From assembly GCA_030167145.1 (NCBI GenBank), contig CP126532.1, positions 3,480,001 to 3,512,000 on the forward strand: a stretch of 32,000 bases of DNA, read 5' to 3'. This document shows positions 1-32,000 of the stretch, piece by piece. The notes beneath the pieces were generated by a model. That model worked only from the letters and a program-made list of their open reading frames with translations. It was not told the DNA's origin and ran no database searches. A program made the position numbers and the translations under genes. Origin of the DNA: Ktedonobacterales bacterium. GTDB taxonomy: Bacteria > Chloroflexota > Ktedonobacteria > Ktedonobacterales > JADMIN01. Numbering within the stretch: the stretch's first letter is position 1; each line of letters starts with the position of its first letter.

Positions 1-708
1 CCGAATGCGCCAGAAATGGACCGCCATCAGGATTGCGCCCACCAGCGGCAGCGCGATCACATGCAGCGTATAGAAGCGAATGAGCGTCGGCTGGCCCACA
101 CCCACCGACTGACCGGCGAGCGCGTTGTGCGCCTGCACGCCGAGCAGCGGCGCGTAACTGGCCATGTTCGAGCCAACGGTGATAGCCCAGTAGCCAATCT
201 GGTCCCACGGCAGCAGGTAGCCCGTGAAGCTGAGCAGCAGCGTGGTCAGGAAGAGCACCACCCCCACAACCCAGTTGAACTCGCGCGGCGGCTTATACGC
301 GCCATGGTAGAAGACGCGAATCATGTGCAGCGTGACGGTGACGACCATCAAGTGCGCGGCCCAGCGGTGCATGTTACGCACCAGATTGCCGAATGCCACC
401 GCGCTCTTGATCTGCTCGATGTCGGTGTAGGCGACCCGCTGCTCCGGCACAAAGTAGAACATCAGGAACACGCCGGTAATCGTCAACACCAGAAAGAGGA
501 AGAAGGACATACCACCCAGGCACCACGTATAGGTGATTTTCATCGCCTTTCGGCTCACCTTGACCGGATGCAGGTGCAGGAAAACATTCCCCATCATCAC
601 CAGCGATTGGTTGAGCGGGGTGTCAGGATAGCCGTGCCGGAAAATAGACCGCCAGATCTGGCTCTGCGTAATTGCCGCCGATGCCTTATCCAGCAGCCCC
701 CGATTCAT
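1..708 (-). CDS. Cytochrome b, b6-type heme-binding subunit of a quinol-oxidising bc/b6f-like complex (partial; 3' end beyond left window edge)
   Basis: Absent from the ORF track because it has no stop in the window. My reverse-strand translation from ATG 708 gives MNRGLLDKASAAITQSQIWRSIFRHGYP...FLHLHPVKV...RNMHRWAAHLMVVTVTLHMIRVFYHGAYKPPREFNWVVGVVLFLTTLLLSFTGYLLPWDQIGYWAITVG...IRFYTLHVIALPLVGAILMAVHFWRIR. Helix-B His pair has 13 intervening residues; helix-D His pair has 14 (b6/Bacillus-type spacing). PWDQIGYWA motif present. GGAGG at 722-726 lies 13 nt upstream; an in-frame GTG at 717 is an alternative start. The + ORF 16..750 is its antisense shadow. Confidence 0.9.
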   Translation of the reverse strand, partial: MNRGLLDKASAAITQSQIWRSIFRHGYPDTPLNQSLVMMGNVFLHLHPVKVSRKAMKITYTWCLGGMSFFLFLVLTITGVFLMFYFVPEQRVAYTDIEQIKSAVAFGNLVRNMHRWAAHLMVVTVTLHMIRVFYHGAYKPPREFNWVVGVVLFLTTLLLSFTGYLLPWDQIGYWAITVGSNMASYAPLLGVQAHNALAGQSVGVGQPTLIRFYTLHVIALPLVGAILMAVHFWRIR

Positions 709-1044
709 CGTGCTCACACTGCCTCCTCGGGGATGGCCGCGCGCCGATGATGCGCGGCTGCAAAGTTGCGGAAAATCACCGAAAGTCGCTATAAAAGCAT
801 GCCGAAACGTTCAACGCTAAGAGGGGCACATACACGGCGCCTCTGTTGAGAGCATAGCCAGACAAGTATAACAGAACAACGATATAGGCGCAATTGCCCA
901 GGTTGTCTGGCGGGCGCTCAGGGAGGCGTCGCGGTGTGGATCCGTGGACGGAACGCGCGGTATTGAGGAGAGCGCGCAACATCCGTGGCCAGATAGCGCC
1001 AACTCTATCAGATCAAGTGTACCGCAGAGTGTGGGCCACTCCTA

Positions 1045-1065
1045 TCAGGTGTACACCTGATTTTT
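1045..1065 (+). other. Perfect 16-bp palindrome TCAGGTGTACACCTGA followed by TTTTT (terminator-like on + strand, or operator)
   Basis: Read directly: 1045-1060 is self-complementary and 1061-1065 is T5. It lies in the 377-bp lower-GC spacer between two minus-strand genes, so no annotated plus-strand gene explains a plus-strand terminator. Confidence 0.3.
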
Positions 1066-1085
1066 CATATGCGCCGCACGCTCGC

Positions 1086-1355
1086 TCATCCGCCGTGCCC
1101 ATTGTGCGCGTGAGTCTGTGATGCGCGATGCGCGCGAATGAGTGTGAAAAGTTGATCGAGAACGGTTATTTCATCAAGCTCGGCATCTTCTTCGGGAGTG
1201 AGGGCGCTAGCTTCATTCTTCTCCATCAGCGCATGCACTCGTTCCTGTGCCTGCTCGGAGATGCGGAAATTGGCAATGTCCTCCGCCGAAGGGCCGCGCG
1301 CCAGGAACTCCGCGACCTCTTCCGTCAGCGTGCGCCGGGGAAGCGTCTGACTCAT
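1086..1355 (-). CDS. Small hypothetical protein (89 aa), helical, acidic
   Basis: ORF 1086..1412 trimmed to internal ATG 1355 (MSQTLPRRTLTEEVAEFLARGPSAEDIANFRISEQAQERVHALMEKNEASALTPEEDAELDEITVLDQLFTLIRAH...). GC3-biased codons. No domain recognised; the pattern loosely resembles small antitoxin-like proteins, but no partner toxin gene is adjacent. Confidence 0.55.
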   Translation of the reverse strand: MSQTLPRRTLTEEVAEFLARGPSAEDIANFRISEQAQERVHALMEKNEASALTPEEDAELDEITVLDQLFTLIRAHRASQTHAHNGHGG

Positions 1356-1665
1356 GCGTGAGCCGCCATTCGTTTTCTCGTGAACACATGGACTAGTCGG
1401 ATTGCCAGCCATGCGAGCGATGCCGCCACGTCACGATGTGTTCGCAGTATAGCACCTGCTAGCACCAGGCGAGGGAAAGACGATGCTCCGTCGCACGCTC
1501 GCCGTCCGGGCGGTTTCGCTTGACGTGCCCGGATCAGTCTGCTACCGTGAGCGGGTAGGCGAACGGCGCACGTCATGGGTGTACGCGCCGCAAACAGCCG
1601 GAACCGCGGGTGCGCGGTTGATACGACGCGACATCACGCGGGACGGAAAGAGGACGGTAGTTCGT

Positions 1666-2841
1666 ATGCGGCAGGTACAATGCGCTCGGTGCGGTCAGAT
1701 GGCTCAGGTCGAGGAGAATGATACAGCGGCGCTCTGCCCTCGCTGCGGCGCGCCGCTGTTTGCCATGGCGCCCCAACAGCCTGTACCCGCCGCCGACAAC
1801 ACGCAACCCGGCCAGATCGCGGCCTATCCGCAGGTTCCCACGACATCCGCGACCAGCGGACAAATGCCCACACAGATGCCGCCCATGCCGCCAGGCATGA
1901 CCGCTCCTTATATACAGCCTATGCCGCAACCCGGCATGACAGGCGTGTATCCCGCTCCGTATGGCTACCCACCACAGATGGGCTATCCACCAGCACCGGC
2001 GCAGCCAGGGCAATATCCCTATCCCTACCCACCCGCGCAGTCAGGGCAGCATCCCTACCCAGCCTACCCGCCGCAATATCCCTACCCCTATCCCTACGGC
2101 TATCCGGCCCAGCCCGCCCCTGGCACGGTTCCGCTGCCTGGTATGGGCCAGCAGCCATTAGTGATCCAGCAGGCGACGGAGGTCGCGCGGAAGCGGCAGC
2201 GTAGGCGGCGCTGGCTGGTGATCGGCGGGGGGATATTGGCGGCTGTGCTGGTGTTGGGCGTCGTTGGCTTGGTGCTGAGCCAGATCAACGCCAACCACGG
2301 CGCAAGCGCCTCCACGGCGACACCGCTGCCCACCGTCCAGGCGCCTTCGGGCTTCAGCGTCTTCCGCGATCCAGACGGCATATTCGCGCTCGGCCTTCCC
2401 AGCGAGTGGGAGCAGGTGGCGTCGAAGTCCACTGATGTGAGCATGGCGCAGTTCGGCGCCAAATCGCAGAGTGCGACGCTCAGCATCCAGTATACCGACA
2501 ACTTTACCGCGACCGAACTGCAAAATAGCGAGGCGATGCTCACCTCGCTTCCTGGCAGCGTGCGTGATGGTGTGCTGAGCAACAAGAGCCAGCCATCGAA
2601 CGTCACGCTTGCGGGCGAGAGCTGGTCGCAGGTATCGGCGGACCTTCAATACAGTGGGGACTCAGGGCCAGTCACGATGCATGTCGTCGCGCTGACGGCG
2701 ACCCACAACGCCACCCTGAGCGCCAGTGACACGGTGCAATATCTCGTCAGCATCCTGTACATGGCCCCAGCCAGCACCTTCGACAGCCTCAACGCCAAGG
2801 ACTTCCAGCCCGCGCTCAACAGCTTCGTCTTCGAGAAATAG
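1666..2841 (+). CDS. Type-II membrane protein: N-terminal zinc ribbon, Pro/Tyr/Gln-rich low-complexity linker, single TM, extracytoplasmic beta-rich (PsbP/DUF1795-like?) domain
   Basis: ORF 1483..2841 trimmed to ATG 1666 (AAGAGGA upstream). CARC...CPRC zinc ribbon; about 130 aa of P/Q/Y/G repeats (YPYPYPYGYP); RKRQRRRRW then TM LVIGGGILAAVLVLGVVGLVL. C-terminal pattern GFSVFRDPDGIFALGLPSEWEQV is reminiscent of PsbP/Mog1-like folds (weak). Confidence 0.8.
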   Translation: MRQVQCARCGQMAQVEENDTAALCPRCGAPLFAMAPQQPVPAADNTQPGQIAAYPQVPTTSATSGQMPTQMPPMPPGMTAPYIQPMPQPGMTGVYPAPYGYPPQMGYPPAPAQPGQYPYPYPPAQSGQHPYPAYPPQYPYPYPYGYPAQPAPGTVPLPGMGQQPLVIQQATEVARKRQRRRRWLVIGGGILAAVLVLGVVGLVLSQINANHGASASTATPLPTVQAPSGFSVFRDPDGIFALGLPSEWEQVASKSTDVSMAQFGAKSQSATLSIQYTDNFTATELQNSEAMLTSLPGSVRDGVLSNKSQPSNVTLAGESWSQVSADLQYSGDSGPVTMHVVALTATHNATLSASDTVQYLVSILYMAPASTFDSLNAKDFQPALNSFVFEK

Positions 2842-2864
2842 CGCGGGTTCCCACCCACATCCAT

Positions 2865-2884
2865 GCCGCCGTCTCGACGGCGGC
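2865..2884. terminator. GC-rich hairpin between convergent genes (putative bidirectional terminator)
   Basis: GCCGCCGTC-TC-GACGGCGGC, 9-bp complementary arms, located in the 49-bp gap between stop 2841 (+) and stop 2891 (-). No U-tract. Confidence 0.45.
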
Positions 2885-2890
2885 GCGTGG

Positions 2891-4678
2891 CTATGTCTTC
2901 GCGCTCAGCCGCAGGATGTAGCAGTACGTCGTGCCGCCGCCGTTAATGGTTTCCACAATATGATGCTGCCAGTTGGGCGGTGTGGGGAACTCCCGCTGAA
3001 TCAAGTGCTCCGGCCAGATGACGTATTGCGCCTTCGGGATGGCATACGGCGTGCCGACGATCAGCTTCACCCGCTGTGGGAAGGCTTGCGGACGCGACTC
3101 CATCCAATAGTTCAGCGTGCCGTTGAGCGCCACCAGCGCCACCGTCACATTGCCGTGGGTGTGATCTACCACCCACTGGATCGCGTCGCCATACGCGGGA
3201 TAGGCCACTTGCAAGCTGCTGTTTTCGCCTGGGAGCCACTCGCTGGTATAGCCCTCCGCCTGTGAGATGGTCAGTAGGCCATAGGCTGGCGGCGCCGTCA
3301 CCAGCAGACAGATAACCATCACGAGCAACTGCACCCGCACACGCTTGCTGCGCAACGGACGCGGACGCCACGCCGTCGCCGCCAGCGCCACCCGCGCTAC
3401 ATTGCCAGCGGCGCCGGTGCGCACGCGCATCAGCCGTCGCCGCAGCAGCAACGAGAACCGCGTCAGTCGCCCCAGCGTCCACACACTGCCGCGCAGCAAC
3501 GCCCACGTGCCCACAAACGCCGCCGGTGGCGCGAGCGGCAGCATATAGTGCGTGCCGACGACGATGGTCAGCATCGAGAACGGAATCAGCAGCCCGCCAA
3601 ACCAGCAGAGCGCAAAGGCCGCGCGGTCATCTAGCGCCGAGGGTGCGCGCCCCGCGCCCCACACGCGATAGACCAGCCACGGCAGCGCCAGCAGCGCCGG
3701 ACCCGTGACGAACACACTGGTCTTCGCCAGCAGAATAAATAGCCCCTCGCCCATCGGCACGTGATCTACTACTTTGCCGTTCCAGAACGTGAGATGCCCG
3801 TTGCTGGCATGCCCCCACTGCCAGATGATGCTGCTCCACAGCCGGTCAATCGGACTCATCCAGATCGTCGGGTCCGCCACGTAAATCGTCAGCAGCAGCA
3901 CCGGCACGCTCCAGAGCAGCAGGCGCGACGGCTTGCGTTTCACCACGACGGCATAGTAATAGGTCAGATAGCCCGCCATCGGAATCAGCGCCAGCGCCGC
4001 CGTGTATTTCGACGCGAACGCCAGCCCTAACATCACCGCCACCAGCGGCCACAGGCGCGGACGCCGCGCGGCATGCCACGTCAGCAGCACCGCCAGCGTG
4101 ACGAACGAGAGCATATAGGTGTCGAGATAGGCCAGGGCGGCGAAATACGAGATCCACGGGCTGAGCGCCAGCGCCAGCACCCCCAGCGTCGCCGCGAGTT
4201 GTCCGAAGATCGGCTTGGCCAGATGATACGCCACCACCAGCATCAACGCGCTCACCAGCACGCCAGGGAGCCGCGCGCCGATCAGCCAGCCAGAAGATGG
4301 CGAGAGCGCCGCCCCCAGGGTTGCCCCCAGCCCAATGAAAAGCTTCGGTAGCGGCGGCGCTTCGATATTGGCCAGCCAGCTCTGGCTGGCGAAATGCCCG
4401 CTGGTCAGCAGGCCATAGTCGAGTTGGCCGACGGGAATATAGACGCCCTCATCGGTGACAAGGTCGAGGGAGCGAGCCAGCATCAGCCGGGGAGCCAGCG
4501 CCACCAGAAAAAGGCCGAGCGGCAGCGCCAGCGCAGTGACCCGCGCCCAGGTGAGCGGGCGCGGCGCCAGCGTCTCATCATTCGCGCGGACCCGCGATGG
4601 CGCGCTGAGCGGTGGCGCGGCCACAGTGGTGGCATGTCCGAGCAGCAGCGCCGTGCGAGCGCGATACCACAGATTCAC
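2891..4678 (-). CDS. Glycosyltransferase family 39 (PMT/ArnT-like GT-C membrane glycosyltransferase)
   Basis: 595-aa polytopic membrane protein, GTG start 4678 with GGGGGAGG upstream. First-loop motif LDLVTDEGVYIPVG (DE motif of PMT/GT-C enzymes), EAPPLPKLFIGLG, many TM helices, soluble C-terminal domain. Confidence 0.85.
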   Translation of the reverse strand: MNLWYRARTALLLGHATTVAAPPLSAPSRVRANDETLAPRPLTWARVTALALPLGLFLVALAPRLMLARSLDLVTDEGVYIPVGQLDYGLLTSGHFASQSWLANIEAPPLPKLFIGLGATLGAALSPSSGWLIGARLPGVLVSALMLVVAYHLAKPIFGQLAATLGVLALALSPWISYFAALAYLDTYMLSFVTLAVLLTWHAARRPRLWPLVAVMLGLAFASKYTAALALIPMAGYLTYYYAVVVKRKPSRLLLWSVPVLLLTIYVADPTIWMSPIDRLWSSIIWQWGHASNGHLTFWNGKVVDHVPMGEGLFILLAKTSVFVTGPALLALPWLVYRVWGAGRAPSALDDRAAFALCWFGGLLIPFSMLTIVVGTHYMLPLAPPAAFVGTWALLRGSVWTLGRLTRFSLLLRRRLMRVRTGAAGNVARVALAATAWRPRPLRSKRVRVQLLVMVICLLVTAPPAYGLLTISQAEGYTSEWLPGENSSLQVAYPAYGDAIQWVVDHTHGNVTVALVALNGTLNYWMESRPQAFPQRVKLIVGTPYAIPKAQYVIWPEHLIQREFPTPPNWQHHIVETINGGGTTYCYILRLSAKT

Positions 4679-4708
4679 CCTGAGCCTCCCCCACTTGTAT
4701 CCCGGCGT

Positions 4709-5920
4709 TTACGCGCCGAGAGCGATTGCCCCCTCATGCGCCAGCGTGGCGATCTCATCGCTGGTATAGCCAGCGGCGGCCAGAGCCTCGCGCGTCTGCG
4801 CGCCAAGGGGCGGCAGTCCCAGGCGGGTCGCGAACGGCGCATCGCTGATCAGCGGCGTGGTGCGTAGCGCGCCGCCCGTGCCTACCGCGCCGCCGTACTC
4901 AGCCTCCGCGGCGACCCCCTGGAAGCGCAACTGCGGATCCGCCAGCGCCTCAGCCAGCGTATTCACTGGCCCCAGGCACACATCGGCGTCGCCCAGCGCC
5001 GCCACCCACTCATCGCGCGTGCGCGTTCGAAAGATGGCGGCCAGTTCGTCCTTCGTCTGCTGGCGGTCTGCGTCATCACGCGGGTACTGGCGCTCGATCA
5101 GGTCAGGCCGCTCGATGCGCTGGCAGAACTCCGCCCAAAACTTCGGCTCCAGCGCCGCCAGCGTCACGTACCGGCCATCGCGAGTCGCATAGACATTGTA
5201 CCCAGGAAGCGCACCAGCGAGCCATCCCTCCCCTGGCGCAGGCTCGCGTCCGTTCTGGTGCAGCGCCACCGTCGCCAGCCACGGCAGCAGCGCCAGCGCG
5301 CCATCGGTCATCGAAACATCCACGATCCGCCCCTCGCCCGTCGTCGCTCGCCCCACCAGCGCCGCCAGAATGCCCGCGACGGCCATCAGCGCGCCACCCG
5401 CGATGTCAGCAAACTGCGCGCCAGGTAGCGTCGGCGACTGTCCAGGGCTGGTCAGATGCGCCAGCAGGCCCGCATAGCCGATGTAATTCAGGTCATGACC
5501 TACACGCTGGCTGTAGGGACCGTCCTGCCCATAGCCAGAGATCGCGCAGACCGTCAGCCGGGGATTGCGCTCGCGCAGCGTCTCGTGCGCCAGCGCCAGC
5601 CGCGCCATCACCCCCGGCCGAAAGCTCTCGATCAGCACGTCCGCGCCATCCACCAGCCGCAGCAGCGCCTCGCGCCCCGCCGGGTGCTTCAGATTCAGCG
5701 CCGCGCTGCGCTTATTGCGATTCACCGCCACGAACGACTCGCCCACCCCACCGATGAAGGGCGGCATCGTGCGCGCATAATCGCCCGCCCCTGGCTCTTC
5801 GATCTTCAGCACGTCCGCGCCCAGGTCGGCCAGCATCTGCGTGGCGTAGCCCCCCGGCAGCAGCCGTGTGAGATCCAGCACGCGCACACCTGCGAGCGGC
5901 AGCGGAAGAGGAGTTGGCAT
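4709..5920 (-). CDS. Family III CoA-transferase (CaiB/BaiF / alpha-methylacyl-CoA racemase-like)
   Basis: ORF 4709..6067 trimmed to ATG 5920 (MPTPLPLPLAGVRVLDLTRLLPGGYATQMLADLGADVLKIEEPGAGDYAR...). Typical N-terminal Rossmann signature of the CaiB/BaiF family, and the characteristic GHDLNY segment. Confidence 0.88.
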   Translation of the reverse strand: MPTPLPLPLAGVRVLDLTRLLPGGYATQMLADLGADVLKIEEPGAGDYARTMPPFIGGVGESFVAVNRNKRSAALNLKHPAGREALLRLVDGADVLIESFRPGVMARLALAHETLRERNPRLTVCAISGYGQDGPYSQRVGHDLNYIGYAGLLAHLTSPGQSPTLPGAQFADIAGGALMAVAGILAALVGRATTGEGRIVDVSMTDGALALLPWLATVALHQNGREPAPGEGWLAGALPGYNVYATRDGRYVTLAALEPKFWAEFCQRIERPDLIERQYPRDDADRQQTKDELAAIFRTRTRDEWVAALGDADVCLGPVNTLAEALADPQLRFQGVAAEAEYGGAVGTGGALRTTPLISDAPFATRLGLPPLGAQTREALAAAGYTSDEIATLAHEGAIALGA

Positions 5921-6169
5921 TGCGGGAGGCCCTTTCAACCGGAGGAGAGCGCCCATCCACCAGCATCTTCGCCTGCGCGAACAGCCGCATGGCGTGCGAG
6001 GAGACCGGCACAACGCGGGAACGAACGAGGTTGCTGGCAGTCCCCAAAGGCAGTCCCCGCGACGCATAGGCAGGGGCGCGCGGGCGAACCGTCACGTGTT
6101 CCACGGGTGCTATGGAGTACACAGCACATGCGCACGATAGGACAAAGCGGCGGCGGTGTCAAGAGCCTC

Positions 6170-7264
6170 TCATGCGCGCACGGCGCTGAGGCACAGCATC
6201 GGAATCGTCATCCGCAGTTCGCCGCCATCGGCATCTATACGCGCCTGCAAGCGTCGCTCCACCTCGTTGAACACAATGCGGCGTATCGTGAGATCGGGGA
6301 TGATCGCCCGGAAGCTCGCCAGATAGGTCGTCTGGATCAGTGGCGAGCGCAGAAACGCCTGCGGACTGGGAAACCGCAGCGTGAAGCTATCCGTCACCGT
6401 GCGCTGGGCGACGAAGCCCGCGCGCTCGACCAACTTGCGCGTCTCCTCGATGGTCAGCCGCTCGGCGACAAGCTGTGCGAAGCCGCGCATGTAATCGTCC
6501 AGGCGCAGATCGCGCAGCGTCAGATAGTACGTGTCCAGGAACTCGCGCAGCGCCGATTGCAACGGGATCGTCAGCAGCAATTGCCCCTGTGGCCGCAGCA
6601 GCCGCCACATCGCCCCCAGCGCGCCGATGCGGTCGGGGAAGCTTGTCAGCCCCAGATTGCAGGTGATCGTGTCGAACGAGCGTTCGGGCAACTCGTGGCG
6701 CATGATATCCGCGACCAGGAAGCTGACGTTGCGCAGCCATTCATCGCTGGCTTTGCGCTTGGCAAGCTGGATCGCCTCATCCCACACATCAATTCCCGCC
6801 AGATCGCAATCCTGCCCCAGATAGCGCGCTAGTTCCAGCGTCGGGTAGCCCGTGCCGCAGGCGACATCCAGCACCTGCCAGCCCGCCTCGCGTGGCAGCG
6901 TCAGAAACGCGCTGAGCAGCAGCCGCCCAAACGGCAACGACCACTGTGGCACGATCACCGCGTCGTAGAGTTCGACGAAGCCGGGGTCGTGCAGATCATA
7001 GGTGATGGCAAGATAATCTTCGGTATCCGCCCGCGCGCTCACCGCCAGCCCCGCCGCGCTGAGCGCGCCCGCCGGGTCGTCTTGCGGATGGCCGGTGGGC
7101 ACGGGCAGGTCAATCAGCGCATCGCGGCCCAGTGTCAGATCGCGCAGCGCAGGCATGCGCCCTGTGTATCCGCGCCGTGCGCGCGACGGATCCCAATCGT
7201 CCAGGTCGTCGTTGCCCGCGCCGAGTGAGCCGTATGGCGGCAGCCCCCCATTCCGCTGCGACAT
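6170..7264 (-). CDS. Class I SAM-dependent methyltransferase with about 110-aa N-terminal extension
   Basis: Motif I VLDVACGTGYPTLELA, post-I DLAGIDVWDEAI, RLLRPQGQLLL. ATG 7264 preceded by GAGGGGGGAG. Confidence 0.85.
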   Translation of the reverse strand: MSQRNGGLPPYGSLGAGNDDLDDWDPSRARRGYTGRMPALRDLTLGRDALIDLPVPTGHPQDDPAGALSAAGLAVSARADTEDYLAITYDLHDPGFVELYDAVIVPQWSLPFGRLLLSAFLTLPREAGWQVLDVACGTGYPTLELARYLGQDCDLAGIDVWDEAIQLAKRKASDEWLRNVSFLVADIMRHELPERSFDTITCNLGLTSFPDRIGALGAMWRLLRPQGQLLLTIPLQSALREFLDTYYLTLRDLRLDDYMRGFAQLVAERLTIEETRKLVERAGFVAQRTVTDSFTLRFPSPQAFLRSPLIQTTYLASFRAIIPDLTIRRIVFNEVERRLQARIDADGGELRMTIPMLCLSAVRA

Positions 7265-7321
7265 GCTCCCCCCTCGCTGCGTTTCCCATCGTCGTCCACG
7301 CCCCGCCGCGCCCCAGCGCTG

Positions 7322-8428
7322 CTACTTCGTTGGCGACGGTGCCGCCGTGCCCGTGCCGCTCGGTGTGCCCGTGCCTTTCGGCATGGGTGAGGTCTTGGGC
7401 GTTGGCGTGGGCGTGCCCGTCAGCACCGCGAAATTGATCGTCGCCCCCAGCGCCGGATCGTTGGCGGGCGCATCCGAACCGTTCGGCACTTGATCGTCCA
7501 GATACACTTTCGCGGTGTACCCGCCCACCTGCGGAATCGTCAACTGGAACGCGACCACTTTATCCACATCAATGCTATACGTCGTTGCCGAAGGATTATC
7601 CAGCGGAAGGAATGTCCCATTCAGATACCAGCGCACCGAGACCTGATGCTTCTCGTTGCGGGGTATGCCTGTCACGGTGGCGATCACATAGACTGTGTTG
7701 CCGGTGACGAAGTACGAGGACGGCGTGATCGCCACGCCATGCACATCCACGCCCTGCGCCGTCACCACCTTCGTCACGTGGTTGCTCTGCGGGCCAGGCG
7801 TCGCGACCGGCGTCACCGGAATATTTGCCGTGTTGAACGTCACCGGCGTAATCTTCTTCGCCACAGGCCCCTGGAAGAAACCCGCCAGCGAATTCTTACC
7901 AAGCAGTCCGAGCAGACCACAACTCGCCAGGCAGATGACCATTACGCTCAGCACCCCGCTCAGCACGCGCCACGTGCCCAGCTTGCGTTTGCGCTTCTCA
8001 CTGGTGGCGGGCACATACACCGGGCGGCGAATGCCCAGGGCGCGCTCTTCTGCTTCAGTCGTGGGGTAGCCGGGAATCGCCAGCGCCGACGCGGGATCCT
8101 GCGCCATCAGCGGCATGCCCTGCTGCACCGGCACGACAGCGCGCTCTAGATCCACTTCATCATAGGCGGGCTGGCGCCTGCGGTTGCGATTACTCGACCG
8201 CGCGGGCGGTTCGTCGTAATACTCCTCGTCCTCGCCCCATCCCGCGCCGGAGCCGCCGCGTCGCTGCCATCCCGCGCCGGAGCCACCCCGCCCCGCCGCC
8301 GGTCGCTGGCCCGTCTGCGATGAATCTTTCCACTGGCGCAACGAGGAGAATGTGCCAGGAGCGGGCGCTCCACACTCAGGACACGGCCCCGCCTTCGGGC
8401 GGCGAGCGCCACACCGGTCACATTCCAT
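7322..8428 (-). CDS. Type-II membrane protein: N-terminal zinc ribbon, Arg/Gly-rich disordered region, single TM, beta-sandwich-like ectodomain, Pro/Thr-rich C-terminal tail
   Basis: ORF 7322..8632 trimmed to ATG 8428 (GGAGGA upstream). MECDRCGARRPKAGPCPECGAP zinc ribbon; KRKRKLGTW then TM RVLSGVLSVMVICLASCGLLGLLG; C-terminus LTGTPTPTPKTSPMPKGTGTPSGTGTAAPSPTK. Confidence 0.8.
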   Translation of the reverse strand: MECDRCGARRPKAGPCPECGAPAPGTFSSLRQWKDSSQTGQRPAAGRGGSGAGWQRRGGSGAGWGEDEEYYDEPPARSSNRNRRRQPAYDEVDLERAVVPVQQGMPLMAQDPASALAIPGYPTTEAEERALGIRRPVYVPATSEKRKRKLGTWRVLSGVLSVMVICLASCGLLGLLGKNSLAGFFQGPVAKKITPVTFNTANIPVTPVATPGPQSNHVTKVVTAQGVDVHGVAITPSSYFVTGNTVYVIATVTGIPRNEKHQVSVRWYLNGTFLPLDNPSATTYSIDVDKVVAFQLTIPQVGGYTAKVYLDDQVPNGSDAPANDPALGATINFAVLTGTPTPTPKTSPMPKGTGTPSGTGTAAPSPTK

Positions 8429-8689
8429 GTTGCTTATCCTCCAGGCTACGGTCCAGACTACGGGCGCACCGCCACAGCAAGCGACAACACCACACCCGTC
8501 ACGAACGTGCCATACCGCCATCCCATCGCGGCGTAGACACCCAGCATTCCCGCGCGCCCCGACAGCCGATGATGGCGGGCGACGCGACCAGAGCGCACTC
8601 GCCAGCATACACGCCGGGTTGGAGAGGGTCAAGGATGAGCCAGGGAAAATAGGAGCATTGGGGGGCTGCCCGCCTGCCGGGTGGGCGAT

Positions 8690-8718
8690 TTGCCGCCGTG
8701 CGGCTGGCGTGCTACTAT
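8690..8718 (+). promoter_or_regulatory. Putative sigma70-like promoter (TTGCCG-17 nt-TACTAT) upstream of the small ORF / TIR gene string
   Basis: TTGCCG 8690-8695, 17-nt spacer, TACTAT 8713-8718; about 70 nt upstream of ATG 8787. Sequence match only. Confidence 0.3.
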
Positions 8719-8786
8719 GAGCGCGTCACTATGCGCGCTGGGCGCCTACCGCCTACCAACGACCACCGCAGTTCGAGGTACTCGCT

Positions 8787-9014
8787 ATGGCTGATTCGCA
8801 GCAGCAACACTGGCTCGATCAACAAGCTATCGAACGTCTGGCGCAGCACATCCCCTTCGAGACCGACCCCCAGACCAAAGCCGAATGTATCGAGATGCTG
8901 CGCGGGCTGGTCATCCGCTCCGGGCGCTTCATCAACCGCGACCTGTTCGGCTTCGAGGCCGAGCAGGAGCTACGCCGCCTCGGCCTGTGGGATCGCCTCG
9001 CGGGCGGCGCATAG
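8787..9014 (+). CDS. Small hypothetical protein (75 aa)
   Basis: ATG with GAGGT upstream and strong GC3 bias. MADSQQQHWLDQQAIERLAQHIPFETDPQTKAECIEMLRGLVIRSGRFINRDLFGFEAEQELRRLGLWDRL. No recognisable domain; same strand as and immediately upstream of the TIR triad. Confidence 0.6.
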   Translation: MADSQQQHWLDQQAIERLAQHIPFETDPQTKAECIEMLRGLVIRSGRFINRDLFGFEAEQELRRLGLWDRLAGGA

Positions 9015-9215
9015 GCGCTGGCATTCTCATATCCTCACACCCGAATCCACTGTCGTGGGTTTCGCGGCCAACGGCCATCTGTATAGGGCATGCCATGCCC
9101 GCCGCCGACATGCAATCGTCCGCACGCCTACGCCAAGCATGGGTTGACATGCGCGAACAACGTTGCTATGCTATTGCCGGTGGTGGACGTGGAGCAATGT
9201 GGAGGAGAGGCAGGC

Positions 9216-10259
9216 GTGACGAGGATTCTATTTATCACTCGGTATGATGCCAATACCACTACAGCAAATCGTCTTCGCAATCGTCTCATGGATCTCTTCG
9301 GCCAGCAGACGATATTACAAAATCCGGCCAGCCTCCCCCATCGCCCCGACATCGCCCAATATATAGAGGGCATGCTCTACCAGATGGCGATCAACGCTGT
9401 CGTAGTCGTTATCGGACCGGGCTGGGCAGACACGACCGACGCCCAAGGGCAGCGCGCGCTCGACAATCCTTATGATTCCGTGCGCGTGCAGATCGCGGCG
9501 GCGCTCCGCCTCGGCATGTCAGTGATTCCCGTGCAAGTGGATGGAGCACGGTTTCCCAGCCCCGAAACGCTCCCCCCAGACATCCAGCCGCTGCTCAAAC
9601 GCAATGGCATTCCCCTGCGCGAGGGCCAGGATTTCGAGCGCGACGTGCAGCGTCTCACCCGTGCGCTCAGCCATTGGGTCGCGCCACTGCCCTTGCCGCT
9701 CGACGAAGCCCGGAGGCTCTCACGCGGCGCGAACCTGCGCTGGGGATTGGGCTTCGCTGGTTTGGTTACGGTCATCGGCCTGCTCAGCAACGCACTCATC
9801 GTCTCCATGGCCTACGCCACCCACTCCCAGAGTTTGGCAGATCAACTCAGCAATGCAACATTTGTGATTGGCGCTGTCGCGCTCATCTGCGACCTCTTCT
9901 TGTTCTTCCTCGCCGGATACTTCAAGGTTCGCTCGCTAGGAGCCTGGGCCAGCGGCTCTGGCGCTGGCATGCTGGCTGGTGTCGTCGGCGGTGTCGCCTG
10001 CGGCATCATTGATACAATCGCCATGTCTCTCTACATGGTCGCGACGATAGGCGCGAGCGGCAGAGCGGTTGGCCTCGCCGTCGGAATGACTGGGGCGGTC
10101 ATCTTCACAGGACTGGATATTGGTCTAGGAGTGGCGTTCGCCGCGCTCGGCGGCAAACTGGCCCGCCGTCAATTCGCGCGCCCTCTGCCAGCGCAGCCAT
10201 ATGCGCCAGTGTACTCCGCCACGCCTCCCTCGGCGGGTTGGCCGATGCCACACCGCTAG
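9216..10259 (+). CDS. TIR-like domain protein (degenerate TIR, paralog 1) fused to a C-terminal glycine-rich 4-TM module
   Basis: ORF 9090..10259. Start placed at GTG 9216 (GGAGGAGAGG 5 nt upstream); ATG 9168 is an alternative. The N-terminal 150 aa align without gaps to the two downstream TIR proteins (VVVIGPGW..TDAQGQRALDNPYDSVRVQIAAALRLGMSVIPVQVDGA...LPP...DFERDVQRL). Four predicted TM helices rich in G/A follow (WGLGFAGLVTVIGLL..., FVIGAVALICDLFLFFLAGYF, GAGMLAGVVGGVACGII..., AVGLAVGMTGAVIFTGLDIGLGVAFAALGG). Confidence 0.75.
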   Translation: MTRILFITRYDANTTTANRLRNRLMDLFGQQTILQNPASLPHRPDIAQYIEGMLYQMAINAVVVVIGPGWADTTDAQGQRALDNPYDSVRVQIAAALRLGMSVIPVQVDGARFPSPETLPPDIQPLLKRNGIPLREGQDFERDVQRLTRALSHWVAPLPLPLDEARRLSRGANLRWGLGFAGLVTVIGLLSNALIVSMAYATHSQSLADQLSNATFVIGAVALICDLFLFFLAGYFKVRSLGAWASGSGAGMLAGVVGGVACGIIDTIAMSLYMVATIGASGRAVGLAVGMTGAVIFTGLDIGLGVAFAALGGKLARRQFARPLPAQPYAPVYSATPPSAGWPMPHR

Positions 10260-10322
10260 CTGTGGCATGTGGCTCGGCGCGATTGGCCGATGTGCGGGCG
10301 CGGTGTGGATGCCGGCGACTGT

Positions 10323-12017
10323 ATGAAGTTTGGAGGACGTAGGTTGAGTCGAGTGTTCATCTCCTATCGGCGCGATGATAGCGCCGCGATCTGCGGACGC
10401 ATGTACGATCGGCTCGTCGCCGCGTATGGACGCGATGCCATCTTCAAAGATGTAGACTCCATCCCGCTTGGGACCGACTTCGAGCAATATATCGGCTCGA
10501 TTATTCAGCAGAGCGTGGCGCAGGTAGTCGTCATCGGTGCGCGCTGGCTCAACATCACCGATGCGAACGGCCACCGCCGCCTGGACAACCCGCGCGATGT
10601 GGTGCGGCTGGAAATAGAATCGGCGCTCCGGCGCGGCCTACCCGTCATTCCCGTGCTGGTCAATGGTGCAGTGATGCCGCCGCCCGATCAATTGCCGCCA
10701 AGCCTTCAGCAACTCGCCTGGCTGCCAGGGATACCCATCCGGCTCGATCCCGACTTCGACGGCGATATGCAGCGGCTCATCACGACACTCGCCCAATGGC
10801 TGCGCGCGCGCCAACCGCCCAGCGCGCAACCCCACGCCGCGCAGGTCGGTCCATGGCCGGTGACCACGCCAACTTCATATGGCGCTCCTCCTGCATACAC
10901 GCAGGGCGCCGCGCCGATAGGCGCATACCCATCGCAAGCAGGCGCTTACGGCGTGGCCGTGTATCCATCCAGTGGATATAGTCAAGCCGCGTATCAGCAG
11001 ACGCCAGTCGCGCCTTACGCCCCTGGTCCGCTTGCTCCGCACGCGAGCGCCGCCTCGAAACGATCTAAGCGTGGCCTCTGGATCGCCATGAGCATCGTCG
11101 CCGTCCTGGCGCTGCTCATTGGCGGCGGCAGCCTCGCCTTCCTCTTCGCAGCTTCACAAGCCACCCCCTATGCTGGCACAGAATCGTTCACGGACATCAT
11201 TGCCACCCAGAGCGGGCAGTGCTGGGCCGTCGGCTCGAATGGAACCATTATCCATACCCAGAACGGCGTGTGGTATCAGGATCAAAGTCCAACCCATGAA
11301 TTCTTGGAGAGCATAGCCATGTCTCAGGATGGCAAGCTCGGCTGGGCCGTCGGCGATAACGGCGTCATCGTGGGCTATGCGAACGGCAAATGGACGCTCT
11401 ACCCCACCGTTACCTCCATCCGGCTGCTGAGCGTCTCCATTCTGCCCGATGGCAGCGAAGGCTGGGCCGTCGGCACGGACACTGGTGGTCAGGCAATTAT
11501 TCTGCGCTATCACAATGGCGCATGGACCATCCGAGACCAGCAAGCTAGTGATATTTTCTTGAGGGCTGTAGTGGCAATCTCGCCCTCCGATGCCTGGATC
11601 GGCGGCGTTTCGTTATTTCACTTCAATGGCAAAGAGTGGAGCATCTACGCCGATGAAGCCAGTGTCAGTCATATGGCGGCGCTCTCAGCCTCCGATATCT
11701 GGGGCGCGGGCTTTAGTGGAGTGCTGCACTACGATGGCTCGGTATGGCGGGTGGCCCCCTCATCGGGGCCAAAGGATGCCGTGCTGAATGGGATAGCGAT
11801 GGCGTCACCATCCGAAGGCTGGGCCGTCGGCGACACCGGCATCATCCTGCATTACACCAGCGGCAATTGGGTCGCCTACGCCAATCCGTCCAGCGGGCCG
11901 GATCTCAACGCGGTGGCAATGGTCTCAGCTACCGATGGCTGGATTGTCGGCAGCAATGGCCTCATCATGCGCTACCAGCACGGCGCCTGGACAACCTACA
12001 ACAAAAGCCAATCATGA
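10323..12017 (+). CDS. TIR domain protein (paralog 2, canonical motifs) - PY/AY-rich linker - single TM - 7-bladed beta-propeller (Ycf48/BNR-like) ectodomain
   Basis: ORF 10269..12017. Likely start is ATG 10323, or TTG 10344 (GGAGGA 6 nt upstream, giving M-SRVFISYRRDD). TIR_2-type signature FISYRRDD...VVVIGARW...DNPRDVVRLEIESALRRGLPVIPVLVNGA. SKRSKRG then TM LWIAMSIVAVLALLIGGGSLAFLF. Seven repeats of about 40 aa of the form (D/E)GWAVG-x-G-I/V-hh-Y/H-x-G-x-W. Confidence 0.88.
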   Translation: MKFGGRRLSRVFISYRRDDSAAICGRMYDRLVAAYGRDAIFKDVDSIPLGTDFEQYIGSIIQQSVAQVVVIGARWLNITDANGHRRLDNPRDVVRLEIESALRRGLPVIPVLVNGAVMPPPDQLPPSLQQLAWLPGIPIRLDPDFDGDMQRLITTLAQWLRARQPPSAQPHAAQVGPWPVTTPTSYGAPPAYTQGAAPIGAYPSQAGAYGVAVYPSSGYSQAAYQQTPVAPYAPGPLAPHASAASKRSKRGLWIAMSIVAVLALLIGGGSLAFLFAASQATPYAGTESFTDIIATQSGQCWAVGSNGTIIHTQNGVWYQDQSPTHEFLESIAMSQDGKLGWAVGDNGVIVGYANGKWTLYPTVTSIRLLSVSILPDGSEGWAVGTDTGGQAIILRYHNGAWTIRDQQASDIFLRAVVAISPSDAWIGGVSLFHFNGKEWSIYADEASVSHMAALSASDIWGAGFSGVLHYDGSVWRVAPSSGPKDAVLNGIAMASPSEGWAVGDTGIILHYTSGNWVAYANPSSGPDLNAVAMVSATDGWIVGSNGLIMRYQHGAWTTYNKSQS

Positions 12018-12057
12018 CGTGCGCTAACGCCCGTGCCAGTTCTGAGAGTGAGTTACA

Positions 12058-13257
12058 GTGGGGACAATAGCAATCTCATATCGCAGCGAAGATGGCGCGG
12101 CGACCGCTGGTCGCGTCTATGACCGCCTCGCCGCGCATTTTGGCCGCGAGTCCATTGCGCTCGACTCCGGAGCGCCGCTTGCTGGCCCTGAAGCTGTAGC
12201 GGCGCTTGATGCACGCGTGCGCGGCTACAGTGCGTTCGTCGTCATCATCGGCCCCCACTGGCAGTGGGTCACCGATGCCCAGGGGCGTCCGCGCCTTGAT
12301 GACCCGTTCGATAGCACACACCTGCTCATCGAGGCCGCCTTGCGACAGCGCATCCCTGTACTGCCCGTGCTGGTCGAAGGCGCGAGCGTTCTGGATGCGG
12401 GACGTTTGCCGCGCAGCCTGCACACCCTTGCAGGGATCAGGCCCCTTCTGGGGCGCTACGATCCCGATTTTGAGGGCGATATCCGCGCGCTGATCGCGCA
12501 ATTAGAACAATGGGTGCGTGTTGTTCGCGCCCCGCTCGCCAGCAGCTCTGGCGGTGTCACCTATCCCGTCGTCGTGCGCGTGCGCCGAAAGCCGCGTGCG
12601 CTGCTCGCCGTAGCCGCGCTGGCGCTGGTCATCGCGAGTGGGGGCTACGTTGCGCTGTCTCGCCAGAGCCAGCCGCGCCAGACATCCATCGCTACGCCCA
12701 CACCTAACCCGATTCCATCACCAACTGCCATACCATCCCACAAGCATGTCGTCTACACATCTGCCCTGACATCGCCAGATAGCAATTGGCCCAACGATGC
12801 GCACTGCTACTTTCGGACGGATGGTTACCATGTGACCGACGGCTGGGCCTGTGGCGGACCATTGGATCACGGCAACTTCGACCTTACCGTGCGGGTCACG
12901 CTGACCAACGCCACTCTGCACGTTCCCTGGGCCGACATCCACTTTCGCTCGCAAGACAACAATAACTTCTACGATTTCCTGCTCTATGACGACGGCTCGT
13001 GGGCCTTCTTCCAGGAGGTGATCCAGGTAGATAACGCCATCGTCACCGCGCAACCGAGCCAGGCGATTCACGCGGGCCTGGGAGCTGTCAACACCATCGA
13101 GATTCGTGCGCGCGGCTCAGCATTTCAGTTCTTCGTCAACGGCGTATCCGTCGGCCAGGATCAGGATTCCACCTTCCTCACCCCTGGCAAAATCTACCTC
13201 GGCGCGTCGGGCGCCACCTGCATCTACAGCAATATCACGCTGGCCGTATATGCCTGA
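12058..13257 (+). CDS. TIR domain protein (paralog 3) - single TM - LamG/DUF1080-like beta-jellyroll ectodomain
   Basis: GTG start 12058. IAISYRSEDG...VVIIGPHW..TDAQGRPRLDDPFDSTHLLIEAALRQRIPVLPVLVEGA...DPDFEGDIRAL. RVRRKPR then TM ALLAVAALALVIASGGYVAL. C-terminal pattern GNFDLTVRVTL...IHFRSQDNNNFYDFLLYDDGSWAFF...NTIEIRARGSAFQFFVNGVSVG...GKIYLGASGATCIYSNITL resembles concanavalin-like/DUF1080 domains (moderate confidence). Confidence 0.85.
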   Translation: MGTIAISYRSEDGAATAGRVYDRLAAHFGRESIALDSGAPLAGPEAVAALDARVRGYSAFVVIIGPHWQWVTDAQGRPRLDDPFDSTHLLIEAALRQRIPVLPVLVEGASVLDAGRLPRSLHTLAGIRPLLGRYDPDFEGDIRALIAQLEQWVRVVRAPLASSSGGVTYPVVVRVRRKPRALLAVAALALVIASGGYVALSRQSQPRQTSIATPTPNPIPSPTAIPSHKHVVYTSALTSPDSNWPNDAHCYFRTDGYHVTDGWACGGPLDHGNFDLTVRVTLTNATLHVPWADIHFRSQDNNNFYDFLLYDDGSWAFFQEVIQVDNAIVTAQPSQAIHAGLGAVNTIEIRARGSAFQFFVNGVSVGQDQDSTFLTPGKIYLGASGATCIYSNITLAVYA

Positions 13258-13393
13258 CCAGCAACGACGATAGCGACGCACCTGGCGTCACGCTCCCACT
13301 GGCAACTGCCACGCCCATGCAGTACCATAGCTATGCCGCCATGCGATCAGCACGGCAATCTATCACACGAGCATCGTCAGGAGATTCACCCCC

Positions 13394-13843
13394 TTGGCCG
13401 AGTCCACCACTACCTCCACATCGAACCTATCCACACCACCCGACATCACCGGGCGCATCTGGGAGCGCCACGTCTTCGTCTGCACCAGCGGCGACTGGTG
13501 CCCCCGCAAAGACGGCGACGGCCTGGGCGTCCACGCCAAATTCAAGAAGCTAGTGAAAGAGGCAGGGCTGGGCGGGCGCGTGCGCGTCAACAACAGCGGC
13601 TGCCTCGATCAGTGCGGCCACGGCCCGATGGTGGTGATCTACCCCGAAGCCGTCTGGTATTGGGGCGTGCAGCCCGAAGATGTCGCCGAGATTGTCGCTG
13701 AACATCTCGTCGCCGGGCGGCCCGTCGAGCGCCTGGTCTACCGCAACACGCCGGGCAAGAATAAACTCCCGCGCGACGAGCACGAGCGCCCAATTGGCCG
13801 CCCCGAGCGACTGCCAGCCACACATGCGGAGGAAACCCAGTGA
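13394..13843 (+). CDS. Thioredoxin-like [2Fe-2S] ferredoxin
   Basis: TTG start 13394 (AGGAG upstream). HVFVCTSGDWCPRKDG...NNSGCLDQCGHGPMVVIYPEAVWYWGV has the Cys pattern C-x(n)-C...C-x3-C typical of this family. Confidence 0.8.
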   Translation: MAESTTTSTSNLSTPPDITGRIWERHVFVCTSGDWCPRKDGDGLGVHAKFKKLVKEAGLGGRVRVNNSGCLDQCGHGPMVVIYPEAVWYWGVQPEDVAEIVAEHLVAGRPVERLVYRNTPGKNKLPRDEHERPIGRPERLPATHAEETQ

Positions 13844-14670
13844 AAGTCTACATCTCTACCGACTTCGAGGGTGTCGCGGGCATTGTAGATTGGGACCAGA
13901 TCATGGTCGGCAGCCACGACTACGACCTGGGCCGCCGTCTGCTGCTCGGCGAACTGAACGCGGCCATCGCGGGCGCGCAGGATGCGGGCGCGACCGAATT
14001 CGCCGTCAACGACTCGCATAGCAGCATGCGCAACCTCCCACCCGACCAGATCGCGGGCAACGCCGCGCTTATCAGCGGCAAGCACAAGCCGCTCTATATG
14101 ATGGAGGGGCTGGATAGCTCCTTCGACGCCATCTTCTTCATTGGCTATCACGGCTCCATCGGCGCGAGCCAGGCAATCCTCAGCCACAGCTACAACCCGC
14201 GCGCCATTTGGGAGACGCGGCTCAACGGCGAAATCGTCGGCGAGTCGGCGCTCAACGCGCTCGTCGCCGCGCACTACGGCGTGCCTATTGCGCTCATCAC
14301 CGGCGATCAGGTCACAGCGGAGGAGGCTGCGCGCATCAATCCCGCGCCGCATGCCGTCGCCGTCAAGCGTTCGATCTCGCGCTACGCCGCCGAAAGCCTG
14401 CATCCCACCGTTGCCTGCGAGCGCATCCGCGAGGGCGCGCGGCTGGCGCTCTCCACACAGCGGCCCGCGTCCGCGCCCCAGTTCCCCACGCCCACACAGC
14501 TCGATGTCACCTTCCTCACCGCCGATATGGCCGAGATGGCAGCATGGCTGCGCGGGGTGGAGGTGGTCGCGGGCCAGCCACGCACCATTCGCTACGAGAG
14601 CGCGGACATGCTCGACATCTTCCGCGTCTTCGTCACCATGGTGATGCTCACCCGCGCCCTCGTAGAATAG
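13840..14670 (+). CDS. dppA: D-aminopeptidase DppA (peptidase family M55)
   Basis: MKVYISTDFEGVAGIVDWDQ...NDSHSSMRN...FIGYHGSIG...LITGDQ. GTG start 13840 overlaps the ferredoxin stop (GTGA); GGAGGA lies upstream. Confidence 0.85.
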   Translation: MKVYISTDFEGVAGIVDWDQIMVGSHDYDLGRRLLLGELNAAIAGAQDAGATEFAVNDSHSSMRNLPPDQIAGNAALISGKHKPLYMMEGLDSSFDAIFFIGYHGSIGASQAILSHSYNPRAIWETRLNGEIVGESALNALVAAHYGVPIALITGDQVTAEEAARINPAPHAVAVKRSISRYAAESLHPTVACERIREGARLALSTQRPASAPQFPTPTQLDVTFLTADMAEMAAWLRGVEVVAGQPRTIRYESADMLDIFRVFVTMVMLTRALVE

Positions 14671-14671
14671 G

Positions 14672-14890
14672 CTAATTGCGCGGGCGTCCGCGCACCTCGC
14701 GCGCCAGTGTCGTCACCAGCCCGCCGACTATCAGCCCGATCAGCACCACGCCTACCAGCAGCGCGGGAGCATGCAGTGCCCCCGCCAGCAGTCCGCCCAG
14801 CCCAAATGCCAGCGCCACCGCCACCAGCAAGATCATGTCGCCCGCGAAGAAATTGTACGTGGCTTTCACAGCCCTGGTGATGCGGTTCAT
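14672..14890 (-). CDS. Small 2-TM membrane protein (72 aa)
   Basis: ORF 14672..15040 trimmed to ATG 14890, which overlaps the stop of the upstream gene (ATGA). MNRITRAVKATYNFFAGDMILLVAVALAFGLGGLLAGALHAPALLVGVVLIGLIVGGLVTTLAREV. Confidence 0.6.
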   Translation of the reverse strand: MNRITRAVKATYNFFAGDMILLVAVALAFGLGGLLAGALHAPALLVGVVLIGLIVGGLVTTLAREVRGRPRN

Positions 14891-15717
14891 CGCGCCACCT
14901 CCCCATGCGGCTGCGCTGTCATCTGCCCTGCCGTAGATGCCGCTTTCTTGGGCGCGTAGGGCCGCAGCCACAGGATCAGCAGCCCCGCCACCACCAGATA
15001 GAACACCACCAGCAGCGGCAGCGCGAGATCGCCATGCCACCAGAAGTCTTCGCCCGCGATGCCCTCAGCGCCCCAGAACGTGCCGAAGCTGGTCAGCATG
15101 ATACCGACGACGAACTTCAGCATGTTCTCTGGCACCCGTTGCAGCGGCGCCCGCACCAGCGCCCCCGCGCCCACCACCAGCAGCAGCGCCGCCGCCGCCC
15201 CCACCGTAGCCAGCAGGATGCCCCGCCCACTCGCCGATGTGCTGCCCGCGACGTTGGCCTGCGCGCCGAAGGTAATCACGATGAACGCGACCTCTAAGCC
15301 TTCGAGCAGCACGCTCTTGAACGAGGTCGCGACGCCGAAGGGGTCAATACGTGCCTGATGATGCTCGCCGCGCGCCTTCAGTTCGGCCACCTGCTCCTCG
15401 TAGATCGCCTCCTCATCGTGCAGCGCTTTCAGTCCGGCGTAGCGCAGTATCGCCTTCTTCAGCCATTTCAGGCCGAAGAGCACCAGCAGAATACCGACGA
15501 CTAGGCGCAGCGTCTCAATCGGCACGAACTTCACCAGCGCCGTGCCGAAGATGCCCACGATCACCGCCAGCGCCACCACCGCCAGCCCCATCCCCGCCAG
15601 CGAGCTACGCCAGTTAATCGTCACGCCGATCACCAGCACAATAGTGAATGCCTCGACAAACTCTACCGTCGAGGCCAGAAATGAGGCGATAATTACCGCC
15701 CATAATTGCCCGGTCAC
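14887..15717 (-). CDS. Two-repeat polytopic membrane protein, GDT1/TMEM165-like (COG4280-type), putative cation transporter
   Basis: GTG start 15717. Two homologous halves each begin with an acidic TM motif (STVEFVEAFTIVLVIG and LLEGLEVAFIVITFG), separated by an acidic/His-rich loop (HDEEAIYEEQVAELKARGEHHQ). Function assignment is tentative. Confidence 0.7.
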   Translation of the reverse strand: MTGQLWAVIIASFLASTVEFVEAFTIVLVIGVTINWRSSLAGMGLAVVALAVIVGIFGTALVKFVPIETLRLVVGILLVLFGLKWLKKAILRYAGLKALHDEEAIYEEQVAELKARGEHHQARIDPFGVATSFKSVLLEGLEVAFIVITFGAQANVAGSTSASGRGILLATVGAAAALLLVVGAGALVRAPLQRVPENMLKFVVGIMLTSFGTFWGAEGIAGEDFWWHGDLALPLLVVFYLVVAGLLILWLRPYAPKKAASTAGQMTAQPHGEVAR

Positions 15718-15852
15718 GGTCCACTCCGCTTTCTCTACGCCTGGCCCCGTCCGCGTCGCGCGACCGGTGGCGTTGGCTGCGCGCTATTTACCGGCGCGCT
15801 TGCAGGATATGCCTAGTGTAACATGCCCTGTCACATCCCATATACCAGGCCA

Positions 15853-15953
15853 ATGGTAGGACAGACATTTCTGTCTGTCAGCGGCCAGCATGGTAGGACA
15901 GACATTTCTGTCTGTCGCCGTCCATGCAGCGGGCAGACACGAATGTCCGCCCC
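15853..15953. repeat. Cluster of three REP-like palindromic units: 27-bp perfect direct repeat x2 (each with an 8-bp-stem palindrome) plus a third related hairpin
   Basis: ATGGTAGGACAGACATTTCTGTCTGTC at 15853-15879 and again at 15890-15916 (37-bp period). Each contains GACAGACA-TTTC-TGTCTGTC. A third unit, GGGCAGACA-CGAA-TGTCCGCCC, lies at 15931-15952. All sit in the divergent intergenic region 15718-16081. Confidence 0.85.
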
Positions 15954-16081
15954 ACCGAGACATGGCGTGAACCTCCCGCACGCGCAAGATGCTATACTGC
16001 CTGCGCGGCTCCCCTGCACCGTTGCGGGCGTGGCGCGCATTGCGCGGAATGCACCGCTTCTTCCGAAGGAGTATCTTCCAT

Positions 16082-17077
16082 ATGAAGCTCGTTTCTTACG
16101 TTACCAATCCCACCGACGGACGCGATGCCGGGCGCGGCGGTGTGCTGCTCGGCGATCTCGTGCTCGACCTGCCCGCGCTGCTGCGCTGGCAATCGCCCGC
16201 CAGCGCCGCGCCCGAAACCATCCTCGCGCTGCTGCGGCTCGGCCCGGCGGCGATGGATGATGTGCGCGCCGCGCTCGCCGCCGCCGAAGCGGCTGGCCCC
16301 GATGCCCTGCGCGCCCAGCCCGGCCTGGCGCTGCCCAGCGCCGATGTGCATTTGCGCGCCCCCGTCCCCAATCCGCCCTCGCTGCGCGACTTCTACGTCT
16401 TCGAGCAGCATGTGAAGGCCGCTCGCGCCCGCCGTGGCGTAGGCATGATCCCCGAATGGTACGAGATTCCCGTCTTCTACTTCTCCAACACCTCCAAACT
16501 CTACGGCACGGATGAGCCGGTGCCATTCCCCCGCCACAGCCACGAAGTAGACTTCGAGTTGGAGATGGCGGCGATCATCGGGCGCGAGGGCGAAGAGATC
16601 GCCGCCGATGACGCCCCCGGCTACATCGCGGGCTACACGATTCTCAACGATTGGAGCGCCCGCGACCTCTGGCGCAAAGAGCAGCCGCTGAACATGGGTC
16701 CGGCCAAGGGCAAAGATTTCGCTAGCTCGCTCGGCCCGTGGCTCGTCACGCCCGATGAACTGGCCGACAAGCGCGTCGGCTCTGGCAAAGACGAACGCTA
16801 CGATCTGGCGATGTCTGGCAGCATCAACGGCGACAACCTCTCCAACGACAACGCGAAGACGATGTACTACACCTTCGCGCAGATGATCGAACGCGCCTCG
16901 CAGGATGTGCGGCTGCGCCCCGGCGATGTCATCGGCTCCGGCACCTGCGGCACCGGCTGCATCCTTGAGCTTGGCACGGAGCGGCATCGCTGGCTAGAGC
17001 CGGGCGACGTAGTAGAGATGAGCATCGAGCGGCTGGGCTCGCTGCGCAACACGCTCGTCGCCCAGCGGGAGGGTTAG
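16082..17077 (+). CDS. Fumarylacetoacetate hydrolase (FAH) family protein
   Basis: ORF 15989..17077 trimmed to ATG 16082 (AAGGAG upstream). C-terminal FAH-fold motifs: FYFSN...ELEMAAIIG...GYTILNDWSARD...GPAKGKDFASSLGPWLVT...GDVIGSGTCGTGC. Confidence 0.88.
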   Translation: MKLVSYVTNPTDGRDAGRGGVLLGDLVLDLPALLRWQSPASAAPETILALLRLGPAAMDDVRAALAAAEAAGPDALRAQPGLALPSADVHLRAPVPNPPSLRDFYVFEQHVKAARARRGVGMIPEWYEIPVFYFSNTSKLYGTDEPVPFPRHSHEVDFELEMAAIIGREGEEIAADDAPGYIAGYTILNDWSARDLWRKEQPLNMGPAKGKDFASSLGPWLVTPDELADKRVGSGKDERYDLAMSGSINGDNLSNDNAKTMYYTFAQMIERASQDVRLRPGDVIGSGTCGTGCILELGTERHRWLEPGDVVEMSIERLGSLRNTLVAQREG

Positions 17078-17081
17078 CCCC

Positions 17082-17576
17082 ATGCCCATGCCCACCCCAC
17101 CCAAGCCCGGCGAAGAGCCAACCAACGAAGCCGAACTCTACCGCTACCACCTGCGCCGCCTCACCACCTGGTATATCGAGGCGCTCGACCCCGCTGCCCC
17201 CGAAGCGTTCTCGTGGCCTCCGCCGATACCTGAGGGCAACTCTCTGGCGGCGATCTGCATGCACGCCATCACCTCGGCTGAGTGGTGGGTGCTGAGTTGC
17301 TGCGGTGACGGCCCCCTGGAACGCGACCGCGACGCCGAATTCGCCGCCGATGTCTCGTGGGCCGACCTGCGCCCGCGTTTCCAGGCGTTCCTGGGCGCAG
17401 TCGAAGCCCTGTTGGACGGCAAAACCTCCGAGGAGCTTGCCGCGATCAGCCGTCACCCGGCGGGCGACCGCATGGTGCGCCGCTGCCTGACGCACACCGT
17501 CGAGCATCTCGGCCTGCACCTCGGCCACATCGAAATTACGCTGGACTGGTGGAAATACGCCACCGCCAGCGCATAA
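17082..17576 (+). CDS. DinB-family (four-helix-bundle metal-binding) protein
   Basis: His triad pattern typical of the DinB superfamily: ICMHAITSAEWW...CLTHTVEHLGLHLGHIEI. GGGAGGG RBS; starts 4 nt after the FAH stop. Confidence 0.75.
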   Translation: MPMPTPPKPGEEPTNEAELYRYHLRRLTTWYIEALDPAAPEAFSWPPPIPEGNSLAAICMHAITSAEWWVLSCCGDGPLERDRDAEFAADVSWADLRPRFQAFLGAVEALLDGKTSEELAAISRHPAGDRMVRRCLTHTVEHLGLHLGHIEITLDWWKYATASA

Positions 17577-17652
17577 GCGATTCTCCCGATTGCTTTCTCA
17601 CCGCGTCTCCGATTATGCTGGTGACGACAGGTGAAGCTTCGGAGGGGTACTT

Positions 17653-18078
17653 ATGAAGCGTGCGCTGCTCGTCGTCTCGATCTGCACGTTGCTTGCCCTT
17701 GGTGTGGCCGTCGTTGGTCGTGCGCTCGTCGTGACGCAAGGCGTGACCTACACCCCCAGTGGCCAGCCCGCCGATCCGACGCCGCTAGCTATCACCGCTA
17801 CCCTCATGGAGGGCATTGGCAGCGTTCTCGCTGCGCTGCTCTGCCTGGCGACCTTCGTGTTGGGGGTAGCCACGGCGGCAGCGCGCAAGCGTTCTGGGTG
17901 GGTGGCGGCGTTCGTCGTTGCGGGGCTGCTGGCGCTGGTGGGCTTCGTGGGCATGGCGTGGGTGCTGCTAAGCGTGAATAGCCCCGTCGCCTGGGGGACG
18001 CCGCTGGCGCTGGTCCCGCTCGTCGCCTTGCTCTACGCGCTGCGGCCAGACCCCGCGCCGGCGACAGCGGCAAGATAA
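17653..18078 (+). CDS. Hypothetical membrane protein (141 aa, about 4 TM)
   Basis: GGAGGGG RBS and hydrophobic segments (LLVVSICTLLALGVAVVG, IGSVLAALLCLATFVLGVA, WVAAFVVAGLLALVGFVGMAWVLL, LALVPLVALLYAL). Confidence 0.65.
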   Translation: MKRALLVVSICTLLALGVAVVGRALVVTQGVTYTPSGQPADPTPLAITATLMEGIGSVLAALLCLATFVLGVATAAARKRSGWVAAFVVAGLLALVGFVGMAWVLLSVNSPVAWGTPLALVPLVALLYALRPDPAPATAAR

Positions 18079-18458
18079 GGGATACTGGCGCGGACGTGGT
18101 CCGCAGTGCTGCAACTCTTACATATCCAAGTGCGAGCCAGAGTGCCCTGCCAGGCATCAGACCCATACATATGCTCAGCGCAATCATTATCCGATGTAGC
18201 TTCTGTTAAACAATATAAGAGTATTGGGCGGCCAGAGGATGATTCCGGCCCGCAGGGTGGCACATGACGTGCGGCACTCCGCCGACGTGGGGTTACGTCG
18301 GATCGATATCCCAGACTGGTTCCGTGCTGTGCAGGACGCCCTCGGCGTCGCCCGGTATATCGTACATCTCGCGTGCATCTCGGCCCTGGCACAGGCACAC
18401 ACCAAGGACGTGCCGCCCGGACGCCAAGCCGTATCAACACGGCAGTAAGGAGACTTTC

Positions 18459-19790
18459 ATGACTCAACCTACGCCGATTCAACCCGCCCCGACCCCACCA
18501 CCTGGCATGACCTCGCCCGACGTTCGCCCATTTAGTTACACTGCTTCGGATGACGCGCTCGCAAACCTGCGCCAGCGCCTCGTCGCCTCCCGCTTGCCCG
18601 ACAAGGAACTCGTCGCAGATGCGTCACAGGGTGTGCAACTCGCGACGCTGCATGCGCTCACGCGCTACTGGGGAACCGAGTACGATTGGCGCAAGATAGA
18701 GGCGCGACTGAACGCCTTGCCGCAGTTCAAGACCGAGATCGATGGGGTGGACATCCACTTCATCCACGTTCGCTCGAAACATGACGGTGCGTTGCCGCTG
18801 ATCATCACCCACGGGTGGCCCGGTTCAGTGATCGAGATGCTGGAGGTGATCGGCCCGCTCACCGACCCGACCGCGCACGGAGGCAGCGCCGAGGACGCAT
18901 TCCATCTCGTCATCCCGTCGCTGCCGGGCTACGGCTTCTCGGACGCGCCGAAGGAAGTCGGTTGGGATCCCAGCCACGTCGCAAGCGCATGGGCCGAGTT
19001 GATACGCCGCCTCGGCTACACCCGCTACGTCGCACAAGGCGGTGACCAAGGCGCTGGCGTCACCGACGCGATGGCGCGTCAGTCGCCGAACGGGCTGCTC
19101 GGCGTTCACTTTAATTTCCTCAGCTCTTTCCCGACTGAGGTGCTCGCGGCGATCTTCGGCGGCGAGTTCGCGCAGGGGCTATTCAAACGGGTCGCGGTCG
19201 CCGTTGTCGCGTCCCGGGCCGAGAAGGAACACGCGGCGTTGGCTGCGGTCGAGGCCCTCTTCATGCGAGGCTACCTCGCTGAGATGAACACGCGGCCGCA
19301 GACGATTGGCTCCACCTTGACGGATTCGCCCGTCGGGCAGGCGTCCTGGATGCTCGATCACGATACCGACAGCTACGAAAAGATCTCCCGTGCTTTTCTT
19401 AAGGGGCAGCCTTCGGGCGGCCTCACCCGGGATCACATCCTCGACAATATGTCGCTCTACTGGCTCACCAACACGGCCACCTCAGCCGCGCGGCTCTACT
19501 GGGAGAACGCGCAAAGCATCGCCGCCGCCATTGCGTCGGGCAAGAAGGCTCCTGAGGCCTCAGTCCCGGTGGCCTTCACGGTGTTCCCCGGCGAGATCTT
19601 CCAGGCGCCGCGCAGTTGGGTCGAGAAGGTCTACCCCCACCTTACCTATTTCCACGAGGCGGACAAGGGTGGTCACTTCGCCGCCTGGGAAGAGCCACAG
19701 CTCTTCAGTGAAGAACTCCGCGCGGCGTTCCGCTCGCTGCGCCAATCAGGGCAGGGCAAAGTGGGCAACGAGCAGCGCATGCACTCGTAG
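18459..19790 (+). CDS. Epoxide hydrolase, microsomal-EH type (EHN N-terminal domain + alpha/beta hydrolase), paralog 1
   Basis: ORF 18264..19790 trimmed to ATG 18459 (AAGGAG upstream). DVRPFSYTASDDALANLRQRL, DIHFIHVRS, oxyanion HGWPGS, nucleophile segment AQGGDQGAGV, C-terminal GGHFAAWEEP. Confidence 0.9.
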   Translation: MTQPTPIQPAPTPPPGMTSPDVRPFSYTASDDALANLRQRLVASRLPDKELVADASQGVQLATLHALTRYWGTEYDWRKIEARLNALPQFKTEIDGVDIHFIHVRSKHDGALPLIITHGWPGSVIEMLEVIGPLTDPTAHGGSAEDAFHLVIPSLPGYGFSDAPKEVGWDPSHVASAWAELIRRLGYTRYVAQGGDQGAGVTDAMARQSPNGLLGVHFNFLSSFPTEVLAAIFGGEFAQGLFKRVAVAVVASRAEKEHAALAAVEALFMRGYLAEMNTRPQTIGSTLTDSPVGQASWMLDHDTDSYEKISRAFLKGQPSGGLTRDHILDNMSLYWLTNTATSAARLYWENAQSIAAAIASGKKAPEASVPVAFTVFPGEIFQAPRSWVEKVYPHLTYFHEADKGGHFAAWEEPQLFSEELRAAFRSLRQSGQGKVGNEQRMHS

Positions 19791-19844
19791 TCTCACGCTG
19801 ACAGGTGTGGCCAACGTCTCGCAACACGAAGCAAAGGAACTGTT

Positions 19845-21092
19845 ATGACACAACCGGGCATGACTCCAGAACCCAGCATGACCCCGCCACCATCCGTCAT
19901 GCAACCCAGCATGACCCACCCCAACGTTCGCCCGTTCAGTTTCACTGCGGCGGATCAGGCGCTCGCCGACCTGCGCCGCCGCGTGACGGCAACCATCTGG
20001 CCCGACAAGGAACTCGTCGCAGATGCGTCGCAGGGCGTGCAGTTCGCGACGGTCCAGCAACTCGCACGGTATTGGGCGACCGAGTATGATTGGCGCAAGG
20101 CCGAGGCGCGGCTGAACGCTTTCCCGCAGTTCATCACCGAGATTGATGGGCTTGACATTCACTTCATCCACGTGCGCTCCCAGGAGCCTAATGCCTTGCC
20201 GCTGATCGTGACGCACGGCTGGCCCGGCTCAGTGATCGAACAGTTGAAGATCGTCGAACCGCTGACCAACCCTACGGCGCACGGCGGACGCGCAGCGGAC
20301 GCTTTCGATCTCGTGATTCCCTCGCTGCCAGGCCACGGCTTCTCGGGCAAGCCGACCACGACCGGGTGGGATCCCATTCGCATCGCACGCGCCTGGATCG
20401 CGCTGATGCAGCGCCTCGGCTACACGCGCTATGTAGCGCAGGGCGGCGATTGGGGGAATGCGGTCACGGAGCAGATGGCATTGCTGGCGCCGCCAGGATT
20501 GGTTGGCATCCACACCAACATGCCCGCCACTATCCCGGAGGCCATTGCCAAGGCGCTCGCCTCCGGCGGTCCGGCGCCAGCGGGCCTTTCGGCCGATGAG
20601 CAGTACGCATGGGATCAGCTCGACTACTTCTATAAGCACGGCTTGGGATATGCCAACGAGATGGCAAACCGCCCGCAGACGCTGTACGCGCTGGCGGATT
20701 CCCCGGTCGGCCTGGCCGCCTGGATGCTCGACCACGACATCGCCAGCTATCGGCTCATCACACGCGTCTTTGCCGGGCAGGCCGAGGGCCTGACGCGCGA
20801 CGACATCCTCGACAACGTCACCCTCTACTGGCTCACGAACACGGCGGTCTCTTCGGCCCGCCTCTATTGGGAAAGTCACCTCGCCTTTTTCGCACCGAAA
20901 GGCGTCTCCATCCCAACCGCCGTGAGCGTCTTTCCCGATGAGATCTATGCCGCCCCGCGCAGTTGGACAGAAAAAGCCTATCCCAAGCTGATCCATTACA
21001 ACCGGCTCTCCAAGGGCGGGCATTTCGCGGCGTGGGAGCAGCCACAAGCCTTCTCGGAAGAAATCCGCGCAGGCTTCCGCTCCCTGCGCTAG
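19845..21092 (+). CDS. Epoxide hydrolase, microsomal-EH type, paralog 2
   Basis: ATG 19845 (AAGGAA upstream). NVRPFSFTAADQALADLRRRV, HGWPGS, AQGGDWGNAV (canonical GGDWG), GGHFAAWEQP. Confidence 0.9.
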   Translation: MTQPGMTPEPSMTPPPSVMQPSMTHPNVRPFSFTAADQALADLRRRVTATIWPDKELVADASQGVQFATVQQLARYWATEYDWRKAEARLNAFPQFITEIDGLDIHFIHVRSQEPNALPLIVTHGWPGSVIEQLKIVEPLTNPTAHGGRAADAFDLVIPSLPGHGFSGKPTTTGWDPIRIARAWIALMQRLGYTRYVAQGGDWGNAVTEQMALLAPPGLVGIHTNMPATIPEAIAKALASGGPAPAGLSADEQYAWDQLDYFYKHGLGYANEMANRPQTLYALADSPVGLAAWMLDHDIASYRLITRVFAGQAEGLTRDDILDNVTLYWLTNTAVSSARLYWESHLAFFAPKGVSIPTAVSVFPDEIYAAPRSWTEKAYPKLIHYNRLSKGGHFAAWEQPQAFSEEIRAGFRSLR

Positions 21093-21103
21093 CCTGGAGC
21101 GCC

Positions 21104-21141
21104 GTGGGGACGGCGGACACAGGCTGTGCTCGTCGTCCCAC
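21104..21141 (+). terminator. Imperfect long GC hairpin just after epoxide hydrolase 2 (putative terminator or degenerate REP-like unit)
   Basis: GTGGGGACGGCGGACACAG-G-CTGTGCTCGTCGTCCCAC; arms are complementary except for one bulge and three mismatches. Starts 12 nt after stop 21092. No U-tract. The left arm contains GGCGGACA, shared with the REP-like units. Confidence 0.3.
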
Positions 21142-21210
21142 ACCTTGAGCGCGCCGCCGGCTACCTAGTGTCATACCAGCATTGAGCAAGGAGACCAGAA
21201 GGAGATCACC

Positions 21211-22461
21211 ATGACGCAACCCGGCATGACCCCAGAACCCAGCATGACCCCACCTCCCGGCGTGCAAGGGCAAGCCGCTATGACCCATCCCGACGTCCGC
21301 CCCTTCAGCTTCACCGCTTCGGATGAGGCGCTGGCCGACCTGCGCCGCCGTGTGGCGGCGACCATCTGGCCCGAAAAGGAGACGGTCGCCGATCAGTCAC
21401 AAGGTGTGCCGCTGGCGATGATCCGGGAGCTCGCGCGCTACTGGGCGACCGATTATGACTGGCGCAAGGTGGAGGCTCAACTGCACGCGCTGTCGCAGTT
21501 CAAGACCGAGATTGACGGGCTCGACATCCACTTCATCCACGCCCGCTCGCAGCATGATGGCGCATTGCCGCTGATCGTGAACCACGGCTGGCCTGGCTCG
21601 GTGATCGAGTTGCTTGAGGTCGTCGGTCCGCTCACCGATCCGACCGCACATGGCGGACGCGCCGCAGACGCGTTCGACCTCGTGCTGCCGTCTATCCCCG
21701 GCTATGGTTTCTCGGGCGAGCCGACCGAGCTCGGCTGGAATGTTGGTCGCGTCGCAAGCGCGTGGGCTGAGCTGATGCGGCGCCTCGGCTACACCCGCTA
21801 CGTTGCCCAGGGCGGCGATGTGGGTGCCGCCGTCACCGACGCGCTGGGACGCCAGGCGCCCGAGGGTCTGCTCGGTATCCATACCAACTTGCTCGTGCCG
21901 GTGCTGCGCGGTGGCCAGACTGCGGACTCCAAGGAAGAACGCGCGGCGCTTGCCGCGCTCGACACCTTCAGAACAAGCGGCAACGGCTATCTGATTGAGC
22001 AGAACACGCGGCCGCAGACGATTGGCTACGCCCTGCTGGATTCACCGGTCGCTTTAGCTGCCTGGCTGCTCGACCACGACACGGACAGCTACTACAAGAT
22101 CTCCCACGCCTTTGTCGACGGGCAGCCCACGGGCGGTCTCACCCGGGACCACATCCTCGACAACATCACACTGTACTGGCTGACGGGCACTGGGGCATCA
22201 GCGGCCCGGTCATACTGGGAGAACACCCGCGCCGCGGCGCTTGCGGCTGCGGCTGGTCAGCCCCCTCGGCAGGTCTCGCTTCCGGTCGGCTTCACCACGT
22301 TCCCCGACGAGCTCTTTCAGGCCCCGCGTAGCTGGGTCGAGAAGGCCTACCCCACCCTCACCTACTTCAACGAGGTAGATAGGGGCGGGCACTTCGCAGC
22401 GTGGGAGCAGCCGGAACTCTTCTCTACCGAGATGCGTGCGGCATTCCGGTCGCTGCGCTAG
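21211..22461 (+). CDS. Epoxide hydrolase, microsomal-EH type, paralog 3
   Basis: ATG 21211 (AAGGAG upstream). DVRPFSFTASDEALADLRRRV, NHGWPGS, AQGGDVGAAV, GGHFAAWEQP. Confidence 0.9.
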   Translation: MTQPGMTPEPSMTPPPGVQGQAAMTHPDVRPFSFTASDEALADLRRRVAATIWPEKETVADQSQGVPLAMIRELARYWATDYDWRKVEAQLHALSQFKTEIDGLDIHFIHARSQHDGALPLIVNHGWPGSVIELLEVVGPLTDPTAHGGRAADAFDLVLPSIPGYGFSGEPTELGWNVGRVASAWAELMRRLGYTRYVAQGGDVGAAVTDALGRQAPEGLLGIHTNLLVPVLRGGQTADSKEERAALAALDTFRTSGNGYLIEQNTRPQTIGYALLDSPVALAAWLLDHDTDSYYKISHAFVDGQPTGGLTRDHILDNITLYWLTGTGASAARSYWENTRAAALAAAAGQPPRQVSLPVGFTTFPDELFQAPRSWVEKAYPTLTYFNEVDRGGHFAAWEQPELFSTEMRAAFRSLR

Positions 22462-22473
22462 GCGGAGCAATAG

Positions 22474-22502
22474 GACGGCGCGCACACTGTGCGCGCCGTC
22501 TT
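22474..22502 (+). terminator. Strong GC hairpin terminator candidate after the epoxide hydrolase array
   Basis: GACGGCGCGCAC-ACT-GTGCGCGCCGTC (12-bp perfect stem, 3-nt loop) at 22474-22500, followed by TT; begins 13 nt after stop 22461. Confidence 0.6.
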
Positions 22503-22560
22503 CCTACGCCACACGCAGAAACGCGGAAACATCTATCCCAATCCAACAGGAGTAAGACCT

Positions 22561-23694
22561 ATGTCCGAAGACATCAACCATGATCCCCGCCGATTTACCA
22601 TTCCCGCTGGCGACTCCGGCATGTTCGGTTCTGCCGATGCGCCGCCAAGCACGGCGAAACCAGCAGATCTGCCTCCGACTACGGGCAAACGCATGGCGCA
22701 AGAGATGACGCCCGCAGCGATTCCATTACCGAGCGAAGGGCATCTACCATCGCTCGACGGCGCGACCGCGTGGCTCAATTCGCCACCCCTGACGAGCGAC
22801 GGGTTGCGTGGCAACGTCGTGGCCATCGACTTCTGGACCTATACCTGCATCAACTGGTTGCGCACGCTCTCCTACATCCGCGCCTGGGCTGAGAATTACC
22901 AGGATCAGGGATTGATAATAGTCGGCGTCCACACACCGGAGTTCCCCTTCGAGCACGACATCGAGAACGTCCGTAGAGCGGTACAGGACAGGCAGGTCAC
23001 GTATCCGGTCGCCATCGACAATGCGTATGCGGTCTGGGATGCGTTCACCAACCACTACTGGCCAGCGCTCTATCTCGTCGATGCCCAGGGACGCATTCGC
23101 CACCACCAATTCGGCGAGGGTGACTACGAAGAAGCCGAGCAGATCATTCAGCAATTGTTGGCCGAGGCAGGAGACAAGCGCGTCGGACAGAATCTGGTCA
23201 CCGTCGCCGCCCGAGGGGCGGAAGTCGCCGCCGATTGGGAGCATCTGGAGTCGGGGGAGACCTACGTGGGCTATGAGCGCGCCGAGCGCTTTGCCTCTCC
23301 CGGTGGCGCTGTCCTGGATGAACGTCGCGTCTATGCAGTTCCCGCGCGCCTGAGTCGCAATGAGTGGGCGCTGTCGGGAGAGTGGACGGTGCAGCGAGGG
23401 TTTGCTGCGCTGAACGCGGCCAACGGGCAGATTGTGTATCGCTTTCATGCTCGCGATCTGCATCTCGTCATGGGATCCGCAGTACGAGGCGCGACCGTGC
23501 GCTTTCGCGTCCTCATTGATGGGCAGGCGCCGGGCGCGGCGCACGGCAGTGATGTGGACGAACAAGGCTTTGGCACGGCCGACTACCCGCGGCTCTATCA
23601 GCTCATCCGCCAACTGGCGCCTATTGTGGATCGCCAGTTCGAGATCGAGTTTCTCGACGCGGGCGTGGAGGCGTTTGCGTTTACGTTCGGCTGA
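22561..23694 (+). CDS. Redoxin/thioredoxin-fold protein, DipZ C-terminal-like, with variant C-x-x-W active-site motif
   Basis: ORF 22489..23694 trimmed to ATG 22561 (CAGGAG upstream). VVAIDFWTYTCINWLRTLSYI...IIVGVHTPEFPFEHD...YPVAIDN...WPALYLVD matches the AhpC/TSA-redoxin fold seen in DipZ-like proteins. A C-terminal beta-rich domain (LHLVMG...RVLIDG) follows. Confidence 0.8.
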   Translation: MSEDINHDPRRFTIPAGDSGMFGSADAPPSTAKPADLPPTTGKRMAQEMTPAAIPLPSEGHLPSLDGATAWLNSPPLTSDGLRGNVVAIDFWTYTCINWLRTLSYIRAWAENYQDQGLIIVGVHTPEFPFEHDIENVRRAVQDRQVTYPVAIDNAYAVWDAFTNHYWPALYLVDAQGRIRHHQFGEGDYEEAEQIIQQLLAEAGDKRVGQNLVTVAARGAEVAADWEHLESGETYVGYERAERFASPGGAVLDERRVYAVPARLSRNEWALSGEWTVQRGFAALNAANGQIVYRFHARDLHLVMGSAVRGATVRFRVLIDGQAPGAAHGSDVDEQGFGTADYPRLYQLIRQLAPIVDRQFEIEFLDAGVEAFAFTFG

Positions 23695-23711
23695 TACGCG
23701 TCAGAGGCGAT

Positions 23712-25070
23712 TCACCCACCAACCAGCTCCGCCACTGCCTCGCGGAACACCGCCGTATGTCGGTCTACATCCGCCTCCGTCGTCGCGGGCGACATCAGCG
23801 CCATCATGTGGAACGGCGTCATCAGCACCCCGCGATTCAGCATATACAGATGCATGAACGCATCCAGGTCGCGGTCCATCGCCGCGCCCGCCTCCGCGCC
23901 GTTGCGTGGGCGCTCGCGCACGAAGAGATATTCCGCGCGGCAGCCGACCCGCACCACATGCCACGGCACATCATACGCCGCAATCGTCTCCGCGACCCCC
24001 TGCTCGAAGCGCTCGCCCAGCGCGATCATCCGCGCGAACGCCGCATCGGTCAGCACCTCTGCCAGCGTCGCCCGCATCGCCGCCAGCGACAGTGGATTCG
24101 CCGCCAGCGTGCCGCCGATGCCGCCCACGTCCGCCACGTCCCACAGCGTATGCTCCAGCACACGCGCCGCCACCGCCTTCGACATGCCATATGCGCCGCA
24201 GGGCACGCCGCCGCCAATCGCCTTGCCGATGGTCAGCAGATCCGGATCCAGGCCGTGCGCGCCGGTATAGCCGCCCGGACCCGCGCAGAGCGTATGTGTC
24301 TCGTCAATAATCAGCAGCGTACCGTAGCGCCGGGTCAATTCGCGCAGCGCCGCATGATAGCCGTCGTCGGGCAGCACGATGCCCACGTTCGTCATCACCG
24401 GCTCCGCCAGCACGCAGGCCACATCGCCTGCCGCCAGCGCCCGCTCCAGCGCCGCCACGTCGTTCCACTGCACGACCCGCGTCGTCAGCGCCGGATTCAC
24501 CCCTGGCCCAATGTTGCCGTGGCTTGGCCCCACCGTGCCATCCGGGCCAAGTGTCGCGAACGTCTCATCCACGCTGCCGTGGTAGCAGTGGTCATAGACC
24601 AGCACCTTCGTGCGCCCCGTAATCTCACGGCAGAGGCGAATGGCGAAGCGGTTGGCGTCCGTCGCCGAGAGCGTGAACTGCCAGTAGGCCAGCCCGAAGC
24701 GGCGGCGCAATTCGTCGCCCACCCACACGGCGTCCGCGCTGGGCAGCATCGTCGTCAGCCCGCGCCGCACCTGCCGCGCGATGGCCTTCAGCGTCGGCGC
24801 GGGCGCATGCCCTGCCATCGCGCCAGTGTCGCCCAGGCATAGATCCACATACTCGATGCCGTCTACATCGGTCAGCCGCGCGCCGCTCGCCTTCGCCACG
24901 AAGACCGGAAAGTCGCCGGGCCAGCGTGTCATCCAGTTCATCGGCACGCCGGAGAGCAGCGAATGCCCCGCCTGCTGGTGCAGCTTGCGCGAGCGCGGAT
25001 GCTCCTTCGTGAAGCGTTCGCGTTCGCGCGCCATCAGCGTCGCCAGCCGTGTCTGTTCCAGCGTCTTCAT
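23712..25070 (-). CDS. Class III PLP-dependent aminotransferase (glutamate-1-semialdehyde aminomutase-like)
   Basis: ORF 23712..25121 trimmed to ATG 25070 (GAGGAGAG upstream). LIIDETHT, LLTIGKAIGGGVPCGAYG (PLP lysine context), GTLAANPL. Confidence 0.85.
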   Translation of the reverse strand: MKTLEQTRLATLMARERERFTKEHPRSRKLHQQAGHSLLSGVPMNWMTRWPGDFPVFVAKASGARLTDVDGIEYVDLCLGDTGAMAGHAPAPTLKAIARQVRRGLTTMLPSADAVWVGDELRRRFGLAYWQFTLSATDANRFAIRLCREITGRTKVLVYDHCYHGSVDETFATLGPDGTVGPSHGNIGPGVNPALTTRVVQWNDVAALERALAAGDVACVLAEPVMTNVGIVLPDDGYHAALRELTRRYGTLLIIDETHTLCAGPGGYTGAHGLDPDLLTIGKAIGGGVPCGAYGMSKAVAARVLEHTLWDVADVGGIGGTLAANPLSLAAMRATLAEVLTDAAFARMIALGERFEQGVAETIAAYDVPWHVVRVGCRAEYLFVRERPRNGAEAGAAMDRDLDAFMHLYMLNRGVLMTPFHMMALMSPATTEADVDRHTAVFREAVAELVGG

Positions 25071-25081
25071 ACCGCTCTCCT

Positions 25082-25888
25082 CTAATAGCCCGCCGTCAAG
25101 CCGAAATCCATCGAGAGACACGCGCCAGTGATCGGCGCCGCCTCCGCGCTGGCCAGATAGGCGATCAGCGCTGCCACCTCGTCCGGACGGATGAACCGCG
25201 CCTGCTTGCCCTGCGGATAATGTGATAGCAGATCGCGCAGATAGCCATCGGGATCACCCTTGCCGAAGGTCTGCGCCTGATAGTGGATCATCGGCGTATC
25301 AATATCGCCGGGGCAGATGGCGTTGACGCGCACCCCACGCTCAGCCATCTCCACCGCCAGCGCCCGCGTCACCAGCGCCACACCGCCCTTCGAGGCGCAG
25401 TAGACGGCAGCGCCCTTGTTGCCCCATAGCCCGGCATCCGAACTGATGTTGATGATGCAGCCGCCGGTTCGTTCCAGCGCCGGAATCGCGTAGCGGCAGA
25501 TGAAGAATGTGCCCTTCAGGTTCACGTCCAGCACGTGGTCCCACTCTTCCTCCGTCACCGCGTCCGACGGGCCTTCGGTCCAGACGCCCGCCGCGTTCAC
25601 CACGCAATCCAGCCGCCCGCGCCACTCGCTCACCACCCGCACCGCGCGCTCGCACTCCGCCACCACCCGAATATCCGCCGCGACGGGGAGCAGCCGCCCG
25701 TCACCGGAATCGAGCCGTTCGCGCGCCTCGTCGAGCTTCCGCGCGCTCACATCGCAGAGGCCCACCGCCCAGCCATCGCGCAAGAAACGCGCGGCGGTCG
25801 CCAGCCCCACGCCGCCCGCGCCGCCGGTAATCAGTGCCACGCGCGGCGCGGCGGCTTGTTCGTCAATCTGCGCATCCGCATCCATCAT
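25082..25888 (-). CDS. Short-chain dehydrogenase/reductase (SDR)
   Basis: VALITGGAGGVGLATA (TGxxxGxG), NAAG, catalytic YCASK, PGDIDTP. The start ATG overlaps the stop of the upstream SDR (ATGA). Confidence 0.88.
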   Translation of the reverse strand: MMDADAQIDEQAAAPRVALITGGAGGVGLATAARFLRDGWAVGLCDVSARKLDEARERLDSGDGRLLPVAADIRVVAECERAVRVVSEWRGRLDCVVNAAGVWTEGPSDAVTEEEWDHVLDVNLKGTFFICRYAIPALERTGGCIINISSDAGLWGNKGAAVYCASKGGVALVTRALAVEMAERGVRVNAICPGDIDTPMIHYQAQTFGKGDPDGYLRDLLSHYPQGKQARFIRPDEVAALIAYLASAEAAPITGACLSMDFGLTAGY

Positions 25889-26700
25889 GTGCGCGGCTCC
25901 CCTGGCCCCTTGTGCTCCTGCAAGATGTTGCCGCCGTCCACCACCAGCAGATGCCCCGTCACATAGCTCGCCGCCTCCGAGGCAAGGAAGACAATCGCGG
26001 CGGCCACCTCGTCAGGCCGTCCGGGGCGGCCTATGGGCGTATGACTGCCCGCCTCCAACTCATCTGGCAGCGACGACTCCGTGGCGATCCACCCCGGCGC
26101 GACGCCGTTGACCGTCACCCCACTGCGCCCCAGTTCCAGCGCCAGCGCGCGGGTCAGCCCGGCCAGCGCCGCCTTCGCCGCGCCATAGCCGCTGGAGCCA
26201 GGGATGGCGACCATCGGCCCCGTGACCGACGACACGTTGACGATTCGCCCATAGCCCCGCGCGACCATCCCCGGCGCGACAGCCCGCGTCACCAGCACTG
26301 TCGTCTTCAGGTTCAGCGCCAGCGCCCGCTCCCAATCCGCCTCATCCATGTCCAGGAAGCGCTTCGACGGCGTCTCGAAGCCTGTCTGCGTCATCCCCGC
26401 GTTGTTCACCAGCACGTCAATGCGCCCGAAGCGATCCAGCACCGCCTGCGCCAGCCCGGCCACCTCTTCGGCGTGGGTCAGGTCGGCGACGAACGCCGCG
26501 ACGCTGTGGCCTTCGGCGGCAAGTTCGGCGGCCCGCGCGTGGATGCGCTCCGTGGTAGATGTGATCGCGACCGACGCGCCAGCGGCGGCCAGCGCACGGG
26601 CGGCGGCGAAGCCGATACCGCTCTGGCTGCCGCAGCCCGTGACCAGCGCCACCCGTCCCGCTAATGTAGTGAGATGTGAGGATGGTGAGGAGTTCAACAT
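25885..26700 (-). CDS. Short-chain dehydrogenase/reductase (SDR, FabG-like)
   Basis: VALVTGCGSQSGIGFAAA, NNAG, YGAAKAAL, PGWIAT. Confidence 0.88.
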   Translation of the reverse strand: MLNSSPSSHLTTLAGRVALVTGCGSQSGIGFAAARALAAAGASVAITSTTERIHARAAELAAEGHSVAAFVADLTHAEEVAGLAQAVLDRFGRIDVLVNNAGMTQTGFETPSKRFLDMDEADWERALALNLKTTVLVTRAVAPGMVARGYGRIVNVSSVTGPMVAIPGSSGYGAAKAALAGLTRALALELGRSGVTVNGVAPGWIATESSLPDELEAGSHTPIGRPGRPDEVAAAIVFLASEAASYVTGHLLVVDGGNILQEHKGPGEPRT

Positions 26701-26773
26701 GTACGCCGTTGTACCATTGCGGTACAGTAGAAGTCCACTGCTATCCTGGACACCACTCTTGCGCTACTCTGGC

Positions 26774-27442
26774 CTAATGGCAACTCTCGATTGCCGCTCT
26801 CGCGGAAGTGGTGACGGCGCGCTCGATTACCTCTTGCACCGTCGTCCACAGCAGCCGCAGGCCGAAGTAACCCAGCGCCAGGCCGCAGAGCGCGCTGATG
26901 ATGCGGAACAATCCGGGGCGCACCCAGCGTCGCCCCCAGCCAATCAGCGCCGAGATGCCAAAGCACCAGCACGTCGCGCCGACGAAGAACGCCGCCAGGA
27001 AGAGCAGCAGATCGCCGCCGCTGGCGCCGCTGGCCACCACACCGCTGCCGATGCCCGACCAGAACGCCAGCCCCACCGGATTCGCCAGCCCGAAGAATGT
27101 GCCGGTGGCGAAGTCGCCGCGCGCCCGCTGCGCTGCCTCTGGCTGTTTGCCCACCCAGGCGTCGTGCAGCGCATTCCACGCCACCCGCAGCAGAAAACAG
27201 CCGCCCGCTATGCCCAGAATCACCTGCACCGCCAGATGCTGCGCCAATAGCGCGATCCCCGTCAGCGCCAGCGCCGCCCACAACGAATCGCCGATCAGCG
27301 AACCAGCCTCCACCAGCAGCGTCGAGCGCGGCCCGTGCGCCAGCCCGCGCCGCACCGCCTCCGTATTCACCGCTCCCGGCGCAGCGGCATACGCCAGACC
27401 CAGCCCCACGGCTGACATCACCAGTGCCGTTTGGTTTATCAT
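26774..27442 (-). CDS. LysE/RhtB-family amino-acid exporter
   Basis: MINQTALVMSAVGLGLAYAAAPGAVNTEAVRRGL... matches the conserved N-terminal PGP/PGA-N motif; six hydrophobic segments; about 220 aa, typical of the family. Confidence 0.82.
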   Translation of the reverse strand: MINQTALVMSAVGLGLAYAAAPGAVNTEAVRRGLAHGPRSTLLVEAGSLIGDSLWAALALTGIALLAQHLAVQVILGIAGGCFLLRVAWNALHDAWVGKQPEAAQRARGDFATGTFFGLANPVGLAFWSGIGSGVVASGASGGDLLLFLAAFFVGATCWCFGISALIGWGRRWVRPGLFRIISALCGLALGYFGLRLLWTTVQEVIERAVTTSARAAIESCH

Positions 27443-27549
27443 AGGGTATTCCTAACAAACTGAATGCTCATCCCATTATATGGCGCATCTATGGCGCGCA
27501 CATGCAAGGCAGTGTACCATGCGCGAGCACGTGTGCCGCCCGCTCCCCT

Positions 27550-27575
27550 GGTGGGGCGGACATTCCAGTCTGCCT
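27550..27575. repeat. Dispersed copy (inverted orientation) of the REP-like palindromic unit seen at 15931-15955
   Basis: GGTGGGGCGGACATTCCAGTCTGCCT. Its reverse complement AGGCAGACTGGAATGTCCGCCCCACC matches GGGCAGACACGAATGTCCGCCCCACC (15931-15956) at 23 of 26 positions. Confidence 0.7.
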
Positions 27576-28000
27576 CTCTCCCCAACCCGCGACGGCGGGG
27601 CCAGCCTGCGGCGCAGCTAACGATCCATAGGGAGCGGAGCAGGCTGTGAGCGCAGCGGAGTGGCCGTAGGGCATCCGTAGGGCAAGCGGAGCGCAGCCCC
27701 TCCGAGCGCGCAGCCCCTCTGAGCCGTTCCGAAGAGGGGTTCCGAGGAGGGGCGCACGGCGTGCGCCCGTCGCGCGGTTTCAACCGCCCGCGCTCCATCA
27801 CCACGTCGCATGTGAAATCTCACATCCCGCTATCAGTATCCTTTCATGCCAGCCGTCTATGCTTCCGCCCATGGGAGAGCGTATCCGGCGGCATGGAGTG
27901 CATCGAGCGCGAGCGTTCGTTCGGCTGCCCAGCATTCTCCCGTTGGCCGCGGCACGCGACGTATGCGACAGCGAATCAAGCAAGTTGAGGAGACACACGC

Positions 28001-28528
28001 ATGCAAGACAACTATGGCTACCAGGGTGGGCAGGACGACGCTCAAGCGGCGCTGCCCCCGCCGTCTCAACCCTACCCATCCTACTCGTCCTATCCCACTT
28101 ACCCGACCTACCCGCCTCCTGCCGCGCGCCCACCCCGACGACGCTGGCTGCTGCCGGGACTGCTGGCGCTCGCATTCGCCCTCACCCTGGGCATCGGCGC
28201 GCTTTTCGGTTCCACACTGCTGCCCAACGCACAGGCGGCGAGCAACGTGCCGGGGATCACATTCGCCGGGCGGAACGCCTTTGCCGGTGGCGCGGGCACG
28301 CAGGGCCAGTGCGGTGTGCTCACCGTGTCCAGCGTCAGCGGCCAGACGATTGTCGCCACCGCGCAGGACGGCAGCACCGTCACCATTCACACCACGTCCA
28401 GCACCCAATATACGCGGGCTGGCCAGGCCGCCACCGCTAGCGCCGTCACGGCGGGCAGCAAGATTCACGTGGATGGCACGCGCAACAGCGATGGCAGCAT
28501 CACCGCCACTCGCATAGACATCCAGTAG
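28001..28528 (+). CDS. Type-II anchored protein: PY-rich N-terminus, single TM, DUF5666-like beta domain
   Basis: GAGGAG RBS. PPPSQPYPSYSSYPTYPTYPPP, then RPPRRRW and TM LLPGLLALAFALTLGIGALFG. C-terminal pattern GVLTVSSVSGQTIVATAQDGSTVTIHTTSSTQYT...IHVDGTRNSDGSITATRIDI resembles DUF5666 repeats. Confidence 0.75.
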   Translation: MQDNYGYQGGQDDAQAALPPPSQPYPSYSSYPTYPTYPPPAARPPRRRWLLPGLLALAFALTLGIGALFGSTLLPNAQAASNVPGITFAGRNAFAGGAGTQGQCGVLTVSSVSGQTIVATAQDGSTVTIHTTSSTQYTRAGQAATASAVTAGSKIHVDGTRNSDGSITATRIDIQ

Positions 28529-28770
28529 CGCAACCTCCAAAGGGGGTCTGGGACCATACCCTGATCCACAGCAAGGTGGCGGGCACGGCAGCCATGCTCA
28601 ACCCGTCACCGGCGCCCCATACCAACATGCGTTAGCAGCGGTTTTGAAGCTCCTGTTCCAAAGAGCGGGTGTACCGCCCCTTCATGGGACCAGGGCAGGT
28701 GCTTCATGGTCCTCTCGCTGGCTTGGCACAGATCCTCTGACCCCACCAGTCGCCAGTTCGACCGATGCGG

Positions 28771-29241
28771 TCAGGGGATCGCTTGAACGGTATCGTCTTC
28801 TGCCACGTGCTTCAGGTACCGATTCCTGGTGAGCAGGAGTCCTTGCATGTACCGCGTGAGGATCAGCGCTTCAATTACCCTCCCAACGATCCCTAATGGG
28901 GCTTGGAACGTGAACGTATCAATCATAAGCGTTCCCGGTGGTTGGGGGACGAAGGCATGGTGATGCTTCATCTCTTGGAAAATTCCCCGGATCATCTCGT
29001 CAATAAAGTACTGCGGGCGCTCATATGCCGTGATTTTGGTGGTGAGATGCTGCTTGATGCCAAAATGGACCGCTTCCCACGTCACGGTATCCCCCAGGTG
29101 CATGACGCCGGTGGTCACTCCCGCAATCGGGTGCTCGTGGGTATGCGCCACCGAGTGGCGATGGAGGTCAACGCTGAGCGACAGATCGAAACACCGCTCT
29201 GGCGAAGCAGCAATCATCGTTTCGAGGCGAATGGTAGGCAT
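28771..29241 (-). CDS. SRPBCC-superfamily (polyketide cyclase/dehydrase-like) ligand-binding protein
   Basis: ORF 28771..29307 trimmed to ATG 29241 (AAGGAG upstream). MPTIRLETMIAASPERCFDLSLSVDLH...GDTVTWEAVHFGIKQHLTTKITAYERPQYFIDEM..G.F..MKHHHAF is typical of the cyclase/dehydrase START-like fold. The gene is about 52% GC against about 70% in its neighbours. Confidence 0.75.
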   Translation of the reverse strand: MPTIRLETMIAASPERCFDLSLSVDLHRHSVAHTHEHPIAGVTTGVMHLGDTVTWEAVHFGIKQHLTTKITAYERPQYFIDEMIRGIFQEMKHHHAFVPQPPGTLMIDTFTFQAPLGIVGRVIEALILTRYMQGLLLTRNRYLKHVAEDDTVQAIP

Positions 29242-29511
29242 CCTACGAATGCTCTCCTTGGCTCTTCGCTCTGAGGAGAGAGCCAGCAGCAGATGATAAA
29301 AAGGCACTGCTTGAACGTATTGTAGATGTTTTGAAACGGTTTGTACCTCATTGGCATATTCGCACTATGCATCCAATCAGGATGAGCCGTGGCAGTCATG
29401 CCGAGAACTCTCCCTATCACCACCTATCGCGTCACTCGCTCTGCTCTCGTGATGGAATGCCCACCGCGGTTGCCAGGCCAACATGTGACAACAATGCAAA
29501 TCAATTCGGTA

Positions 29512-30444
29512 TCATGCCTCATGTAGCTCTTGATGCACCGCGACACCGGCGATGACGAGAGCAACCCCTGCGATCTCGACAGGTGTGGGAATCTGGCGCA
29601 GGACGACCGCGCCAATCACCGTGGCGCACGCTGGCAGCAGCGCAAGCAACAACGCAAAGGTGGCGCGCGGAAGCCGTGCCATCGCCAACTGGTCGCAGAC
29701 ATACGGGATGACCGACGAGCAGATGCCGACGCCGATGCCCGCCAGCAGGAGTTGCGGCTGCGCGAACGTGGGCGCGGCTCCTGCCAATCCCAGTGGTGTG
29801 ATGGCAACCAGCGCGACCAGCATTGCGGCGCCCAGCCGGTCAATGCCCGTCTCATTCCCGCGCTTCTCTGTCGCCGTTGCGGGCGGCTCATTGGCGATAC
29901 GATGACCCAGCACCACATAGCCGATGAACAGCACACAATTGGCGAAGGCGAAGACGAAGCCCACAGGCTGGCCCGCCAGCCGCACATCTGTCAGCAGCCA
30001 GACCCCCGCCACTGCGAGCAGCAACGCCAGCACATTGCGGCGCGTGCGCAAGCCCAGTACCGCCAGCAGAATCGGCCCCAGGAACTCGATAGCGCCGACG
30101 GTCCCAAGTGGTAGGCGAGCGATGGCGAGATAAAAACAGGCATTCATCAGCGCCAGCACCACACCCAGCGCGATGAGGATGCGCGTGCGCCGCCATGACC
30201 CCACGAGAAAGAGACGCCAGGGCCGTCGCCACAGTGCGAAGACTACAGCCGCGCTGGCAATCCGCAGCCACGCCACCCCCAGCGGCGCGACCGCCGCAAA
30301 GAGCAGCACCGCGAACGCTGGCCCAAGATAGTGAAAGACCGCGCTGACCATGAAAAAGGCGTGCGGCGGAACCCTGGAAGCCAGGGCAGGCGGCTCGGAT
30401 GCGGCTGCGCGTGTCGCGGACCGCTGTGTCACATGGCGTGCCAT
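29512..30444 (-). CDS. EamA/DMT-family transporter (10-TM exporter)
   Basis: 310 aa, two EamA-like halves, highly hydrophobic (FFMVSAVFHYLGPAFAVLLF..., GAIEFLGPILLAVLG..., ICSSVIPYVCDQLAMARLP). Confidence 0.85.
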   Translation of the reverse strand: MARHVTQRSATRAAASEPPALASRVPPHAFFMVSAVFHYLGPAFAVLLFAAVAPLGVAWLRIASAAVVFALWRRPWRLFLVGSWRRTRILIALGVVLALMNACFYLAIARLPLGTVGAIEFLGPILLAVLGLRTRRNVLALLLAVAGVWLLTDVRLAGQPVGFVFAFANCVLFIGYVVLGHRIANEPPATATEKRGNETGIDRLGAAMLVALVAITPLGLAGAAPTFAQPQLLLAGIGVGICSSVIPYVCDQLAMARLPRATFALLLALLPACATVIGAVVLRQIPTPVEIAGVALVIAGVAVHQELHEA

Positions 30445-30560
30445 GGCGCAGTCGCTTTCTGCTGCTGACAGGATAGATAGATGGATGGCGCATCAGACAG
30501 CAGTATGGTAAAACGGAATGAGCCATTATTACATAGCAATGTGAAGGGAAATGCGCTCAA

Positions 30561-31058
30561 ATGCCTAACGAACAAAGGGAAGAGCAGGTTTTCACTTACG
30601 CGCCACGCCATGGGCTGCTGGATGCGGTGAACATGGGCCTGCTGGCGGAACTCCAGCGCAATCCGCGCCTGACCATCGCAGAGTTGGGGCGGCGGATTGG
30701 CATGTCATCGCCCGCCGTGAGCGAACGCCTGCGCCGGTTAGAAGAAGCTGGCGTTATCCGTGGCTATCGCCTTGACCTCGACCCTACCGCTCTGGGCCTG
30801 CCCATTGCGGCCTATGTCCGTGTCCGCCCTGGCCCCGGACAGTTGCCACGCATCGCCGAGCTTGCGCGAAGCATCCCCGAAATCGTCGAATGCCACCGCA
30901 TTACCGGGGAAGATTGTTTCATCCTCAAAGTGCATCTGCCCGCGATGGAGCAGCTTGACCGCCTACTCGACCGCTTCCTGCTCTATGGCACGACCACCAC
31001 CTCGATCATTCAGTCCTCGCCTGTTCCATTGCGCGGCTTACCCCTCCCAACACCATGA
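30561..31058 (+). CDS. Lrp/AsnC-family transcriptional regulator
   Basis: LLDAVNMGLLAELQRNPRLTIAELGRRIGMSSPAVSERLRRLEEAGVIRGY (HTH_AsnC), followed by a RAM/ACT-like domain (AYVRVRP...VECHRITGEDCFILKVH). Divergent from the EamA transporter. Confidence 0.88.
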   Translation: MPNEQREEQVFTYAPRHGLLDAVNMGLLAELQRNPRLTIAELGRRIGMSSPAVSERLRRLEEAGVIRGYRLDLDPTALGLPIAAYVRVRPGPGQLPRIAELARSIPEIVECHRITGEDCFILKVHLPAMEQLDRLLDRFLLYGTTTTSIIQSSPVPLRGLPLPTP

Positions 31059-31191
31059 TTCGGCAGAACCGGGAGACGCGCTATCGTGCGCGCGTGCGGA
31101 TTCGGCGAGGGCGCACCCGTACTTCATCCATAGCAAAAGCGGCGGGCCGGGCAATCCCTGCCCAGCTCGCCACCAAATTGAAAAGGCGCGA

Positions 31192-32000
31192 CTATTCGCG
31201 CACGTCGTCGTAGAGCACGGTGCTCAGGTAGCGCTCGCCCGCCGACGGGAAGATCGCCACGATCACCTTGCCCGCGTAATCCGGCCGCGCCGCCACCTGC
31301 GCCGCTGCCCACGCCGCCGCGCCGCTGCTGATGCCCACCAGCAGCCCCTCCTCGCGCGCCAGCCGCCGCGCCATCTCGATGGCGTCGTTATCCGCCACCT
31401 GCACGATATCGTCAATCAAATGGGTATCCAGCACTTGAGGAATGAAGCCCGCGCCGATACCTTGAATCTTGGTCGGCCCTGCCTGCCCACCGGAGAGCAC
31501 CGGAGACGCGGATGGCTCGACGGCAATCGCCTTGAAGGTCGGCTTGCGCGGCTTGATGACCTCCGCCACGCCAGTCAGCGTGCCGCCCGTGCCGATGCCG
31601 GAGATCAACGCATCCACCTGCCCCTCGGTATCCGTCCAGATCTCCTCGGCGGTGGTCTCGCGGTGAATCGCCGGATTCGCCGGATTGTTGAACTGCTGCG
31701 GAATCCACGAGTTGGGCGTCTTGGCCGCGATCTGCTCGGCCCGCGCGATTGAGCCAGGCATGCGCTCAGCCGCTGGCGTCAACACCACCTCCGCGCCCAG
31801 CCGCCGCAGCACCAGTTTCCGCTCCTGGCTCACCGTCTCTGGCATCACCAGGATGCACTTGTAGCCACGCGCGGCGGCGACCCACGCCAGCCCAATACCC
31901 GTATTCCCGCTGGTCGGCTCGATGATCGTCGCCCCCGGCTTGATGACGCCGCGCTGCTCCGCATCATTGACCATACTGACGGCAATACGATCCTTCACAC
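31192..32000 (-). CDS. cysK: Cysteine synthase / O-acetylserine sulfhydrylase (PLP-dependent, CysK/CysM family); 5' end beyond right window edge
   Basis: (V)[60 protein letters not shown]...[11 protein letters not shown]...GISSGAA. The track's initial M is the GTG (Val) of the S-V-K-D-R PLP-lysine motif, so the gene continues past 32000. Confidence 0.9.

What the first reader, a model, noticed from the sequence alone, without database searches (positions are those of the whole stretch)
9216..13257. Tandem triad of membrane-anchored TIR-domain paralogs with three different C-terminal modules: candidate uncharacterised TIR signalling/defence locus
Three consecutive same-strand genes each open with an N-terminal domain of about 150 aa. 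These domains align without gaps to each other and, in genes 2 and 3, carry bacterial TIR_2-type signatures (FISYRRDD / ISYRSED, VVIG..W, D-N/D-P-x-D, IPVLV-x-GA). After the TIR domain each protein has basic residues followed by TM helices (positive-inside rule puts the TIR in the cytoplasm). Each then has a different module: a glycine-rich 4-TM bundle (gene 1), a 7-bladed beta-propeller (gene 2), and a LamG/DUF1080-like jellyroll (gene 3). The logic is that of Toll/IL-1 receptors (extracytoplasmic ligand-binding domain, single TM, cytoplasmic TIR) but with reversed N-to-C order. None of the usual partners of known bacterial TIR defence systems is in the window (no ThsA SIR2/SLOG, no cyclase, no Argonaute, no STING). 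The combination of two putative ectodomain sensors with a TIR-multi-TM protein, which could act as a membrane effector, is not a described system as far as I know.
Basis: partly seen in the sequence, partly recalled or inferred. Interest (0 to 1): 0.75.

Follow-up and report, generated by a model that had tools for sequence, protein, structure and literature searches.

The report
Clustered membrane TIR receptor paralogs
Three adjacent genes in a soil Ktedonobacterales genome encode membrane proteins that each carry a cytoplasmic SARM1-like TIR domain, only the middle one keeping the catalytic residue; the set is conserved as a unit in related genomes and looks like an unstudied bacterial receptor complex built on the logic of Toll-like receptors.

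Summary
Three same-strand genes (9216-10259, 10344/10323-12017, 12058-13257) open with homologous ~155-aa domains (34-44% identity, E 1e-39 to 8e-24). Their best solved-structure match, by sequence and by predicted fold, is the SARM1 TIR NADase. Each domain is followed by basic residues and TM helices, which places the TIR in the cytoplasm. The C-terminal modules are a 4-TM glycine-rich bundle, a 7-bladed BNR/Ycf48-like propeller, and a CBM66/DUF1080-like lectin jellyroll.

New here:
- Only gene 2 keeps the catalytic Glu (SARM1 E642 equivalent). Gene 1 (Gln) and gene 3 (Leu/Ala) lost it, as did their orthologs, yet the one degenerate TIR that could be tested, gene 1's, is under purifying selection.
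- The triad recurs in the same order in at least three other metagenomic lineages with different flanks. A distant MAG has a five-gene version with the same three module types.
- The TIR belongs to a large multi-phylum subfamily, and most members checked have a single TM helix after the TIR. In 25 of 27 loci from other phyla the gene stands alone.
- No known defence partner, PADLOC system or mobile element lies nearby.

Best reading: a hetero-oligomeric, receptor-like TIR complex with one catalytic and two non-catalytic subunits. Its function is untested. It is a new variant of a known kind and moderately to highly interesting.

The parts
9144..9172 (+). Promoter-like site (TTGACA-17-TATGCT with TG) 44 nt upstream of the g1 start
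   Evidence: Consensus scan, (4 sites found against 1.8 expected, so weak evidence). It would lie inside the ORF if the ATG at 9090 were the start.
9216..10259 (+). Gene 1 (347 aa; NCBI WIG60595.1, 'hypothetical'): degenerate TIR plus a 4-TM glycine-rich module
   Evidence: ORF. GTG start with a GGAGGAG Shine-Dalgarno sequence. NCBI also aa. Orthologs at 51-54% identity.
9216..9695 (+). g1 TIR-fold domain, predicted non-catalytic (Gln at the catalytic position; SYRR box and BB loop lost)
   Evidence: Paralogy to g2, E 1e-39. AF2 pLDDT about 90, top PDB fold hits SARM1 TIR. Gln at the column of SARM1 E642 in all g1 orthologs. dN/dS 0.24 between L004 and L005 orthologs.
9741..10154 (+). g1 four-TM glycine-zipper-like module, N-in/C-in, followed by a basic and Pro-rich tail
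   Evidence: Hydropathy and K/R counts. Four long helices in the AF2 model at pLDDT 55-68. Homologous to stand-alone ~215-270 aa membrane proteins (13 hits among 1.8 billion representatives; alignment). No Pfam family.
10344..12017 (+). Gene 2 (557 aa from TTG 10344; 564 aa from ATG 10323; NCBI WIG60596.1, misnamed 'PASTA protein'): catalytic-type TIR, low-complexity linker, TM helix, 7-bladed propeller
10344..10817 (+). g2 SARM1-like TIR domain with the catalytic Glu (E97 in 564-aa numbering) and intact FISYRRDD and DVDSIPLGxDF motifs
   Evidence: TIR_2 34.3 bits, above cut-off 28. phmmer against PDB hits only SARM1 TIRs, and E97 aligns to SARM1 E642. Glu is present in 115 of 123 family members.
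10815..11072 (+). g2 cytoplasmic Pro/Tyr/Gln/Ala-rich low-complexity linker
   Evidence: Sequence. Only 29% identity to the L004 ortholog.
11085..11153 (+). g2 TM helix preceded by SKRSKR (N-in)
11190..12014 (+). g2 extracytoplasmic 7-bladed BNR/Ycf48-like beta-propeller
   Evidence: PSII_BNR 33.4 bits, above cut-off 27. Seven repeats with paired Trp residues. The same propeller type follows Ser/Thr-kinase and zf-HC2 anti-sigma heads in other proteins (P0077, P0018).
12058..13257 (+). Gene 3 (399 aa; NCBI WIG60597.1, 'hypothetical'): non-catalytic TIR, TM helix, lectin-like jellyroll
12058..12537 (+). g3 TIR domain with Leu at the catalytic position (Ala in orthologs) and a partly degenerate BB loop
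   Evidence: TIR_2 22.8 bits, below cut-off; ortholog P0128 scores 27.9. AF2 pLDDT 80-90, top PDB fold hits SARM1 TIR at TM-score to target 0.77-0.82. Catalytic column.
12598..12660 (+). g3 TM helix preceded by RVRRKPR (N-in)
12733..13254 (+). g3 extracytoplasmic ConA-like (DUF1080/CBM66-like) beta-sandwich, a probable carbohydrate-binding module
   Evidence: PF06439 E 5.5e-5, just below cut-off. The same family and Laminin_G_3 are hit by P0129 and P0073. A profile of 7 homologs hits levanase CBM66 (4azz), E 4e-4. The AF2 model of this part is low-confidence.

Best explanation
This is a three-gene chromosomal operon of a Ktedonobacterales bacterium (Chloroflexota). It encodes three paralogous N-in membrane proteins whose cytoplasmic SARM1-like TIR domains act together as one hetero-oligomeric, receptor-like signalling unit.

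Gene 2 is the catalytic subunit. It has an NAD+-cleaving TIR with intact catalytic Glu, SYRR box and BB loop, tethered by a flexible linker and one TM helix to an extracytoplasmic 7-bladed propeller.

Gene 3 is a non-catalytic co-receptor. Its TIR lacks the Glu, and it carries one TM helix and an extracytoplasmic CBM66/DUF1080-like lectin module.

Gene 1 is a non-catalytic TIR fused to a 4-TM glycine-rich membrane module.

Proposed mechanism: binding of an envelope-associated or external ligand, probably a glycan, to the ectodomains changes how the three membrane proteins cluster. That controls self-association of the g2 TIR, which TIR NADases need for activity. The pseudo-TIRs of g1 and g3 nucleate, limit or cap that assembly. 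The output is NAD+ cleavage (depletion or a nucleotide signal) leading to growth arrest, cell death or developmental signalling in a filamentous, multicellular bacterium.

Shown here: the homology, the domain anatomy, the catalytic-residue pattern, purifying selection on the g1 TIR, and the conserved clustering.

Inferred: the topology (from hydropathy and the positive-inside rule), NADase activity, hetero-oligomerisation, the ligand class and the physiological output.
For: Anatomy.

SARM1-like TIR:
- phmmer of the g2 TIR against PDB returns only SARM1 TIRs (E 7.5e-4 to 7e-3), with g2 E97 aligned to catalytic E642.
- Foldseek of the g1 and g3 models ranks SARM1/TIR-1 first.

One catalytic and two degenerate TIRs:
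- Glu is present in 115 of 123 family TIRs. The eight exceptions are the g1 lineage (Gln), the g3 lineage (Leu/Ala) and one unrelated protein.
- The Q/E/(L or A) pattern is identical in the other window-clade loci where the sequences could be read (L004; L005-L010 for g1 and g2).
- The SARM1 BE-interface residues D594 and G601 are kept, and E596 is conservatively Asp, in g2. In g3 D594 and G601 are kept. In g1 all three are lost (alignment; residue roles from PMC8635717).
- The degenerate g1 TIR has dN/dS 0.24, against 0.25 for the g2 N-terminus, so it is maintained rather than decaying.

Functional linkage:
- The genes are on the same strand with 84-nt and 40-nt gaps and no terminator between them.
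- The order g1-g2-g3 is conserved in a JGI 7.8-kb contig (350/575/391 aa; its first gene is matched by length and position only, its sequence was not retrieved) and in L004. Six short contigs, L005-L010, show g1 followed by g2. Upstream and downstream neighbours differ each time.
- A distant MAG contig, L042, has five adjacent TIR-TM genes (propeller, jellyroll, jellyroll, propeller, 4-TM) at 29-32% full-length identity to g2, g3, g3, g2 and g1.
- In contrast, family members in 25 of 27 loci from other phyla stand alone.

Receptor logic:
- The same propeller type follows Ser/Thr-kinase and anti-sigma zf-HC2 heads.
- The same jellyroll follows Zn-ribbon heads with the same linker and TM layout.
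- So these ectodomains are interchangeable sensor modules behind different cytoplasmic heads.

TIR self-association is required for NADase activity (PMC8635717).
Against: - There is no biochemical or genetic evidence of any kind.
- Hetero-oligomerisation could not be modelled because no multimer tool was available.
- In the distant 5-gene cluster, four of five TIRs keep the Glu. The 'one active, two dead' division is therefore clade-specific and cannot be essential to the ancestral mechanism.
- Topology rests on hydropathy and the positive-inside rule only.
- The AF2 models of the C-terminal modules are low-confidence (pLDDT 50-68).
- Some close TIR-propeller homologs have no TM helix (P0006, P0007), so the propeller is not inherently an extracellular sensor.
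- Ktedonobacteria often carry tandem paralog arrays (three epoxide hydrolases in this window; three Zn-ribbon-jellyroll genes in L040), which weakens adjacency as an argument.
- The ligand is unknown.
Confidence: 0.45

Rival explanations
1. Anti-phage abortive-infection system of the Thoeris/Pycsar logic. On infection the g2 TIR makes an NAD-derived signal or depletes NAD+. The g1 TIR-4TM protein is the membrane-disrupting effector, and g3 is an accessory sensor.
For: - The TIR with catalytic Glu is the hallmark of many defence systems.
- Weak partial matches to ThsB and TIR-SAVED models exist (PADLOC E 8e-7 over about 50 residues; NCBIfam ThcB4 27 bits).
- Related TIR-propeller genes sit beside integrases or transposases (P0004) or directly after an rve transposase as apparent cargo (P0006 in three contigs).
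- The triad has different flanks in each lineage.
- Glycine-rich multi-TM modules are common effectors.
Against: - No PADLOC family is assigned to g1 or g3, and g2 has only a fragmentary match. The NCBIfam score is 27 against a cut-off of 220.
- There is no known signal receptor (SLOG, SIR2, Macro, STING, SAVED, CARF) in 32 kb.
- The neighbours are housekeeping or metabolic genes, here and in L042 (PGI, G6PD).
- Extracytoplasmic sensor domains are atypical for phage sensing.
- Only 3 of 2.9 million viral contigs carry this TIR type.
- Stand-alone homologs of the 4-TM module are not next to TIR or defence genes.
Confidence: 0.2
2. Non-enzymatic scaffold. The TIR domains serve only as homotypic interaction modules that bring three envelope proteins (a propeller, a lectin and a 4-TM protein) into one complex for cell-wall or polysaccharide handling or morphogenesis. 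NAD+ plays no role.
For: - Two of the three TIRs have lost the catalytic Glu but stay conserved; purifying selection was measured for g1's.
- The beta-C to alpha-C segment is the best conserved between paralogs (54-60%; beta-D to alpha-E 32-48%), while the beta-A to alpha-B segment carrying the SYRR box and the BB loop is the least (21-33%).
- Scaffold-type TIR assemblies are well established (PMC8635717).
- Both ectodomains resemble glycan-binding folds.
Against: - g2 and its orthologs retain every catalytic-pocket and BB-loop motif at high conservation (65-74% identity in the TIR against 44% in the propeller).
- The wider family keeps the Glu in 115 of 123 members. That argues for selection on catalysis, at least in g2.
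Confidence: 0.15
3. Lineage-specific tandem duplication without functional coupling. These are three independent single-protein sensors that happen to be neighbours.
For: - Tandem paralog arrays are frequent in this lineage (three epoxide hydrolases at 18264-22458; three Zn-ribbon-jellyroll genes in L040).
- Family members in other phyla work as single genes (25 of 27 loci stand alone).
- More distant g2-like genes stand alone.
Against: - Order and content are conserved across lineages that have diverged to about 45-55% protein identity, with unrelated flanks.
- The three module types co-cluster again at about 30% identity.
- The catalytic residue is lost in g1 and g3 but never in g2.
- Intergenic gaps are short and lack terminators.
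Confidence: 0.12

Closest known systems
SARM1 / TIR-1 TIR domain (metazoan NAD+ hydrolase)
   Same: It is the closest solved structure to all three TIRs, by sequence for g2 and by predicted fold for g1 and g3. The FISYRR box, a BB loop with conserved Asp and Gly, and the catalytic Glu in the D-x-V-x-x-E motif are shared with g2.
   Different: SARM1 is a soluble, mitochondria-associated octamer with ARM and SAM domains N-terminal to the TIR, regulated by NMN/NAD+. Here the TIR is N-terminal, membrane-tethered and paired with extracytoplasmic modules. Identity is only about 20-25%. g1 and g3 lack the Glu.
Toll-like / IL-1 receptor complexes (e.g. the IL-1R1 with IL-1RAcP heterodimer)
   Same: The logic is the same: ectodomain, single TM helix, cytoplasmic TIR. 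Several different TIR-bearing chains with different ectodomains are presumed to assemble through their TIRs.
   Different: The polarity is opposite (N-in, type II). The ectodomains are unrelated (propeller and lectin rather than LRR or Ig). The TIR is of the enzyme (SARM1-like) type rather than the scaffold type. This is an analogy, not membership.
Bacterial TIR defence systems (Thoeris ThsB, TIR-STING, TIR-SAVED, SPARTA TIR-APAZ, Pycsar TIR)
   Same: They share a TIR domain with the catalytic Glu and activation by oligomerisation. Some systems pair a TIR signal generator with a TM effector.
   Different: There is no ThsA, STING, SAVED, APAZ/Ago or cyclase partner. Only fragmentary, far sub-threshold model matches were found. 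The proteins are membrane-anchored with ectodomains, and the genomic context is housekeeping.
Paired plant TIR-NLRs (RPS4/RRS1)
   Same: These are genetically linked TIR proteins whose TIR domains heterodimerise (structure 4c6t appears among the fold hits). From my own knowledge, only one partner is signalling-competent and the other is regulatory.
   Different: They are cytoplasmic NB-LRR proteins with no membrane or ectodomain, and they are eukaryotic. The resemblance is conceptual only.
Bacterial eSTK (PknB-like) kinases and zf-HC2 anti-sigma factors with extracytoplasmic sensor domains
   Same: The layout is identical: N-terminal cytoplasmic signalling head, linker, one TM helix, extracytoplasmic sensor. 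The same BNR/Ycf48-like propeller is found behind kinase (P0077) and anti-sigma (P0018) heads.
   Different: The head here is a TIR rather than a kinase or anti-sigma domain.
N-terminal TIR, kinase or caspase heads fused to FGS (C-type lectin) or GUN4 in multicellular bacteria (Kaur et al. 2020, PMC7159879; Vallota-Eastman et al. 2020, PMC7517822)
   Same: The same TIR subfamily is fused to FGE-sulfatase and GUN4 domains (P0023, P0025, P0045 and others). The syntax is an N-terminal enzymatic head with a C-terminal ligand-binding module, and the lineages are multicellular prokaryotes.
   Different: Those surveys do not describe clusters of TIR-TM paralogs, the propeller, CBM66-like or 4-TM partners, or the split between catalytic and pseudo-TIR. 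No vWA-MoxR, STAND or DGR components are present here.

Membership tests
TIR_2 (Pfam PF13676) / TIR fold | Score above the Pfam gathering threshold, or a TIR flavodoxin-like fold | tested here: met
   g2 scores 34.3 bits against cut-off 28. g3 scores 22.8 bits (below), but its ortholog P0128 scores 27.9 and its AF2 TIR (pLDDT 80-90) matches the SARM1 TIR at TM-score to target 0.77-0.82. g1 has no Pfam hit, but BLASTP to g2 gives E 1e-39 and its AF2 TIR (pLDDT about 90) matches the SARM1 TIR at TM-score to target 0.72-0.77.
Catalytic TIR NADases (SARM1, plant TIRs, ThsB, AbTir) | Conserved catalytic glutamate in alpha-C (SARM1 E642) | tested here: met
   This holds for g2 only. E97 aligns to E642, and the same is true of all g2 orthologs.
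Catalytic TIR NADases (SARM1, plant TIRs, ThsB, AbTir) | The same glutamate in g1 and g3 | tested here: not met
   g1 and its orthologs have Gln. g3 has Leu and its orthologs Ala. g1 has also lost the SYRR box and the BB-loop Asp and Gly.
Catalytic TIR NADases | Demonstrated NAD+ cleavage that depends on self-association | not testable with these tools
   This needs an enzyme assay.
Thoeris (ThsA + ThsB) | An adjacent ThsA effector (SIR2/SLOG or Macro-TM), and a ThsB match at family threshold | tested here: not met
   No SIR2, SLOG or Macro gene was found among about 30 window proteins scanned. The PADLOC ThsB match covers only about 50 residues. NCBIfam ThcB4 scores 27.4 bits against a cut-off of 220.
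Ycf48/HCF136 photosystem II assembly factor | Equivalog-level match, in a photosynthetic organism | tested here: not met
   The NCBIfam Ycf48 equivalog scores 32.7 bits against a cut-off of 326. Only the BNR-type propeller fold is shared (Pfam PSII_BNR 33.4 bits against cut-off 27). JGI's name 'photosystem II stability/assembly factor-like' reflects the fold only.
DUF1080 / 3-keto-disaccharide hydrolase (PF06439), CBM66 | Score above the Pfam threshold, or a ConA-like jellyroll | tested here: inconclusive
   g3 scores 23.7 bits against cut-off 26.8. P0129 scores 20.8 and P0073 25.7 bits, both with additional Laminin_G_3 hits. A profile of 7 homologs hits CBM66 (4azz) at E 4e-4. The AF2 model of this part has pLDDT of only 50-65.
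Toll-like / IL-1 receptors | Type I topology, LRR or Ig ectodomain, scaffold-type TIR with Box 2/Box 3 | tested here: not met
   The topology is N-in. The ectodomains are a propeller and a lectin. The TIR is nearest to the enzyme-type SARM1. The resemblance is an analogy only.
SLATT / known TM effectors of nucleotide-signalling systems | Match of the g1 membrane module to a described effector family | tested here: not met
   The g1 C-terminus and its homologs have no Pfam, NCBIfam or PADLOC hit. It is a separate 4-TM family.

The most novel reading that the evidence does not exclude
Bacteria possess true outside-in TIR receptors. This would be a heteromeric membrane complex in which extracytoplasmic ligand binding by a propeller and a lectin ectodomain gates a SARM1-type NADase through pseudo-TIR co-receptor subunits. 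That is a prokaryotic counterpart of TLR/IL-1R heterocomplexes using enzyme-type TIR chemistry. The large multi-phylum TIR-TM subfamily it belongs to would then be a so far unrecognised class of one-component transmembrane signalling or cell-death receptors, and the nearest bacterial relatives of the SARM1 TIR.
Probability: 0.3. Interest if true: 0.85.

Novelty: new variant of a known kind. Interest (0 to 1): 0.62.

Why it matters
TIR domains are central to immunity in animals, plants and bacteria. All characterised bacterial TIR systems, however, sense events inside the cell.

Here a SARM1-like TIR is wired as the cytoplasmic head of membrane proteins with extracytoplasmic sensor-type modules. 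It is combined in a conserved gene cluster with two pseudo-enzyme TIR paralogs.

If the cluster works as proposed, three things follow:
- The receptor logic of ectodomain, TM helix and TIR exists in bacteria.
- Nature would have provided a test case for how catalytically dead TIRs regulate an active one.
- A large, uncharacterised, multi-phylum TIR-TM subfamily (hundreds of proteins, annotated 'hypothetical', 'PSII assembly factor-like' or 'PASTA protein') would gain a first functional handle.

It also bears on the long-debated bacterial origin of the SARM1 TIR.

Tried and rejected
- PADLOC and NCBIfam on the three proteins and ten neighbours found no defence system. There was only a fragmentary ThsB-like match and a generic methyltransferase hit.
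- A scan of GTDB species representatives with a g3 ortholog alignment returned only TIR-domain relatives in other phyla (at most 39% identity over the N-terminus) and no true orthologs. The scan relies on two peptide patterns and would miss diverged clusters such as L042.
- A scan of JGI metagenome contigs with the g1 alignment found nothing. The second scan, with g3, found only L040 (Zn-ribbon-jellyroll paralogs) and one TIR fragment.
- A viral contig scan with a family TIR profile gave 3 hits in 2.9 million contigs, so there is no meaningful phage association.
- The contexts of stand-alone 4-TM homologs (P0146, P0147) contain no TIR genes. The 4-TM family as such is therefore not TIR-linked.
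- The contexts of more distant g2-like genes (P0010, P0009, P0004, P0006) show single genes.
- Foldseek against AFDB50 was not available.
- The AF2 models of the 4-TM bundle and the jellyroll were too low in confidence for a fold-based assignment. The galectin and CBM40 hits to the g3 C-terminus have rmsd above 12 Å, and I do not rely on them.
- The 75-aa upstream ORF has no family hit and is not conserved next to the triad, so I rejected it as a component.
- I considered that g1 starts at the ATG at 9090 or at the JGI start 9288. I rejected both in favour of GTG 9216, on the Shine-Dalgarno sequence, the NCBI call and the conserved V-[ST]-R-I-L N-terminus in orthologs.

Full report
**1. What is in the sequence**

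The region holds three consecutive + strand ORFs: 9090/9216-10259, 10269/10323-12017 and 12058-13257.

Start codons:
- g1: GTG at 9216 is preceded by GGAGGAG. It matches NCBI's 347-aa gene model WIG60595.1 and the conserved V-[ST]-R-I-L N-terminus of orthologs.
- g2: TTG at 10344 has GGAGGA 6 nt upstream and matches NCBI's 557-aa model. ATG at 10323 is the alternative.
- The intergenic gaps are about 84 nt and 40 nt. No terminator-like site lies between the genes.
- A promoter-like TTGACA-17-TATGCT site lies at 9144-9172. This is weak, consensus-level evidence.

The window comes from a 5.07-Mb contig of a Ktedonobacterales MAG (Chloroflexota), with locus tags OJF49_003343 to OJF49_003345.

**2. 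The three N-terminal domains are TIR paralogs of the SARM1-like type**

- Pairwise BLASTP gives 42% (E 1e-39), 34% (E 8e-24) and 44% (E 1e-39) identity over about 155 residues, with a single 2-residue gap.
- Pfam TIR_2 is above threshold for g2 (34.3 bits against 28), just below for g3 (22.8) and absent for g1.
- phmmer of the g2 TIR against all PDB sequences finds only SARM1 TIR domains (E 7.5e-4 to 7e-3). It aligns FISYRRDD to FISYRRNS, and g2 E97 to the catalytic E642 of SARM1.
- The AF2 models of g1 and g3 have confident TIR domains (pLDDT about 90 and 80-90). Their best Foldseek/PDB matches are human SARM1 and C. elegans TIR-1 (E 1e-5 and 4e-6, TM-score to target 0.72-0.82), ahead of the SPARTA, AbTir, RPS4, BtpA and PdTIR TIRs.

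**3. Only gene 2 looks catalytic**

- In an alignment of 123 family TIRs, the Glu is present in 115. The eight exceptions are g1 and its orthologs (Gln), g3 and its orthologs (Leu or Ala), and one unrelated protein.
- g1 has also lost the SYRR box (FITRYD) and the BB-loop Asp and Gly. g3 keeps SYR and the BB-loop Asp and Gly but not the Glu. The roles of the SARM1 residues are taken from PMC8635717 and PMC7075850.
- Between paralogs, the beta-A to alpha-B third is the most divergent (21-33% identity). It carries the SYRR box and the BB loop. The beta-C to alpha-C segment is 54-60% identical and beta-D to alpha-E 32-48%.
- The degenerate g1 TIR is not decaying. Between two orthologs with dS 0.34, its dN/dS is 0.24, the same as for the g2 N-terminus at 0.25.

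**4. Topology and C-terminal modules**

None of the proteins has an N-terminal hydrophobic segment. In all eleven proteins examined (window, L004, L042), the first TM helix is preceded by 3-6 K/R within 15 residues and followed by 0-2. This puts the TIR in the cytoplasm. It is an inference from the positive-inside rule; no dedicated predictor was available.

- **g1** has four TM segments (N-in, C-in). They appear as four long helices in the AF2 model at modest confidence. A full phmmer scan of 1.84 billion representatives with this module found only 13 proteins. These are the ortholog, one further TIR fusion (P0151), and stand-alone 215-270-aa membrane proteins with Pro/Gln/Tyr-rich tails. None has a Pfam family. 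The stand-alone genes are not next to TIR genes.
- **g2** has a low-complexity linker, one TM helix, and seven ~40-aa repeats with paired Trp residues. This is a 7-bladed BNR/Ycf48-type propeller (PSII_BNR 33.4 bits against 27). It is not a Ycf48 ortholog (NCBIfam 32.7 bits against 326).
- **g3** has one TM helix and a beta-sandwich. That domain repeatedly gives near-threshold hits to PF06439 (DUF1080) and Laminin_G_3 in g3, P0129 and P0073. As a 7-sequence profile it hits the levanase CBM66 module (4azz, E 4e-4). It is a probable carbohydrate-binding module.

**5. The wider family**

The g2 TIR is 50-60% identical to TIRs of hundreds of proteins from many phyla. Their C-terminal partners include GUN4, FGE-sulfatase, WD40, DUF1080, PASTA, PAN, YeaQ/YmgE, RDD, DUF308, CHASE2-cyclase, sigma-54 activator, FHA and trypsin domains. 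Most of those checked have a single TM helix after a basic patch.

The ectodomains are shared with other cytoplasmic heads:
- The propeller also follows Ser/Thr-kinase (P0077) and zf-HC2 anti-sigma (P0018) heads.
- The jellyroll also follows Zn-ribbon heads, with the same linker and TM layout (L040).

So these ectodomains behave as interchangeable sensor modules behind different cytoplasmic signalling heads.

Surveys have noted TIR fused to FGS and GUN4 (PMC7159879, PMC7517822). They stress that prokaryotic TIR groups are essentially unstudied (PMC7075850). I found no paper describing this cluster.

**6. Is the triad a unit?**

Yes, on comparative grounds.
- A 7.8-kb JGI contig carries 350-aa, 575-aa (48% to g2) and 391-aa (54% to g3) genes in the same order, followed by RNase J. 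The 350-aa gene is matched to g1 by length and position only; its sequence was not retrieved.
- The Logan contig L004 carries g1-, g2- and g3-like genes (53%, 44% and 45% identity) after an AMP-ligase gene.
- Six short contigs (L005-L010) carry g1 followed by g2.
- Wherever the sequences could be read (L004; L005-L010 for g1 and g2), the catalytic pattern is Q / E / (L or A).
- Most telling is a distant MAG contig, L042 from GCA_036376465.1. It has five adjacent same-strand TIR-TM genes between unrelated, mostly housekeeping genes (PGI and G6PD downstream): propeller, jellyroll, jellyroll, propeller, 4-TM. Their full-length identity to g2, g3, g3, g2 and g1 is 29-32%.
- By contrast, the family gene stands alone in 25 of 27 loci from other phyla, always with the Glu. 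More distant g2-like genes also stand alone.
- The 75-aa upstream ORF is not conserved next to the triad.

Caveat: in L042, four of the five TIRs keep the Glu. The deep-conserved feature is therefore the co-clustering of the three module types. The split into one active and two dead TIRs is a feature of the window's clade.

**7. Defence or signalling?**

Against defence:
- Nothing in the 32-kb window is a known TIR partner or defence gene. About 30 proteins were scanned with Pfam, and ten neighbours plus the triad and the 75-aa ORF with PADLOC.
- There are no mobile-element genes nearby.
- This TIR type is almost absent from viral contigs.

In favour of a conflict role:
- Some TM-less TIR-propeller relatives are apparent transposon cargo (P0006, three contigs). 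P0004 sits beside integrase and transposase genes.

I therefore keep abortive-infection defence as a rival at about 0.2.

**8. Mechanism proposed**

The best-supported reading is a hetero-oligomeric, receptor-like TIR complex.
- g2 is the catalytic subunit.
- g3 is a non-catalytic co-receptor with a different ectodomain.
- g1 is a non-catalytic TIR tied to a 4-TM module.

TIR NADases require self-association (PMC8635717). The pseudo-TIRs would nucleate, limit or cap assembly of the g2 TIR in response to ligand-driven clustering of the ectodomains.

- Shown: homology, anatomy, the residue pattern, selection on the g1 TIR, and synteny.
- Inferred: topology, catalysis, hetero-assembly, the ligand class (glycan) and the output.

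**9. Verdict**

It needs three corrections:
- one catalytic plus two pseudo-TIRs, rather than three equivalent TIRs;
- a widespread single-protein architecture, rather than a unique one;
- no contextual evidence for defence.

It is a new variant of a known kind, namely TIR signalling or defence proteins. It is uncharacterised and experimentally tractable. Interest: 0.62.

Noticed in passing
window 18264-22458 (+): Three tandem epoxide hydrolase paralogs (EHN N-terminal domain plus alpha/beta hydrolase) lie in a row. Tandem paralog arrays seem common in this genome.
   Followed up: no
window 7322-8632 (-): The divergently oriented neighbour encodes a Zn-ribbon (CDRCG...CPECG), a low-complexity linker, a TM helix and a small beta ectodomain, with no Pfam family. 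Its layout is the same as the TIR-TM proteins but with a Zn-ribbon head.
   Followed up: partly
L040 4451-9728: Three tandem paralogs each combine a Zn-ribbon, a Pro/Tyr/Gln/Gly-rich linker, a TM helix and a jellyroll homologous to the g3 ectodomain (shared CFFxxDGYHV motif), on a 0.9-Mb metagenome contig. The same ectodomain is used behind a different cytoplasmic head.
   Followed up: partly
L046 1937-5082; L047; L048: A 450-aa TIR-propeller protein without a TM helix (P0006) starts 6 nt after a 595-aa rve-type transposase gene in three independent contigs, near a P22 antirepressor-like gene and a second transposase. It is apparently transposon cargo.
   Followed up: partly
L042 1796-9104: A five-gene cluster of TIR-TM paralogs (propeller, jellyroll, jellyroll, propeller, 4-TM) in MAG GCA_036376465.1, with PGI and G6PD genes downstream. 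One of the five (gene D) has Ala at the catalytic position, and gene E has lost the SYRR box.
   Followed up: yes
window 10344-12017: The public annotations of g2 are misleading. NCBI calls it 'PASTA protein', but there is no PASTA hit. JGI calls it 'photosystem II stability/assembly factor-like', which reflects the fold only. g1 and g3 are 'hypothetical'.
   Followed up: yes
window 8787-9014 (+): The 75-aa ORF called by JGI has no Pfam, NCBIfam or PADLOC family and is not found upstream of the triad in other lineages.
   Followed up: yes
window 6170-7264 (-): A class I SAM methyltransferase gives a PADLOC 'mad2' hit (E 4e-19) confined to the generic methyltransferase domain. This is probably not a defence gene.
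   Followed up: no
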